This document shows positions 1-64,000 of a stretch of 64,000 nt of DNA, in pieces. The notes beneath the pieces were generated by a model that saw only the letters and a list, made by a program, of their open reading frames with translations, was not told the origin of the DNA and made no database searches. Made by a program: the position numbers and the translations under genes. Source of the stretch: Akkermansia sp. (GTDB taxonomy: Bacteria > Verrucomicrobiota > Verrucomicrobiia > Verrucomicrobiales > Akkermansiaceae); the NCBI GenBank assembly GCA_045652085.1, contig JAZRTR010000043.1:3613-67612 (forward strand), written 5' to 3'. Every line of letters starts with the position of its first letter. Position 1 is the stretch's first letter.

Positions 1-1
1 G

Positions 2-1297
2 CTTTGCTTCATGCTGGCCGGCCTGCATATGCTGCTTTCCGCCATCAGGAGTCATGAGGCAGGAGAACCGTACTGGACGCTTTTCTATGTGACGCTCACC
101 TTCGTCTGCATGGGCTTGATGGTGCTGACGTCATGGATGGGGCTTTGGGTGGTAGCTGGTCTTCTGCTTTACATCTGCATGAAGTTCCGCCCCATGGGGG
201 CATATGCAGTTGTAGCCGGTGTTATCCTGCTGCTTCTCCTTTCTTATTCAGCTGTTCAGAATTATCTGTACACCGGAAGTATTTTTGGTAACGCTTTGCT
301 GGGCCTTTATAACAGCTTTGGTGGTGGTGAGGAGTTCGCCATGCGTGCCGCTAACCTGAATAATATGCCGCTGCAGAGCCAGAGCTTTGTGCTGAGATTT
401 ATCGGGCACACCTTCGCTCAGCTCCGCGGACTTTATGTGAATATGGGGTCCATTCTGGTGGTGCCATTCTTCTTCCTTGCTATATTCCATCGCTTCAGGC
501 GCAATGATGTGCAGGATATGAAGTGGGCAGTATTCAGCATGTGGGCAGTTTCCTGCGTGGGTATGGCTCTTTTTGGTATTGATACCCCGGAGAATCCCTC
601 TCAGCTCGCATTCCTTTATGCTCCTCTTTTTGTGGCCTTTGGCGTATCTCTTCTCTTTAACTTCTTGTCCAGAATTAATCTTGAAGGTACCACATTTAAT
701 CAGTTGCGCGGACTTACCCTGTTCCTGATGCTTGTGGTGTCTGCCGGCCCCTTCATTACGACTCTGCCTGAAAATATTTACAGGGGTATTTGGATTGGTG
801 AGCGCGGCCGTCCGCATTTCCCTCCCTATTATCCGCCTGCAATTAATGGGCCTTTGGTTGACATCACATCACCGAATCATGTTATCGTGACGGACCAACC
901 CTGGGCTGTGGCATGGTATGCTGATAGAAGAGCACTGTGGATACCCACATCCGTGGATGATTTGGTTACCTTTGTAGAACCTGCCCTGAAAGCGAGCGGT
1001 GTAGAGCTGCAAGGCTTTCTCATCACGCCTTCGTCCCATACCATGGTGGAGAATGGTATGTCCGGTATTATTGCTCATATGGGTGATTTTGCGCCGCTCG
1101 CTATGGAGGGTAAGATTTTGCAGCTAGTTCCGCGCCATAATTTTGCCTTAGCTGATTGCTTTGTGGAGAGCGTCAACGCAAATGCTCGAACGATGACGCT
1201 TGGGCAGCTGGTTTCTTCGCAAGGCCGTTTCTCTAACCGAATTCCTCTGTTGGGTGCAGAGATGATTTACTACACCAAAGCTGAGGCTCGTAACTGA
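2..1297 (+). CDS. polytopic membrane protein, 5' end cut by window edge (multi-TM N-part plus soluble C-terminal domain)
   Basis: Frame is open from base 2, with no stop before the first Met at 11. Many hydrophobic helices (e.g. LFYVTLTFVCMGLMVLTSWMGLWVVAGLLLYI), then a PPYYPP...DQPWAVAWYADRRALWIP soluble tail. Only loose resemblance to ArnT/PMT-like membrane glycosyltransferases. Confidence 0.55.
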   Translation, partial: LCFMLAGLHMLLSAIRSHEAGEPYWTLFYVTLTFVCMGLMVLTSWMGLWVVAGLLLYICMKFRPMGAYAVVAGVILLLLLSYSAVQNYLYTGSIFGNALLGLYNSFGGGEEFAMRAANLNNMPLQSQSFVLRFIGHTFAQLRGLYVNMGSILVVPFFFLAIFHRFRRNDVQDMKWAVFSMWAVSCVGMALFGIDTPENPSQLAFLYAPLFVAFGVSLLFNFLSRINLEGTTFNQLRGLTLFLMLVVSAGPFITTLPENIYRGIWIGERGRPHFPPYYPPAINGPLVDITSPNHVIVTDQPWAVAWYADRRALWIPTSVDDLVTFVEPALKASGVELQGFLITPSSHTMVENGMSGIIAHMGDFAPLAMEGKILQLVPRHNFALADCFVESVNANARTMTLGQLVSSQGRFSNRIPLLGAEMIYYTKAEARN

Positions 1298-1313
1298 TTT
1301 TCACGTTTTACCT

Positions 1314-1580
1314 ATGTCTGCTGGAGGCAAAAAAGAAAAAGCGCTCAATTTTGAGCAGTCCATGGAGCGTCTGGAGGCGATAGCCGCCAGACTTGAAAAC
1401 CCTGAGACGGGGCTAGAGGAGACGATAGCACTCGTTGAAGAAGGCCGCCGCTTAGTGGTAAATTGCCGTACATTACTGGAAAAAGCAGAGTTGCGCATAA
1501 AGACTCTGGATAATCCTGCATCAGCTCCCGCTGCTGCCACACCCCCGAAAGATGAAGAAGATGGATTCAGCCTCGTTTGA
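1314..1580 (+). CDS. xseB: exodeoxyribonuclease VII small subunit
   Basis: 88 aa. FEQSMERLEAIAARLENPETGLEETIALVEEGRRLVVNCRTLLEKAELRI is the typical XseB helical hairpin. Sits directly upstream of and overlapping dxs, the classical xseB-(ispA)-dxs arrangement, here without ispA. Confidence 0.85.
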   Translation: MSAGGKKEKALNFEQSMERLEAIAARLENPETGLEETIALVEEGRRLVVNCRTLLEKAELRIKTLDNPASAPAAATPPKDEEDGFSLV

Positions 1581-3447
1581 GTTACCACCTCTGCTTTCCG
1601 GTATCCATTCGCCGGAAGATGTGAAAAATCTCAGTGCGGAACAGCTCCCGGAGCTGGCCGCTGAGATTCGCGATGTGCTGGTGAATACCCTTTCGGTTAC
1701 CGGTGGACATTTGGCCCCGAATCTTGGAGTGGTGGAGCTGTGCATTGCGTTGCACCGAGTGTTCTCCACCCCCCGTGATAAGATTCTCTTTGACGTATCT
1801 CATCAGTGCTATGTGCACAAGATGCTTACCGGCCGTTGTGGCGAGCTGAATACCATTCGCCAGTTTGGTGGTATTTCCGGATTTTGCAAGAGAAGTGAGT
1901 CCGAGCATGATGCCTACGGTGCCGGCCATGCCGGAACGGCCCTTTCCGCCGGTGTGGGTATGGCTGCTGCCCGTGATTTGGCGGGAGATGATTTTAATGT
2001 TATCTCCGTTGTGGGAGATGGTGCTTTTACTTGTGGTACCACGCTGGAGGGCCTTAACAGCATTTCTACCAATACGAAGAAGTTCATTCTCATTCTGAAC
2101 GATAATGAATGGAGTATTGATAAGAACGTGGGCGCGCTTTCACGTTACTTCTCCTCACTTCAGGAGACGGATACATACACTTGGCTGAGAGACAGGGCCA
2201 AGGGGTTCATTGAGCGCTTGGGAGGGAAAGAGATAAAGGACCAGGCCTCAAAGATTTTTAACACAGCACGCGGCCTCATTACTCCGCTGAGCTTCTTTGG
2301 CCAGCTGGGACTTACTTACTATGGCCCGATTGATGGTCATGATATCGCAAGGTTGGAGCGTGTGCTGCGTATAGCGTCCCGCAGGGATGAGCATATCATC
2401 CTGCACGTTATCACTAAGAAGGGGATGGGGTATGAGCCTGCCGCTCAGAATCCCACGAAATTCCACGGAGTAGGGCAGTATGATGTGCAGGACGGTAGCA
2501 CTGCAAAGGCACCGGTTATCACCTATTCTGAGGCCTTCGGCCGCTGCGTGAGCCGCTTGGCTGAGAATGATTCCTCTATTACGGCCATCACGGCGGCCAT
2601 GCCGAGCGGTACTCGCTTGGATATCTTCCGGGAGAAGTTCCCTGAGCGATTCTTTGATGTGGGTATTGCAGAGGAGCACGCGTCCATCTTTGCCTGTGGT
2701 ATGGCGACGCAGGGGCTTAAGCCGTATCTGGCTATTTATTCCACATTCATGCAGCGCTGTGTGGACATGATTCAGCATGATGCCGCGTTGCAGAACTTGC
2801 CGGTGCGCTTCTGTATGGATCGCGCTGGGCTTTCACCTGATGATGGGCCCACCCATCATGGCCTTTTTGACATCAGCATGATGCGCTGCATCCCGAATGT
2901 TGTTATGATGCAACCTCGTGATGAAGCTGAGCTGTGCCATATGCTTGCCACCATGCAGCAGATTAATGACTGTCCGAGCATTATACGCTATCCGCGTGGT
3001 GCGGGCGAGGGGGTTACCATGCCGGATGAACCGCAGCCGCTCCCCATCGGTAAAGCTGAGGTTATTGCACCGGAGGGTGAAGTGGCTCTGTTGGCGCTGG
3101 GCAATATGAACCGCATGGCGGTGGCTGTGCGGGAGCTGATGGAAAAGAAGGGCGTGTCTTGTGCTCATATTAACGCCCGCTTTATTAAACCTCTGGATGA
3201 AGAGTGCCTGAGGCGTTTTGCTGGGCAGTGTCGCTTGATTGTGACCTTGGAAGACCATGTGGTTACCGGCGGCTTTGGAAGTGCCGTTCAGGAAGCGTTG
3301 AATGCGGCCGGGGCTGACACTCCTGTGCTGCGAATCGGCTGGGGGGATGTATTTGTGGAGCATGGTAGCTTGGAACAGCTGCGCGAGAAGCACGGCCTGA
3401 CTCCCGGAGCTATTGCAGAGAAAATTTCAACATATCTTAATATATGA
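1552..3447 (+). CDS. dxs: 1-deoxy-D-xylulose-5-phosphate synthase
   Basis: 631 aa. N-terminal LLSGIHSPEDVKNLSAEQLPELAAEIR, HLAPNLGVVEL, HQCYVHKMLTGR, TPP-binding GDGAFTCGTTLEGLN, IAEEHA and a transketolase-like C-terminus. Start could be Met1 or Met4 (1561). Confidence 0.95.
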   Translation: MKKMDSASFELPPLLSGIHSPEDVKNLSAEQLPELAAEIRDVLVNTLSVTGGHLAPNLGVVELCIALHRVFSTPRDKILFDVSHQCYVHKMLTGRCGELNTIRQFGGISGFCKRSESEHDAYGAGHAGTALSAGVGMAAARDLAGDDFNVISVVGDGAFTCGTTLEGLNSISTNTKKFILILNDNEWSIDKNVGALSRYFSSLQETDTYTWLRDRAKGFIERLGGKEIKDQASKIFNTARGLITPLSFFGQLGLTYYGPIDGHDIARLERVLRIASRRDEHIILHVITKKGMGYEPAAQNPTKFHGVGQYDVQDGSTAKAPVITYSEAFGRCVSRLAENDSSITAITAAMPSGTRLDIFREKFPERFFDVGIAEEHASIFACGMATQGLKPYLAIYSTFMQRCVDMIQHDAALQNLPVRFCMDRAGLSPDDGPTHHGLFDISMMRCIPNVVMMQPRDEAELCHMLATMQQINDCPSIIRYPRGAGEGVTMPDEPQPLPIGKAEVIAPEGEVALLALGNMNRMAVAVRELMEKKGVSCAHINARFIKPLDEECLRRFAGQCRLIVTLEDHVVTGGFGSAVQEALNAAGADTPVLRIGWGDVFVEHGSLEQLREKHGLTPGAIAEKISTYLNI

Positions 3448-4235
3448 TAAAAAAAGCACATCAATCATATTTGAGGGCTGCGAGTTTCGGCATTTTTATG
3501 TTGGGGCTTACCGCTCAGGCTGATTTACCTACGGGTGGCTTGCCGACAGCTCCTGCTCGGCAGGAAACTGAGCAAACAGATGTAACTATTCCTGAATGGG
3601 TGCGAGAACTTTCCAACCTGCCGACTGAGAGCAGAAGTGCATATACTGAAGCCTTTAGGGCTGCTAAGAACGCTTATGCTGCCGGCCGCATGGTTGAGTG
3701 CGAAGCTCACCTGAATACTTGCGAGATGTACACCACATCAAACCCCAATGTGTGGAATCTTCGCGCGAGTGCGCTGATTTCTCAGGCACGTTATGAGGAG
3801 GCACAGCAGCAGCTGGATAGAGTGTTTGCTCAGGATTCTCAGGATTCTGTTGCACGTCTTTCTCTCTCCCTTCTTCAGCTGGGGATGCACCGTTATGAAG
3901 AATGTCTGGCCACGACCGATGAGCTGCTAGAGATGATTCGTTACAAGGAAATGGAACAGCTCTCGTACAGCCTTACATTTCGCAAGCTGCTCTGCCTTGT
4001 TATGCTGAATCGAGTGGATGAAGCCCGTGCACTTGTGGCGGATTTTTCTCCCATGCTGGACGCTCCGCTGTACTATTACAGCCAAGCTGTTTTCATGTAT
4101 CTGGAAGGGGATCGCAAGGCTGCTCTTCGTGAGTTGTCCGCAGCCGACAGTATTTTCCGCGGTACCGGCTATCTGAGCGGTTACAGACAGGCTCTCAACA
4201 TTTCCGGTATAACGGAACGTAACGCACAGGAGTAA
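3444..4235 (+). CDS. secreted TPR-like repeat protein (hypothetical)
   Basis: ATGA start/stop overlap with dxs. N-terminal signal-like segment AASFGIFMLGLTAQA. Helical repeat-like body with A/Y/L spacing reminiscent of TPR. Confidence 0.55.
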   Translation: MIKKAHQSYLRAASFGIFMLGLTAQADLPTGGLPTAPARQETEQTDVTIPEWVRELSNLPTESRSAYTEAFRAAKNAYAAGRMVECEAHLNTCEMYTTSNPNVWNLRASALISQARYEEAQQQLDRVFAQDSQDSVARLSLSLLQLGMHRYEECLATTDELLEMIRYKEMEQLSYSLTFRKLLCLVMLNRVDEARALVADFSPMLDAPLYYYSQAVFMYLEGDRKAALRELSAADSIFRGTGYLSGYRQALNISGITERNAQE

Positions 4236-4243
4236 CTCCCGGC

Positions 4244-4777
4244 ATGAAGCTGCGCGATGAGGGGTGCATACTCAAGCTTAGCCCGCTCGGAGATTACGGG
4301 TTGATTGTGACTTGGTGCACCCGTGGTGCGGGAGTGGTGCGTACCGCTGCCCGAAATGCGCGCAAGCCCGGAAGCGATTTTACAGGGCGGCTCGACCTCT
4401 TTCATGAGTGCGAGCTGCTTTTTTCTGAGCCGGCGCGTGGTGATTTAGCTACGCTTCATAGTGTGGAGCTCCTGAACCCGCGCCTGCCTCTGCGGCGGAG
4501 CCTGCTGCATTTGCGGCTTTGCGGCTATATGGCTAATTTACTTCTGGCCACAGTAGAACCATACACTCCAGGCGAGGAGTGGCATAAGCTCATGGCCGGA
4601 GCTTTGGACTACGTGGCGGAGGCCCACTTGCGCCCGGCATTACTTACGCATTTTGAGAAACGCCTTGCTACGCTGCACGGCATATATACGGCTGCGCTGC
4701 CAGCCCATGTAAGCCTTCAGCAGCATTTTCAGCATTTGCCCGCAGGGAGGGCGGAGCTGCTGGCCGCCCTCGCATAA
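4244..4777 (+). CDS. recO: DNA repair protein RecO (short form)
   Basis: N-terminal OB-fold pattern DEGCILKLSPLGDYGLIVTWCTRGAGVVRTAARNARKPGSDF...LFHECELLF and helical C-part match the RecO pattern. 177 aa is shorter than typical RecO. Confidence 0.65.
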   Translation: MKLRDEGCILKLSPLGDYGLIVTWCTRGAGVVRTAARNARKPGSDFTGRLDLFHECELLFSEPARGDLATLHSVELLNPRLPLRRSLLHLRLCGYMANLLLATVEPYTPGEEWHKLMAGALDYVAEAHLRPALLTHFEKRLATLHGIYTAALPAHVSLQQHFQHLPAGRAELLAALA

Positions 4778-4786
4778 AAGAGGAAT

Positions 4787-4823
4787 GAAAAAAAGCCTGC
4801 CGCGCCAGAAGGCACGACAGGCT
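4787..4823 (-). terminator. Rho-independent terminator of the porin gene
   Basis: On the minus strand, AGCCTGTCGTGCC-TTCT-GGCGCGGCAGGCT hairpin (two G-U pairs) followed by TTTTTTT, about 25 nt after the porin stop. Confidence 0.6.
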
Positions 4824-4846
4824 GTGAAAGGGAAGGTGCGGGGGGA

Positions 4847-6127
4847 TTAGAAGTTCACACGTACAGCCGTGGAGAATTCCCAGCCGTTGTAGCAGTCCGC
4901 GCCGCCTCTGCGGGCGGTGGTGTACTCCGCGCCGAACATCAGCTTGGCTGCATGGCGGTTGTACGGAGATGCATAGAGATCCACGCCCATGTAGAAGGTG
5001 TGGATGCTGTCCACCCAGCTGTTGGCATTTGTCTGCGTGCAGATGTAGCGGTCACCACCCAGCTTGCAGGCGCCATCACCGGTCATGCCCACATAGCGGA
5101 ACACGAGGTCCACCTGAGGAGTCAGGGCATATACCGGCTGAAGCTGCAGGCCGACGTTGTTTGTGCCGTTGCCGTTCTGCTGTTCAAAGGCTGCCACCAA
5201 GTTTGCCGTAAAGGTGAGGCGGTCAAACCTGTATTCGTAGCCCAGAGAGATGGCATCCATGAACCCGGGACCGTAGTTATTGGCACCCGGCCTCTTGCCG
5301 TGGTAGGCATCATTGAAGTCATGCATGTATTCCAGGGAGAGGGCGTGGTAGCCATGCTCTGTTACATTGAACCTGTGTGTACCACCGATGATGAGGAAGC
5401 ACTCGTCTTCCCAACCGAACTCGCCTTTCAGGCCGCGGCCATCGCGGTAGCAGTCTCTGTGGGAGTTGCTCTTGCTGGCGCTGGCTCGGTCATTGGCGAA
5501 AAGCTGTACAAAGAGCACATCATTGCGGGTGGGCTTGTATTCTAACTCAATACCCCAGTTCGTATCCAGACCGAACTGGTTGCAGATGAGAGAACGCTCA
5601 ATGGCCTCAATTTCAGCGTTAGATTCACGAAGATCCAGCGTAAACTTATGGGCAAACTTACCGACGCGCAGCGTCAGACCGTCCACCGCGGGAATTTCCT
5701 GACGGATATAAATATCATACAGGTCCGTGTAGGAGAAGTTGCGCCTAGTGCGGCCGCCGGCATATGTTTCACGGACGGGAAGACCGCCGATGCGAGCATA
5801 TGCATGGAAGCGGGTGCCGGTGCGGGTATCCACATTCACGCCAAGCCAGTTGCGGCGGAACTCGCAGTTATACGGGCTGGCGCCGTCTTTCAGGTGAAGG
5901 CCATTGCTGCCATTGGGCTGCACGACAGCCATTTGCCACTGCTGACGGAAGGCGAAGCTCACCCTCTGAACGAAGGTGTCCGGGTTATCATACACCACGA
6001 GGGCGCGGCGGACGGCATCCGTCCAGTCTCTGTCAACGGGGGCAGCTTGCACAGCAGTGGCTGCCGGAGTACCAGCTAATGCAGGCATGGCCGCAAGTGC
6101 GGCCATGGTGATAGTGAGAGCTTTCAT
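4847..6127 (-). CDS. outer-membrane beta-barrel porin (OprO/OprP-like)
   Basis: Signal peptide MKALTITMAALAAMPALAG from the internal Met at 6127 (the track ORF extends to 6175). Alternating beta-strand pattern, aromatic girdles and a C-terminal ...STAVRVNF ending in Phe. General resemblance to phosphate-selective porin O/P family. Confidence 0.7.
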   Translation of the reverse strand: MKALTITMAALAAMPALAGTPAATAVQAAPVDRDWTDAVRRALVVYDNPDTFVQRVSFAFRQQWQMAVVQPNGSNGLHLKDGASPYNCEFRRNWLGVNVDTRTGTRFHAYARIGGLPVRETYAGGRTRRNFSYTDLYDIYIRQEIPAVDGLTLRVGKFAHKFTLDLRESNAEIEAIERSLICNQFGLDTNWGIELEYKPTRNDVLFVQLFANDRASASKSNSHRDCYRDGRGLKGEFGWEDECFLIIGGTHRFNVTEHGYHALSLEYMHDFNDAYHGKRPGANNYGPGFMDAISLGYEYRFDRLTFTANLVAAFEQQNGNGTNNVGLQLQPVYALTPQVDLVFRYVGMTGDGACKLGGDRYICTQTNANSWVDSIHTFYMGVDLYASPYNRHAAKLMFGAEYTTARRGGADCYNGWEFSTAVRVNF

Positions 6128-6134
6128 TATATGT

Positions 6135-6608
6135 TTAGCGGAGTTTTTCAAACAGGGTGGCCTGATCAAGTACACTCATGTACTCGGTGTGGTCTATTCC
6201 CATGTCAATGATGTAGAGAGTGAGCAGCTTCTTCACCACGTTAAGAAGCTTCTCCTGCTGCCAGGGCTTTTCAATGTAGTTATCGATGTGGCCGTCATTG
6301 ATGGCGTTAATCGTGTCCGCATGAGTAGCCTGACCGGTGAGAAGTACCTTGCGAGTTTTGGTGAAGCGGCGGTCGGAAGCTACCTTGGCCAGCAGCTCGG
6401 TGCCGTTAGCGCCCGGCATGACCTGATCAGAGATGACGAGGCCCACGAAGTCGCCGTCATCGTCAATCTGCTCCATCAGGCTCAGGCAGTCCTCCACGCC
6501 GGAGGCCTCCTCCAGCCGGATGAGCGGGGTGAGAGGGCGGAGGTCTCTCATGACAGAATCCAGCACTTCCTGCTGGTCATCTACGCAAATAATGTTAATC
6601 GTTTCCAT
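6135..6608 (-). CDS. stand-alone response regulator (REC domain plus short C-terminal helix, no output domain)
   Basis: METINIICVDDQQEVL..., phospho-acceptor context LVISDQVMPGANGTELL, KVLLTGQA, and IEKPW near the end. Start chosen at Met25 of the track ORF, whose N-extension overlaps the kinase gene. Confidence 0.85.
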   Translation of the reverse strand: METINIICVDDQQEVLDSVMRDLRPLTPLIRLEEASGVEDCLSLMEQIDDDGDFVGLVISDQVMPGANGTELLAKVASDRRFTKTRKVLLTGQATHADTINAINDGHIDNYIEKPWQQEKLLNVVKKLLTLYIIDMGIDHTEYMSVLDQATLFEKLR

Positions 6609-8037
6609 GAAGTTGAGTGGTTGGAAGGTTAATAGAGAAGGTTGTTTCTGTTTCGTTACTGATGAGCTCGATGGTGCCATTGTAACTGTCTACCAGACGG
6701 CGGACAATGGAAAGGCCCAAGCCGAGCCCGAAATCCAGCCCGAGTTTCTTTGTGGTGAAGTTCGGGTTGAAAATTTTCTCGTGAATCTCCTCCGGAATGG
6801 CCGGGCCATTGTTGGAGATAGACACGCGCACGTATTCCGTGGGCAGCAAATTGTGGCCTTCCGCGTGGAAGGATTCCGTGCGGATGCGCACGGTGGGATT
6901 AGGCGTCTGAGCCTGCTGCATGGCATCATACGCATTATTGATGATATTTGTCCATATCTGAACCAGCTCCGTGAGGTCTGCCGTGAGCAGGGGGCAGGCA
7001 TCCAGCTGTGTTTCCACTTGGATGTGCTTGAGCTTGTTGGTGAGCAGGTTCATGGCGTCATTTACGCTTTCGCGTACGTCCACGGCCTCTTGGCGGGTAG
7101 AGTTGCCTCCGCCCAGCAGTTTGACGGCGCGGACGATACCGGTGGCGTGCTTGGCCGCTACCTGAAGATCTCTCATATCATGCCCGAGCTCCCAGAAGCT
7201 GTAGTTGTTGCGCACGTGTTTTACGAACTCCGGGCCGAACTTCACGAGAGTTTCGGTATCCGGAATAATGTGTGCGAGCACCTTGGCGGCGGGCTGGGGC
7301 ATGTTCAGCTCTCTTTCCCACTTGCGGGCAATGGCACGCAGTGAGCTGGCGGCAGAGTATGATGTATCATCATAGCCGTAACGGAAGAGCTGAGAATTGT
7401 ATTTGTTATCCTCTGCAAGGAATTTCTCCAGATGTTCTGCCACGAACTCGGTGCGGCGGGTGATAACTCCCACGGCATTATTCAGCTCATGGGCGATACC
7501 TGCGGAAAGCTGGCCGAGAGTGGCTGCCATTTCAGCACGGTGCAGGAGGCGCTGGGCCTCCTCTTTAGCGGAGGCATGCACGAAGATGCGCATGTTTCGC
7601 GCAGCGAGCTCATGCACCAGCACGGGGATGAACTGGTGCTCGAAGCTGCCGTAGCGTTCCGGCTCCACGGCTTCCGTGGTGTCATCCACATAGGCCAAGC
7701 GGCAGTCCTCCAGCGCCACAATCTCATTAGAGCTGCGGAAGGCTCGGGAGAAAAATGCTTGTACGCATACGTATGAGCCGGGGCCGGCACGGAATACCTC
7801 GTGCTTACGTGTGGCTATTTCGACCGGCATCTCGGTGCCGGGGACGAACTCAGCCTGTCGGTAGGCTACGAGTTCACCCTCCAGCACGAGATATAAGCGC
7901 CGGCATTCCTCATCCTGCTGTACCACCATATCACCTTTGGCGAACTCCACGGTTCGGCCCGCGTCACTAAAGTAGACGCTGTTGAGCCTCTCCAGAGGTT
8001 CCAGAATGTGTTCAGGTAGTGGCAGCAGGATGCTCAT
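6595..8037 (-). CDS. soluble histidine kinase with N-terminal cyclic-nucleotide-binding-like domain
   Basis: H-box LSAGIAHELNNAVGVI, N-box IWTNIINNAYDAM, G-boxes ISNNGPAIP and GLDFGLGLGLSIVRR. First ~130 aa look like a CAP/cNMP beta-barrel (GDMVVQQDEECRRLYLVLEGELVAY) with a degenerate phosphate-binding cassette. No TM segment. Confidence 0.85.
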   Translation of the reverse strand: MSILLPLPEHILEPLERLNSVYFSDAGRTVEFAKGDMVVQQDEECRRLYLVLEGELVAYRQAEFVPGTEMPVEIATRKHEVFRAGPGSYVCVQAFFSRAFRSSNEIVALEDCRLAYVDDTTEAVEPERYGSFEHQFIPVLVHELAARNMRIFVHASAKEEAQRLLHRAEMAATLGQLSAGIAHELNNAVGVITRRTEFVAEHLEKFLAEDNKYNSQLFRYGYDDTSYSAASSLRAIARKWERELNMPQPAAKVLAHIIPDTETLVKFGPEFVKHVRNNYSFWELGHDMRDLQVAAKHATGIVRAVKLLGGGNSTRQEAVDVRESVNDAMNLLTNKLKHIQVETQLDACPLLTADLTELVQIWTNIINNAYDAMQQAQTPNPTVRIRTESFHAEGHNLLPTEYVRVSISNNGPAIPEEIHEKIFNPNFTTKKLGLDFGLGLGLSIVRRLVDSYNGTIELISNETETTFSINLPTTQLHGND

Positions 8038-8068
8038 GTGTGGAATGCGTGTTGTGTATGTGTCAGAG

Positions 8069-15711: not shown

Positions 15712-17118
15712 TCAGTTTTCCGGCAGCGGGCTGAGTTCGATGCGGGTTTGGGTGACGCGGCGGCCATCCGTGCCGGTGACGGTGAAGAGATAGTCACGTA
15801 TACGAATCTGTTCGTTGAGTTCGGGCAGGTGGCCAAGGCAGTCCGTGATATGACCGCCGATGGTGGAGATGCCGCTGTCACTTTCAATTTCACCGAGAGC
15901 GGGCAGAGCTTCCTCCAAATCAAAGAGGGCCATGGCACCGCTGGCGATGTATTGATTGGGGCCCACGGCCAAGAAGTCTCTGGGGTCTTCCTGCTCGAAC
16001 TCGTCCTTAATGTCGTTACCTACGATTTCTTCAATGACGTCATCAAGGTACACGAGGCCGGTCACGATGCCGTGCTCATCCACCACGAGGGCAGAGTGGG
16101 TTTTCTCCGTGGTAAAGAAGTTCAGCAGGTTGTCCAGCTTCATCGTTTCAGGCACCACTTTGATGGTGCGCTTCACGCTCATGATATCCTTGCTGCCACT
16201 GCGCAGCAGCCTCATGATGTCTTTCACGTGCACCCATCCCTTCACGTCATCCAGATGGCCATCCACGAGGGTGAAACGGCTGTGGCGACTGTTCGTGACG
16301 ATGTCCACATTCTCCTCGAAACTGTCATTGATATCCAGCACCTCCACTTCATTGCGCGGCACAAGGATATCACGCACGGCGCGGTCATTCAGCTCCAGCG
16401 CGTTCGTGGAAATCTCTGCTTCCGTGGCGGTCACTTCATGGCTGCGGCCACTTTCCTCCACGATGTGGGCAATTTCCTCCGCGCTGTGGTGGGATTCAGG
16501 AGAGTAGTTCGGATCCACCCCGAAGATGTGGTGAGCGATGCCGTTTGCTGTGTTGTTGAAAAGCTTGATGATAAGGGATGTCCACTTAGCGAAGCGAGTC
16601 ATCCACACGGAAGTGCCCATAGCTACTTCCAGCGGCTTGCGGATGGCGAGGCTCTTGGGCACCAGCTCACCGAGTACGACGTGAGCAAAGGTGAAGAGGG
16701 CATAGGCCAGAGTGTAGGAAATGACGCTTACGACTTCCGGACGCAGGTGCAGATGGAAGCTGAGTACCGGGGCGATGAGGCTGTAAATGAAGGGCTCGCC
16801 CAAGGCACCGAGGGCAAGGGAAGCAAGGGTGATACCTACCTGATTGGCAGAGAGGTATGAATCCAGATGGTTTACGATATTGAGAGCCTTTGCACGCTTG
16901 TTGGCGCTGGCCTTCGTGTCCTGTGATGTTTCTCTCAGCTGGCTGGGGCGCACTCGGGCGCTAGCGAACTCATTCGCCACGAAGAATGCGTTCAGGAAAA
17001 GGAAGAAGCCGATGCCCAGCAGGAAGAGAAAAATGGAAAGAAAACTCGGGTAGTCCCATTGCAGGGTCTTTACTTCATCAGGGGTAAGGAAGAAGAAATT
17101 ATATATCTGGTCTATCAT
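15712..17118 (-). CDS. HlyC/CorC (CNNM) family transporter: DUF21 membrane domain, CBS pair, CorC_HlyC domain
   Basis: N-terminal TM region with FFVANEFASARVRPSQL, LGELVPKSLAI. CBS region RDILVPRNEVEVLD...ALVVDEHGIVTGLVYLDDVIEEIVG. C-terminal transporter-associated domain. Confidence 0.85.
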   Translation of the reverse strand: MIDQIYNFFFLTPDEVKTLQWDYPSFLSIFLFLLGIGFFLFLNAFFVANEFASARVRPSQLRETSQDTKASANKRAKALNIVNHLDSYLSANQVGITLASLALGALGEPFIYSLIAPVLSFHLHLRPEVVSVISYTLAYALFTFAHVVLGELVPKSLAIRKPLEVAMGTSVWMTRFAKWTSLIIKLFNNTANGIAHHIFGVDPNYSPESHHSAEEIAHIVEESGRSHEVTATEAEISTNALELNDRAVRDILVPRNEVEVLDINDSFEENVDIVTNSRHSRFTLVDGHLDDVKGWVHVKDIMRLLRSGSKDIMSVKRTIKVVPETMKLDNLLNFFTTEKTHSALVVDEHGIVTGLVYLDDVIEEIVGNDIKDEFEQEDPRDFLAVGPNQYIASGAMALFDLEEALPALGEIESDSGISTIGGHITDCLGHLPELNEQIRIRDYLFTVTGTDGRRVTQTRIELSPLPEN

Positions 17119-17141
17119 TTTCGGGGTAAGAAGTGAGCCGG

Positions 17142-17402
17142 TTAGAGTTTTTCAAAGACGCCGTGGTCACGCTTCTGCATGACGGTGAAACCGGCTTTCT
17201 TAGCGTCTGATATTGAGAGTGGTGCAAGAATCTTGGGCACGTTTACCTTGCCGATTTTCTTTCTCACCGGGTTTTTGCAGTACAGGCAGTGAGTGAGCGG
17301 TGCACGATCCACCGGGCGCATTAGTTCAAAACCATTGCGACAAAACCGGCAGGATTTCTGGGGATCCTCCGGGTTTTCGGAAATGTATTCGTATATCGGC
17401 AT
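17142..17402 (-). CDS. FmdB-family zinc-ribbon protein
   Basis: MPIYEY...SCRFC...HCLYC: the N-terminal PIYEY box plus two CxxC pairs are the FmdB/CxxC_CxxC_SSSS signature. Confidence 0.75.
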   Translation of the reverse strand: MPIYEYISENPEDPQKSCRFCRNGFELMRPVDRAPLTHCLYCKNPVRKKIGKVNVPKILAPLSISDAKKAGFTVMQKRDHGVFEKL

Positions 17403-17466
17403 AGACGAGCGCGAGCTATTCTGAGAATAGCCCGCGCTTTAAAGATTGTCAAGTGCAAACCGTGGC

Positions 17467-17736
17467 TTACCAGCTGGACTTGGTAACACCGGGAATCATG
17501 CCGGCGTTGGCAAGCTCGCGGAAAGCGATACGGGAGAGGTGGAAGCGACGCAGGAATGCGTGGCGACGACCGGTGAGCTCGCAGCGGTTCACGAGGCGAA
17601 CGGGGGAAGCATTACGGGGGAGCATCGTCAGACCGATGTAATCGCCCTCAGCCTTCAGCTTGGCGCGGAGGTCTGCATAGCGAGCCGCGACAGCTGCCTT
17701 CTTCTTGTTTCTTTCAATCCAGCTTTTCTTAGCCAT
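17467..17736 (-). CDS. rpsN: 30S ribosomal protein S14 (long, non-zinc form)
   Basis: [28 protein letters not shown]...[43 protein letters not shown]. Full-length S14 without the CxxC pairs. Confidence 0.9.
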
Positions 17737-17752
17737 AACTTTGTGAGCGCGG

Positions 17753-17780
17753 ATTTTACACGACTAAATATTTTTGTCAA
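17753..17780 (-). promoter_or_regulatory. candidate sigma70-type promoter of rpsN (TTGACA-N16-TAAAAT)
   Basis: Minus strand reads TTGACA (17780-17775), 16-nt spacer, TAAAAT (17758-17753). 16 nt remain to the ATG at 17736, so the leader would be ~10 nt with no SD. Confidence 0.45.
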
Positions 17781-17794
17781 GCAGAATTTGTGAA

Positions 17795-17825
17795 ATTTGC
17801 ATAATTTGTCATTGAAAATGCAAAT
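17795..17825. promoter_or_regulatory. inverted repeat ATTTGCAT-N15-ATGCAAAT in the divergent rpsN / permease intergenic region
   Basis: 8-bp perfect arms at 17795-17802 and 17818-17825 (9/10 if extended), just upstream of the rpsN -35 box. Possible operator. Confidence 0.25.
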
Positions 17826-18045
17826 ATACCAGATATACAACGCCTCAGAATGCGAAAGAGTCTATGGCTGGGTATGGATACGAATTCTGAAACGGACTCT
17901 TGCGCAGAAGGGAGATTACGCCCTCCGGTCAGTGAGGATTGCGTGACTTTTCCGCTCAATCAGCTCTTCTCTCTTTACTATGAAAGTACGGGCACTTCTC
18001 CTGTGGGCGAGTTGACCTGTACACGCCTCACTTCGTCCGAACCTG

Positions 18046-19557
18046 ATGAAGATTAGCTCTATGAACAAGACAACACCAACTGACGGAACGCCCCGCCGCA
18101 TGGCTTCATCAGCCACGCTGGGCGTATTCACCTTGGCCATGATAAACGTGGCCGCTATCGTGAGCCTGCGCGGGCTTCCTGCGGAGAGTACCTACGGGCT
18201 CAGTTCTGCATTCTATTATCTATTTGCCGCAGTATTCTTTCTTGTGCCGGTTTCGCTCGTAGCGGCGGAGCTGACTACGGGGTGGCCTCAGAAGGGCGGT
18301 GTATTCCGCTGGGTGGGTGAGGCCTTCGGCACGCGGCTGGGGTTCCTTGCCATCTGGCTGCAGTGGATTCAGACAACTATTTGGTTCCCCACTGTGCTGA
18401 CCTTTGCCGCGGTGAGTATAGCCTTCATCGGGCCTAATCAGAGCTGGGACTCCGCCTTGGCCGCCAATAGTCACTATGTGCTTATCATCGTGCTGCTGGT
18501 GTATTGGCTGGCTACTTTGCTCAACCTTCGCGGTATGAGCACGAGTGGTGCTATCACCAAGTGGGGCGGTTTGCTCGGAACTGTGGTGCCGGCGGCTCTG
18601 CTGGTGCTGATGGGGATGGTATACTGGGGCATGGGGAATCCCATTGATATCAGCATGCAGCCCCGTGACTTCATGCCGGACCTGAGTAAGTTCAGCAATA
18701 TCGTGCTGGCTGCAAGTATTTTCCTTTTCTATGCCGGTATGGAGATGAGCGCCGTGCATGTGAAGGATGTGCGCAATCCCGGGCGTGATTACCCCATGGC
18801 CATTGCTATAGCGGCGGTGCTCACGGTGTGTATCTTCGTGTTCGGTACGCTGGCTATCGGCTTCATCATTCCCGCAAAGGATATTAACCTGGTACAGAGC
18901 TTGCTGGTGGCATTTGACCGCTTGTTTGATTATTTTGAGGTCCCGTGGATGGGAAATGTGCTGGCCGTGTTCCTTGCTTTTGGTGTGCTGGCTCAGGTGG
19001 TGGCCTGGGTGGGCGGTCCGTCCAAGGGCTTGCTGCAGGTGGGTAAGGCCGGCTATTTGCCGCGCTTCATGCAGAACACGAACCGTAATGGCGTGCAGGT
19101 AGGTATTCTGCTGCTGCAGGGTGCTATAGTGACGCTGCTTTCCATCCTCTTTGTGGTGCTGCCCAGTGTGCAGACTGCTTATCAGGTTATCTCTCAGCTT
19201 ACGATAATTCTCTACCTCGTCATGTACATACTCATGTTCGCTGCGGCGATTTATCTTCGCCACCGCGAGCCGAATACTCCGCGTGCCTTCCGTGTGCCGG
19301 GTGGAAACTTCGGCATGTGGGTGGTAGCGGGGCTGGGGCTGCTGAGTAGTGTGCTGGCTTTGGTGTTCAGCTTCATTCCTCCTTCGCAGATTCCTGTGGG
19401 CAGTCCTGCCGTGTATGTGGGTATCCTGATAGTCGGTACCATCATCTTCGTGGGAATACCGCTGCTGATATATGCCATGCGCAAGCCCTCGTGGGCGGAG
19501 CCCGAATCCCTTGCCGAGTTTGAGCCCTTTGGCTGGGAAAAGAAAAATCGTGATTAG
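18046..19557 (+). CDS. APC-superfamily amino-acid permease (glutamate:GABA antiporter GadC-like)
   Basis: About 12 TM helices. N-terminal LGVFTLAMINVAAIVSLRGLPAESTYGLSSAFYYLFAAVFFLVPVSLVAAELTTGWPQKGGVFRWV resembles GadC-type APC transporters. Start may be the Met at 18061. Confidence 0.8.
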   Translation: MKISSMNKTTPTDGTPRRMASSATLGVFTLAMINVAAIVSLRGLPAESTYGLSSAFYYLFAAVFFLVPVSLVAAELTTGWPQKGGVFRWVGEAFGTRLGFLAIWLQWIQTTIWFPTVLTFAAVSIAFIGPNQSWDSALAANSHYVLIIVLLVYWLATLLNLRGMSTSGAITKWGGLLGTVVPAALLVLMGMVYWGMGNPIDISMQPRDFMPDLSKFSNIVLAASIFLFYAGMEMSAVHVKDVRNPGRDYPMAIAIAAVLTVCIFVFGTLAIGFIIPAKDINLVQSLLVAFDRLFDYFEVPWMGNVLAVFLAFGVLAQVVAWVGGPSKGLLQVGKAGYLPRFMQNTNRNGVQVGILLLQGAIVTLLSILFVVLPSVQTAYQVISQLTIILYLVMYILMFAAAIYLRHREPNTPRAFRVPGGNFGMWVVAGLGLLSSVLALVFSFIPPSQIPVGSPAVYVGILIVGTIIFVGIPLLIYAMRKPSWAEPESLAEFEPFGWEKKNRD

Positions 19558-19600
19558 TATTGTTTATTCTCGCACACGCGCGCGATAAAATGCGTGAAAA

Positions 19601-19633
19601 AGCCCGGTGCAGAAATGTACCGGGCTTTTTTTT
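19601..19633 (+). terminator. Rho-independent terminator after the permease gene
   Basis: AGCCCGGT-loop-ACCGGGCT followed by TTTTTTT. Confidence 0.7.
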
Positions 19634-19715
19634 ATCATTTTTCTTGACTAAAGCAAAAGAGGCTGTTAAGGTCGGCTCACGGACTGAGACGCCGAAACGT
19701 GTATATTTAATAATT

Positions 19716-20258
19716 ATGTCAACAGAACTTCCCAGCAAATCTATGGCGCTGCGTAGTGCAGCGAGGGTCGCTATTGTCGCCGCAACCTATAATGAAAAGT
19801 ACACTTCAGCCCTGCTGGAGAACTGTCTGACGGAACTTGCCGAGACTGATGACCGTGTTACGGTTGATGTAGTTCGTGTTCCCGGTGCCTTTGAGGTGCC
19901 GATGATGGTGAAGCACGCTATTGTTAAGGCTGATGTTGCAAAGCGCCCTGACGTGGTAATTGCCCTGGGGGTGATTTTGAGAGGTAGCACAGCTCATGCT
20001 GACTTGGTTGGTACGGCTGTAACGAACCAGCTGCTTTCCATTTCCTGTGAGGAAATGACTCCTGTTATTCATGAAGTGCTGCTGCTGGATAATGAGCAGC
20101 AGGCCTTTGCTCGCTGCATCGCTTCCTCTCTTAACCGTGGGCGTGAGGCTGCTCGTGCTGCGATGGCCATGCTTCACATGCTGGAGGATGAGGGCGAGCT
20201 GCAGAGTATGGTGCGCCGCGCTACATCTGTGAGCCGCACGGCTTCTATTATGCGCTGA
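19716..20258 (+). CDS. ribH: 6,7-dimethyl-8-ribityllumazine synthase
   Basis: From the internal Met at 19716 (MSTELPSK...): VAIVAATYNEKYTSALLENC, VVRVPGAFEVP, ALGVILRGSTAHADLV. The track ORF start at 19560 runs through the upstream terminator and is rejected. ribH-nusB is a conserved pair. Confidence 0.85.
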   Translation: MSTELPSKSMALRSAARVAIVAATYNEKYTSALLENCLTELAETDDRVTVDVVRVPGAFEVPMMVKHAIVKADVAKRPDVVIALGVILRGSTAHADLVGTAVTNQLLSISCEEMTPVIHEVLLLDNEQQAFARCIASSLNRGREAARAAMAMLHMLEDEGELQSMVRRATSVSRTASIMR

Positions 20259-20278
20259 TTTTTAACCTTATTATTTTA

Positions 20279-21166
20279 TTGTCTGTTATGGTTAATAAAA
20301 GCAAAGTTCGCCAGTCTGCCCTGAATCTCATCTATGCTGTGGAGGAGAACGGCGGTGAATTGAATAATTTTGACCTGAATCTCTTCTGGCGTATTTCTCA
20401 GGAGAAGGAAACGGATCATTACCGTGTGGCCATGTGCAAGGCCATTGCTCATGTGGCAAGAGCCTCTGCTGATTCTGCTCGACTGCTGACCACGCGAGTG
20501 GAAGCTGCTGTGGAGGTCATGCATGGAGACCTGACTGCCGGCCGTCTGGTGGCTGATATTGAGCGTGTACAGAAGCGTTCAACTGAGTTTGAGTCTGCTC
20601 TGGCAGCCATGCGCTACTGCGCCAAGGATAAGCGTCAGGATACTACAGACCAGCTGGAGCTCTGCTGTAAGGATGTGCTGAATCTTGCTGTGGCTGTGGA
20701 AGGTCTGGGGCATGATTTGCTGCCCACCTTGCCTGATTTTCCCGTGTATCGTTCCGTACTGGAGCCGCTTAAAAGTGCTGTGTTGCGCCGTGCACGCCTC
20801 ATGGCTGCGGTGGGTGTTCTGAGCAATCCTCTGAAACTGGAGGGGCAGCAGGAGTTCGTGGGGCTGGTGCGTTGTGCGCGTCTGCTTCAGGAGCTGCGCC
20901 CCGAGGCGGAAAAACTTGCCATGGCTATTCTTGAGCGTAAGCCCTTGCTGGATGCTCGTCTGGCAGCACTGCTGCAGAACTATTCCACAGCTCGTCTGGA
21001 CGTGGTGGACCGCTGCATTCTCTACATCGCTCTCTATGAGCTGGAGGTGAACAAGCTGGATACGCCCATCGTTGTTTCTGAGGCGAATGCTCTTGCTGAT
21101 GCCTATTCCGGTGGTAAGAGCGCACCGTTCATCCACGGTATTATCTCTGCAGCTGCAAAATCCTGA
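20279..21166 (+). CDS. nusB: transcription antitermination factor NusB with a large internal insertion
   Basis: N-terminal helix SKVRQSALNLIYAVE and canonical C-terminus RLDVVDRCILYIALYELE...TPIVVSEANALADAYSGGKSAPFIHGII. 295 aa versus ~140 aa typical. Start may be 20288. Confidence 0.75.
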   Translation: MSVMVNKSKVRQSALNLIYAVEENGGELNNFDLNLFWRISQEKETDHYRVAMCKAIAHVARASADSARLLTTRVEAAVEVMHGDLTAGRLVADIERVQKRSTEFESALAAMRYCAKDKRQDTTDQLELCCKDVLNLAVAVEGLGHDLLPTLPDFPVYRSVLEPLKSAVLRRARLMAAVGVLSNPLKLEGQQEFVGLVRCARLLQELRPEAEKLAMAILERKPLLDARLAALLQNYSTARLDVVDRCILYIALYELEVNKLDTPIVVSEANALADAYSGGKSAPFIHGIISAAAKS

Positions 21167-21183
21167 ATTACCCCTTGTGACGC

Positions 21184-22032
21184 ATGGCAAACTTTTTCAC
21201 TAAATTAATTGATAAGTTCCTCGGTGAGCCTGAGATTGATTGGGATGAGCTGGAGGCTGACCTGATTTCGGCAGACATCGGCGCCAAGCGCGTCATTCCC
21301 ATGGTGGAGGAGCTTCGTGAGCGTAATGAGCAGGATGCCTGCGATATCGTGGATTTCATTAAGAGCCAGCTGCGTTCTGCATTTCCGGCTCCTCTTCCTG
21401 CGCTGCCTGAGCCTCAGGATGGTAAGCCCTGTGTCATCATGATGGTGGGGGTGAATGGTGCCGGTAAAACGACAACTAGTGCCAAGCTTGCCTACCGCCT
21501 TCAGAAGCAGGGCAAAAAGGTGCTGCTGGCTGCAGCTGATACCTTCCGCGCTGCTGCCGTGGAGCAGTTGCAGAGCTGGGCACAGCGCCTGAATGTACCG
21601 CTTTACAAGGGGAATCCGAATCAGGACCCCGCTTCCGTGTGTTATGAGGCTCACACTCGTGCGTTGAACTCCGGCGTGGATTATCTTATTTGTGATACTG
21701 CCGGGCGTCTGCACACCCGCCACAACCTCATGGAGGAGCTTTCCAAGATTCGCCGTTCCATTAGCAAGCAGGATGCTTCTGCTCCTCACGCCTGTTATCT
21801 GGTGGTGGATGCCACGACCGGTGGTAACGCCCTCATGCAGGCCCGCGAGTTCCATAAGGCAACCCCGCTGGATGCCGTAGTCGTCACTAAGATGGATGGC
21901 TCGGGCAAGGGTGGCGTGGCTGTGGCCATTCGTGATGAGCTGAATATTTCCCCCATCATGCTCGGTGTGGGTGAAGGGAAAGATGACTTGCTTTCCTTTG
22001 ATGTGAAGGACTACGTGGACAAACTCATGTAA
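21184..22032 (+). CDS. ftsY: signal recognition particle receptor FtsY (NG domain only)
   Basis: GVNGAGKTTTSAKLA (G1), DTAGR (G3), VVTKMDGSGKGG (G4/closing loop). Confidence 0.9.
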   Translation: MANFFTKLIDKFLGEPEIDWDELEADLISADIGAKRVIPMVEELRERNEQDACDIVDFIKSQLRSAFPAPLPALPEPQDGKPCVIMMVGVNGAGKTTTSAKLAYRLQKQGKKVLLAAADTFRAAAVEQLQSWAQRLNVPLYKGNPNQDPASVCYEAHTRALNSGVDYLICDTAGRLHTRHNLMEELSKIRRSISKQDASAPHACYLVVDATTGGNALMQAREFHKATPLDAVVVTKMDGSGKGGVAVAIRDELNISPIMLGVGEGKDDLLSFDVKDYVDKLM

Positions 22033-22040
22033 GGCCTGTT

Positions 22041-23111
22041 ATGGAGAAGTCTTGTTTGCTTGGATACACACGCGAGGCTATGGTGCAGCTCATGGCTGAG
22101 CTGGGGCAGAAGCCTTTCCGTGCAGCTCAGCTGCAGGAATGGGTGTGGAAGCACCGCGCTACCTCGTTTGAGCAGATGAGTAATCTCCCGCCCGCTCTCA
22201 GGACGCAGCTGGAAGAGCGTTTCTGCCTCCGCCCGCTCACGGTGCAAGAGGTGAGTCAGAGTTCTACCGGCGGCACTCGCAAGTTCCTTTCCCGCATGAT
22301 GGATGGCCATTTGGTGGAGTCCGTCATTATCCCCGCAGCTGTGGGGCAGGGTGGTGCTCACAGTGACCGCATCACGCTTTGCGTTTCCTCTCAGGTGGGC
22401 TGCGCCTTTGGCTGCAAGTTCTGCGCTAGTGGTTTGCTGGGGCTCACGCGCAACCTCACCGCCTCTGAGATTCTGGGGCAGATTCTCGCTGCGGAGGAAA
22501 TCAGCGGCACGCGAGTGGATAATCTGGTGTTCATGGGGATGGGTGAGCCCCTTGCCAACATGGACAACCTGCTGGTAGCGCTCACGCAGATTATGGATCC
22601 GCACGGCCTGAACATCGGCGCGCGCCATATCACCATTTCCACTTCTGGTAATGTGCCGGGGCTGCGTCGCTTGGCCGAGTTCGGTAAGCCGCTGCGCTTG
22701 GCCGTTTCTCTCCATGGTGCTAGTGATGATGTGCGCTCTCAGGTGATGCCGGTGAACCGCAAGTGGCCACTCGGCCAGCTTTTGCCGGCTCTGGAGGAGT
22801 GGACTCGTACCAGCAAGCACAAGATTACTTTTGAGTATATCCTCATTGATGGCGTTAATGCTATGCTGCCTGAGGCGGCTAAGCTGGCCCGCATTTGCAA
22901 GCGCCTGAATGCTAAGGTGAATCTCATACCGTACAACACCGTGGAGGGCCTGCCGTGGGTGCGCCCGTCCGAGCAGCATTGCCGCGCGTTCTGCAAGGCT
23001 CTTATCTCTGCCGGTATCCCTGTTACCATGCGCTATGAGAAGGGGCATGATATCAATGCCGCCTGTGGCCAGCTGAGGCTGCGCCGTAAAATCTCGGAAG
23101 AACAGGAATGA
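22041..23111 (+). CDS. rlmN: 23S rRNA/tRNA adenine-C2 methyltransferase RlmN (radical SAM)
   Basis: FRAAQLQEWVW, radical-SAM CAFGCKFCASG, MGMGEPLAN, C-terminal catalytic Cys context NAACGQL. Confidence 0.9.
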   Translation: MEKSCLLGYTREAMVQLMAELGQKPFRAAQLQEWVWKHRATSFEQMSNLPPALRTQLEERFCLRPLTVQEVSQSSTGGTRKFLSRMMDGHLVESVIIPAAVGQGGAHSDRITLCVSSQVGCAFGCKFCASGLLGLTRNLTASEILGQILAAEEISGTRVDNLVFMGMGEPLANMDNLLVALTQIMDPHGLNIGARHITISTSGNVPGLRRLAEFGKPLRLAVSLHGASDDVRSQVMPVNRKWPLGQLLPALEEWTRTSKHKITFEYILIDGVNAMLPEAAKLARICKRLNAKVNLIPYNTVEGLPWVRPSEQHCRAFCKALISAGIPVTMRYEKGHDINAACGQLRLRRKISEEQE

Positions 23112-23144
23112 TAGTTTAAGATTTTTCCCATACTCACGAACTCT

Positions 23145-23768
23145 ATGAAAAAATACATACTTCCGGTTATTCTGCTTGTTCTATTGTTACCCATTGCGGT
23201 CATGTTGTTACGCGGGGATGCGGGGCACTTCTGCTGGGCTCGGAAGTTTTATGGCTGCAGCGGGTCGGTTCCGTTGCATCAGAGGTGGGAGGTGATGGAA
23301 ATCAGCCGAAATTCTCATTCTTTTGGAATGGTCTATGATACTGAGTATTGTGAGCCGGTACTTTGTTCGCTGTCTTTTGAGGTACCAAGATATGCCGATG
23401 AGCGTGAGATTGTAGTACGCATGTTTGCCGAGCAATATGCCGAGGGCGCCATTATTCTGAACGATAAAAACTTTTATGAGGATTATGTGGCCAGTGGTCT
23501 TTCGCCTCGTGAATGGGCTGAATCCGCCGGATTGAGGTGGTTGGAGGGCGGGCCTCGCGCAGAACTGGTACTCCCCTTGGAAAAAGATATGATTCAAGTT
23601 GCTCTGGTATATCGGGCTACGCTGTCTGAAACTGCTCCTCCACATACTCAGCCGTATGTGCTGGCTCATTTGTGCATATTCAACAAGGAGGCTTTGCTGA
23701 AAAATAGAGGCTCGAAGATCGGTAGAATCTTCGAGCTTACTGAGCAAGATTTTTTGTCGGTGGAATGA
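23145..23768 (+). CDS. hypothetical membrane-anchored protein
   Basis: N-terminal TM KKYILPVILLVLLLPIAVMLL. No motif recognised. AT-richer than its neighbours. Confidence 0.45.
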   Translation: MKKYILPVILLVLLLPIAVMLLRGDAGHFCWARKFYGCSGSVPLHQRWEVMEISRNSHSFGMVYDTEYCEPVLCSLSFEVPRYADEREIVVRMFAEQYAEGAIILNDKNFYEDYVASGLSPREWAESAGLRWLEGGPRAELVLPLEKDMIQVALVYRATLSETAPPHTQPYVLAHLCIFNKEALLKNRGSKIGRIFELTEQDFLSVE

Positions 23769-23992
23769 TTAACGCATCAACCGCCGACAGCAGGGCAGAA
23801 CTGACAGATGCCGAGCAGTTCATTATCTCCTGCATTCGAGAACACCCGGGTATTTCTGCCCGGGCGATGGCTGAAAAGCGTGGAATCTCTCCTCGCCAGA
23901 TAGAAAAACACCTCAGTGAAATGAAATTGAGGGGTATTTTGTTGCGCGAAGGGGCCCGCCGAAACGGTATCTGGAAAGTTTGCGGGGAATAA
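23765..23992 (+). CDS. small winged-helix DNA-binding protein
   Basis: ATGA overlap with the preceding ORF. LTDAEQFIISCIREHPGISARAMAEKRGISPRQIEKHLSEMKLRGILLREGARRNGIWKV is a typical wHTH, like the C-terminal HTH of AlbA_2/Schlafen-type regulators. Confidence 0.55.
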   Translation: MINASTADSRAELTDAEQFIISCIREHPGISARAMAEKRGISPRQIEKHLSEMKLRGILLREGARRNGIWKVCGE

Positions 23993-24016
23993 AGTTCGGA
24001 ATAAAGTTCGGAATAA
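23987..24016 (+). repeat. 12-nt tandem repeat GAATAAAGTTCG x2.5 spanning the stop codon of the wHTH gene
   Basis: Read directly: gaataaagttcg gaataaagttcg gaataa. Confidence 0.8.
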
Positions 24017-24054
24017 CGCGTCGCGGTGTGGAGTTGAATTCGGCGGTGGGCGCA

Positions 24055-24094
24055 TGAAAAAAGACGGAGCAAATAACGCTCCGTCCTGTTTCTT
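24055..24094. terminator. bidirectional-looking hairpin terminator between convergent genes
   Basis: AAAAAA-GACGGAGC-AAATAAC-GCTCCGTC-CTGTTTCTT. Confidence 0.6.
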
Positions 24095-24124
24095 AGTTTG
24101 GCTGTGTTGGCCCCTGGGGGCGGT

Positions 24125-24892
24125 TTATTCCGCCTGCCAGTCGATGACGATTTCGGCGCGGAGCTCACCCCCGCTGACGATGCTGTGCTGTGTCTGCATG
24201 CCGGCGAGTCGGTGCTCGATGGTGATGGGCGCACCGGCGAAGGTTTCGCGCTTGAAGTTGATGCGGATTCGGCGGGGAGCCGAGCCGGGTTCCATGCCTT
24301 CCGGTAGCGTTTCGAGAGCCCAGATGAGGTAGGAGCCGTTGTTGATGTGGCCATTGAAGTCCACATCGCGGCGGGGGGCTATCATCTCTACTGTTTCCGT
24401 GCGTTCAAATTCTTTTGCGACCTCCAGCGGGGTGGAGATGAGGGCCGGGCACTCATCCGGCATCTGTGCCATGGCTCGCTTCAGGGGGATGGGGCGGCGG
24501 CTGTTGACATCGATAAGCACCCACATCAGATCAGCGCGGGCGATGACGTTGCCCTCCTTATCACTCATCTCCACAAAGCGGCGAGCCTGCAGAGCGCTGG
24601 CCTTGCCGGTGTTGGAGCGCAGGGTGACTTCTTCCTTCCAAGACGGGCGGCGTACAAACTCGAAATCGCCCTGAACTTCCACCCAAATCATCCCGTTGCT
24701 GATGCTCCATTCGTAGCCCAAGTTGTTGCCGGAGGCGTGGGTTTCCGCCACTTCCTGACAGAAGTGCATGAAGCTGGCCGGCTTGAGTAAGTGGTCTGCT
24801 CCGCATTCGTAACTGGTGACGCTGTGCTGAAGGTTGATGTCTTCCATAGAGTTAACTCTATCATTTAGGCGTGCTTCCGTCAAGTATAACAT
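24125..24892 (-). CDS. acyl-ACP thioesterase (FatA/FatB-like double hot-dog)
   Basis: SYECGADHLLKPASFMHFCQEVAETHA...GMIWVEVQGDFEFVRRPSWKEEVTLRSN...ADLMWVLIDVNSRRPIPL and a second hot-dog with DVDFNGHINNGSYLIW. Alternative start at 24847 (MEDIN). Confidence 0.8.
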   Translation of the reverse strand: MLYLTEARLNDRVNSMEDINLQHSVTSYECGADHLLKPASFMHFCQEVAETHASGNNLGYEWSISNGMIWVEVQGDFEFVRRPSWKEEVTLRSNTGKASALQARRFVEMSDKEGNVIARADLMWVLIDVNSRRPIPLKRAMAQMPDECPALISTPLEVAKEFERTETVEMIAPRRDVDFNGHINNGSYLIWALETLPEGMEPGSAPRRIRINFKRETFAGAPITIEHRLAGMQTQHSIVSGGELRAEIVIDWQAE

Positions 24893-24940
24893 TTTGAATG
24901 CACTTGACTTTCTTTCGGGGGGCGTATATCATGATGACCG

Positions 24941-25618
24941 ATGAAATTGTATATCCCGTTGATATTTGCTCTTCTGTGCAGCTCATGTGTGAGCCGGCTC
25001 TGTGTACCTGTTCGCGCGTTGGGGGAGAGTGGTGATGGGGTGGTAAGTAGGGTGGAGCTGGAGCGTAATCCGTGGATGCCTGTTCAAATAAGCAGTGCTC
25101 CGGATTTGCGGCTCATGCGCGTGGGGAGTGATTATTATATTGAGGGCGTTCGTACGAAGTTTAGCCGGAGGTACGATTTTCCGTATGCCAGTATGGCAGG
25201 GCTGGGATTGAGTGACAAAAGCCCTGATTATGTGCCTACCAGTGGGGATGAGCGTGTGACTGTATGGCGGCGTGTAGCAGTGCGTCAGGGACGATATGCG
25301 GGACCGGTGAAGGGATGTGGCTGGGTGGATTCTTTACCTGCCGGTGCGGTGCCGGTGATGGTTGCGGGGTATGGTGATGTGCTTTGTGACCGGGAGCTGA
25401 GTGAGCATGGGCCGCAGCATACGGATTGGCATGCTGTGTATGCGTATCCCTTGGCCGCAGCTACTGCCGTAGGGGTGGATTTGCCCTGCACGGTTTTGGG
25501 AAGTACGATGATTGGTATAGCCGTTGTCTGGGTGGAAATCCGGGATATTTTCAGCTCGTCAAAGCGGCGCCACCTGAGGTCTGCATCGCAAATTGATGCA
25601 GCAAGCGGAACTGATTAA
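24941..25618 (+). CDS. hypothetical lipoprotein with C-terminal TM segment
   Basis: Lipobox-like MKLYIPLIFALLCSSC. Hydrophobic segment AVYAYPLAAATAVGVDLPCTVLGSTMIGIAVVWV near the C-terminus. Confidence 0.5.
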   Translation: MKLYIPLIFALLCSSCVSRLCVPVRALGESGDGVVSRVELERNPWMPVQISSAPDLRLMRVGSDYYIEGVRTKFSRRYDFPYASMAGLGLSDKSPDYVPTSGDERVTVWRRVAVRQGRYAGPVKGCGWVDSLPAGAVPVMVAGYGDVLCDRELSEHGPQHTDWHAVYAYPLAAATAVGVDLPCTVLGSTMIGIAVVWVEIRDIFSSSKRRHLRSASQIDAASGTD

Positions 25619-25622
25619 TGGT

Positions 25623-26225
25623 TTACCCCTGAGATACGGCAAATGATAAGCCGCGCAGCGTAGCCTGCTCCATGTTCAGCCCTCGCACCAGAGCACGGAG
25701 CAGAGCTAAGGAGCCAGCGGCGTCATACAAGGCATCGTGCCAGGTTTTTCCGGGAACAAGGGCGGACACTTCGGGCGTAATACCCAGCGCATCACACACG
25801 GTGCCGAGTGAGTGGTCCTGCAAGGAGGGCAGTGCTTTACGTGCTAGTGCCAGCGTGTCGAGCCAAGGGCCGAAGCCGTGGCCGGGGAAGGCACCGAGGA
25901 AGCGCTGCTCGGTGGATGGATTATGGCCCAGCACCACGCAGCCGGAAAGCAGGCGGCGCAGGTCACACCACAACTCGGTGAAGTGCGGGGCGTCTTGCAG
26001 CATGGCTGTTGTGATGCCGTGCACTTTGGCTGCGTTCCAGCGTACGGGGCGGTCGCAGGCTATGTAGGAGGTAAAGATTTCCTCTTCGCCAAACAGGCTG
26101 TTCACCCGCACAATGCCTACCTGTACGGGCTGGTCAGTCTCGCCGGGGGCAGCCCCGGCGGACTCAAAATCAATGGCGGCTATGGGCAGCAGCGCCAGTG
26201 GGCAATCCATCAGCTGCGAACCCAT
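25623..26225 (-). CDS. DEDDh 3'-5' exonuclease (DnaQ/epsilon-like)
   Basis: Exo I AAIDFESAG, Exo II region VVLGHNPSTEQRFL, Exo III WHDALYDAAGSLALL. Start overlaps the upstream gene end. Confidence 0.7.
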   Translation of the reverse strand: MGSQLMDCPLALLPIAAIDFESAGAAPGETDQPVQVGIVRVNSLFGEEEIFTSYIACDRPVRWNAAKVHGITTAMLQDAPHFTELWCDLRRLLSGCVVLGHNPSTEQRFLGAFPGHGFGPWLDTLALARKALPSLQDHSLGTVCDALGITPEVSALVPGKTWHDALYDAAGSLALLRALVRGLNMEQATLRGLSFAVSQG

Positions 26226-27529
26226 GCGCGTGCTTTCTGGATTTCGGTATACAGGGCATCGTAATCGCAGGTGAGGAACTTGCCATCGCGGTAGAGCTCC
26301 TTGCCATCCACCACGGTGAGTTTGTTCTCAGCGCCGGTGGCGGCGTACACGATGTTGGACACGATGTTGTGCACGGGCTGCATGTTGGGGGCGCTGAGGT
26401 CCAAGGCGATGAAGTCTGCCTTCATGCTGGGCTCCAGCGTGCCGATGTGCGGATCATGCAGGGCTGCGGAGCCGCCACGGGTGGCGAAATCCAGAGCCAT
26501 CTGTGCGGGGCAGGCTGTGGGGGAGAGGGCATGCACTTTGTGAAGAAGGCTGGCCACGTACATTTCGCGCAGCATGTTCTGGGCGTTGTTGCTGGCGGGG
26601 CCATCAGTACCCAGAGCCACGGGAATACGGTAGTTCTGCAGTTTCTCAACGGGAGCCACGCCGCTGGCCAGTTTCATGTTGGAGGAGGGATTGTGCACCA
26701 CGGTGCAGTGGCCTTCTGACAGGAGTTCCATGTCCTTCTCATCTGCGTGCACGACATGGAAGAACGTGCTGCCGGGCTGCAGCAGACCGAGGCTCTGGCA
26801 GTAGGGGATGGGGCGCATGCCGAACTCCTTCAGGCAGGTCTGGGTTTCCGCCTCTGTTTCTGCAAGGTGCATGCCGAAGAGTGCCCCATTTTCCTCAGCG
26901 AGAGCATAGCATTGCTTCAACAGCTCAGGATTCGTGGTATAGGGGGCGTGAGGCACGATAGCCTGACGGATGCGGGGGTGATTGCGCCATGCGTCTGCCT
27001 GAGCGCGAACGAGGTCGAAGTAGGCCTCCTTGTCCTTGCAGGAAAGGCTGGGGAAGAACTGAGTAGTGCTTTCACCCAGCACGGCTCGCATGCCCATGGA
27101 GTCTGCCGCGCGGAAGACGGAATCCTCAATCATGTACATGTCGTAGAAGGCTGTGGTGCCGCTGCGTATCATTTCAGCCAAGCTGAAACGGGCGCCCAGC
27201 TCCACGAGCTCGGGTGTGAGTTTGGCTTCCTGCGGGAAGATATCCTGAGTGAGCCAGTCCATGAGGGCCTTGTCATCCGAGTAGCCGCGCAGGAGGCTCA
27301 TGGGGATATGCGTGTGGGCATTGATGAGGCCGGGCATGATGACGGCATTACCCAGATCCACACGGCGGGCATCCGGGTAAAGGATTTCCAGTATATCAGC
27401 GTGACCTACACAGATGATACGGTTGCCGCTTACGGCGATGGCGCCATTTTCGATAATATCGCGGGCGTCATTCTGGGTGACGACCCAAGCCGCAGTATAA
27501 AGGGAATCACAGGTGTTGCTGCTGTTCAT
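26210..27529 (-). CDS. mtaD: amidohydrolase, 5-methylthioadenosine/S-adenosylhomocysteine deaminase-like
   Basis: PGLINAHTHIPMSLLRGYSDDKALMDWL, MHLAETEAE, VVHNPSSNMKLASG, GTDGPASNN: metal-dependent deaminase pattern of the MtaD/SsnA group. Confidence 0.65.
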   Translation of the reverse strand: MNSSNTCDSLYTAAWVVTQNDARDIIENGAIAVSGNRIICVGHADILEILYPDARRVDLGNAVIMPGLINAHTHIPMSLLRGYSDDKALMDWLTQDIFPQEAKLTPELVELGARFSLAEMIRSGTTAFYDMYMIEDSVFRAADSMGMRAVLGESTTQFFPSLSCKDKEAYFDLVRAQADAWRNHPRIRQAIVPHAPYTTNPELLKQCYALAEENGALFGMHLAETEAETQTCLKEFGMRPIPYCQSLGLLQPGSTFFHVVHADEKDMELLSEGHCTVVHNPSSNMKLASGVAPVEKLQNYRIPVALGTDGPASNNAQNMLREMYVASLLHKVHALSPTACPAQMALDFATRGGSAALHDPHIGTLEPSMKADFIALDLSAPNMQPVHNIVSNIVYAATGAENKLTVVDGKELYRDGKFLTCDYDALYTEIQKARAWVRS

Positions 27530-27550
27530 GGCAGATAGATACTATGAAAA

Positions 27551-28150
27551 TCAGAACCAGAAGAGGATGGCACATGTAGTGACAGCTATGCCGTAAATCA
27601 GCCCGAACACATTGCTGTACTTGTAAAGCGCGGGCATGGTCACATAACGGGCTGCCCAGTCACGGAAGAGGTAGGGCTTGCCTACCCAGAACATGGCTAC
27701 CGTAAGTACCGGATACCACCAGATGGGAATGAGCAGGCGCGTGACGGGGGCTTTCAGGAAGGCGGCCGTGAGGGGCACGATAGCTGCCATCAGCAGGAAA
27801 AAGCCCAGCGCTCTTGGGAAAAGAAGGTTCTTTTTCTGCCCGTACAAGATGAACCAGACAATCGGGCAAAGAATGATGAGGATGCTGCGGAAGGCATTGA
27901 AGTCAAACAGATTCATGCGCAGCGGATTCCAGCTTACATCCAGCAGGAGCAGGAAAAGCCAGATGAAATCTACCGTAAGAAGCACCTTGCCGGCTTTATC
28001 ATTCTTAGCAGCTTTGCTCAGAGCTTGCTTTGTGGCTTCGGGGTTCAGTAGGGCATAAGCATGCAGGGCTATGAGGATAAGCCCCATGATGAGCCCGGCC
28101 CAGCCGAGCGGCAGCTTTTCGTAAGCGTGTAATACTTTGTCGTACATCAT
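27551..28150 (-). CDS. hypothetical polytopic membrane protein
   Basis: Five to six hydrophobic helices. No motif recognised. Confidence 0.5.
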   Translation of the reverse strand: MMYDKVLHAYEKLPLGWAGLIMGLILIALHAYALLNPEATKQALSKAAKNDKAGKVLLTVDFIWLFLLLLDVSWNPLRMNLFDFNAFRSILIILCPIVWFILYGQKKNLLFPRALGFFLLMAAIVPLTAAFLKAPVTRLLIPIWWYPVLTVAMFWVGKPYLFRDWAARYVTMPALYKYSNVFGLIYGIAVTTCAILFWF

Positions 28151-28220
28151 GTCCGCCTTCCATACTATACGTTTCGCGCGCGTAAGGCAAGCGCAATCTC
28201 AGCCATCAGAGTGGCAAATA

Positions 28221-29117
28221 TCAATTCGCGTTTTGCTGCAGGAACTCTTCGATGCCGTAGGTGGGGTAACGCAGGCTGTTGCGGCGGAAGAGGCGCAGCT
28301 GGCGGATGGCCCGTTCTTTGGTGTGGAAAAGCTGCTCTATGCTCAGCCTTTCTGATTCAGGAAGATTTAGCTTGTTTTGCAGTGCGAAAATGAGCGTACG
28401 GACCGCTGGAACGTGGTTCTGCGGGTCAGCAAAAAGTTCGTAGCCCAGAGCGAGTGCTTCTTCTTCCATCCCTCTAACGCGGCACATATTATAGAAGCGC
28501 ATTCGCTTATAAATAGTGGGGGCTCCCAGTTCCACCGCTCGGGCGTATGCCTCTGCGGCTTTGGCAAACTCGGGGCGGCGGTAAAGATCGCTGTAGAAAT
28601 CTCCCAATCGGGCGTAGAGCAGGGGGCTATTAGGATTGTTGGCGATGCCCTGCAGCAGGAAGTTTTCTCCACTTTTGATGTAATGGTGCACTTGCACCGC
28701 CTGCTCATGCCCGTCCATCCGCTCATTGCTCAGGTAATCACCGGCTGCGTTTGTAGCCATTTCTCGGGAGGCCGCTGCCCAGTAATTCTCACGGCGGGGA
28801 GCTAGTGTGGTGATAGTACCCCAGAGGGATTCTGCTTGTGGCCAGTCTCGCTTGAGCCAGGCGCGGGTGGCCTCCAGAGTGGTGATTTCAGCCGCAAGGG
28901 AGCGCAGGCCTCCCAGAATGAAGAAGGCGAGCTGCTGGGAGAGGGCGTCTCGGCGAGATATGGATGGCGGGGGCAGTTTGAGACCCTGCCTATATTGGGC
29001 TGCGCTAATGGCTTCGGTGATGGGCTGAAGTATCAGCCCCCCCAAGAGCAGGAGTGCCGTGGCTGTCAGTATTCTGCCGCTCTTGCGGAAAAAAGGCTGT
29101 CTGAGGATGGATGTCAT
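28221..29117 (-). CDS. membrane-anchored TPR-like protein (hypothetical)
   Basis: N-terminal TM ILTATALLLLGGLILQPI. Helical repeats such as YARLGDFYSDLYRRPEFAKAAEAYARAVELG. Confidence 0.5.
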   Translation of the reverse strand: MTSILRQPFFRKSGRILTATALLLLGGLILQPITEAISAAQYRQGLKLPPPSISRRDALSQQLAFFILGGLRSLAAEITTLEATRAWLKRDWPQAESLWGTITTLAPRRENYWAAASREMATNAAGDYLSNERMDGHEQAVQVHHYIKSGENFLLQGIANNPNSPLLYARLGDFYSDLYRRPEFAKAAEAYARAVELGAPTIYKRMRFYNMCRVRGMEEEALALGYELFADPQNHVPAVRTLIFALQNKLNLPESERLSIEQLFHTKERAIRQLRLFRRNSLRYPTYGIEEFLQQNAN

Positions 29118-29126
29118 GCTCGGGAA

Positions 29127-30059
29127 TTAGGCTTGGCGGGGGTAACGTTCTTCCAGCCGGGCTTGGATGTCGGCACAGAGGCGCTCCCATTCCGGTACGT
29201 TAGCGCCTGCTTCTCTGGCCCGTGCCAGCGGGGTACCCCAGATGGCATCATATTCTACCGGGCGGTGGCGGTTATAATCCACTGCGCTGCTGGGAATGAA
29301 GTCACCCATTCTGGAGGTTTGTTCCATTTGGCGTGTGATGATTTCCTGCGGCAGGGGGAAGCCTCTCAGCTCAGCGGTGCGGCAGACTTCATTCATGATA
29401 GCGCGGGCGCGTTCGGGTTCGCCGGGCATGCTGAAGAGCTGGCGTATGCTGATGCCTCCATGGGCCAGACAGAGCCCGTTAAAGGGGATGTTCCATGAAA
29501 GCTTAGTCCAGAGAATTTGCTCTGCATGCAGGGCTGCCCGCGTTTCCACCGGGGTGCCGTCGAAAAGGCTAGCCAGCTCCTCTGCCTGAACTAGCCCTTC
29601 TTCTGAAGGCTGAAGCGGAGCAAACTGGATGGCTCCGCCTTCCAAGTGGGTGATGACGCCGGGAGTGTCCATCATGGCGCACACAAAGCAGAGGCCGATG
29701 AAGACTCGCTCCGGGTCTACAACTTCTGCGATAGCTTCCGCATTGCCCATGCCGTTCTGGAAGGTAAGTACGCGGGTGTTCTCCTTCAGCAGCGGGGGAA
29801 GCGCGTTGGGTAGCAGGGAGTTGCAGGTGGTTTTCCAGCTGACGATAACCAAATCCACCGGGCCACATTCTTCCGGAGCCCGGAAGATGCTTGGTGTTTG
29901 TAGGCGTATATCACCATACACGCTATTTACCTGTAGGCCGTTTTTGCGTACCGGCTCGTAGGCAGAGCGCAGGATGAAGTTGACATCGTGCCCAGCTTCT
30001 GCCAGCCGCGCTCCATAGTAACATCCGAGTGCTCCGGCACCTAATATGGCTATCTTCAT
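29127..30059 (-). CDS. panE: 2-dehydropantoate 2-reductase
   Basis: MKIAILGAGALGCYYGARLAEAGHDVNFILRS Rossmann N-terminus. KTT...; ApbA/PanE C-terminal helical domain. Confidence 0.85.
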   Translation of the reverse strand: MKIAILGAGALGCYYGARLAEAGHDVNFILRSAYEPVRKNGLQVNSVYGDIRLQTPSIFRAPEECGPVDLVIVSWKTTCNSLLPNALPPLLKENTRVLTFQNGMGNAEAIAEVVDPERVFIGLCFVCAMMDTPGVITHLEGGAIQFAPLQPSEEGLVQAEELASLFDGTPVETRAALHAEQILWTKLSWNIPFNGLCLAHGGISIRQLFSMPGEPERARAIMNEVCRTAELRGFPLPQEIITRQMEQTSRMGDFIPSSAVDYNRHRPVEYDAIWGTPLARAREAGANVPEWERLCADIQARLEERYPRQA

Positions 30060-30223
30060 GCCCGGAATTGTAGCATTCCGTGCTTATTTTTGCAATAAAA
30101 TTTGCATTTTATGGCAGGCACACACACTTTAGCCTTGCCAACTCGTGCGGAAAGCGTTATTAATTAGCGCGTATCTCATCAATATCGGGCAGGCTCACTG
30201 CCCTACAAACACAAACCAGAACC

Positions 30224-30373
30224 ATGGGTCAACAGCACCGTAAGGAAACGAAGCGCCGCCGTCGCAGCGCCTACATCAAGCGCCAGAAGGAAATCGCCAA
30301 GAACAGCAAGAACACTGCTCCCGTGCAGCTTGCTACCAAGGTAGTTAAGGCAGAGGATGCCGCTAAAGCCTAA
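30224..30373 (+). CDS. unlisted 49-aa highly basic small protein
   Basis: Below the ORF-track cutoff. MGQQHRKETKRRRRSAYIKRQKEIAKNSKNTAPVQLATKVVKAEDAAKA. Codon choice resembles the neighbouring highly expressed genes. Followed by its own terminator at 30421-30455. Confidence 0.5.
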   Translation: MGQQHRKETKRRRRSAYIKRQKEIAKNSKNTAPVQLATKVVKAEDAAKA

Positions 30374-30420
30374 TGCGTGGCTTGATTTTTGTCTCATTAG
30401 AGAACATCTTAACTGAAAAA

Positions 30421-30455
30421 CCCGACGTCGCGATTCTGTGACGCCGGGTTTTTTA
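30421..30455 (+). terminator. Rho-independent terminator after the small basic ORF
   Basis: CCCGACGTC-loop-GACGCCGGG (8/9 pairs) followed by TTTTTT. Confidence 0.65.
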
Positions 30456-30613
30456 TGTCTACATGCGGAGGTGTTTTTTTGTATTTGCAATATTTTCGGA
30501 GGTGAAAAGAAATAATGAAAAATAATTGTTGAAAAGTGTTGACAAAATGAAAAAAAGCAGATACAAGTTGCGCCGTTGACACGAACCACCAATAATTAGT
30601 CACGCAAATACTG

Positions 30614-31462
30614 ATGAAAAGTCTTTCTGTCATTACGCTTCTGTTGGCAACCCTGATTGTTTCGGGGTTCTCTTCCTGTACTCAGGTGTCTCCTCAGCTG
30701 CGCGCTCAGATTAACTCTGCTGAAGCCGCTCTGGAGGCCTCGCCTGCACCTGAGGCTCTTCCTTACGTTTCAGGTTCTTACGAACACTTTATTTGCAGCA
30801 ATGGTTATCCCACAACCATGGAGATTTACCGCAATGAGGAACTGTTGAAGCGTGCAAATCGTAACAGCAGGGTACATATTTGCCTTGCCCAGCAGCGCGG
30901 ACGCCTGTACGTGAATGGTCAGGTGGCTGCGGATTGGCCTGTTTCCACCGGTACAGATGGGCATGAGACTCCCACTGGTTCTTATGAGGTGATTGAAATG
31001 CGTCGTGATCACGCGTCCAATCTCTATGGTAATATTCGTGATGCTAGCGGCCGCATGGTGAAGCGCAATGCTGATTCCTCCTGCGATGTTGTTCCTGAAG
31101 GTGGCACCTTTGAGGGCTCTCCTATGCCGAATTGGATGCGCCTGACTTGGGATGGCTTGGGAATTCATACCGGTAAGGTGAGCGCTGGACAGCGCCTGTC
31201 TCATGGCTGTATTCGCACCCCTAATTCCATGGCTGCTGAGCTTTTCGGTATTGCAGGAATGGGGACAAAGGTAGAAGTCGCTGATGAGGTGGAGTCCTGC
31301 TTCCCTATCCCTCATATTCTGGTATTTAGCGCCGAGTATCAGGCTATTCTCAAGACGCATACGGATGCTCGGGATAACCTGAATAGATTGCGCCTGCAGG
31401 CTCAGGCTGAGCTTGCTGCACGCAGAAATGGCACATTTAGAGAGGAAAATTCGGCCAGTTAA
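30614..31462 (+). CDS. lipoprotein L,D-transpeptidase (YkuD domain), paralog 1
   Basis: Lipobox LLATLIVSGFSSC. YkuD core ICLAQQRGRLYVNGQVAADWPVSTG...ETPTGSYEV...LGIHTGKVSAGQRLSHGCIRTP (catalytic His...SHGC). Confidence 0.85.
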   Translation: MKSLSVITLLLATLIVSGFSSCTQVSPQLRAQINSAEAALEASPAPEALPYVSGSYEHFICSNGYPTTMEIYRNEELLKRANRNSRVHICLAQQRGRLYVNGQVAADWPVSTGTDGHETPTGSYEVIEMRRDHASNLYGNIRDASGRMVKRNADSSCDVVPEGGTFEGSPMPNWMRLTWDGLGIHTGKVSAGQRLSHGCIRTPNSMAAELFGIAGMGTKVEVADEVESCFPIPHILVFSAEYQAILKTHTDARDNLNRLRLQAQAELAARRNGTFREENSAS

Positions 31463-31509
31463 GCAAAATCCTAGTTGAAAATCAACTAATTGGATTGACA
31501 TACGGCTTT

Positions 31510-31555
31510 GATAATGGTACAGTTTCGAGAAGAAACTGTACCATTATCCTTATTT
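31510..31555 (+). terminator. 17-bp perfect hairpin with T-rich tail between L,D-transpeptidase paralogs 1 and 2
   Basis: GATAATGGTACAGTTTC-GAGAA-GAAACTGTACCATTATC then CTTATTT. Ends 9 nt before the ATG of the next gene. Confidence 0.55.
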
Positions 31556-31563
31556 GACATTTC

Positions 31564-33645
31564 ATGGATAAAGTATACTTCAGCGTGTGTCTGCTTGCTA
31601 TGATGGCGTTGCCGTCATGCGGGCGGTTCTTTTCTCCTCGTCTGATGCCTGAGGACGAGCGGAGAATATCTGCGCTGGAGGCTCGAATTGATGCTATTCC
31701 CACCGGTGCGGATTATGGTGATTATCCGGAGAGTTCCTACGAGTTTTTTGTAAGTCACCGCTATTATCTGGACACCATGGTGGTGTATAAGGATTCTGCA
31801 CTGCTTGCAAAGGCGGATGCTTCTTGTCCTATTTACATCTGCTTGGGGCAGCAGCGTGGGCGACTTTATGTGGATGGACGTGTCGCGTTGGATTGGCCGG
31901 TTTCTACCGGAACGGAATCAACTCCGACGTCGCGTGGTCGCTTCGTCATATTGGAGAAAAAGAGAGAACATTGTTCCGGGCGTTTTGGTGTTATTTACGC
32001 TGCTGATGGCACTGTGCTGGAGGAAGAAGCTGATTCCCGAAAGCATACAGTTCCCCCCGGCGGTCGCTGGGAGGGTGCATCCATGCCGAACTGGATGCGC
32101 CTGACGGACTCAGGTATAGGAATGCATACGGGATTGGTTGTGCCTGGTCAGCGGTTGTCGCATGGCTGTATTCGCATGCCGCATCAGATAGCATCATGGA
32201 TTTTTGATATTGTCAGTCTTGGTAGCCCGGTGTATGTGGCGGAGGAGGTTGAGGAGGTATTTCCTTGTCCGGAAGCTTTGGGCGTTGGTGATGCTATTCG
32301 TCAGAGCGCCAGAGCTCGTACTTTGCTGACCGAACAGCTGGATGCTTTGCGCCTTGAGGCAGAAGAACGTGCCGTGGTCTATGCTGATGAAATTCGTCGT
32401 AATGAGGCTGCTGCTCGTGAAGCAGAGCGCGCAGAACGTGCCCGCCGCCGTGAGGAGGAAAGATTAGCTGAGGAAGCTGCTGAACGCGCAGAAGCCGAGG
32501 AACGTGCCCGAGTTCGTGCTGAACGTCAGGCTGCCCGTGAGGCTGAGCGAGCAGAACGCGCTCGCCGTCGCGCCGAAGAAGAGGCTGCTGAGGAGGCTGC
32601 TGAACGCGCAGAAGCCGAGGAACGTGCCCGAGTGCGTGCTGAACGTCAGGCTGCCCGTGAGGCTGAGCGTGCGGAACGTGCTCGCCGCCGCGCCGAAGAG
32701 GAGGCCGCTCGTGAGGCAGAGAGAGCAGAACGTGCTCTCCGCCGCGAGGAAGAAAGATTAGCTGAGGAGGCTGCTGAGGAGGCTGCTGAACGAGCAGAAG
32801 CCGAGGAACGAGCCCGAGTGCGTGCTGAACGTCAGGCCGCTCGTGAAGCAGAGCGAGCGGAACGTGCTCGCCGCCGTGAGGAGGAAAGATTAGCTGAGGA
32901 AGCTGCAGAACGAGCAGAAGCCGAGGAGCGCGCCCGAGTACGCGCTGAACGTCAGGCCGCTCGTGAAGCAGAGCGAGCAGAACGTGCCCGCCGCCGTGCC
33001 GAAGAAGAAGCTGCTGAGGAAGCTGCTGAACGCGCAGAAGCTGAGGAGCGTGCCCGAGTACGCGCTGAACGTCAGGCTGCTCGTGAAGCAGAGCGCGCAG
33101 AACGTGCCCGTCGCCGTGAGGAGGAAAGATTAGCTGAGGAAGCTGCAGAACGAGCAGAAGCCGAGGAACGAGTCCGAGTACGCGCTGAACGTCAGGCTGC
33201 CCGTGAAGCGGAGCGTGCAGAACGCGCTCGCCGTCGCGCCGAAGAAGAGGCTGCTGAGGAGGCTGCTGAACGTGCAGAGGCCGAGGAGCGCGCCCGAGTA
33301 CGCGCCGAACGTCAGGCTGCTCGTGAAGCAGAGCGTGCAGAACGCGCTCGAGTGCGTGCTGAGCGTCAGGCCGCTCGTGAGGCAGAGCGAGCAGAACGTG
33401 CCCGTCGTCGAGAGGCGGAAAGATTAGCAGAGGAAGCCGCTGAACGCGCAGAGGCTGAGGAACGCGCCCGCCGTCGTGCTGAGCGTCAGGCTGCTCGTGA
33501 AGCAGCGCGTGCAGAACGTGCCCGCCGTCGCGCAGAGGAAAAGGCAGCTGAAGAAGCTGCGGAACGAGCTGAGGCGGAAGCTAATCGTCAGGGTAGTCCT
33601 CGTCGCGGGTTCTGGTCCCGAGTTTTCAGAAGCGTGGGATTCTGA
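31564..33645 (+). CDS. lipoprotein L,D-transpeptidase (YkuD), paralog 2, with ~390-aa C-terminal E/R/A repeat domain
   Basis: Lipobox AMMALPSC. YkuD core ICLGQQRGRLYVDGRVALDWPVSTG...IGMHTGLVVPGQRLSHGCIRMP. Then a 40-aa unit AAREAERAERARRR[AE]EE..AEEAAERAEAEERARVRAERQ repeated ~9 times, and a short tail GFWSRVFRSVGF. Confidence 0.85.
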   Translation: MDKVYFSVCLLAMMALPSCGRFFSPRLMPEDERRISALEARIDAIPTGADYGDYPESSYEFFVSHRYYLDTMVVYKDSALLAKADASCPIYICLGQQRGRLYVDGRVALDWPVSTGTESTPTSRGRFVILEKKREHCSGRFGVIYAADGTVLEEEADSRKHTVPPGGRWEGASMPNWMRLTDSGIGMHTGLVVPGQRLSHGCIRMPHQIASWIFDIVSLGSPVYVAEEVEEVFPCPEALGVGDAIRQSARARTLLTEQLDALRLEAEERAVVYADEIRRNEAAAREAERAERARRREEERLAEEAAERAEAEERARVRAERQAAREAERAERARRRAEEEAAEEAAERAEAEERARVRAERQAAREAERAERARRRAEEEAAREAERAERALRREEERLAEEAAEEAAERAEAEERARVRAERQAAREAERAERARRREEERLAEEAAERAEAEERARVRAERQAAREAERAERARRRAEEEAAEEAAERAEAEERARVRAERQAAREAERAERARRREEERLAEEAAERAEAEERVRVRAERQAAREAERAERARRRAEEEAAEEAAERAEAEERARVRAERQAAREAERAERARVRAERQAAREAERAERARRREAERLAEEAAERAEAEERARRRAERQAAREAARAERARRRAEEKAAEEAAERAEAEANRQGSPRRGFWSRVFRSVGF
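32407..33585 (+). repeat. in-frame tandem repeat, 120-nt (40-aa) period, ~9 units including one 186-nt and one 54-nt variant
   Basis: The RAERQ-coding string gaacgtcag/gagcgtcag recurs at 32521, 32641, 32827, 32947, 33067, 33187, 33307, 33361 and 33481. Spacings are 120, 186, 120, 120, 120, 120, 54 and 120. Units differ mostly by synonymous changes. Confidence 0.9.
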
Positions 33646-34030
33646 AGCTTTGCCGCGGAAAGATAAGCGCCGGAGTTATAAATGGTGAGCCCCACTGGTC
33701 TTCACCAAAGAAGCGCAGCTCCATGTTGACGGGAGGTCTGGTGAATTCTTGGCAGCCGCAGTAGGAAAAGACGTCTCCCTGCTTCAGGATGGGATCTTGG
33801 TTAAAAACGTGTGCAGCCTCAATGATGCGCCTCTCTCCTGTGTTATCCTGTAGTAACCATTTCCGTCCACGGAGGCGGAGGCTGAAATCGCCTGCGTTGT
33901 GCATACGCAGGCGAAAGAAAACATGGTAAAGCGGCGAGGGACGGCGTGTGACACGCATCCCCGCCAGAGATATGCCCATATCAAGCACATCCCGCACCGG
34001 CAACGTGAGCCGTTCAGTGCTCATAGCCAC
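33626..34030 (-). CDS. apaG: ApaG-domain (DUF525) protein
   Basis: YHVFFRLRMHNAGDFSLRLRGRKWLLQDNTGERRIIEAAHVFNQDPILKQGDVFSYCGCQEFTRPPVNMELRFFGEDQWGSPF aligns by eye to E. coli ApaG ([33 protein letters not shown]...GEEYQYTSG...). The 3' end overlaps the convergent transpeptidase gene by 20 nt. Confidence 0.6.
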   Translation of the reverse strand: MAMSTERLTLPVRDVLDMGISLAGMRVTRRPSPLYHVFFRLRMHNAGDFSLRLRGRKWLLQDNTGERRIIEAAHVFNQDPILKQGDVFSYCGCQEFTRPPVNMELRFFGEDQWGSPFITPALIFPRQSFRIPRF

Positions 34031-34967
34031 TGCCCACCGTCAGAGTGGAAAGCTGCCCGACTTTGACCAGAAGCTGCTGTACTCTTTCTGCTGTGGGCTT
34101 TTCACCTTCATTCAGCGTCATAATCTCAGCAATTTCCCTGAGTTTATTTATCATTTCCTGAGCATGAATGCGTCTGGCAGTGCGAGGTGCAAGCCCCTCC
34201 AGAATTTCGCTGAAATATTCCGGTGCTTCCGGGTAGAAAATAGCCGTGGCTTTGTCTGCATCAAAACGCTCGTTGAGGGCTGCTGCTGCGGCCTCCAGCG
34301 CTCGTACCCATCCGCCTAAAGCAATAAGGTGCGAGAGATCCGGGTCACGCAGGGAGGTGAGCTCAGCGTTGACGTCGCTCTGGGTCGCGGCCAGAGCACG
34401 CTTGAACTCATCCAGTTGTCCTTTTTCTGCGTACTCCAGAAGGCAGGCTGAGTGTGAGTTCATTTGATCGCCAACGCCCAGAGCGTTGCCGTAACGAGTC
34501 AGTTCCATTGCAATGGGCTTAATGTCATTCATGTGCCCGCTTCGCACGGCGATGAAGCCGTCAGCCAGAAGGTATCCCATCTCCAGAGCAAGTGCTCCAG
34601 CGTGGGTGGGAAGTTTGTCAGGATGATTGCGCAGAACATACTCCTCCGGAATAGCCGGCAGGTTGTCCAATTGATTAAAAATCTTGGTAATGGAAGGAGC
34701 CGTGTACACGTTGATGCCCAGTTCCTGATTGGAGCGGTTTTCATCCAGCATGGAATCATCGCGGAACATGGCCGGTACTTCTCCGTGACGACGTTCCGGC
34801 TCTTCAACGTTCATGTAATCAGGGGTGCCGTCCTGTACCGTGTCAACCTCTCCCACGGAAACGCTGATTGTTTCCTGTGCGTTTACTGCCGGTGTAATGA
34901 GCATGGCTGCCGGCACCATCAGACGGTAAAGTGAAATTTTCATAATGTTCGGAAAACTCCGTTGCAT
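34014..34967 (-). CDS. hypothetical secreted protein
   Basis: Signal peptide MKISLYRLMVPAAMLITPAVNAQE (probable start 34940). Helical body. No motif recognised. Confidence 0.5.
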   Translation of the reverse strand: MQRSFPNIMKISLYRLMVPAAMLITPAVNAQETISVSVGEVDTVQDGTPDYMNVEEPERRHGEVPAMFRDDSMLDENRSNQELGINVYTAPSITKIFNQLDNLPAIPEEYVLRNHPDKLPTHAGALALEMGYLLADGFIAVRSGHMNDIKPIAMELTRYGNALGVGDQMNSHSACLLEYAEKGQLDEFKRALAATQSDVNAELTSLRDPDLSHLIALGGWVRALEAAAAALNERFDADKATAIFYPEAPEYFSEILEGLAPRTARRIHAQEMINKLREIAEIMTLNEGEKPTAERVQQLLVKVGQLSTLTVGSGYEH

Positions 34968-35069
34968 ATATTGGTGTTTTAGACTTGACTCCTGGTCAAA
35001 TATACATTACTATTTCCGCGCGTCAAGATGTAATCTTTGCCGCTGACGTAAAAAACGAAGGCTGCAAAG

Positions 35070-36680
35070 GTGATTTCTGAAACGAGCACACATCCGAAAA
35101 ATTCTGCTATGATGTCCCCTGAAACGATAGAGACGGTAAAGTACTGGTTTAACTTTATTTGGCTGATTGCTTATTTCCTGGTACTTATCGGTATGTCCGG
35201 TTATGGTTTCCATCGTTTGATAATGGTGTTCTTGTACTTGGTGCACCGCAAGCATATTCCCCAGCCCAAGGCGCAGTGGGAAGAGTGGCCGCTTGTCACC
35301 ATACAGCTGCCGATGTTCAACGAAAAGTTTGTGGTGGAAGGTCTTCTGAAGAAGGTGACTGCCATTGATTATCCTAAGGATAAGCTTGAAATTCAGATTC
35401 TGGATGACTCCACGGATGATACGTGGGACCTTTGCAAGCAACAGGTAGAGTATTATCAGGCTCAGGGGTTTGATATTAAGTGTCTTCACCGCGTGGATCG
35501 TACCGGTTTCAAAGCCGGTGCTCTTGAAGCTGCGGATGCTGTGGCTAAGGGTGAGTTCCTGCTTATTCTGGACGCAGACTTCCGTCCCGAGCCTGATATT
35601 CTGAAAGTGACTATGCCCTACTTCACGGATCCTGAGATTGCTCTCGTGCAGACCCGCTGGGGCCATATCAATCGCCATAAGAATATGCTGACCCGTCTTC
35701 AGAGTATTTTCCTTGATGGTCACTTCGCGCTCGAACAGACAGTGCGTAACCGCTCCGGTCGCTTCTTTACCTTTAATGGTACCGCCGGTGTGTGGCGTAA
35801 GTGTGCCATTACGGATGCCGGTGGTTGGGAGCATGATACTATCACGGAGGATATGGATCTTTCCTACCGTGTGCAGATGAAGGGATGGCGCTTTGTCTAT
35901 CTGAATGACTACGTGACTCCCGCAGAGCTTCCTGAGGATATGGATGGCTTTAAGGCTCAGCAGCACCGCTGGACCAAGGGCTGTATTCAGGTGTGCCAGA
36001 AGATGCTCTGGACTATCTGGCGCTCTAGCGCTCCCCTGAAGGCTAAGATGGAGGCTACTACTCACCTTACGTGTAACTACTCCTATCTGGCACTTATTCT
36101 ACTTTGCCTGCTGGTGATGCCCATCTGTACAAATCTGGTTTCACCCACGGGCGACTGGCACTGGCAGTCACCGCGTATGATGCTGCTGACTTTCACCCTG
36201 TTCTTCTTTGCCACGGTGTCTGTGTGCATGTTCTACGTGACTGCTGAGGCTATTGTACGCCCCAAGCGCTGGTGGATGGTATTCTTCATGCTGATTCCGC
36301 TTTTGGCGCTGGGTGTGGGTATGGCTGTGAATAACGCCAAGGCTGTGCTGGAGGCTATGTTCGGTAAGCCCAGTGAGTTCGTGCGTACTCCCAAGTTCGG
36401 TGAGTCCAATCAGGGGCAGCTTTCTATCGAGAAGCGAGCTAAGGGATATAAGGCGCTTAAGTCTGTACTGGTGCCCACCATTGAATTGATGTTCGGTATC
36501 TTCTTCGGCGTACTTGAAGTGGTGTACCTGATAGCTGTTTTCACCGGATATCCCGGCATGCTGCTCAACGTGCTTCTCATGAGCCCCTTCTTGGGCTTCT
36601 TCTACACGAGCTTCTGCTCTTTCGGGCGCCTCATTGATGGCGCGCGCCAGCGCAGGGCTTCTGCTCAGAATGCCGCCTGA
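35070..36680 (+). CDS. processive family-2 glycosyltransferase, plant CslA/CslC-like beta-glycan synthase
   Basis: IQILDDSTDDT, KAGAL, LILDADFRPEPD, ALVQTRW, FNGTAGVWR, TEDMDLSYR and QQHRW (QxxRW processivity motif). One N-terminal and several C-terminal TM helices. Long stretches align by eye with plant glucomannan synthase CslA. GTG start at 35070 or ATG at 35110. Confidence 0.8.
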   Translation: MISETSTHPKNSAMMSPETIETVKYWFNFIWLIAYFLVLIGMSGYGFHRLIMVFLYLVHRKHIPQPKAQWEEWPLVTIQLPMFNEKFVVEGLLKKVTAIDYPKDKLEIQILDDSTDDTWDLCKQQVEYYQAQGFDIKCLHRVDRTGFKAGALEAADAVAKGEFLLILDADFRPEPDILKVTMPYFTDPEIALVQTRWGHINRHKNMLTRLQSIFLDGHFALEQTVRNRSGRFFTFNGTAGVWRKCAITDAGGWEHDTITEDMDLSYRVQMKGWRFVYLNDYVTPAELPEDMDGFKAQQHRWTKGCIQVCQKMLWTIWRSSAPLKAKMEATTHLTCNYSYLALILLCLLVMPICTNLVSPTGDWHWQSPRMMLLTFTLFFFATVSVCMFYVTAEAIVRPKRWWMVFFMLIPLLALGVGMAVNNAKAVLEAMFGKPSEFVRTPKFGESNQGQLSIEKRAKGYKALKSVLVPTIELMFGIFFGVLEVVYLIAVFTGYPGMLLNVLLMSPFLGFFYTSFCSFGRLIDGARQRRASAQNAA

Positions 36681-36721
36681 TTTTTCTTCCCCTCCTTTAC
36701 CTATCACCTCAACTCAATTAA

Positions 36722-37546
36722 ATGATTAAAACCAGCAGACTACTCCTCCCGCTTTTGTTGGCGGTGGCGTCGTTACAGGTAGCCTGTAAAAGCAGACCTT
36801 CAGGTATTGCTGATTATACAGCAGTACCGGACAGCCCTCCGAGAGCTGTCGTTCGGGATGGCGTGGCCATCACTCTCCGAGATCAGAAACTGACTGTTTT
36901 TCGTGATGGAAGACGAGTTCGGGATTATGATATAAGCACTTCAAAGTTCGGGATTGGAGCTGCTCCTGGCAGCCGCCGCACTCCCACGGGGATTCACGCC
37001 GTATCTGATATGGTAGGTGGTAATCAGCCTCGTGGTATGGTGTTCAAGGGGTGCCGCCCGACGGGTGAGGTTGTGGGCGTTGATGCTCCCGGCCGAGATC
37101 CCATCGTGACGCGCATTATTCAGCTTCATGGTCTGGAGAATGGAAATCGTAATTCATACAGCCGCCGTATTTACATTCACGGTACGCCTGAGGAGCGAAA
37201 CATTGGCAGGCCTGCTTCCTATGGTTGCATCCGCATGCGCAGCGCGGACGTGATGGATCTTTATCCCCGGGTGTACCGCGGTATGCCGGTGGTAATCGAG
37301 CGCTGTTCTCAGGCTATGTATATGCGTGCCATGCAGCAAGCCAATACTCCCCGCATTCGTATACCGGATAGCGTGGTGGCCTCTCTGCCTAAGGATCAGG
37401 CGAGCCCTAGAAGGCGCAGCTATCGTGCACGTCGCAACGCTGTGCGTGGTTCCCGCCGTGCGATTGCCAGCCGAGGCCGTAGTGCATCCTCTCGCAGCAG
37501 TAACAGCCGCAGACTTGCCCGCCGAGCATCCCGCCGCCGTAGGTGA
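36722..37546 (+). CDS. lipoprotein L,D-transpeptidase (YkuD), paralog 3, with Arg/Ser-rich basic tail
   Basis: Lipobox LLAVASLQVAC. YkuD core TPTGIHAV...RIYIHGTPEERNIGRPASYGCIRMRSADVMDLY. C-terminal PRRRSYRARRNAVRGSRRAIASRGRSASSRSSNSRRLARRASRRRR. Confidence 0.85.
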   Translation: MIKTSRLLLPLLLAVASLQVACKSRPSGIADYTAVPDSPPRAVVRDGVAITLRDQKLTVFRDGRRVRDYDISTSKFGIGAAPGSRRTPTGIHAVSDMVGGNQPRGMVFKGCRPTGEVVGVDAPGRDPIVTRIIQLHGLENGNRNSYSRRIYIHGTPEERNIGRPASYGCIRMRSADVMDLYPRVYRGMPVVIERCSQAMYMRAMQQANTPRIRIPDSVVASLPKDQASPRRRSYRARRNAVRGSRRAIASRGRSASSRSSNSRRLARRASRRRR

Positions 37547-37570
37547 TGTCTTAATGCCGTAAATTGTATA

Positions 37571-37610
37571 AGTGCCCCGCTTGCCGTTTGTGTGAGCGGG
37601 GTGCTTTTTT
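37571..37610 (+). terminator. Rho-independent terminator after transpeptidase paralog 3
   Basis: CCCCGC...GCGGGG stem with extensions, followed by TTTTTT. Confidence 0.6.
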
Positions 37611-37683
37611 ATGCGTAATTCGCAGGTGGGCAAACCGATGCATGTTGTTGTGTGCGGCGGAGGGGCTCAGAAACCTTGTCTGA

Positions 37684-37938
37684 ATGAATGTATGGCATTA
37701 TAAGAGTGACATGTGTAAACCCTTTCGTGATTATCTCAACCTACTGCGTGACTATACCAGGGAAATAGTTACTTTTGGCGGATTATGCCTCATGTGCTTT
37801 GTATATAGTGATTTCAGGCGTCTTGCCTGTGAGCAGTCTACCACAGCAGCGCATACTGTAGATGTACTTCGTAGTATGGATGCCCGCTTGTCAAACATCG
37901 AACACACAGCCTCGATAGTACGCACTAATGAAAAATGA
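37684..37938 (+). CDS. small single-TM protein (holin-like by position only)
   Basis: 84 aa, one TM (IVTFGGLCLMCFVYSDF), charged C-terminus. Overlaps the downstream M15 peptidase gene by 11 nt. AT-richer than surroundings. Confidence 0.4.
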   Translation: MNVWHYKSDMCKPFRDYLNLLRDYTREIVTFGGLCLMCFVYSDFRRLACEQSTTAAHTVDVLRSMDARLSNIEHTASIVRTNEK

Positions 37939-38515
37939 TATTGCAAGTATTCAGCGTTGTCTAGGTGTTTGCCCGGATGGAATCATCGGCCCAATCACGA
38001 TAAGAGCACTAAAGAAAACACTCGGTATATCAGCTGAGAATTTGCCGGTATGGCCCACGCAGGCTGAAGTGCGTGGCGGTAAGAGTATATTTGGGGCTCC
38101 GGGCTGTGAGAATGAGCTTGTCAGCCTCTCGCCCCCATATCCCTTGTTTTACGAGGGAAAGCAGGTGAAAACCATTCGTGTGCACAGGCTCATTGCGCGT
38201 CATGTGAAAGATGCACTGAGTGAAGTATTACAGTGCTATGGGCCTGATGAAATTCAGCGCCTCGGACTTAATTTATACGGCGGCTCATATAATTACCGTA
38301 ACACGAGCGGTGGAAGTGCTCTTTCGATGCATGCTTGGGGAATTGCTCTGGATTTCTCTCCCGCTGCGAATTCGTATGCCACACGTGCACCCCGAGCCTC
38401 TCTCAGTCACAAAGACTGCGAGCGCTGGTGGGAAATATGGGAAAGCCATGGCGCCGTGTCACTTGGTCGCAGTTGCAACCAGGACTGGATGCATCTTCAA
38501 TTTGCTCGCCTGTGA
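37928..38515 (+). CDS. M15-family (LAS-fold) zinc peptidoglycan peptidase with N-terminal PG-binding domain, no signal peptide
   Basis: PG_binding_1-like IQRCLGVCPDGIIGPITIRALKKTLG. Zn ligands in H-x6-D (SMHAWGIALD) and the final His (DWMHLQF), as in VanY/phage L-Ala-D-Glu or D-Ala-D-Ala peptidases. Confidence 0.8.
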   Translation: MKNDIASIQRCLGVCPDGIIGPITIRALKKTLGISAENLPVWPTQAEVRGGKSIFGAPGCENELVSLSPPYPLFYEGKQVKTIRVHRLIARHVKDALSEVLQCYGPDEIQRLGLNLYGGSYNYRNTSGGSALSMHAWGIALDFSPAANSYATRAPRASLSHKDCERWWEIWESHGAVSLGRSCNQDWMHLQFARL

Positions 38516-38597
38516 TAATTAAGTGACTTATTGGGTAAGATTGTTATCCGTATAATTTTCGCTGCCATCATGTGTTGTAAACATGGTGGCGGTGCGT

Positions 38598-38636
38598 ATA
38601 AAAATTACCCCCTGAGCTTAGAGGTCGCTCAGGGGG
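38598..38636 (-). terminator. terminator of map (10-bp perfect hairpin)
   Basis: Minus strand CCCCCTGAGC-GACCTCTAA-GCTCAGGGGG followed by TAATTTTTAT. Confidence 0.6.
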
Positions 38637-38671
38637 TGAATTGAAAACAGTCATCTGATAGTTTCCTCTCA

Positions 38672-39466
38672 TCAGAGGGAAATGCCCAGCTGCTCCGGTA
38701 GGGCTATGCGGGGACGCTCAGTCAGTATCTCGCCACCATGGGAACCTACTGCTACGGTGTGCTCGAAGTGGGCTGCCCACGAGCCGTCCGCTGTTACCGC
38801 TGTCCAGTCATCCTCCAGTACTTTCACCCGGAAACTACCCAGAGTAATCATGGGTTCGATGGCCAGAATCATACCGCGTTTGAGGCGGGGAAGGGGGTAT
38901 TTGGGGCGGTAGTTCGGAATCTGCGGCTCTTCATGGAGCTTGCGGCCTACGCCGTGCCCCACATAATCACGCACGATACCGAAGCCATACTGCTTAACAA
39001 AGTCCTCAATTGCACCACACACGTCAGCCAGAGAATTGCCTTGCTTTGCTTCTGCAATCCCACGGAACAGGCATTCCTCCGTCACAGCCAGCAGGCGGCG
39101 GGCATCCTCGCTCACATTACCTACAGCTACTGTCATGGCATTGTCACCGTACCAGCCATCCACGATGGCTCCGGCATCCAGAGAGACGATGTCGCCGTCC
39201 TGTATCACACGCGACCCGCCGATTCCATGTACAATCTCTTCATTTACGGAGATGCACAGCTGTCCGGGGTACCCGCAGTAGCCAAAGAATGCATTACCGC
39301 ACTTTTCCCGCTTGAAGAGTTCTGCTGCGTAATCATCAATCTCCTTGGTGGTGATGCCCGGACGTATGATGGGCATGAGGTCCATGAGAATGCGTGCCGA
39401 TACTTCGCCGGCTTTGCGCAGTTTGCTGATTTCGTTCGGATTGCGTACGGGGATGCGTTCTGCCAT
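38672..39466 (-). CDS. map: type I methionine aminopeptidase
   Basis: From Met13 of the track ORF (MAERIPVRNPNEISKLRKAG). Metal-ligand contexts SLDAGAIVDGWYGDNA, GHGVGRKLHEEP, LAIEPM, FEHTV. Confidence 0.9.
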   Translation of the reverse strand: MAERIPVRNPNEISKLRKAGEVSARILMDLMPIIRPGITTKEIDDYAAELFKREKCGNAFFGYCGYPGQLCISVNEEIVHGIGGSRVIQDGDIVSLDAGAIVDGWYGDNAMTVAVGNVSEDARRLLAVTEECLFRGIAEAKQGNSLADVCGAIEDFVKQYGFGIVRDYVGHGVGRKLHEEPQIPNYRPKYPLPRLKRGMILAIEPMITLGSFRVKVLEDDWTAVTADGSWAAHFEHTVAVGSHGGEILTERPRIALPEQLGISL

Positions 39467-39640
39467 GTTAATCTGGATGCTGTTTGCAACAGTATAGCAC
39501 ATGGGGGCGAAAATGCAAGCCCTGATGAGGCTGCTCTGTTACACAGTTGTAACACTCTGCCTTCATTTTCTGCTCGATTTGCCCGGGGCTTTATGCTAGA
39601 CTGCGTTCGTAAAAGAAATTTTAACCCGAATTATAAACAT

Positions 39641-40981
39641 ATGGCACTACATATTCAAATGAGTGAAGAGGCTGAGGCCCAGCTGAGAAAGGAGGCGTTT
39701 AAGAATAAGCTCTCCTCTGTTCTGGCCTGCGTACTCTTCCTTGGCCTGGGCGGCTTGATGCTTTATGTATCAACCGTGCTTATCATGGGTGATACTCCGG
39801 TATCCTTCCTGTCCTATACACCTCCTCAGGAAGATGGCCCTCCCACCAACAATCCCACTCCGCGTGAGTTGACATCCCGTTCTTCCGCTTCTTCTTCCTC
39901 CGTGGCTCCCTCCGTTATCGTGGCTACAAGTGCTTCCACGATGGCCATGGCTCCGGTGGAGATTGATATGAGTGATGGTATCTCTCTGGACAGCTCCTTC
40001 GATATCGGCATGGGCTCTTCCGATTTGGGTGATGGTCTGGGTGATGGCGGTAGCGGTCTTGGCAGTGGTCAGGCCGGCGGTTCTGCTCTGACTGGTACTT
40101 TCTATGACCTGAAGCAGACAGGATCTCGTAATTCCCGCCGAGTATCTCCTCTTGCTCAGCGTGATGGTAACGGTATTCTTAAGATTAACCGTAATCAGTA
40201 CTATGAGGTGCTTGCTAAGTTCATTAACAGTGGCTGGAATACCTCTCAGCTGAGCCGTTATTATGAATCTCCTCAGAATCTGTACGCCTCAAACTTCTAT
40301 GTACCTGTGGCTCTGGCTCGCTACGCTCCTATTGCCTATCAGGTGGGTGATCCCAATAAGCCTGAGAATCAGTGGGTGTGCCAGCCTTCCGGATGGTGCG
40401 TGGTGTACCGTGGCCGCGTTCGCGCTCCCAAGACCGGTAGGTTCCGTTTTATCGGCATGGGTGACGACTGCATCGCGGTGCGTTTCAATCGCCGTCTGGT
40501 GCTGGAAGGTGGCTATCGTCTGATTTCCGCATTTGATCCTGCTCAGAATGGTGGTCCTAAGTTCCAGCTTTCCACACCTGCTGGTCGTGAGGCATTCCTT
40601 GCGGACGTTCGCAATGGCCGTGACCGTGAGCACAAGGGATATGAGCTCATTAACACGATTCAGGGCCTCGGCGTGTGGGGGCGTGAACTTGGTGGCCTGA
40701 TGGCCGGTGCTGAGTTCGAGGTGAGGGAAGGTCAGGTATATCCCATTGAAATTCTGGTGGCAGAAGAAGGTGGTAAGTTCGGTTTCGTGCTGTTCATTGA
40801 GGATATTACGAATGGTAAGAACTCCCGTGCTACGCAGTACGATCTTTTCCGTACGAACTTCTCCGCTCCTACTGCTGATGAGGTTAATGCCATGCTGCGT
40901 GAGGCTAGGTGCAATGACCCCAGCAACGTGATTAGCATTCCTTATAACGAAGATTCTCCCATCTGGACAGCAGTTCCGTAA
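39641..40981 (+). CDS. membrane-anchored protein with Ser/Gly-rich linker and PA14-like beta-sandwich C-terminal domain
   Basis: Real start taken at 39641 (MALHIQMSEE...), because the upstream part of the 747-aa track ORF is antisense to map. TM VLACVLFLGLGGLMLYVSTVLIMG. Linker SRSSASSSSVAPS...GDGLGDGGSGLGSGQAGG. C-domain GTFYDLKQT...GRFRFIGMGDDCIAVRFNRRLVLEGGY...GQVYPIEILVAEEGGKFGFVLFIE resembles PA14/GLEYA folds. Confidence 0.5.
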   Translation: MALHIQMSEEAEAQLRKEAFKNKLSSVLACVLFLGLGGLMLYVSTVLIMGDTPVSFLSYTPPQEDGPPTNNPTPRELTSRSSASSSSVAPSVIVATSASTMAMAPVEIDMSDGISLDSSFDIGMGSSDLGDGLGDGGSGLGSGQAGGSALTGTFYDLKQTGSRNSRRVSPLAQRDGNGILKINRNQYYEVLAKFINSGWNTSQLSRYYESPQNLYASNFYVPVALARYAPIAYQVGDPNKPENQWVCQPSGWCVVYRGRVRAPKTGRFRFIGMGDDCIAVRFNRRLVLEGGYRLISAFDPAQNGGPKFQLSTPAGREAFLADVRNGRDREHKGYELINTIQGLGVWGRELGGLMAGAEFEVREGQVYPIEILVAEEGGKFGFVLFIEDITNGKNSRATQYDLFRTNFSAPTADEVNAMLREARCNDPSNVISIPYNEDSPIWTAVP

Positions 40982-41010
40982 GCTGTTTGTTGATTGCAGA
41001 TGACACAAAG

Positions 41011-41046
41011 GAAGAGCCGCAGTATTCGCTGCGGCTCTTCTTTTCT
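41011..41046. terminator. hairpin terminator between convergent genes
   Basis: GAAGAGCCGCAG-TATTCG-CTGCGGCTCTTC (12 bp perfect) followed by TTTTCT. Confidence 0.7.
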
Positions 41047-41087
41047 ATAGAAGGGGGGCAGAAGAATAAAGCTTAGTGGGTGGGCAA

Positions 41088-41852
41088 TTATTTTCTGCGA
41101 TTGGCATGGGTGCCGGTTTGGCCTGCTTCACGCTCGAGCGCTCGTTGTTTCCAGAGCGGTAGGGTGTTTTTTCTGGCCTTGGCCTTTCGTTTGCGCTCTC
41201 GGCGTTCGGCAGCACGGGCTTGTTCCTCTGCTATTTTCTGCTCTTTTTCTCGCGCGAGGCGTGCTTCTTCCATTCGTTTCTGAATGCGGGAGGAGTGCTC
41301 GCTGCCGGCTGCGGTAATGGTCCAAGGACAGCGGGGATCCGTGCCGGATTCCGTGATGGGCAGGCAGACCATATCCGGGTCTATGAAGCGGATTTGGCGG
41401 TAAAGGAGGTCTTTTATCGTGGCTAGAAGGCTTTTGGGCGGAAAGAGGCCAGTGCGGGCGAGTTCGATGGTGAAGGCTACTCTGATGTGCTTGGCCTGCA
41501 GGCTCATGCGTGCTATGTCTCTCAGGGAAATGCCTTCAGCCGGTTCTTCTTCCGGCGCGCAGAGGGCTGCTGTACGCAGCAGGAAGAGGCAGTCCCTCAC
41601 TTTGCGGCAAAGTTTTTCCACGAGGTCTCGCACCTTGGGGCGGGCATTGAAGCGGTAGTCTTTCACCTCAATGAGCCAGAGCTCTTTCTTGCCGGGGTGG
41701 TACAGCACGAAGTCCATCTCCTTGCAGCTGTTGCAGAAGTTCTGGGCATGGTGGGAGTAGAAGGGGGAGCACTCGAAACGGCACACGTAATAGCCCGCTT
41801 CAAAGTTGAAGCGGTGAAGCCCTTCCACACAACTGGTACCGGCCTGAAACAC
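41088..41852 (-). CDS. PD-(D/E)xK-like nuclease-fold protein with K/R/E-rich C-terminal tail (partner of the upstream ATPase)
   Basis: GTG start 2 nt after the ATPase stop. Core ...CKEMDFVLYHPGKKELWLIEVKDYR gives D47...E62-V-K64, a classical PD-(D/E)xK arrangement. C-terminal RIQKRMEEARLAREKEQKIAEEQARAAERRERKRKAKARK. Confidence 0.5.
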   Translation of the reverse strand: MFQAGTSCVEGLHRFNFEAGYYVCRFECSPFYSHHAQNFCNSCKEMDFVLYHPGKKELWLIEVKDYRFNARPKVRDLVEKLCRKVRDCLFLLRTAALCAPEEEPAEGISLRDIARMSLQAKHIRVAFTIELARTGLFPPKSLLATIKDLLYRQIRFIDPDMVCLPITESGTDPRCPWTITAAGSEHSSRIQKRMEEARLAREKEQKIAEEQARAAERRERKRKAKARKNTLPLWKQRALEREAGQTGTHANRRK

Positions 41853-41854
41853 GT

Positions 41855-42943
41855 TTATGCCGGTTGAGAGGGTTCGAAGTTCATATTCAGGTAGCGGTCT
41901 GCCTGTTCCATTTCTGCTTCCAAACTGTCAATGTGGTCAATCTCATCCAGCGCTTGTCCTGAGGACGTACGTACTCCTCGCTGATTATCCTGAGGTGGTT
42001 GTAGCCCGAAGAAGCGGCGACTGAGTTTTTCATTTGGTTTTTCGGCAAGTTGAATGACGAGTTCCCTCAGCAGGAAGAGGCTGTGTGTGGTAAGCATAAT
42101 CTGCACTCCGGCGCGGCAAAGGCCGAGAATGATGCTTACCAGTAGGGGGAGATGGGATGTGTTCAGGTTCATTTCCGGTTCATCCCAGAAAAGCGAGGTG
42201 CCGCTGCGCACAGTGCCATTGCCGATGAGCAGACCGAGTGTGCCGATGCGTTTGAAGCCTTCAGCCACGAGGTTCAGTTCCAGCGGCTCTTGCCCTGGGC
42301 GCTTCAGGTAAAAGCGGCCATTGATGCGCTGAAGGTTGCCGGAGAGAAGTTTTTCAATTTGGAGGATGACGTAGCGCAGGGGCTCAGGCACAGGCGTGGC
42401 GGTAGGCTCTTCTTCCAGCGCTCGGCAGAGCTCCCAGCTTGCGGAGTCCAGCAGTTCAGGATAGCGCTTACCCGCCTGCATGTAGCAGGGGTAGATGGAA
42501 AGCACCTCGCGCGGGGAAATGAATACGGCATTCTCACTTAGAAAGCGCTGAGGCAGTTTCTTTATGTGCAGGCCTTCTTCTTCATGCTCTGCTGTGAAGT
42601 GGAAATCCAGTTCAGCTGAGCCCGGCGGTACTTTTTGTCCTTCTAGTGAGGCATGAAGGTGAGCTATGCCATTGCCGCGGTTCCTCGCTGTGAGGGAGGT
42701 GAGGTTCTGAGTGCCGAAAACTCGCAGCAAGTCACGTCTCAGCCGCTTCTCTTCTGCCCACACCTCAGGTAGCTCTCGTCGTGTGCCACCACATCCCCAT
42801 TTTGTGATGGAGTAGCATAGCTTCATGAGATGGCTTTTCCCGGAATCATTGCCGCCCACGATGATGTTTACACCCGGTACAAAGGTGAACATTTCGCGCT
42901 GCGGAAATACCGTAACACCCTCCACTGAAAGCTTTCTTATCAT
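41855..42943 (-). CDS. ABC/SMC-type ATPase of the AAA_15/AAA_21 (OLD/AbiL/Septu-like) class
   Basis: Walker A VGGNDSGKSH (K36), ABC-signature-like LVAEGFKRIGTL, Walker B SLFWDEPEMNL (D254 E255), H-loop MLTTHS. No TM or transporter partner. Confidence 0.8.
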   Translation of the reverse strand: MIRKLSVEGVTVFPQREMFTFVPGVNIIVGGNDSGKSHLMKLCYSITKWGCGGTRRELPEVWAEEKRLRRDLLRVFGTQNLTSLTARNRGNGIAHLHASLEGQKVPPGSAELDFHFTAEHEEEGLHIKKLPQRFLSENAVFISPREVLSIYPCYMQAGKRYPELLDSASWELCRALEEEPTATPVPEPLRYVILQIEKLLSGNLQRINGRFYLKRPGQEPLELNLVAEGFKRIGTLGLLIGNGTVRSGTSLFWDEPEMNLNTSHLPLLVSIILGLCRAGVQIMLTTHSLFLLRELVIQLAEKPNEKLSRRFFGLQPPQDNQRGVRTSSGQALDEIDHIDSLEAEMEQADRYLNMNFEPSQPA

Positions 42944-42950
42944 ACCTGAT

Positions 42951-42979
42951 ATTCTATCTTATTATGAGGTGTTTGACAA
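42951..42979 (-). promoter_or_regulatory. candidate promoter of the ATPase-nuclease pair (TTGTCA-N17-TAGAAT)
   Basis: Minus strand: TTGTCA (42979-42974), 17-nt spacer, TAGAAT (42956-42951), then 7 nt to the ATG at 42943. Predicts a leaderless transcript. Confidence 0.3.
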
Positions 42980-43136
42980 TAAAGAAATCCCAACGAGCGC
43001 TAAAAGTTTCAAGAGTTGACCTTTTATAATGGTTCTCCGTTATTTTTTTCGAAGGGGATATTCAGAACTCGGGTCTGCTGCGGTATGACTTTTCGTCTGC
43101 TTGCCATGGGGGCGTGCCGTGTGATATGATGAAGTC

Positions 43137-43775
43137 ATGACCGATCAGGATAAAATGAAGAAAGTGATGGGGTATCTCATCGGCTATCGTCTCGGTAGCC
43201 AGATGCTGCCCCAGATGCTGCCCGGTATCGAGGCTGATGACGTGGTGGCTGATATGCTCGCCAAGGGCGTAAAGGATGGCATTTCCGGTGATGCTGATAT
43301 GAGCATTATTGATGAGAAAGTGGAGGAGTACCAGAGCGCCTTCGTTAGCATGCTGCAGGAACGTGGCAAGAAAGCAGGTGAGGCCAACTTGGAAAAGGGC
43401 CGCCTTTACATGCAGGAGAATGGCAAGCGCGCTGAGGTGACCACTACTGAAAGCGGTTTGCAGTATGAGGTGATTGTTCCTGGCGGCAGTGAGAAGTATG
43501 ACGCGGCAGTGCATGGTGATGCCCCTACCGCTGAGGTGATGTACAAGGGTACGCTTGTGGATGGTACCGTGTTTGATCAGTCTCGCCAGCCTGTTAAGTT
43601 CAATATCCGTCAGGTTATCCCCGGTTTCACCGAGGCTCTGAAGCTTATGCCCGTGGGTGCTAAGTGGAAGGTGACCATCCCGGCCAACCTTGCATATGGT
43701 GCTAATGGCCCCGGTAGCATCGGCCCGAACTCTACGCTTATCTTTGAGATGGAACTCATCTCCCTGACTAAGTAA
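43137..43775 (+). CDS. fklB: FKBP-type peptidyl-prolyl cis-trans isomerase (FklB/Mip-like, no signal peptide seen)
   Basis: GLQYEVIVPG...VMYKGTLVDGTVFDQS...PVKFNIRQVIPGFTEALKLMPVGAKWKVTIPANLAYG...IGPNSTLIFEMELISL. Confidence 0.9.
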   Translation: MTDQDKMKKVMGYLIGYRLGSQMLPQMLPGIEADDVVADMLAKGVKDGISGDADMSIIDEKVEEYQSAFVSMLQERGKKAGEANLEKGRLYMQENGKRAEVTTTESGLQYEVIVPGGSEKYDAAVHGDAPTAEVMYKGTLVDGTVFDQSRQPVKFNIRQVIPGFTEALKLMPVGAKWKVTIPANLAYGANGPGSIGPNSTLIFEMELISLTK

Positions 43776-43837
43776 TCTTTATCCCATTATATGCCGGCGG
43801 GAGGGATTTCCCGCCGGCCCTTTCCTTCCCAGTTACC

Positions 43838-44017
43838 ATGCGTACAAGAACCGGTAAGTTTATTCGCAGCGGCCTTTTTCTGGCACTTGGCGTATTCTTT
43901 CTGCTTTACGCGCTCGGCATGCCTGCCAGCGGGTATCAGACTGTCTTTTATGCCTTTGCCGGCCTAGATATCATCTGGGCAGTGTGTCTGATGGTGTCCG
44001 CTATCCGTAATCGCTGA
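43838..44017 (+). CDS. unlisted 59-aa two-TM small membrane protein
   Basis: MRTRTGKFIRSGLFLALGVFFLLYALGMPASGYQTVFYAFAGLDIIWAVCLMVSAIRNR. Followed by a strong terminator. Confidence 0.4.
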   Translation: MRTRTGKFIRSGLFLALGVFFLLYALGMPASGYQTVFYAFAGLDIIWAVCLMVSAIRNR

Positions 44018-44041
44018 TTATCTGTAATTACATGCTTGTTC

Positions 44042-44077
44042 TCCGCTGTCATGAATTGGTGGCAGCGGATTTTTTTT
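44042..44077 (+). terminator. Rho-independent terminator
   Basis: TCCGCTGTC-loop-GGCAGCGGA followed by TTTTTTTT. Confidence 0.7.
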
Positions 44078-44125
44078 ATGATTTTTATTTTTTCTTGAAC
44101 GAAAGTATATTTCATAGCGTTTTAC

Positions 44126-44584
44126 TTGGTGATGAAAAATCGTCTGAGCATAGTTGTAATAATCCTGCTGGCATTGGCAGGTATTGTTTTCATGCAGACG
44201 CGGACTGTTTCATACGGAGATCTGACGTGGATTCGGATTGGCTTTTATCCACTTGTGAAAAAGAGTATCCACGTGGTGAGGTATGAAGATAAAACGCTTT
44301 GTGCGGAGGTGCTGGATGATGTGGAAGCACCCTGGGTGAGAGCGAATGACGACCAGACACTTTCAGTATCCTACGGGCGTATCGGGAGTGAGACTACAGT
44401 AAATTACGCTGTGATGGAGGATGAGTTTGTGCCAGCCCGCCCTCACAAGGTGTATGGGTATGATTTTAACTTCACCACGCTATTAAATGGCAGGGAAGAT
44501 ATATATCTAGGGCCTGAGATTGAGGCTTTCCGTGAGCGTCTAGCAGCATGGGCTCGTGCGAAATCAGAATTGACAAATGGCTGA
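44126..44584 (+). CDS. hypothetical membrane-anchored protein
   Basis: N-terminal TM LSIVVIILLALAGIVFM. No motif recognised. Confidence 0.45.
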   Translation: MVMKNRLSIVVIILLALAGIVFMQTRTVSYGDLTWIRIGFYPLVKKSIHVVRYEDKTLCAEVLDDVEAPWVRANDDQTLSVSYGRIGSETTVNYAVMEDEFVPARPHKVYGYDFNFTTLLNGREDIYLGPEIEAFRERLAAWARAKSELTNG

Positions 44585-44603
44585 AATATGATAGTCTGAG
44601 CGC

Positions 44604-45992
44604 ATGGCCGTTAAGTTTGCAATAGTTTCTCTCGGTTGTGCGAAAAATTTGGTGGACTCTGAGGTGATGGCAGATCGCCTTTTGACTGCCGGTTATGAAA
44701 AGACAGAGCCCGAGAATGCTGCTCTGCTCATCGTTAATACCTGCGCTTTTATTGATCCTGCCAAGCAGGAGGCTATTGATACGATATTTGCAGCAGTGCG
44801 AGCCCGTGAGGCCGGGGAGGCACCTGCTGACCAGCGAATCATGGTGGCAGGCTGTCTTTCCCAGCGCTATGCTCATGATCTCGTTAAGCTGATGCCGGAG
44901 GTGGATTGCTTTATCGGCGTGGATAAGGTGTGCGAGGTGGCAGAAATTGCTGAGGCCTGTTTGGCCGGGACGGCTGAGAAGGTATATACTACGAAGGTTT
45001 CTACGCTCGTGCCTGATTTTGGTGATACCCGCTACCGCCTTACATCCCGTCACACGGCCTATGTAAAAATAGCTGAGGGCTGCAATCACGCATGCGCTTA
45101 TTGCGTGATTCCTCGCATCCGCGGTGGGCACCGCAGCCGTCCTCAGGCTAATATTCTCAGGGAAGTTCGTGCTTTGGTGGAGCAGGGGGTGAAGGAGGTG
45201 AATCTCATCGCTCAGGATACCACCTACTACGGCATGGATAAATGGGAAAAGCGCGCTGAGAAAACAAGCGGCGTGGATTCTTCTCGTGGTGAGTCTTTGG
45301 CCTCGCTGCTGCGGGAGATTAATGCGATTCCCGGGGATTTCTGGGTGCGTGTGCTTTACACTCACCCTGCGCACTGGAGCCGCGAGCTGATAGATGTTTT
45401 TGCAACTTGCGAGAAGGTGGTGAAGTATGTGGATATTCCCCTGCAGCACATATCAGACCATATTCTTGACGAGCAGCGCCGAAAGACGGATGGTGATTAC
45501 ATCCGCACTCTGATTCGAGATTTGCGTGCAGCTGTGCCCGGAATTGGTCTGCGTACCACTTTTATCAGCGGTCTGCCGGGTGAAACGGAGGAGGACCATG
45601 CTGAGCTGCGTGATTTTATCCGAGAGTTCCGCTTCGAGCGTGCCGGTGTCTTCCCTTATTCCCGAGAGGAAGGCTCACTGGCTGCGAAAATGAAGGGTCA
45701 GGTGCACCATGCCACCCGCAAGCGCCGTGCAAATGAGCTTTCCATGATAATGGCCGGTATAGCAGATGAAATTGGCCAGAGCAGTGTGGGCCAGACTATA
45801 CGTGTACTCGTGGATGAGCCTGGACTGGCTCGCGGTCCGTGGGATGCACCGGATGTGGATGGCACGATACACGTGGACCCCATGTTACCTGTAGGCGAGT
45901 TTGCTGAGGTGGAAATTATGGATTCCATTGCGTACGAGCTGTTCGCTGAAGGTGCGGAAGATGCGATTGAGCCGGATGAAGATATGGCATAA
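44604..45992 (+). CDS. rimO: ribosomal protein S12 methylthiotransferase RimO
   Basis: VSLGCAKNLVDSEVM N-terminal cluster, radical-SAM AEGCNHACAYCVIP, C-terminal TRAM domain (VLVDEP...GEFAEVEIMDS). Confidence 0.85.
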   Translation: MAVKFAIVSLGCAKNLVDSEVMADRLLTAGYEKTEPENAALLIVNTCAFIDPAKQEAIDTIFAAVRAREAGEAPADQRIMVAGCLSQRYAHDLVKLMPEVDCFIGVDKVCEVAEIAEACLAGTAEKVYTTKVSTLVPDFGDTRYRLTSRHTAYVKIAEGCNHACAYCVIPRIRGGHRSRPQANILREVRALVEQGVKEVNLIAQDTTYYGMDKWEKRAEKTSGVDSSRGESLASLLREINAIPGDFWVRVLYTHPAHWSRELIDVFATCEKVVKYVDIPLQHISDHILDEQRRKTDGDYIRTLIRDLRAAVPGIGLRTTFISGLPGETEEDHAELRDFIREFRFERAGVFPYSREEGSLAAKMKGQVHHATRKRRANELSMIMAGIADEIGQSSVGQTIRVLVDEPGLARGPWDAPDVDGTIHVDPMLPVGEFAEVEIMDSIAYELFAEGAEDAIEPDEDMA

Positions 45993-46073
45993 GACATAAA
46001 TGCCAAAAAAAAGTGTTCTGTACATAGAACTTCCACACTAATAGCTTGCGGCGCTGCGGGGAAATGTGGTAAA

Positions 46074-47411
46074 ATGCCCCCGTACATGCGTAAATATGTT
46101 ATCAGGCGCCTGCTTTTGATGCCCGTCACTTTGATAGGCATCACTTTCGTGGTGTTCTGCCTTACTCGCATGGTACCCGGTGGTCCTGTGGATAGAATCC
46201 TTCAGGAGCAGGCTATCGGAGCTTTATGTGGAGAGCATTCTTCCGGTTCCAGTTGTGCCATGGTTAGTGAGCCGGATATTGAACGCCTTGAGGAAATTTT
46301 TAACCTTCAGGAACCCGTGTGGTTGGCCTACTTGCAGTGGTTAGGTATTCGCCGCCGCGAGGTGGAAATTGCTAAGGCTGAGTTTGGTGATGATGATATG
46401 GCTGAGCTTATCGTGACTTCATTGAGCGGGAACTCGTCTGTTATTGAAGTGCACAGGGAAGGAAATACTGTAAACTATACTCCTGAGCCCTGGTTTACTG
46501 AGGAAGGGTGGCGTATACGCTTGGAAGACCCCATGCGCCGCGCGGAGCGTCGCGCCCGGCGCCTTGGTGTGACTGATTCAGCCGCTATTAGTGAGATTGC
46601 AAAGAGTCCCGGCTGTTCTCGCTGGAGGGTTGTGGCGTATAGAAAGGCTTATGATGGCTTGCTGCAGGGCTGTCTCGGCCGCTCATACAAGTATAATGAG
46701 CCCGTGGCGGATATGATGCTGGAACGCTTGCCGGTATCCCTTTATCTGGGGATATTGGGTGTGTTGATTGCCTATCTCGTGAGTATTCCGTTGGGAGTGT
46801 GTAAGGCGTTGAATCATAATGGGATTTTTGATGGCGTGTCCAGTCTTTTCATTTTTGTGGGCTACGCAGTGCCGGGGTTCGCGCTGGGTGCCGTACTTTT
46901 GGTGTATTTGGGGGCACGCTTGGAGTGGTTCCCCTTGTATGGACTCACAAGCCCGGATTTTGCAACGATGAGCTGGGGTGATAAGATTAAGGATTTGGCC
47001 AGCCATACCGTACTTCCTCTAAGCTGTTACGTGGTATCTTCCTTCGCCATGATTACCATGATGATGAAGAATAATCTCATGGGGCATATCTCAGCAGATT
47101 ATGTGCGCACAGCCGTGGCTAAGGGGGTGCCGTTCCGTCGTGCCGTGTGGCGGCATGCATTCCGCAATTCCATTATTCCGCTGGCCTCCACATTAGGGAC
47201 TACGCTCTGCGGTGTGGTGGCCGGCTCTCTCCTCATTGAGCGGGTATTTGATATTCAGGGCTTTGGTATGCTGAGTTTCCAAGCGCTTATGGATAAGGAT
47301 TATTCACTTATCATGGGAACGCTGCTGCTGAACTCTGTTTTAATCGTAGTGGGAAACCTGCTATCTGACATTCTGGTAGCTTTCATAGATCCTCGCATCC
47401 GTTTCGACTGA
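46074..47411 (+). CDS. peptide-type ABC transporter permease (DppB/YejB-like) with enlarged first loop
   Basis: MRKYVIRRLLLMPVTLIGITFVVFCLTRMVPGGPVD. C-terminal ...ADYVRTAVAKGVPFRRAVWRHAFRNSIIPL (EAA loop). Likely start 46086. Confidence 0.8.
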   Translation: MPPYMRKYVIRRLLLMPVTLIGITFVVFCLTRMVPGGPVDRILQEQAIGALCGEHSSGSSCAMVSEPDIERLEEIFNLQEPVWLAYLQWLGIRRREVEIAKAEFGDDDMAELIVTSLSGNSSVIEVHREGNTVNYTPEPWFTEEGWRIRLEDPMRRAERRARRLGVTDSAAISEIAKSPGCSRWRVVAYRKAYDGLLQGCLGRSYKYNEPVADMMLERLPVSLYLGILGVLIAYLVSIPLGVCKALNHNGIFDGVSSLFIFVGYAVPGFALGAVLLVYLGARLEWFPLYGLTSPDFATMSWGDKIKDLASHTVLPLSCYVVSSFAMITMMMKNNLMGHISADYVRTAVAKGVPFRRAVWRHAFRNSIIPLASTLGTTLCGVVAGSLLIERVFDIQGFGMLSFQALMDKDYSLIMGTLLLNSVLIVVGNLLSDILVAFIDPRIRFD

Positions 47412-49009
47412 TGAACCGCAAGAATATCATAGGTTTGTTGCTCATATTGGCAGCCGGGCTTGGCTGTGTGGCGGAGCTGTGCGGGTGGTTGATACCCACC
47501 ATTTCATGGCCCTTTACCGTGAGCCGTGAGATGAATCTGCTCTCGGCTCCCGGTGATTGGATGCCGCTACTGGAGGTAAATGGGCGCTTTCACTGGTTTG
47601 GCTGGGTAAGCATGCTGATGGTAGCCGGGGCTGGGCTTTACCTCTTGCTGCGCCGCTATGGTAGCATGCGGGTTGCGCCTGCAATAGCTCGCCGCTGGGC
47701 TAAGTTTCGCAGATTTAAACGTGGGTACTGGTCTCTGATGCTGCTCATGCTACTCATGCTGCTGGCCGCGCTGGACCAGAGTGTGGTGGGCAAGCGTGCC
47801 TTGCTTGTGCTCCATGAGGACTCTATTTATCTGCCTGCTTTCAGCCGTGATATTTATACCGGTGCGGATTTCGGGCTTACCGGTAATGAGGCCCTGGCAG
47901 AAGCTGATTATCGCAAGCTGAAGGAGGAGTGCGGTAAGCCTGGCATGCCCTCCGTCGTCATCATGCCGCTTATTCCGTATGATGCCACGATGGACGTTGT
48001 GCCTTTTCCCACGGAGCGCCTTCCTATGAACGGTGGCCGTGTGTATACTCAGGATGGTGAGAATCTATATAATGGCCAAGCCTGCCGCTTGTATCCGAAT
48101 GGGCGTACACATTTGAGAATGCGTTTCCGCCAAGGTGTGCCTGATGGCCACGCTCAGGGGTGGACTGAGGACGGCCGCGAAGTGTTTACCGCCACGTATC
48201 GTGCGGGTGAGGTGGCTGAGAGTTATTACTGGGGTGAAGGCAATCAGCAGGATTTCCTCGCGCTGACCAGCCCGGATGAAGTATGCCGCGTGTATTATCA
48301 TCCTGCGCCTCCGCTTACAGGTGGGCACCTGCTGGGTACCAACAGTCAGGGGGCTGATATCGCGGCTTATTTGTACGGCGGCTTGCAGGTAAACATAAAA
48401 GCGGCACTTTTTTACATACCTGCCATTTATGTTATCGGCTTGACGCTCGGAATGCTGATGGGGTATTTTGGCGGAGCAACAGATTTGCTTACTCAGCGCG
48501 TTATTGAGGTGTTTTCTCAGTTGCCCTTCCTGTTTGTTGTGATGGTTTTGGCTGACTTTGTGCCGCATGAGTTGCGCGGTATGTTCCTTATATTAAGTCT
48601 TCTGGCCGCGTTCGGATGGATTCATATCACCTATTTGGTGCGAACTGCCACCATGAAGGAGAAAACACGTGATTATGTGGCTGCTGCACGTGTAATGGGT
48701 GCTGGCCCCTGCCATATCCTCATCCGCCATATCCTGCCGAATCTCACCGGAATCATTGTCACCTTGCTGCCTTTCAGTCTGGCAGCGGTGGTGCTTTCTC
48801 TCGCCTCCCTGGATTATATGGGATTTGGCCTTCCTGACACGTATGCCAGTTGGGGACGCCTGCTGAATGATGGTCTTTCCAAATTGTCTTGCCCCTGGGT
48901 GGTATCTTCTGCTTTCTTCTCGCTGGTCATCGTGTTGGTTCTCGTCACATTTGTGGGGGAGGCCGTGAGAGAATCCGTAGATCCGCGCCGCCACACCTAT
49001 TACGAATGA
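47411..49009 (+). CDS. peptide-type ABC transporter permease (DppC/YejE-like) with ~300-aa N-terminal extension containing MORN-like repeats
   Basis: C-terminal half has the BPD permease core (DYVAAARVMGAGPCHILIRHILPNLTG). The extension contains YTQDGENLYNGQACRLYPNGRTHLRMRFRQGVPDGHAQGWTEDGREVFTATYRAGE. Confidence 0.8.
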   Translation: MNRKNIIGLLLILAAGLGCVAELCGWLIPTISWPFTVSREMNLLSAPGDWMPLLEVNGRFHWFGWVSMLMVAGAGLYLLLRRYGSMRVAPAIARRWAKFRRFKRGYWSLMLLMLLMLLAALDQSVVGKRALLVLHEDSIYLPAFSRDIYTGADFGLTGNEALAEADYRKLKEECGKPGMPSVVIMPLIPYDATMDVVPFPTERLPMNGGRVYTQDGENLYNGQACRLYPNGRTHLRMRFRQGVPDGHAQGWTEDGREVFTATYRAGEVAESYYWGEGNQQDFLALTSPDEVCRVYYHPAPPLTGGHLLGTNSQGADIAAYLYGGLQVNIKAALFYIPAIYVIGLTLGMLMGYFGGATDLLTQRVIEVFSQLPFLFVVMVLADFVPHELRGMFLILSLLAAFGWIHITYLVRTATMKEKTRDYVAAARVMGAGPCHILIRHILPNLTGIIVTLLPFSLAAVVLSLASLDYMGFGLPDTYASWGRLLNDGLSKLSCPWVVSSAFFSLVIVLVLVTFVGEAVRESVDPRRHTYYE

Positions 49010-51216
49010 AGACGCCTGATGCCAGATTTTTTCGTTGTGTGAACCGATGGTTGCTTCTCGCCGGTTTGGGGGTGACTACCCTGCTGTGCAGCAGCAGCTG
49101 TGATGGTGATGGGGCTGCAGATGGCCCCGCTTGGACGCCTCCGCCGGATTACACCATGCCGGATGCTTTCACGGCCGGAGAGGATGTGCCGACCTATGCT
49201 CGCCTTTGGACGATGCCTAAGGGCTTTCAGGGCTTTACTGAGCGCTGGAACAGGCGTAATGCTGCTCATGTACAGCAGGCGCTGGAGGGGCGCAGGGAAG
49301 AGTGTGTGAATGCTTTCGCACGCCGCCTCGGTGCTTGTCCTGGCACCCGCGAGGCCGGCAGTGCTACTATCAGCACTCGCTCTGCTTTGCGTACGGCTGT
49401 TTCTCTCGGTGAGCGCCGTCGCTTGGGTGATTATCTCGTGTATAGAGAGGTGCAGGATATTCCCCGTGGGCTTGAATGGCAAGATGGACAGAATGAACCC
49501 GAGCTCGGCAGCCCGGAGGCTCGTAAGGGCGGTGTGCTGCGCCGTTCCCTGCAGCGTTCATTTCCCGGTACTCTTTGCCTTTTTGGGCCGAACAGTAATA
49601 ATTCCACACGCCGGTATATCTATGATGATTTTGATATTCCGCTCGTTCGTATTCATCCTGGTACTGGGCGTTTGATACCCGGCATCGCGAAGAAGTGGGC
49701 TGTTTCTGAGGACGGACGTACCGTGTATTTCATGCTGGATGAAAGCGTGCGTTTCTCCAATGGTGCACCTCTGACTTCCCGTGATTTCATTACATCACTT
49801 TTCGTCCGAACCTCAGATTACGCAGCAGAACCATTCTTTGCAAATTATTACCTGAGCCGTTTTTCCCGTATAACCATATATGGCAATGAAGCCATTGCTG
49901 TTACCTTGCAGGAGCCCATGCCGTCGGCTCCTTATTACGCCTCGATTCCGGCCAGTTGTACCCGCTTTTATGCTGAGTTCGGCCCGGATTATCCATCTCG
50001 TTACCTGTGGCGCCCCGCTCCTACTACTGGTGCTTACCGCGTGGCGACTGATGGCCTAATCATGGGCCGCCAGATTACCATGGAGAGAGTGCCTGACTGG
50101 TGGGGATACAATCGCCGCTACACACGTTACAGCTGTAATGTGGACCGAATCGTCTACTCCTTCATTGCTGAGACGTCTAAGGCCCGAGAGTTATTCCGCG
50201 TGGGGCAGCTGGATGTTTTTAATGCCCGTGAGGCTGATTTCTGGTATGAGGGGCTGGAAGTGCAGCCTGTGCATAACGGCTATATTCAGCGAGTTCATTT
50301 CAATAATATTTGGCCTCGTAACAGCCTAGGGATATATTTGAACTGCTCCCGACCGCCTTTCAATGACATCAACGTCCGCTTGGGCATGCATCATGCGCTG
50401 AATATTCAGGAGGTTATCAATACTGTGTTCCGTGGTGATTATGACCGCATGGGCTCATACTTCACCGGCTTTGGCCGCTTTACGAATCCGGATATTACGG
50501 CTAGGCCGTATTCCCCGGAGCTCGCTCGTGAGTATTTTGCCCGTGCCGGGTATACGATAGAAGGTGAGGACCGCATCCTCTGCCGCCCGGATGGCACACG
50601 CCTGCAGGTTGTCGTCAGTTCTCGCGTAGACCCCGTGTATGCCAACTGTATGAACCTGCTTCGTGAGGACGCTGCTGCCTGTGGTCTAGACCTTCGCTTT
50701 GAGCAGATGGATGACACCGTGTTCTTTAGCAAGGTGCGAGAGAAAAACTATACCGCCGGTATTTTCTCAGGAAGCTTCTCTCCCATCATTCCAGACCCCT
50801 CGCTCTACTTCCTTTCCCAGTACGCTTACACGCCGGATGGTACACCGATGAAAGGCAGCGCGAACGTAACAGCCACGGCCTCGCCCGAGATGGATGAAGC
50901 CATTCTAGCCTGCCAAACTGCACGCACGGAGGAGGAGGCTGTCGCGGCTCATCATCGTGTGCAGCAGCTTATTCATGACGAGGCTTGCTGGGTACCGGGA
51001 TGGACTGCCGCATACTCGCGTTTTGCTCAGTGGCGCTGGCTGAAATGGCCGCAGACTTCGGATTGTAACTTCTGTCCTCCCCGCTATGCGGACCCGCTGG
51101 ATAGCCATCTGTACTGGATAGATGAAGAAGAGCGTGCGCGCACGATGCGCGCCCGAACTGCAAATGAAAGTTTCCCTGAGCAGGAGATAGACGTGCCGCT
51201 TCCTGCTGAACATTAA
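49006..51216 (+). CDS. family-5 (Opp/Dpp/YejA-like) extracellular solute-binding lipoprotein
   Basis: ATGA overlap with the permease stop. Lipobox TTLLCSSSC. SBP_bac_5-like body. The track ORF start at 48889 is an in-frame upstream artefact. Confidence 0.8.
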   Translation: MKTPDARFFRCVNRWLLLAGLGVTTLLCSSSCDGDGAADGPAWTPPPDYTMPDAFTAGEDVPTYARLWTMPKGFQGFTERWNRRNAAHVQQALEGRREECVNAFARRLGACPGTREAGSATISTRSALRTAVSLGERRRLGDYLVYREVQDIPRGLEWQDGQNEPELGSPEARKGGVLRRSLQRSFPGTLCLFGPNSNNSTRRYIYDDFDIPLVRIHPGTGRLIPGIAKKWAVSEDGRTVYFMLDESVRFSNGAPLTSRDFITSLFVRTSDYAAEPFFANYYLSRFSRITIYGNEAIAVTLQEPMPSAPYYASIPASCTRFYAEFGPDYPSRYLWRPAPTTGAYRVATDGLIMGRQITMERVPDWWGYNRRYTRYSCNVDRIVYSFIAETSKARELFRVGQLDVFNAREADFWYEGLEVQPVHNGYIQRVHFNNIWPRNSLGIYLNCSRPPFNDINVRLGMHHALNIQEVINTVFRGDYDRMGSYFTGFGRFTNPDITARPYSPELAREYFARAGYTIEGEDRILCRPDGTRLQVVVSSRVDPVYANCMNLLREDAAACGLDLRFEQMDDTVFFSKVREKNYTAGIFSGSFSPIIPDPSLYFLSQYAYTPDGTPMKGSANVTATASPEMDEAILACQTARTEEEAVAAHHRVQQLIHDEACWVPGWTAAYSRFAQWRWLKWPQTSDCNFCPPRYADPLDSHLYWIDEEERARTMRARTANESFPEQEIDVPLPAEH

Positions 51217-51233
51217 AGCCCCGCATTTATATT

Positions 51234-52214
51234 ATGTCTGACGAAAATCTGCTGCAAGTTCACCATCTCACTACGGCCTTTGATTCAGAGGTTGGTCTGT
51301 TGCAAGCGGTGGATGATGTGAGCTTTAATGTGCCGCGCGGGCAGTGTGTGGGCATTGTGGGCGAGAGCGGTTGCGGTAAGAGTGTGACGGCGATGAGCCT
51401 GTTACGCCTGCTGCCAAAACCGCACAGCCATATTCTGGGCGGAAAGGTGCTTTTTGATGGTGAAGATATACTGCGAATGAAGCCCCGCAGGCTTAATGAG
51501 GTGCGTGGCGGCAGAATCGGCTTTATTTTTCAGGAGCCTATGAGCGCTCTTAATCCGGTGCACCGCGTAGGTGACCAGATAGCGGAAACTCTTATGCTGC
51601 ACCGCGGTATGTCACGTGATGCCGCTTGGCTGGAGGCTATCAATATGCTGCACTTTGTGCGTATTCCGGATCCAGAATCGCGCGTGAAAGAGTTTCCCGG
51701 CTCTCTCTCCGGGGGTATGCGCCAGCGTGTAGTGATTGCTATCGCTCTGGCTTGTCGTCCTGAGCTCATCATTGCTGATGAGCCGACTACTGCGCTGGAT
51801 GTCACCGTCCAGCAGCAGATTCTTGCCCTTATCCGTGAACTGCGTGAAAAAATGGGCTCTTCAGCCGTGCTTATTACACATGATTTGGGGGTGATTGCGC
51901 AGAACTGTGACCGGGTAGTGGTGATGTATGCCGGCCGTGTGGTGGAAAGTGCCGGGGTGAAAGAGCTCTTTGCTAATCCTCGGCATGCCTATACCAAGGC
52001 CTTGCTCGCCTCCATGCCGCGCCTAGAATACCCCAGAAAGAGCCATCTGCCCACCATTCCCGGTCAGGTGGCCGCCATTCGTGACTACGTGCCCGGTTGT
52101 CGCTTTTGCCAGCGTTTGGCGCGCACGGGGGATACGTTAAAGAAGCGCCCTCCCATGGTGGAAGTTGCTCCCGGGCACCTGGTGGAAGCATGCCCGCTGT
52201 GTGCTCAGTTCTGA
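51234..52214 (+). CDS. peptide-type ABC transporter ATP-binding protein (OppD/DppD-like)
   Basis: GESGCGKS Walker A, LSGGMRQR signature, IIADEPTTALD Walker B, C-terminal oligopeptide-ATPase extension with Cys residues. Confidence 0.9.
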   Translation: MSDENLLQVHHLTTAFDSEVGLLQAVDDVSFNVPRGQCVGIVGESGCGKSVTAMSLLRLLPKPHSHILGGKVLFDGEDILRMKPRRLNEVRGGRIGFIFQEPMSALNPVHRVGDQIAETLMLHRGMSRDAAWLEAINMLHFVRIPDPESRVKEFPGSLSGGMRQRVVIAIALACRPELIIADEPTTALDVTVQQQILALIRELREKMGSSAVLITHDLGVIAQNCDRVVVMYAGRVVESAGVKELFANPRHAYTKALLASMPRLEYPRKSHLPTIPGQVAAIRDYVPGCRFCQRLARTGDTLKKRPPMVEVAPGHLVEACPLCAQF

Positions 52215-52236
52215 GTTTTTTCTATATATTTAATGC

Positions 52237-52277
52237 AAAAAACCGCTGCACGTCGGAACGTGCAGCGGTTTTGTCTT
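52237..52277. terminator. bidirectional hairpin terminator between the ABC ATPase gene and convergent greA
   Basis: AAAAA-ACCGCTGCACG-TCGGAA-CGTGCAGCGGT-TTTGTCTT. Confidence 0.7.
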
Positions 52278-52297
52278 AAAAGCGTTGTGTGGCTTTA

Positions 52298-54262
52298 TCA
52301 GGCCTCACCATCAGGGAAGATGAGCTCCTTGGGAGCGGGTACGATGGACTTAATCGTCATCTTGACCTGCTCGCCACCCAGCTCAAGGGGCAGGCGCAGG
52401 CTGTCACCCACCTTGTAGCCGATGAGCTTGGCACCAAGCTTGGAGGTGTAGGGAACCACGTTCTTCTCGGGCTCGGAGTCCCAAGCGCCCAGAATGGTGT
52501 ACACCACCTTCTGGCCCTTGTCTGTCTCGAAGTGTACCTGAGTACCCATGCCGGTCTGCTCGCAGGTGGCATTGGAGAAGTCTGTGGGCTCGGCTTGTGA
52601 GAGCAGGCGGGAGAGCTCCTCAGAACGGCGCATGAGCACCTGGCGCGTGGCCTTGGCGTCCTGATAACCGCCGTTCTCACGAAGGTCACCTTCAGCGCGG
52701 GTGATTTCCAAGTCATGCTTATTCTTGGGAATGCGTACATTGACGATATCCTCGTACTCAGCTTTACGAGCAGCGAAGGAACGCAGGGATACGTACAGAT
52801 TCTGCTTCTCCTTCACCTGTACGCGGGAGAGAACTACCTCCTGCAAAGAGGGATGTACCTTCATCATGTTGGCCAGCAGGAGATTGCGGTCCAAATCCGG
52901 CAGTACGGAAGAATCATACAGGGACTTGGCAAAGGGACGGGCCTCCAGCTCAGTAATACCGGTTACCAAATCAGGAGCAAGATCCTTGTCATCCATCAGC
53001 AGGTTGCGCAGGCGAAGAGCCTTGTTGGGACCGCCGTCAGCGCTGTCCTTCTCGATGGTGGCAATAATGGCAGCACCCAGAGACATCTTGGTCTTGTCCA
53101 CCAGCTCCTTAGCCATGCCGTTACGCTCCTTGCACACCCAAATGAGCACATCCGGGCTGAGGTTCTGGCGGGAGATGCCGTTCATGATATCAGAGAAGAG
53201 CTGCTCCTTGGCGCCCTTGGAGATAATGAAGTCAGCCGCGGCAGCTGTTACCTTGGGACCACCGAACAGGAAGATGTTGGTGGTGTAGGCCAGCCAGTTT
53301 TCAGGATAAGCCTCAGGCAGAGCCGTGTATACGGCATTCTGACGTGCCACAGAGAGCTCGCCGATGTAGTTTACCAGTTCTTCGGAGGGAATGGTCTGAA
53401 GCTTGTCAGCCAGAGTGGTCAGCTTCTCTACGCCGGCTGCGGTCAGTGCAGCATCAAACTCAGCCTGCTTGGCTTCATCCTTGCCATGTGTGCCTTCCAG
53501 AATGTCATCACGGATGATGATGAGCTCCAGAACATGCTGCGGCTCAGTGCGGTCGCGCTCAATGTCGTCCTCCATGGCCTTCACCAGCTTGGCGGCAATC
53601 TCGTACTCTCCGTTCAGGGCCTCAAGGCGTGCCTGATCCAGAATGCGCACGCAGCTTTCCAGCGTGGTGGCATCATTGTAGTCTGCCAAAAGGGCAGCAG
53701 CAGCACTGGCGGCCTCACGGGTCACGATAGCCTCACCGCGGCGGGTGGGCAGGCGGAAGCGGGGATCGTCACGCATGGCAGCGCGGGCTTTCTCCCACCA
53801 GGTCTTCCAGTTTTCTTCAGCAATGACGCGCCCGCTGAGGTATTTCTCCAAATCATCAGGCTGCATTTCCAGTACTTCTTCCACACCTTCGCGCAGGGAG
53901 TAGTTGTGCTCCAGTACGAAAGCGATGAACTCCAGAATCGTTTCCTTGCCCTCAGCCTTGGCCTTGCAACCGGCGGGGTCTTCAAAACACGTGACGAGGA
54001 AGTGGCCGGCAGGCACCGGCGTAAGCTGATTGAATGCCAGCTTCAGGCCCATCACGTAATTGGGATTTTTCTCGAAATTAATCTTGACGCGCTGCTTGGC
54101 AAGAGACCAAGCCTCCACCTTGCCGACGCCCCATTCCGGGTGCATCACGTAATTGGCAGGGGAGAACTTATCCAGCCTGGCTGCGAAATCGGCCGGAATC
54201 TTACCGGCTTTCACGAGTTTTTCTAAATCACCATGCATACGTGAATACAGTATATCATTCAT
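52298..54262 (-). CDS. greA: long-form transcription elongation factor GreA (large N-terminal extension)
   Basis: C-terminal ~150 aa are canonical Gre (GDLRENGGYQDAKATRQVLMRRSEEL...GTQVHFETDKGQKVVYTILGAWDSEPEKNVVPYTSKLGAKLIGYKVGDSL). N-terminal ~500 aa are extra and begin with a CarD/KOW-like HPEWGVGKVEAW. Long Gre factors are known from Chlamydiae. Confidence 0.8.
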   Translation of the reverse strand: MNDILYSRMHGDLEKLVKAGKIPADFAARLDKFSPANYVMHPEWGVGKVEAWSLAKQRVKINFEKNPNYVMGLKLAFNQLTPVPAGHFLVTCFEDPAGCKAKAEGKETILEFIAFVLEHNYSLREGVEEVLEMQPDDLEKYLSGRVIAEENWKTWWEKARAAMRDDPRFRLPTRRGEAIVTREAASAAAALLADYNDATTLESCVRILDQARLEALNGEYEIAAKLVKAMEDDIERDRTEPQHVLELIIIRDDILEGTHGKDEAKQAEFDAALTAAGVEKLTTLADKLQTIPSEELVNYIGELSVARQNAVYTALPEAYPENWLAYTTNIFLFGGPKVTAAAADFIISKGAKEQLFSDIMNGISRQNLSPDVLIWVCKERNGMAKELVDKTKMSLGAAIIATIEKDSADGGPNKALRLRNLLMDDKDLAPDLVTGITELEARPFAKSLYDSSVLPDLDRNLLLANMMKVHPSLQEVVLSRVQVKEKQNLYVSLRSFAARKAEYEDIVNVRIPKNKHDLEITRAEGDLRENGGYQDAKATRQVLMRRSEELSRLLSQAEPTDFSNATCEQTGMGTQVHFETDKGQKVVYTILGAWDSEPEKNVVPYTSKLGAKLIGYKVGDSLRLPLELGGEQVKMTIKSIVPAPKELIFPDGEA

Positions 54263-54339
54263 CTTGTCAAATTCAAGCCCCGAATTAGCTTTTTTTGCAT
54301 TTTTTTTATTTTTTATGAAAGAAAACGTAAAATGGAGGC

Positions 54340-54494
54340 GTATCTATTGCAAACACACGCACCAACTACCCGGTGAAGTGAAGTCACCCGAGTGACTCCG
54401 GTTTGCATTTCATAATAGTTAGTTAAAACGTACGCCTGAACGGCGCCGGAGGAGCGGGTGCTCCAACCGGCGCCGTTCTTTCTTTATCTCTTTT
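54340..54494 (+). ncRNA. candidate small RNA: structured region plus orphan strong intrinsic terminator
   Basis: No plus-strand gene lies upstream. TAAAAT at 54328-54333. Long-range stem TGCAAAC (54348-54354) / GTTTGCA (54401-54407) encloses CCGG..AGTCAC-CCGA-GTGACT-CCGG. Terminator GAACGGCGCCGG(AGGAGC-GGGT-GCTCC)AA CCGGCGCCGTTC followed by TTTCTTTATCTCTTTT (54438-54494). Confidence 0.3.
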
Positions 54495-54505
54495 AGTGAA
54501 ATGTT

Positions 54506-55111
54506 TTAGTGAGCGATGATGGCCTGCTCCCAGAGGTCCGGGCGGTGGAAGTCCGGCTGGGTGTCACAGGGCAGGGCGGTGGTGAGGAACACCTGGTCCG
54601 GTGATTTCAGAATGGCTGCTGCCGTGAGTTTGCAATCAGCCGGGCTGATGCCCACTTCTTCCAGAACCGCTGCGGGGATGATGGCACTGCAGCTCCAGCC
54701 GTCAGCCGAAGAGCTGCCAGTAGCCTGAATGCCCATCGGCTCCCAGTTTTCAAATCCGGGGGCGATGCAGCGCGGTGCACAGAAAACGGCGGCCCACCAA
54801 GCGCCGTTCGGGCTGAGATTGAACTCCATGTAGCGCTCTCCTCCTGGTGTTGTGATAAAAAACTCCGCCGCATCATAGCGCCACAGCTCTGCCTGAAAGA
54901 CTCCGCATTTGCCTTCCGGGTGCACCAGTGCAGGTGCTTTCCGGGCAGCGCTGAACTCCAAGCCCTCCGCAGTCAGCTTGAAGCTGTATTCGTACGGCGG
55001 CTCAACCGGCTGCCCGTACCACTCTTGCCTAATGCTCTGAACGTGCGCGTCTCCTGTAGAAATGATGCTTTTCATGCTCATCATCATAACATACATGGCG
55101 TGCGCGCGCAA
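54506..55111 (-). CDS. hypothetical protein (possible CBM9-like/carbohydrate-binding fold)
   Basis: AELWRYDAAEFFITTPGGERYMEFNLSPNGAWWAAVF resembles the CBM9-like pattern (weak, from memory). Start uncertain among several Met codons. Confidence 0.45.
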   Translation of the reverse strand: MRAHAMYVMMMSMKSIISTGDAHVQSIRQEWYGQPVEPPYEYSFKLTAEGLEFSAARKAPALVHPEGKCGVFQAELWRYDAAEFFITTPGGERYMEFNLSPNGAWWAAVFCAPRCIAPGFENWEPMGIQATGSSSADGWSCSAIIPAAVLEEVGISPADCKLTAAAILKSPDQVFLTTALPCDTQPDFHRPDLWEQAIIAH

Positions 55112-55202
55112 GAGAAGTTTTTATTAATTCAGAAAAATACAACAAAAAACGCCGATATAATGTAAAAATGGAACAAAATGCGACATTTTATGTAAAAAAG
55201 GC

Positions 55203-55231
55203 TTGCAAATTCAGAGAATTACGTGTATTCT
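55203..55231 (+). promoter_or_regulatory. candidate promoter upstream of rpoA (TTGCAA-N17-TATTCT)
   Basis: TTGCAA at 55203-55208, 17-nt spacer, TATTCT at 55226-55231. About 95 nt upstream of the rpoA ATG. Confidence 0.35.
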
Positions 55232-55326
55232 TCGCCCCGCGAGCTGCACAAAACCGACCGTTGGTCCTCCATTTCCACGGAAGTTGGCTCGCATGGAGGG
55301 AAACCCGGTCACACCATAAATACAAT

Positions 55327-56469
55327 ATGTCAGACGATCTGAACAACGAGCAGGAGGTCATTGAGTTGGCCCATTTCGAGATTCCGAACACACTCAAGCG
55401 CATTGAGGATCCGGAGGACCCCAATCACGTTACTTTCATTGCCGAGCCCATCGAGACGGGTTTCGGTCACACGCTGGGTAACTCCCTGCGTCGTGTGCTG
55501 CTCAGCTCCCTTGAGGGTGCCGCCATCACCAGCGTGCGTATCGCCGGTGCTCAGCACGAGTTCACCTCTCTGCCCGGCGTGGTGGAGGATGTGACTGAAA
55601 TTATCCTTAACCTGAAGAAGATTAAGTTTGCTCACCACGGCAAGGAGCCCCGCACTCTGTCCCTTCGCGTGACCAAGCAGGGCGTTGTAACCGCCGGTGA
55701 CATTCAGGAGGACCACATCTATTCCGTCGTTAACAAGGATCAGGTAATCTGCCACCTGGATCAGAGCACCATCTTTGACTGCGACTTCGAGGTGAATGTG
55801 GGCCGTGGCTTCTACACCGCTGAGGATAACAACGATAAGGACCGCGCTATCGGCGTCATTCCGATTGACTCCATCTTCTCCCCCGTTACCCGCGTGAAGT
55901 ACGCAGTGGATAACGCCCGCGTGGGTCAGATGACTGAGTTCGACAAGCTCGTGCTGGACGTCTGGACGGACGGTCGTGTAAGCCCGAACGATGCTATGCT
56001 TCAGGCCGCCAGCATCATGCGTCATCACCTTGACGTGTTCGTGGAGAGCGACAGCCGCCGCGTATCCTTCGACCGCGCTTCCGGTGGCGATGGCGATGCC
56101 AACACCGCTCAGCTCCGCAAGCTTCTGAACATGAGCGTGAACGAAATCGAGCTCTCTGTGCGTGCTGCTAACTGCCTTAACAACGCTAACATCACCACCG
56201 TGGGTCAGCTCGCCATGAAGACCGAGGCCGAAATGCTCAAGTACCGCAACTTCGGTAAGAAGTCCCTCAACGAAATTAAGGAGAAACTCGTACAGCACGG
56301 TCTGTCCTTGGGCATGCAGTTTGATTCCAAGCTTCTTTCCGCTCCCGGCAGCAGCCCCCGCCTGCGTGACGCTGATGAGCCCCGTGCTACGGACCTGCAG
56401 GCTCTCATCTCCCACAACATCGAGGCTTACGGCTTTGATGATGAGGACGAGGACGATTTCGACGAGTAA
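55327..56469 (+). CDS. rpoA: DNA-directed RNA polymerase subunit alpha, with acidic C-terminal tail
   Basis: From the internal Met at 55327: FIAEPIETGFGHTLGNSLRRVLLSSLEGAAITSVRI. CTD ELSVRAANCLNNANITTVGQL...NFGKKSLNEIKEKL. Extra tail ...GFDDEDEDDFDE. Confidence 0.95.
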   Translation: MSDDLNNEQEVIELAHFEIPNTLKRIEDPEDPNHVTFIAEPIETGFGHTLGNSLRRVLLSSLEGAAITSVRIAGAQHEFTSLPGVVEDVTEIILNLKKIKFAHHGKEPRTLSLRVTKQGVVTAGDIQEDHIYSVVNKDQVICHLDQSTIFDCDFEVNVGRGFYTAEDNNDKDRAIGVIPIDSIFSPVTRVKYAVDNARVGQMTEFDKLVLDVWTDGRVSPNDAMLQAASIMRHHLDVFVESDSRRVSFDRASGGDGDANTAQLRKLLNMSVNEIELSVRAANCLNNANITTVGQLAMKTEAEMLKYRNFGKKSLNEIKEKLVQHGLSLGMQFDSKLLSAPGSSPRLRDADEPRATDLQALISHNIEAYGFDDEDEDDFDE

Positions 56470-56522
56470 AGCTCCCTCCTTCCTATATAAACCTTCATTA
56501 CTAACATACACATTATAATATT

Positions 56523-56960
56523 ATGAGACACGGCGTCAAAAAGGCCAAGCTGCAGCGCACGGCCTCCCATCGTAAGGCTCTGCTTGCTAACCAGGCTTGC
56601 AGCCTCATCTCCCACGGCCGCATCACCACCACTCTGGCTAAGGCTAAGGCTCTTCGTCCCTATGTGGAGAAGCTCATCACTCTCGGCAAGACCGGCACCC
56701 TGCACGCCCGCCGTCAGGCTCTGGCCACTCTGCCCCAGCCCAAGGTTGTTACCAAGCTTTTCAGCGTGGTTGCAGAGGCTACCAAGGACCGTCAGGGCGG
56801 TTACTGCCGCATCGTGAAGCTCGGTCAGCGCATGACTGACAGCGCTCCCATGGCCCTCATCGAGATTATCGACCTGCCCCAGCTTACCGCCCCCGTGGCT
56901 CCCACCACCACCGTGGGTACCGGTACCACTGAGGCTCCCGCTGCTGAAGAGCAGAACTAA
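56523..56960 (+). CDS. rplQ: 50S ribosomal protein L17
   Basis: MRHGVKKAKLQRTASHRKALLANQACSLISHGRITTTLAKAKALRPYVEKLITLGK...GGYCRIVKLGQRMTDSAPMALIE. Confidence 0.95.
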   Translation: MRHGVKKAKLQRTASHRKALLANQACSLISHGRITTTLAKAKALRPYVEKLITLGKTGTLHARRQALATLPQPKVVTKLFSVVAEATKDRQGGYCRIVKLGQRMTDSAPMALIEIIDLPQLTAPVAPTTTVGTGTTEAPAAEEQN

Positions 56961-56990
56961 AGAGTCTGATTCAGATAAGATCTAATCATA

Positions 56991-57022
56991 AGGAGGCGGA
57001 ATCTACGGATTCCGCCTCCTTT
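56991..57022 (+). terminator. hairpin terminator after rplQ
   Basis: AGGAGGCGGAATC-TACG-GATTCCGCCTCCT then TT. The T-tract is weak. Confidence 0.5.
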
Positions 57023-57417
57023 AGCTATAAGGGGAAAACACTCCCTTAATCATAAGCGAACATATTTGACAAAAGCATCGGATGAAGATTATAAAAACAG
57101 CCTGATGAGATGTAATCAAATAGCCAATTTCTTCCTGTAGTTCTGAAGGAACATAAGTTTCTTATTATTTAATTTCCATATTTATTCCGTCTTGCCCCCT
57201 AAAAAGAACTTTGAGAGCATTTCAGATGTCGCTATTCTTGGCTGAGAAATTGCGAGATTTGTTGCCGTCCATCACACGCGCTATGCCCCCTATTTCTGTT
57301 CAAAAAATGATTGCATCGGACCTTATAAAATGATATAACGGGTTTGTACGTGTGGGGTATGCCTAAGAATTAGGGGGTAAGTTGACCTCGTGAGCGTCTA
57401 AGCAAGCGCGCTAAATT

Positions 57418-58542
57418 ATGAGTCAGAAATTAAAAATTGCGATTGTGGGGGATTTTCCCATCGGTAAGGTGTGTAGCCGCTATGCCATGAAAAAGTGTTT
57501 TTATGCTGGGTGGTTGTACAATCTTTATGAGCTGCTGGAGGAGGTGGATGATTTTGAAATTCATTGGATTGTAGCAGATAAGCTGGTCGAAAAAGATGAA
57601 GAGTTTCGAGTGGGAAAACAGACCTTTCACCTTCTTTCGTGTACCGGTTTAACTGTGGGGTTGTATACGGCGTACGCATACAATCGTATAAAAGTGGCTC
57701 GGTGTGTACGTAAGATTAAGCCTGACATTTTACATGCTTGGGGAACTGAGCGGTTTTATGGTTTGGTGGCAAAGGATTTTTCGGGAACATCTATCATGTC
57801 TGTGCAAGGGCTTCTGACGGCATATGGTCAGAGGGCTACTATATCTCCATTTGAAAGGAAGCAGCGATGGTATGAAAAAGGAGTATTGAGAGCTGTTGAC
57901 TATATTACAACAGAGTCGTCATGGGCGAGAGACCGTGTGTTGGAATTGGCGCCGGATGCAGATGTGACACTTTGGGAGTACGCGCCTGAAAGGAGATTCT
58001 TCGACTTATCTCGAAATCTGACAGAAACACCAACCTGTCTCTGTGCTGGTACCCATACGCCGGTTAAGGACATACCTACGGTTGTCAAGGCATTTGCCTC
58101 GCCGAAACTTGCTCATGTTACTTTATATCTTGCTGGTGTGTCACCGGGGGCAATTGATTCGTTGCCGCCTAATGTAGTTCCTTTAGGCCGTCTTTCCAGA
58201 GACGAAATGACGGAGTATTTGAGTAAGGTGTGGTGTTTGGCTCACCCCAGTCTGGCAGATTCATCTCCTAATATTGTGAAGGAGGCCCGAGTTGTTGGAT
58301 TGCCGGCAGTCGTGACAACGGAATGTGGTGGCAAGCAGTACATTGACCAAGGCGAGTCTGGTTTTATTATAGCTCCTGGAGACGTCAATGCTATGATTGA
58401 TGCCGTGTTGACGATGACTTCTTCTGCAGATGTTGCGCTTCGAATGGGAGCTTTTAACAGAGAACGATGCAGGGAGCTGCTCAGTCCAGAAACTATGAAG
58501 ACTGGAGTTATCAATTTGTATCACAGGGTTTTTTATAAATAA
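57418..58542 (+). CDS. GT-B fold glycosyltransferase (family 4 / Glycos_transf_1)
   Basis: C-terminal EX7E-type region SLADSSPNIVKEARVVGLPAVVTTECGGKQYIDQGESGFII. Lies in a visibly AT-richer stretch. Confidence 0.8.
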   Translation: MSQKLKIAIVGDFPIGKVCSRYAMKKCFYAGWLYNLYELLEEVDDFEIHWIVADKLVEKDEEFRVGKQTFHLLSCTGLTVGLYTAYAYNRIKVARCVRKIKPDILHAWGTERFYGLVAKDFSGTSIMSVQGLLTAYGQRATISPFERKQRWYEKGVLRAVDYITTESSWARDRVLELAPDADVTLWEYAPERRFFDLSRNLTETPTCLCAGTHTPVKDIPTVVKAFASPKLAHVTLYLAGVSPGAIDSLPPNVVPLGRLSRDEMTEYLSKVWCLAHPSLADSSPNIVKEARVVGLPAVVTTECGGKQYIDQGESGFIIAPGDVNAMIDAVLTMTSSADVALRMGAFNRERCRELLSPETMKTGVINLYHRVFYK

Positions 58543-58547
58543 TTGAT

Positions 58548-59424
58548 ATGTCAGAGGTTGGGTAGTAGAGGAAATGTTTTATTAGCTTTGCTGATTCTCG
58601 AATGTATGCTGCAACACAGAGAATCGCCAAGCAGGCTGAGACCTGAACTTCTTTGATGAAATTCATGTGATGAATGAGGATGCTCTAGTTCCGGAGTTTT
58701 GTCACAAATGGCAGCATGTTATGAAAATTGGCGTGCGTGGATATGGTTATTGGTGTTGGAAACCGTAATAATTCTTCGTTTATTGGAGAATAGGCCTGAA
58801 AATGCTGTGCTGCTGTATTGTGATGCGGGATGTCATCTTAATCCTAAAGGTGTTGAGCGGTTGCAATTTTATGTGGATGAATTAAATGCTGACCCGCTGG
58901 GTGTAAAAGCTTTTTATGCGCATTGTGGATATACGGAAGTGACGGAAAAGAAGTGGATGAAAGGCGATGTTTTTGAATATTTTAATTGTCGGGATAGAAA
59001 AGATGTGACGGATTGTCAGCAGGTAGCGGCAACTCAGATTTTACTACGAAAGGTTTCTAGCGCTGTGGAGCTCGTAAGGGAGTGGAAGCGGATTATGTAT
59101 GAGCAATTTTCTCTAATTGATGATACTCCTTCTAAATCGCCGAACTTACCCGGATTTCTTGAAAATAGTCACGATCAGAGTATCTTTTCTTTGTTGTATA
59201 AACTGAGAGGTGGTATACCTCTTCCGTCTGGTGAGACAGATTCCGCAGACTATACGAAGATGGACGCCTATCCTATTTGGAATATGAGAGATAGGGGGTA
59301 TAAGGATAGACGCTTTTTTGCTCGCCTTAAACGCTTTATTAAGGCCCGTATCTTCATGTCTAAAGTTTGGCTAGAAAAGATGAAAGATAAGTTATTTAGA
59401 ACTGGTGCAACGAGTGATAAATGA
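58548..59424 (+). pseudogene. disrupted LPS/glycan-biosynthesis-like gene (two in-frame TAGs and two 1-nt frameshifts)
   Basis: The ATG at 58548 reads MSEVG, then TAG TAG (58563-58568), then RKCFISFADSRMYAATQRIAKQAET. The sense then continues in another frame from about 58643 (LNFFDEIHVMNEDALVPEFCHKWQHVMKIGVRGYGYWCWKP, stop at 58766). It shifts again at about 58765 into the 241-aa track ORF (VIILRLLENRPENAVLLYCDAGCHLN...HDQSIFSLL). Each junction shares a single base. Confidence 0.5.
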
Positions 59425-59505
59425 GCAGATAAAATGCCCATTAACTCGTTCTGCTTGTGCGTATAGTTTTACCGGTTCGTGTGTTGGAATGCACTCAATT
59501 TTCCA

Positions 59506-60261
59506 CTAGTCACCCGTAGGCGACTGGCCTCGCAGTAGGGCGGTGCAGAAGCTTTCCGGGAGGCCGGTGCGTGAGATTTTCTCTGCAGCGGCCTTTGCAT
59601 CATAATCCACTCTACGCAGGGTGAGGGTGGCTGTTTCCTCATCATACAGGCCGTAGGCGGCGCGGTAGTTCAGGTCTCTGGGCTGGCCGACGGAGCCGGG
59701 ATTGATGAGGTAACGGCATTCAGCCTCCAGCCGCAGGGAGAAGGTGCCGCTTTCATCATAGGCTACGGGAATGATGCTGACCTTGCCCTCGCGCTCGCAG
59801 AAAATAGCCGGGCGGTGGGTGTGCCCGTAGAAACAAAGCTGCCCCTCGAACTGGGTGAAAGCTGTGCGGGCTTCCGGTACTGTGGAGATGCGCTGCCATT
59901 CCTCGCCGGGGGCAGGGGATGCGTGCACTAAAGTGAGCCCATGCCAGGAAGCTTTGCGGGGAAGAGGGCGTACGAGGTTCGTCAGCTCGGTGCCGAGCAT
60001 GGCAGCTGTGCGGTCCATCATGGCAGTATACAGCGGTACTCCGAAGAGTCCTCGCTGTAGCAGTGCTTGTTCGTGGTTGCCGCGTACGGCCACACTGAAC
60101 AACGGCATTACCGTCTGCATGCAGGCGGCAGGGTCCCCGTTGAAACCGATGACATCACCCAGCCCGGCGTAGTGCGTAGCGTGCAGCTGTGCTGCATCTG
60201 ACAGCACAGCTTGCAAGGCTTCGAGGTTGGCATGAATGTCGCTGAGAAGCGCGACTTTCAT
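59506..60261 (-). CDS. metallophosphoesterase (YfcE/MJ0936-like)
   Basis: LLSDIHAN, GLGDVIGFNGDP, VRGNHE, YGHTH motifs. Confidence 0.85.
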   Translation of the reverse strand: MKVALLSDIHANLEALQAVLSDAAQLHATHYAGLGDVIGFNGDPAACMQTVMPLFSVAVRGNHEQALLQRGLFGVPLYTAMMDRTAAMLGTELTNLVRPLPRKASWHGLTLVHASPAPGEEWQRISTVPEARTAFTQFEGQLCFYGHTHRPAIFCEREGKVSIIPVAYDESGTFSLRLEAECRYLINPGSVGQPRDLNYRAAYGLYDEETATLTLRRVDYDAKAAAEKISRTGLPESFCTALLRGQSPTGD

Positions 60262-60263
60262 TT

Positions 60264-61301
60264 TTACTCCGCAAGCAGGGTTTTCAGGCGAGCTTTGAAT
60301 GCGGGAATGCCATCACCCATAGCGGCGGAGATAGGCAGAATCTCAATCTTGGGGAAGCGCTGGCGCAATATTTCCAGATTTTCCACAGCGGTGGGGTCAT
60401 CCATCTTGTTAGCCAGAATAATCCATCGGCGCTCAGCAAGCTCATCAGAGTACAGCTTGACTTCCTTGCGCAGTGTCTGAATAGCCTCCACGGGGTCATG
60501 CTCCAAGCCGGTCATGTCCACCACAAAGAGCAGCACATGGCAGCGCATGATGTGCCGCAGGAACTCGTGGCCCAGACCGCGGTTCTCGGACGCGCCTTCA
60601 ATGATGCCCGGAATATCAGCCACAATGCAGCGGGAATAATCCTCGAACTCCACCACACCCACAATCGGCTGCAGCGTGGTGAAGGGGTAACTGGCTACCT
60701 TGGGGGTAGCGCGGGAGATGGCGCCCAGCAGTGTGCTCTTGCCGGCATTCGGGTAGCCCACAAGACCGGCATCAGCGATGCGGCGCAGCTCAAAGAAGAA
60801 TACGCCGCTCTCAGCCTCCGTGCCGTATTCAAACTTAAGGGGAGCCTGGTCCGTGGCGGTGCGGAAGTGCCAGTTGCCACGGCCACCCTTACCACCTTGG
60901 CAGAGCACGAAACGCTCGCCGGGTTCCGTAAGGTCCGCTATCTGCTCGAACTCAATGCCGTCACCCTCACGCTCCAGCCAAGTGGCTTCCTGCATGGTGG
61001 CGGCGTTAGTGCGGTACACGATAGTGCCGGGCGGCACTTTGCCGATGACGGTACGGCCGTCCTTACCATGCTTGCGGGCGTGCATTCCGGGCATGCCATC
61101 CGTCGCGACAAGCTTGGGGTCATAGAAATAATTGCGCAGGTCATTCGTGCCTGTGCTTACTTCAAGGATGACGCTGCCGCCGTCACCGCCGTCGCCGCCA
61201 TCAGGGCCGCCGCGCGGTACAAACTTCTCGCGTCGGAAACTGGCCAAGCCGTTTCCGCCCTTGCCTGCTTTGGCAAATATACGAATATGATCTACGAACA
61301 T
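60264..61301 (-). CDS. obg: GTPase Obg/CgtA
   Basis: MFVDHIRIFAKAGKGGNG..FRREKFVPRGGPDGGDGGDGGSV Obg fold. G1 GYPNAGKST, G3 DIPG, G4 NKMD. Confidence 0.95.
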   Translation of the reverse strand: MFVDHIRIFAKAGKGGNGLASFRREKFVPRGGPDGGDGGDGGSVILEVSTGTNDLRNYFYDPKLVATDGMPGMHARKHGKDGRTVIGKVPPGTIVYRTNAATMQEATWLEREGDGIEFEQIADLTEPGERFVLCQGGKGGRGNWHFRTATDQAPLKFEYGTEAESGVFFFELRRIADAGLVGYPNAGKSTLLGAISRATPKVASYPFTTLQPIVGVVEFEDYSRCIVADIPGIIEGASENRGLGHEFLRHIMRCHVLLFVVDMTGLEHDPVEAIQTLRKEVKLYSDELAERRWIILANKMDDPTAVENLEILRQRFPKIEILPISAAMGDGIPAFKARLKTLLAE

Positions 61302-61455
61302 GGGCGGCAGCTTAATGGATTACAGCACTAATGTCAAGCGTTATTTGCAATTAGTGATGGGCGAAACGTAAAGTATAAGAACTTTGCATTGTCCTTTAGT
61401 TGAGAACTTTTCGCGTTGTGGAGAATAAAGCCAGCCCCTTGCTCGGAGCCGGGCG

Positions 61456-61764
61456 GTGGAAGAGAATGCGACGTATGAGGTGCTATCTCGGGCGGGTATG
61501 TGGATATTGGACTTGAAAAGGAAGGGCGAATTTGCTACCATCACGCGCATGTCCAAGAAAATGTACATATTCCGCTGTCCTCAGCCTGAGTTTGAGGAGA
61601 TAGAGCGAATCTGCGCGGAGAATGGTACGGACCACTCCCGTGTGGTGAACGCAGCACTGCTGATGTTCACGGACTGCATGGTGGAGGACGGTATCTTGGA
61701 GCCGCGACAGCTTCCCCCTTGCGTGCTGCAAGAGATGCAGCCTATTCCGGCCGGGCGGGAGTAG
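61456..61764 (+). CDS. hypothetical small protein, possibly ribbon-helix-helix
   Basis: KKMYIFRCPQPEFEEIERICAENGTDHSRVVNAALLMF has a strand-helix-helix pattern. The true start may be the internal Met (about 61549). Confidence 0.3.
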   Translation: MEENATYEVLSRAGMWILDLKRKGEFATITRMSKKMYIFRCPQPEFEEIERICAENGTDHSRVVNAALLMFTDCMVEDGILEPRQLPPCVLQEMQPIPAGRE

Positions 61765-61802
61765 ATAACTTATCACACATCCTAATCTGATTCTGATATA
61801 TC

Positions 61803-62891
61803 ATGGCTAAGATTTTAGTGGCACTGAGTGGAGGCGTGGACAGCGCAGCTGCGGCAGCTCTGCTGGTGGAGCAGGGGCACGAAGTCGTGGCGGCATACAT
61901 GAAGAACTGGGTGAATGAGGAGAATATCCCCGGTGAGTGCCCGTGGGAGCGTGATATTGAGGATGCTCTCGGAGTCTGCCGCAAGCTTGGTATAGAGCTG
62001 CGCGTGGTGGACCTCATTGAACAGTACCGCAGCCGAGTGGTGAATTACCTGATAGAAGGTTATCGCGCGGGGTTTACCCCGAATCCGGACGTGCTTTGTA
62101 ACCGTGAAATGAAGTTTGGCGTGCTGTTGGATTATGCACTGGAGCAGGGGTTCTCCTCAGTGGCTACCGGGCATTATGCTAAGCGGCTTGATGTGCCAGG
62201 GGAAGGTAGCTATGTGCTGCGAGGCGTGGACCGTAATAAAGACCAATCTTATTTCCTTGCGCTAATGAAGCCGCAGCAGGTGGCTCACGCCGTGTTCCCG
62301 GTGGGAGAGTTGACTAAACCCCAAGTGCGTGAGCTGGCTCGCCGTTTTCAGCTACCGAATGCTGAGAAGAAGGATTCTCAGGGGATCTGCTTTATCGGTC
62401 AGGTGAAGATGAGTGATTTCTTGCGCCACTATCTGCCGGATAATCCCGGTGATATTGTGGATTTGAAGGGCCGCAAGCTTGGGCGGCACGATGGTTTGCA
62501 CCTATTTACCATGGGGCAGCGTAAAGGTCACCATGTGGCTTCTCCACGTGAGGGGGTTGCCTATGTGGTGGTTGGGAAGGACTTGAAACGCAATCGCCTT
62601 ATTCTGGGATATGAAGGTGAGGATACCCCCGGCCTTTATGCTCACAGCGCTGTTATTGGCTCTGTTACGAATCTGTTGACTGCTCTTCCCGAGCGTGTAA
62701 TGGCTCAGCCCCGCTATCGTGCGCCTGCCGTGCATGCCACTTGCACTCCGCTGGGGGATGGTCGATACCGCCTGAGCTTTGATGAGCCTGTGCGGGCTCT
62801 TGCCCTAGGGCAGGTATGTGCTCTTTATGCGCCGGATGCTGATCGTGGTGAGCGTTTGTTAGGTGGTGGATTTTTTGAAGAAATCTGCTGA
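61803..62891 (+). CDS. mnmA: tRNA-specific 2-thiouridylase MnmA
   Basis: PP-loop ALSGGVDSAAAA, YMKNW, CNREMKFG, KDQSYFL, catalytic Cys context KDSQGICFIG. Confidence 0.95.
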   Translation: MAKILVALSGGVDSAAAAALLVEQGHEVVAAYMKNWVNEENIPGECPWERDIEDALGVCRKLGIELRVVDLIEQYRSRVVNYLIEGYRAGFTPNPDVLCNREMKFGVLLDYALEQGFSSVATGHYAKRLDVPGEGSYVLRGVDRNKDQSYFLALMKPQQVAHAVFPVGELTKPQVRELARRFQLPNAEKKDSQGICFIGQVKMSDFLRHYLPDNPGDIVDLKGRKLGRHDGLHLFTMGQRKGHHVASPREGVAYVVVGKDLKRNRLILGYEGEDTPGLYAHSAVIGSVTNLLTALPERVMAQPRYRAPAVHATCTPLGDGRYRLSFDEPVRALALGQVCALYAPDADRGERLLGGGFFEEIC

Positions 62892-63023
62892 TAGCCTGAG
62901 GTGCATTAAATCTAGCGGAGACAGGAAATCCTGCTGTAATCAACGGTAAGGATGTGATTCTGAATTCAGAAGCGTTTTTTTTGGTTGCAGGATGGCGTCA
63001 AATATGCTAGACTATGGTGAAAC

Positions 63024-63737
63024 ATGGATGGTTCTTCCGCAAGTTTAGAGGTGCAGGTCGCTGTTCAGGAGTCCCGAGTGCGGGAGCTTGAGGCGGAGCT
63101 GGCTTCTGCTCGTGCTGCGCTGGATGTCTCACGTACAAGGGTACTAGCGAGGCAGCGAACGGGGGTGCCGGATACCAGAGTTTTTTCTATGGTGGGCTCT
63201 GCGGTGGTGGGGCCGTTGCAGGTGTTGCCTCATAGTGAGCCAAGTAAACTTACGAATGCTCTGTCCGCTAATCGCCCGGCTGTTTTGCTTCAGCCTCTGC
63301 CGCTCCATGATTCTTTGCGCCGTAAATGGAAGCTTGGTGCTGGTTTGCCGTTTGCCAGTGGGGCTATAGGTGGAGAGGTAGCATCTGCTGAAATACCAGT
63401 AGGCGGTGTATTGCGCATATACGGCATGCTCTGTGATGGCTCTCCGTGGGAGAGTGAGGTGCCTTTCAGCAGTCTGGTGAAAGAGGGCGGTGTTGTCATC
63501 GGGAGAGATGCCCGCATGTGTGAAGTTACACTGGAGGATGAAAGCGTATCCCGTATGCATGCTCGTCTGGAAATCAATCATCTTGGGCTTGTTGTGTCTG
63601 ACGTAAACTCCATGAATGGTGTTTTTGTGAACTCTACGAGGGTGGATTACCACTGCCCACAGCTCCAGTTGACTGATGGAGCTGTATTGACGCTTGGTGA
63701 AGTGCCGCTGCGGGTGGAGCTCATATTACCCTCATAA
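63024..63737 (+). CDS. FHA-domain protein with N-terminal coiled coil
   Basis: C-terminal FHA core VIGRDARMCEVTLEDESVSRMHARLEINHLGLVVSDVNSMNGVFVNSTRV. Confidence 0.8.
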   Translation: MDGSSASLEVQVAVQESRVRELEAELASARAALDVSRTRVLARQRTGVPDTRVFSMVGSAVVGPLQVLPHSEPSKLTNALSANRPAVLLQPLPLHDSLRRKWKLGAGLPFASGAIGGEVASAEIPVGGVLRIYGMLCDGSPWESEVPFSSLVKEGGVVIGRDARMCEVTLEDESVSRMHARLEINHLGLVVSDVNSMNGVFVNSTRVDYHCPQLQLTDGAVLTLGEVPLRVELILPS

Positions 63738-63770
63738 TTTTTTGATATTGTTGTTAACTCATCGTTTTTT

Positions 63771-64000
63771 ATGAAGAAAGTATATATAAACCTAGGATTG
63801 TCACTTGCAGCTGGTGCTGCGCTGGCCGCTGGTGATTTGTCATCTTCTGATCACCTGTGGTATAGGCAGCCGGCAGTGGTGCCGAACACTCCGTTGCCAT
63901 GGACTGCTGTGCCGCATAATACAGGTAACCTTCCTGGGAAAGCAAATCGTGATACGTGGGAAAGTCAGACACTCCCTGTGGGTAACGGTCGTGTGGGTGG
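63771..64000 (+). CDS. GH95-like alpha-L-fucosidase, N-terminal fragment (runs off window)
   Basis: Not in the ORF track (no stop in window). MKKVYINLGLSLAAGAALAAG signal, then LWYRQPA...WESQTLPVGNGRVG, the characteristic GH95 N-terminal motif (LWY..PA..W...LP.GNGR.G). Confidence 0.65.
   Translation, partial: MKKVYINLGLSLAAGAALAAGDLSSSDHLWYRQPAVVPNTPLPWTAVPHNTGNLPGKANRDTWESQTLPVGNGRVG

Follow-up and report, generated by a model that had tools for sequence, protein, structure and literature searches.

Two adjacent minus-strand genes, called A and B here, lie in the window, by which we mean the whole 64,000-nucleotide stretch of Akkermansia sp. DNA that was analysed (Table 1). The window places them among map (Peptidase_M24), a membrane protein gene, fklB (FKBP_N and FKBP_C) and rimO. 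A preliminary description of this DNA had named map and fklB as neighbours, which was confirmed, whereas another neighbour that it described as PA14-like was without a Pfam match at E<=0.001. ORF calls and a reading of the junction (GCA TAA AC GTG) agreed with its account of a minus-strand pair with 2 nt between the stop of gene A and the start of gene B. Gene A was found directly upstream of gene B in 80/80 fetched Akkermansia(ceae) loci, with a gap of 2 nt in 53 of the 80. Public annotation knows the members of this family only as 'AAA family ATPase' or 'hypothetical protein', and a look-up of the exact gene A protein of the window returned no recorded entry.

Table 1. Predicted features of the gene pair and its borders, in window positions
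Feature	Position	Strand	Details
Gene A	41855-42943	-	ATG start, 362 aa; HEC-02-type ABC ATPase
Walker A (gene A)	42833-42856	-	K36 codon 42836-42838
Walker B (gene A)	42173-42193	-	
Gene B	41088-41852	-	GTG start, 254 aa; NERD-like PD-(D/E)xK protein
Gene B core, residues 1-187	41292..41852	-	NERD-like PD-(D/E)xK nuclease core
Gene B catalytic codons	D47 41712-41714, E62 41667-41669, K64 41661-41663	-	D47...E62-V-K64
ER/K helix, residues 188-230	41163..41291	-	E/K/R-rich long helix, sequence-variable
Basic C-terminal motif, residues 231-254 and stop codon	41088..41162	-	L-P-L-W-K-Q-R-A-x-E-R-x-x-G-x-x-G-x-H-A-D/N-R-R
Promoter footprint	42951..42989	-	GATTTC 42989-42984, TTGTCA 42979-42974, 17-nt spacer, TAGAAT 42956-42951
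GC-rich hairpin	41007..41044	.	between convergent stops: gene B 41088, membrane-protein gene (+) 40981

A consensus scan detected a promoter-like sequence, TTGTCA-17-TAGAAT, at 42979-42951 of the minus strand with 10/12 consensus matches. The block CATTTC..ATTGYMA-17-TAGAAT-7-ATG was kept in 15 species and the sequence further upstream could not be aligned. The 7 nt between the -10-like TAGAAT and the ATG of gene A imply an mRNA that would be leaderless or nearly so. At the other end of the pair, a terminator scan found the hairpin with a stem of 12 bp (41040-41011; inverted repeat I2, 94% complementary). This hairpin was conserved in loci L001, L002, L004 and L007, with compensatory changes from CAG/CTG to CGG/CCG in L002 and L007, and is likely a bidirectional intrinsic terminator. 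Judged by these signals and by the junction, genes A and B are firmly predicted to be a single operon that has a promoter and a terminator to itself and whose genes are co-transcribed and translationally coupled. A promoter of its own and a shared convergent terminator had been proposed for the pair before, and the conservation of both signals across species bore this out.

The ATPase and its predicted nuclease partner

Protein A carried a Walker A motif (G30-GNDSG-K36-S37), a signature-like sequence (A227-EGFKR), a Walker B motif (L251-FWDE255) and an H-loop (T285-T-H287-S), all of them invariant among the 20 family members compared. In Pfam, AAA_21 was the only match above the cut-off (5e-14), with AAA_15, AAA_23 and SMC_N below threshold; transporter, coiled-coil and Toprim domains were not found by this search. 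The AF2 model (pLDDT 82.6) resembled SMC and Rad50 heads as well as PtuA of Septu or retrons in Foldseek (E 7e-14 to 1e-10), with the PtuA structures 8eea, 8sux, 9n69 and 9nnb among the best matches (E about 4e-12 to 1e-10). Among PDB sequences no match to protein A was found at E<=0.01, and NCBIfam offered no specific name for either protein. Protein A is an ABC ATPase head that resembles those of SMC and Rad50 and lacks a coiled coil. The motif reading, Pfam AAA_21 and Foldseek agree here with the preliminary description, which had seen an ABC/SMC-type ATPase with a complete motif set, and Pfam also upheld its statement that transporter, SMC coiled coil and Toprim domains were missing.

The PADLOC profile PDLC04146 matched protein A over residues 1-354 and model positions 1-342/344 (1.3e-64). 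The names attached to this family clash: gene A corresponds to HEC-02A in the paper of Payne et al., and PDLC04146 is labelled 'HEC-02B' in PADLOC. Partial PADLOC matches of gene A were obtained to AriA (4e-14), PD-T4-4_A (7e-9), GajA (3e-8) and AbiLi (3e-7).

In protein B, E62 was invariant and D47, K64, D65 and Y66 were kept in at least 90% of the sequences in a 59-sequence alignment of 25% mean identity. The D47...E62-x-K64 arrangement, which had been noticed at the outset, is thereby confirmed as a conserved trait of the family. In a restriction-endonuclease-like core (alpha-beta-beta-beta-alpha-beta), D...(D/E)xK is expected on strands 2 and 3; in the AF2 model of gene B (pLDDT 81), D47 lies where strand 48-52 begins, and E62 and K64 fall inside strand 57-66. 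The profile PDLC04145 matched gene B at 1e-21 over model positions 6-154 of 170. With PADLOC HMMs alone, this match covered 88% of the model and 61% of the target, the latter value being low because of the C-terminal tail; a PADLOC pipeline with a strict target-coverage cut-off could therefore miss gene B. In Pfam, gene B had no match, and NERD (PF08378) was not seen even at E<=1. NERD was nonetheless the commonest Pfam match within the gene B family (8/59 members, best E=5e-5). Gene B and NERD are only remotely related, as members of one superfamily, and this relation draws in part on a structural alignment shown by Payne et al. (Fig. S6C/D). Full-length gene B gave a Foldseek list made up mostly of PD-(D/E)xK nucleases and headed by Hjc Holliday-junction resolvases and Mus81, none of them significant (best E=0.06, TM about 0.3); the long helix of the tail is the probable cause of the low scores. 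A family profile run against PDB sequences returned three chance-level matches only (E>=0.45). On its conserved residues and homology, gene B is predicted to be a NERD-like PD-(D/E)xK nuclease with a D47...E62-x-K64 site, the fold match being weak. Its CxxxC...CxxC pattern (C24, C28, C40, C43) occurs in the Akkermansia clade only. We considered this pattern as a family-wide zinc site and rejected it, given its restriction to that clade and the low confidence of the model around residues 39-41.

The K/R/E-rich helical tail that had been described for gene B was found again: E, K and R made up 58% of residues 188-230, and AF2 modelled the tail as one long helix (188-228; pLDDT of the block 83-94). 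Length and sequence of this helix vary within the Akkermansia clade. The tail is missing from the tested HEC-02 and from relatives of about 170 aa, and remote relatives stop at about residue 180. Across 28 members of the clade, P232 and G244 of the C-terminal motif did not vary, and W234, R237 and R241 were conserved to at least 90%. When the 80 fetched loci were scanned in six frames, PLWKQR was counted 80 times, and a WK-type variant of the motif occurred in no other ORF >100 aa of these loci. Within the window, PLWKQR was confined to gene B.

Inheritance and genomic surroundings

Gene B has relatives in 108 Akkermansia(ceae) genomes, each representing a species, and 80 loci were fetched from this set. 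In all 80 the pair was intact, with homologues of both genes, and its dN/dS (omega) values of 0.02-0.15 indicate purifying selection; both ORFs are real genes. Its dN/dS and dS resembled those of the adjacent core genes fklB and rimO. The ATPase diverged faster than the nuclease, with identities of 52-98% as compared to 73-98%. The operon is vertically inherited under purifying selection across the genus.

The flanks of the pair differed between species and were not conserved genus-wide. An fklB-anchored search of metagenomes found distant lineages with fklB and without the pair nearby. In such lineages the pair sits elsewhere, so that an empty fklB site is no proof of absence. The wider family is scattered across phyla and was seen on plasmids, on IMG/VR viral contigs and beside TA, integrase and methylase genes. 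One copy of the Akkermansia clade has an integrase and the genes of a type I R-M system as its neighbours, and a plasmid relative sits among TA modules.

Around the pair itself, no direct or inverted repeats that would bound it as insertion scars were found, no integrase was found within the window and GC content showed no step at the pair boundaries. The preliminary description had interpreted the pair as an inserted accessory cassette. Its variable flanks are in line with this, but the missing repeats and integrase, the even composition and the core-like selection are not, and we regard the interpretation as weakly supported. Conversely, its broad retention is what one would expect of a core housekeeping operon, but the flanks were not conserved, so it is not fixed at one locus. 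Defence genes co-localised with the pair, for which the preliminary description had suggested a search, were not encountered: PADLOC found none within about 10 kb either side. Genus-wide retention, core-like dN/dS and dS, housekeeping flanks and the lack of defence neighbours are atypical of patchy, island-borne defence systems.

PADLOC also matched mad3/mad8 to positions 51234-52214 of the window; we rejected this match as a defence gene, the sequence being a generic ABC-transporter ATPase after permease genes.

Possible function of the pair

HEC-02 (Hma-embedded candidate 02) combines an ABC ATPase with a NERD protein and lowers phage plaquing in E. coli, for which both genes are needed (Payne et al. 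2024, bioRxiv 10.1101/2024.01.29.577857). The system tested there is that of Dickeya dianthicola NCPPB 3534 (WP_024108366.1 and WP_024108365.1), and HEC-02B is characterised as a NERD-like protein that carries a (D/E/Q)xK motif (bioRxiv 10.1101/2024.01.29.577857). BLASTP aligned gene A end to end with the tested Dickeya ATPase (30% identity, 356 columns, E=6e-49) and gene B with the tested NERD protein at 29% identity over the latter's entire 169 aa (E=5e-19). The best matches of the tested Dickeya pair were the same two PADLOC models as those of genes A and B, namely PDLC04146 and PDLC04145, the HEC-02 profiles of PADLOC-DB v2; bit scores were 605 and 284 for the Dickeya pair and 216 and 76 for the Akkermansia pair. 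The pair represents HEC-02 in Akkermansia as a divergent orthologue and is as such a new member of a known system, and a role in defence, drawn by analogy, is its best reading.

This bears directly on the proposal of the preliminary description that the pair is a candidate undescribed, unnamed two-gene defence module, which would resemble known small-ATPase systems only superficially. The missing specific name in Pfam and NCBIfam, the generic public annotations and the 75-aa nuclease tail absent from described members could be quoted in its favor. Our data refute it since both genes map onto HEC-02, with matches to the same PADLOC models and full-length homology to a named and tested pair, and since an ATPase together with a PD-(D/E)xK/NERD partner is what defines HEC-02. 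We consider a novel module highly improbable.

Our preferred reading, to which we assign a probability of about 0.72, is by analogy that of a divergent two-gene anti-phage orthologue of HEC-02, made up of an ATPase sensor and a nuclease licensed by it. By comparison with defence systems built on an ABC ATPase, HEC-02 among them, protein A may sense infection and regulate its partner, with the cue read by its variable segments (residues 91-120, 181-190 and 301-335). DNA cleavage by the nuclease would then be licensed through ATP binding or hydrolysis and would stop the phage directly or through abortive infection. The rigid charged helix of the nuclease and its basic motif could be a tether or docking arm, either to nucleic acid or to the ATPase. 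Functional evidence for HEC-02 stems from one preprint on a Dickeya system of 30% identity assayed in E. coli, and its transfer to Akkermansia is made by analogy. The pair might also be a fixed, vertically inherited HEC-02 derivative, the ER/K arm of which docks the nuclease on a host structure or on the ATPase oligomer; the system would then be regulated or targeted in a new way, or would have been partly domesticated for a role outside immunity. This possibility is unlikely; if true, it would explain the core-like behavior of the pair genus-wide.

Retention of this breadth may also hint at a domesticated genome-maintenance module, which would act in repair, on recombination intermediates or in chromosome handling like a mini Rad50/Mre11 or a RecF with a nuclease. 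Gene B relatives in 108 species-representative genomes, an intact pair in 80/80 loci and dN/dS and dS values close to what the adjacent genes fklB and rimO show would fit such a role, as would the housekeeping flanks and the lack of a PADLOC defence gene within about 10 kb. The nearest folds of gene A, SMC and Rad50 heads, and the best, non-significant fold matches of gene B, Holliday-junction resolvases and Mus81, point in the same direction. However, the pair is clearly orthologous to a system for which anti-phage activity has been demonstrated. The housekeeping context is moreover uninformative since HEC cassettes, according to the preprint, generally lack enrichment near other defence genes; embedding in Hma was a discovery criterion and not a requirement, HEC cassettes being widespread irrespective of Hma (bioRxiv 10.1101/2024.01.29.577857). 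Unlike a core repair function, the wider family occurs on plasmids and phage-like contigs across phyla, the surroundings of the locus vary by species, and an integrase together with a type I R-M system borders one copy. With RefSeq-style species names missing from all hits and with small contig counts, the heavily sequenced A. muciniphila may lack the pair. A maintenance role is therefore doubtful to us.

A selfish addiction module of the TA type, in which the ATPase checks a nuclease toxin and the pair persists since its loss is lethal, would account for genes that are tightly coupled and never separated and for a pair that persists despite changing flanks. Pfam annotates AAA_21 as 'putative AbiEii toxin, Type IV TA system', and the plasmid relative among TA modules is in keeping with this idea. 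Addiction alone, however, rarely yields core-like purifying selection on both partners at dS >1 in >100 species. In the tested HEC-02 both genes were needed for defence, and single-gene toxicity is not mentioned in the portions of the preprint available to us (bioRxiv 10.1101/2024.01.29.577857). We hold addiction to be improbable, bearing in mind that it overlaps mechanistically with abortive-infection defence and is not cleanly separable from the sensor and nuclease reading that we prefer.

The present assignment removes a false 'novel system' lead; Pfam, NCBIfam and RefSeq names do not recognise HEC-02. It also extends HEC-02, tested so far from one gammaproteobacterium only, to gut Verrucomicrobiota. 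To our knowledge, few phages are known for this group, of which Akkermansia is under development as a probiotic. A defence-type operon with core-like purifying selection in >100 species offers a case for asking when immunity stops being accessory, and the conserved added tail makes this case more useful. Both in practice and conceptually, the gain stays modest unless a new mechanism lies behind the tail or behind the fixation in the genus.

Comparison with known systems

With Septu PtuA-PtuB and the PtuAB of retrons I-A and Ec78, the pair shares an SMC/Rad50-like ATPase without a long coiled coil and a small separate nuclease encoded immediately downstream of it. In the working model for Septu, an ATPase oligomer holds the nuclease and regulates it in a nucleotide-dependent manner. 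The Septu effector is an HNH nuclease, whereas the Akkermansia partner is PD-(D/E)xK-like. No PtuA model was among the best 25 PADLOC matches of gene A; a viral-contig relative did match the PtuA model (3e-12). We rejected membership in Septu on the grounds of the partner and the weak sequence similarity.

PARIS AriA, Gabija GajA, OLD, AbiL and PD-T4-4 belong to the same AAA_15/AAA_21 ABC ATPase superfamily as gene A. Their matches are limited to the Walker A region or to the C-terminal lobe of the ATPase, and their partners are Toprim/DUF4435 or other effectors. Toprim or DUF4435 domains were found in neither protein by Pfam and PADLOC profiles, and membership in these systems was rejected because of the partner domain and because the HMM matches were partial. 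NERD proteins (PF08378) and archaeal Hjc resolvases have in common with gene B the D...ExK arrangement, which in gene B would lie on a predicted beta-beta-beta-alpha core, but gene B stayed below every Pfam threshold and its structural matches at E>=0.06 with TM about 0.3.

HEC-02 remains the closest relative. In both pairs the ATPase gene comes first and the NERD-like gene second, adjacent and on the same strand, with abutting stop and start codons (a 2-nt gap in the Akkermansia window, a 4-nt overlap in Dickeya), and the WLIEVKDYR nuclease motif is shared together with Walker A, Walker B and H-loop motifs. The nuclease differs in length, with 254 aa in Akkermansia as compared to 169 aa in the tested Dickeya system, and adds an ER/K-type helix, a basic C-terminal motif and the clade-specific four-Cys pattern. 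Nothing in the tested system corresponds to the 75-residue tail of the Akkermansia nuclease, and regulation or targeting may differ for this reason. The Akkermansia pair, furthermore, lies outside Hma and outside other defence systems and is inherited vertically genus-wide rather than patchily. In conclusion, the features that are new with respect to the tested HEC-02 are the retention of the pair across the Akkermansia genus, the cross-species promoter footprint 7 nt from the ATG and the clade-specific ER/K-rich helix with its conserved PLWKQRA-ER-G-G-HADRR end.

Operon structure and identity of the gene pair

Two minus-strand ORFs 2 nt apart had been described here, gene A for an ABC-type ATPase and gene B for a PD-(D/E)xK-like nuclease, and their coordinates, starts and junction sequence (...GCA TAA AC GTG...) all agreed with that reading. 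Gene A lay directly upstream of gene B in all 80 related loci fetched for comparison, and the stop-to-start spacing was likewise 2 nt in 53 of them. The labels of these genomes are nearly all Akkermansia or Akkermansiaceae, a few reading only "uncultured Verrucomicrobiales" or "uncultured bacterium". The pair is a genuine two-gene operon, encoding a co-transcribed and translationally coupled ABC ATPase and PD-(D/E)xK-motif protein. The candidate promoter of its own and the shared convergent terminator that had been claimed for it could also be located, as a promoter-like TTGTCA-17-TAGAAT and a hairpin, both conserved. The block CATTTC..ATTGYMA-17-TAGAAT-7 nt-ATG, with CATTTC immediately upstream of the -35 element, was kept in 15 species, and sequence farther upstream could not be aligned. 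Since only 7 nt separate the -10 element TAGAAT from the ATG of gene A, a leaderless or nearly leaderless A-B transcript is implied. The terminator hairpin was conserved in close relatives, with compensatory changes.

Features of the gene pair and its control elements (window positions)
Feature	Position	Strand	Remark
Promoter-like TTGTCA-17-TAGAAT	42979-42951	-	5' of gene A
Promoter footprint	42944-42989	-	conserved in 15 species
Gene A	41855-42943	-	ATG start, 362 aa
Gene B	41088-41852	-	GTG start, 254 aa
Gene B tail, residues 188-254	41088-41291	-	Akkermansia-clade-specific
12-bp GC-rich hairpin (terminator)	41040-41011		between convergent stops

The preliminary description had further proposed an undescribed system, and this proposal did not hold. 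Gene A matched PADLOC-DB model PDLC04146 over its full length (1.3e-64), as well as PDLC04213 and PDLC04214, all of them HEC-02 models, and gene B matched the HEC-02 model PDLC04145 (1e-21). In HEC-02, an ABC ATPase is paired with a NERD protein that belongs to the PD-(D/E)xK superfamily and carries a (D/E/Q)xK motif; both genes were needed for the lowered phage plaquing that the system gave in E. coli (Payne et al. 2024, bioRxiv 10.1101/2024.01.29.577857); the tested sequences stem from Dickeya dianthicola NCPPB 3534 (Table S2, bioRxiv 10.1101/2024.01.29.577857). Gene A aligned end to end with the tested ATPase (30% identity, 356 columns, E=6e-49), and residues 6-179 of gene B aligned with essentially the whole 169-aa tested NERD protein (29% identity, E=5e-19). 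Gene order is the same in both pairs, the Dickeya genes overlapping by 4 nt, and the tested pair had the same two models as its best PADLOC matches (8e-183 and 1e-85). Taken together, these sequence comparisons place the window pair in the known HEC-02 family as a divergent new member, not an unnamed combination, and the system to which it is orthologous has an anti-phage phenotype. For the model pair PDLC04145 and PDLC04146, PADLOC-DB v2.0.0 swaps the A and B labels used in the paper, the nuclease model PDLC04145 being HEC-02A and the ATPase model PDLC04146 HEC-02B. RefSeq annotates the tested Dickeya NERD protein as "cysteinyl-tRNA synthetase".

ATPase, nuclease core and nuclease tail

Gene A had been said to carry an ABC/SMC ATPase motif set with no transporter, coiled-coil or Toprim domain, and gene B a D47...E62-x-K64 arrangement followed by a charged tail; both descriptions stand. 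In gene A, Walker A (G30-x4-G-K36-S), the signature-like AEGFKR, Walker B (LFWDE255) and the H-loop (TTH287S) were invariant among 20 family members. Pfam gave AAA_21 alone above cut-off (5e-14), with AAA_15, AAA_23 and SMC_N sub-threshold, and found no transporter, coiled-coil or Toprim domain. The AF2 model (pLDDT 82.6, pTM 0.85) matched heads of SMC proteins (5h68, 4i99; E about 1e-13, TM 0.53-0.60) and of Rad50, and also the defence ATPase PtuA from Septu and from the retron I-A/Ec78 complexes, with E values for PtuA of about 4e-12 to 1e-10, and these matches of the predicted structure confirm an ABC-type head without coiled coil. The ATPase has evolved faster than its partner, with identities of 52-98% against 73-98% for the nuclease. 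Its variation was clustered at residues 91-120, 181-190 and 301-335, away from the catalytic motifs, a pattern that would fit a sensor subunit.

In gene B, D47 and E62-V-K64 precede a K/R/E-rich tail. Among 59 aligned family members (25% mean identity) E62 was invariant, and D47, K64, D65, Y66, K84, D87, E130, D158 and W177 were conserved in at least 90%; NERD was the most frequent Pfam match (8 of the 59, best E=5e-5). The AF2 model (pLDDT 80.9, pTM 0.71) showed a beta-beta-beta-alpha-beta-beta-alpha core, in which D47 opens strand 48-52 and strand 57-66 contains both E62 and K64; the chain continues with one long helix (188-228) and then a short one (233-242). Foldseek against the PDB returned nothing significant for this model (best E 0.06), and its non-significant top list consisted almost entirely of PD-(D/E)xK enzymes (Hjc, Mus81, FAN1, RecU, cap-snatching endonucleases and the restriction enzymes PspGI, HincII, HindIII and BstEII). 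Homology and motif conservation support the nuclease assignment well, the fold search only weakly. Ahead of the core, C24, C28, C40 and C43 (window 41721-41783) form a CxxxC...CxxC pattern conserved within the Akkermansia clade only; it may be a zinc site, in a region where the model has low confidence around residues 39-41.

The tail consists of a sequence-variable ER/K-type single helix of about 40 residues, then a conserved basic motif, PLWKQRA-ER-G-G-HADRR. E, K and R make up 58% of residues 188-230, and the net charge over residues 188-254 is +13. A scan of the window and the 80 loci found the motif in no other sizeable ORF. Neither the tested HEC-02 nor any of the relatives of about 170 aa has this tail. 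Outside the close clade, relatives measure 167-185 aa and their alignment covers residues ~7-180 only, so the C-terminal ~75 residues are an addition of a single clade, Akkermansia. Speculatively, they resemble a spacer with a docking peptide.

Genomic context, distribution and selection

Across species, promoter, A and B were constant and the flanks differed. The window neighbours map (Peptidase_M24) and fklB (FKBP_N+FKBP_C), as named in the preliminary description, were borne out by Pfam, which also found a RimO/MiaB-type radical-SAM gene; the "PA14-like" label received no Pfam hit. The 747-aa ORF that bore it (38738-40981) is an over-extension overlapping map on the opposite strand, and the true start of its gene is probably near 39646 (MALHIQ..., then a hydrophobic segment). 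Within fklB, a 12-nt sequence is duplicated perfectly in tandem at 43199-43222 (CCAGATGCTGCC x2), giving QMLPQMLP in the N-terminal FKBP domain.

The membrane protein and map downstream of the pair were common to the closest relatives only, and fklB and rimO upstream to a wider group. In the remaining species the neighbours, assigned by eye, were all different housekeeping genes (Mfd, FabH, ribosomal S11/S13, WaaA, RsmD, GlnA-III). In many Akkermansia species outside the close relatives that keep the terminator hairpin, the gene B stop is followed 20-45 nt later, on the same strand, by a small gene of lipoprotein type (flank cluster c2), often present as a duplicate. It was found at loci L005, L009, L016, L020 and L028, with no hairpin between it and gene B, and may be co-transcribed with the pair; the window has no c2 gene there.

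The window showed neither a GC content step nor repeats flanking the pair, and no PADLOC defence gene within about 10 kb of it. An ORF at 51234-52214 matched PADLOC mad3 (2e-29) and mad8 (1e-14); with a permease gene (BPD_transp_1, 46074-47411) upstream of it, it most likely encodes an ordinary transporter ATPase of the ABC type and not a defence protein. The sole defence-island-like context among the loci seen was L164 of a divergent Akkermansia-clade genome (GCA_964418985.1, 8766-16499), where a phage-type integrase comes directly after the pair, then type I R-M genes (HsdR/M/S) and a second integrase.

An exhaustive HMMER search (E<=1e-3) yielded 268 representative clusters of gene B relatives, of which those outside the close clade matched PDLC04145 at 1e-27 to 1e-62. 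A gene B relative was encoded in 108 species-representative genomes, and the 80 loci compared here come from these. Pairwise dN/dS against the window was 0.02-0.15 for A and B in most comparisons, reaching 0.33 (A) and 0.19 (B) in the most distant locus, and 0.01-0.05 for the adjacent fklB and rimO. The dS values of the pair were comparable to those of fklB and rimO (0.62 for A and 0.64 for B vs 0.27 and 0.40 at locus L001; 1.45 and 1.33 vs 1.39 and 1.86 at L005). The pair is vertically fixed across Akkermansia.

Retention throughout the genus, selection resembling that on core genes and the housekeeping neighbours would suit a domesticated role in genome maintenance. We nevertheless consider that role unlikely, as the orthologous HEC-02 has been tested as a defence system and the wider family is mobile. 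Outside Akkermansia, complete A-B pairs occurred on three IMG/VR viral contigs, and gene A relatives of about 30% identity on cyanobacterial, proteobacterial and clostridial plasmids; there, YoeB/Phd and an integrase are the neighbours of one pair, and an N-6 methylase is next to one ATPase. Two fecal "Bacteriophage sp." contigs bear relatives too. Outside Akkermansia, the family behaves like mobile defence cargo. A pure addiction module, a reading that overlaps with abortive-infection defence, seems to us more improbable still.

Proposed mechanism and comparison with HEC-02

In the mechanism proposed for the pair, the ATPase would sense an infection cue, and its ATP binding or hydrolysis would license the nuclease to act on phage or host DNA. 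In the structurally similar PtuA-PtuB complexes, the ATPase is likewise suggested to license the nuclease. We infer sensing and licensing by gene A from these complexes and from the model proposed for HEC-02 (Payne et al. 2024, bioRxiv 10.1101/2024.01.29.577857). Compared with the Dickeya pair, the three features worth noting in this HEC-02 member are its clade-specific nuclease tail, the conserved ATG-proximal promoter and its vertical fixation across Akkermansia.
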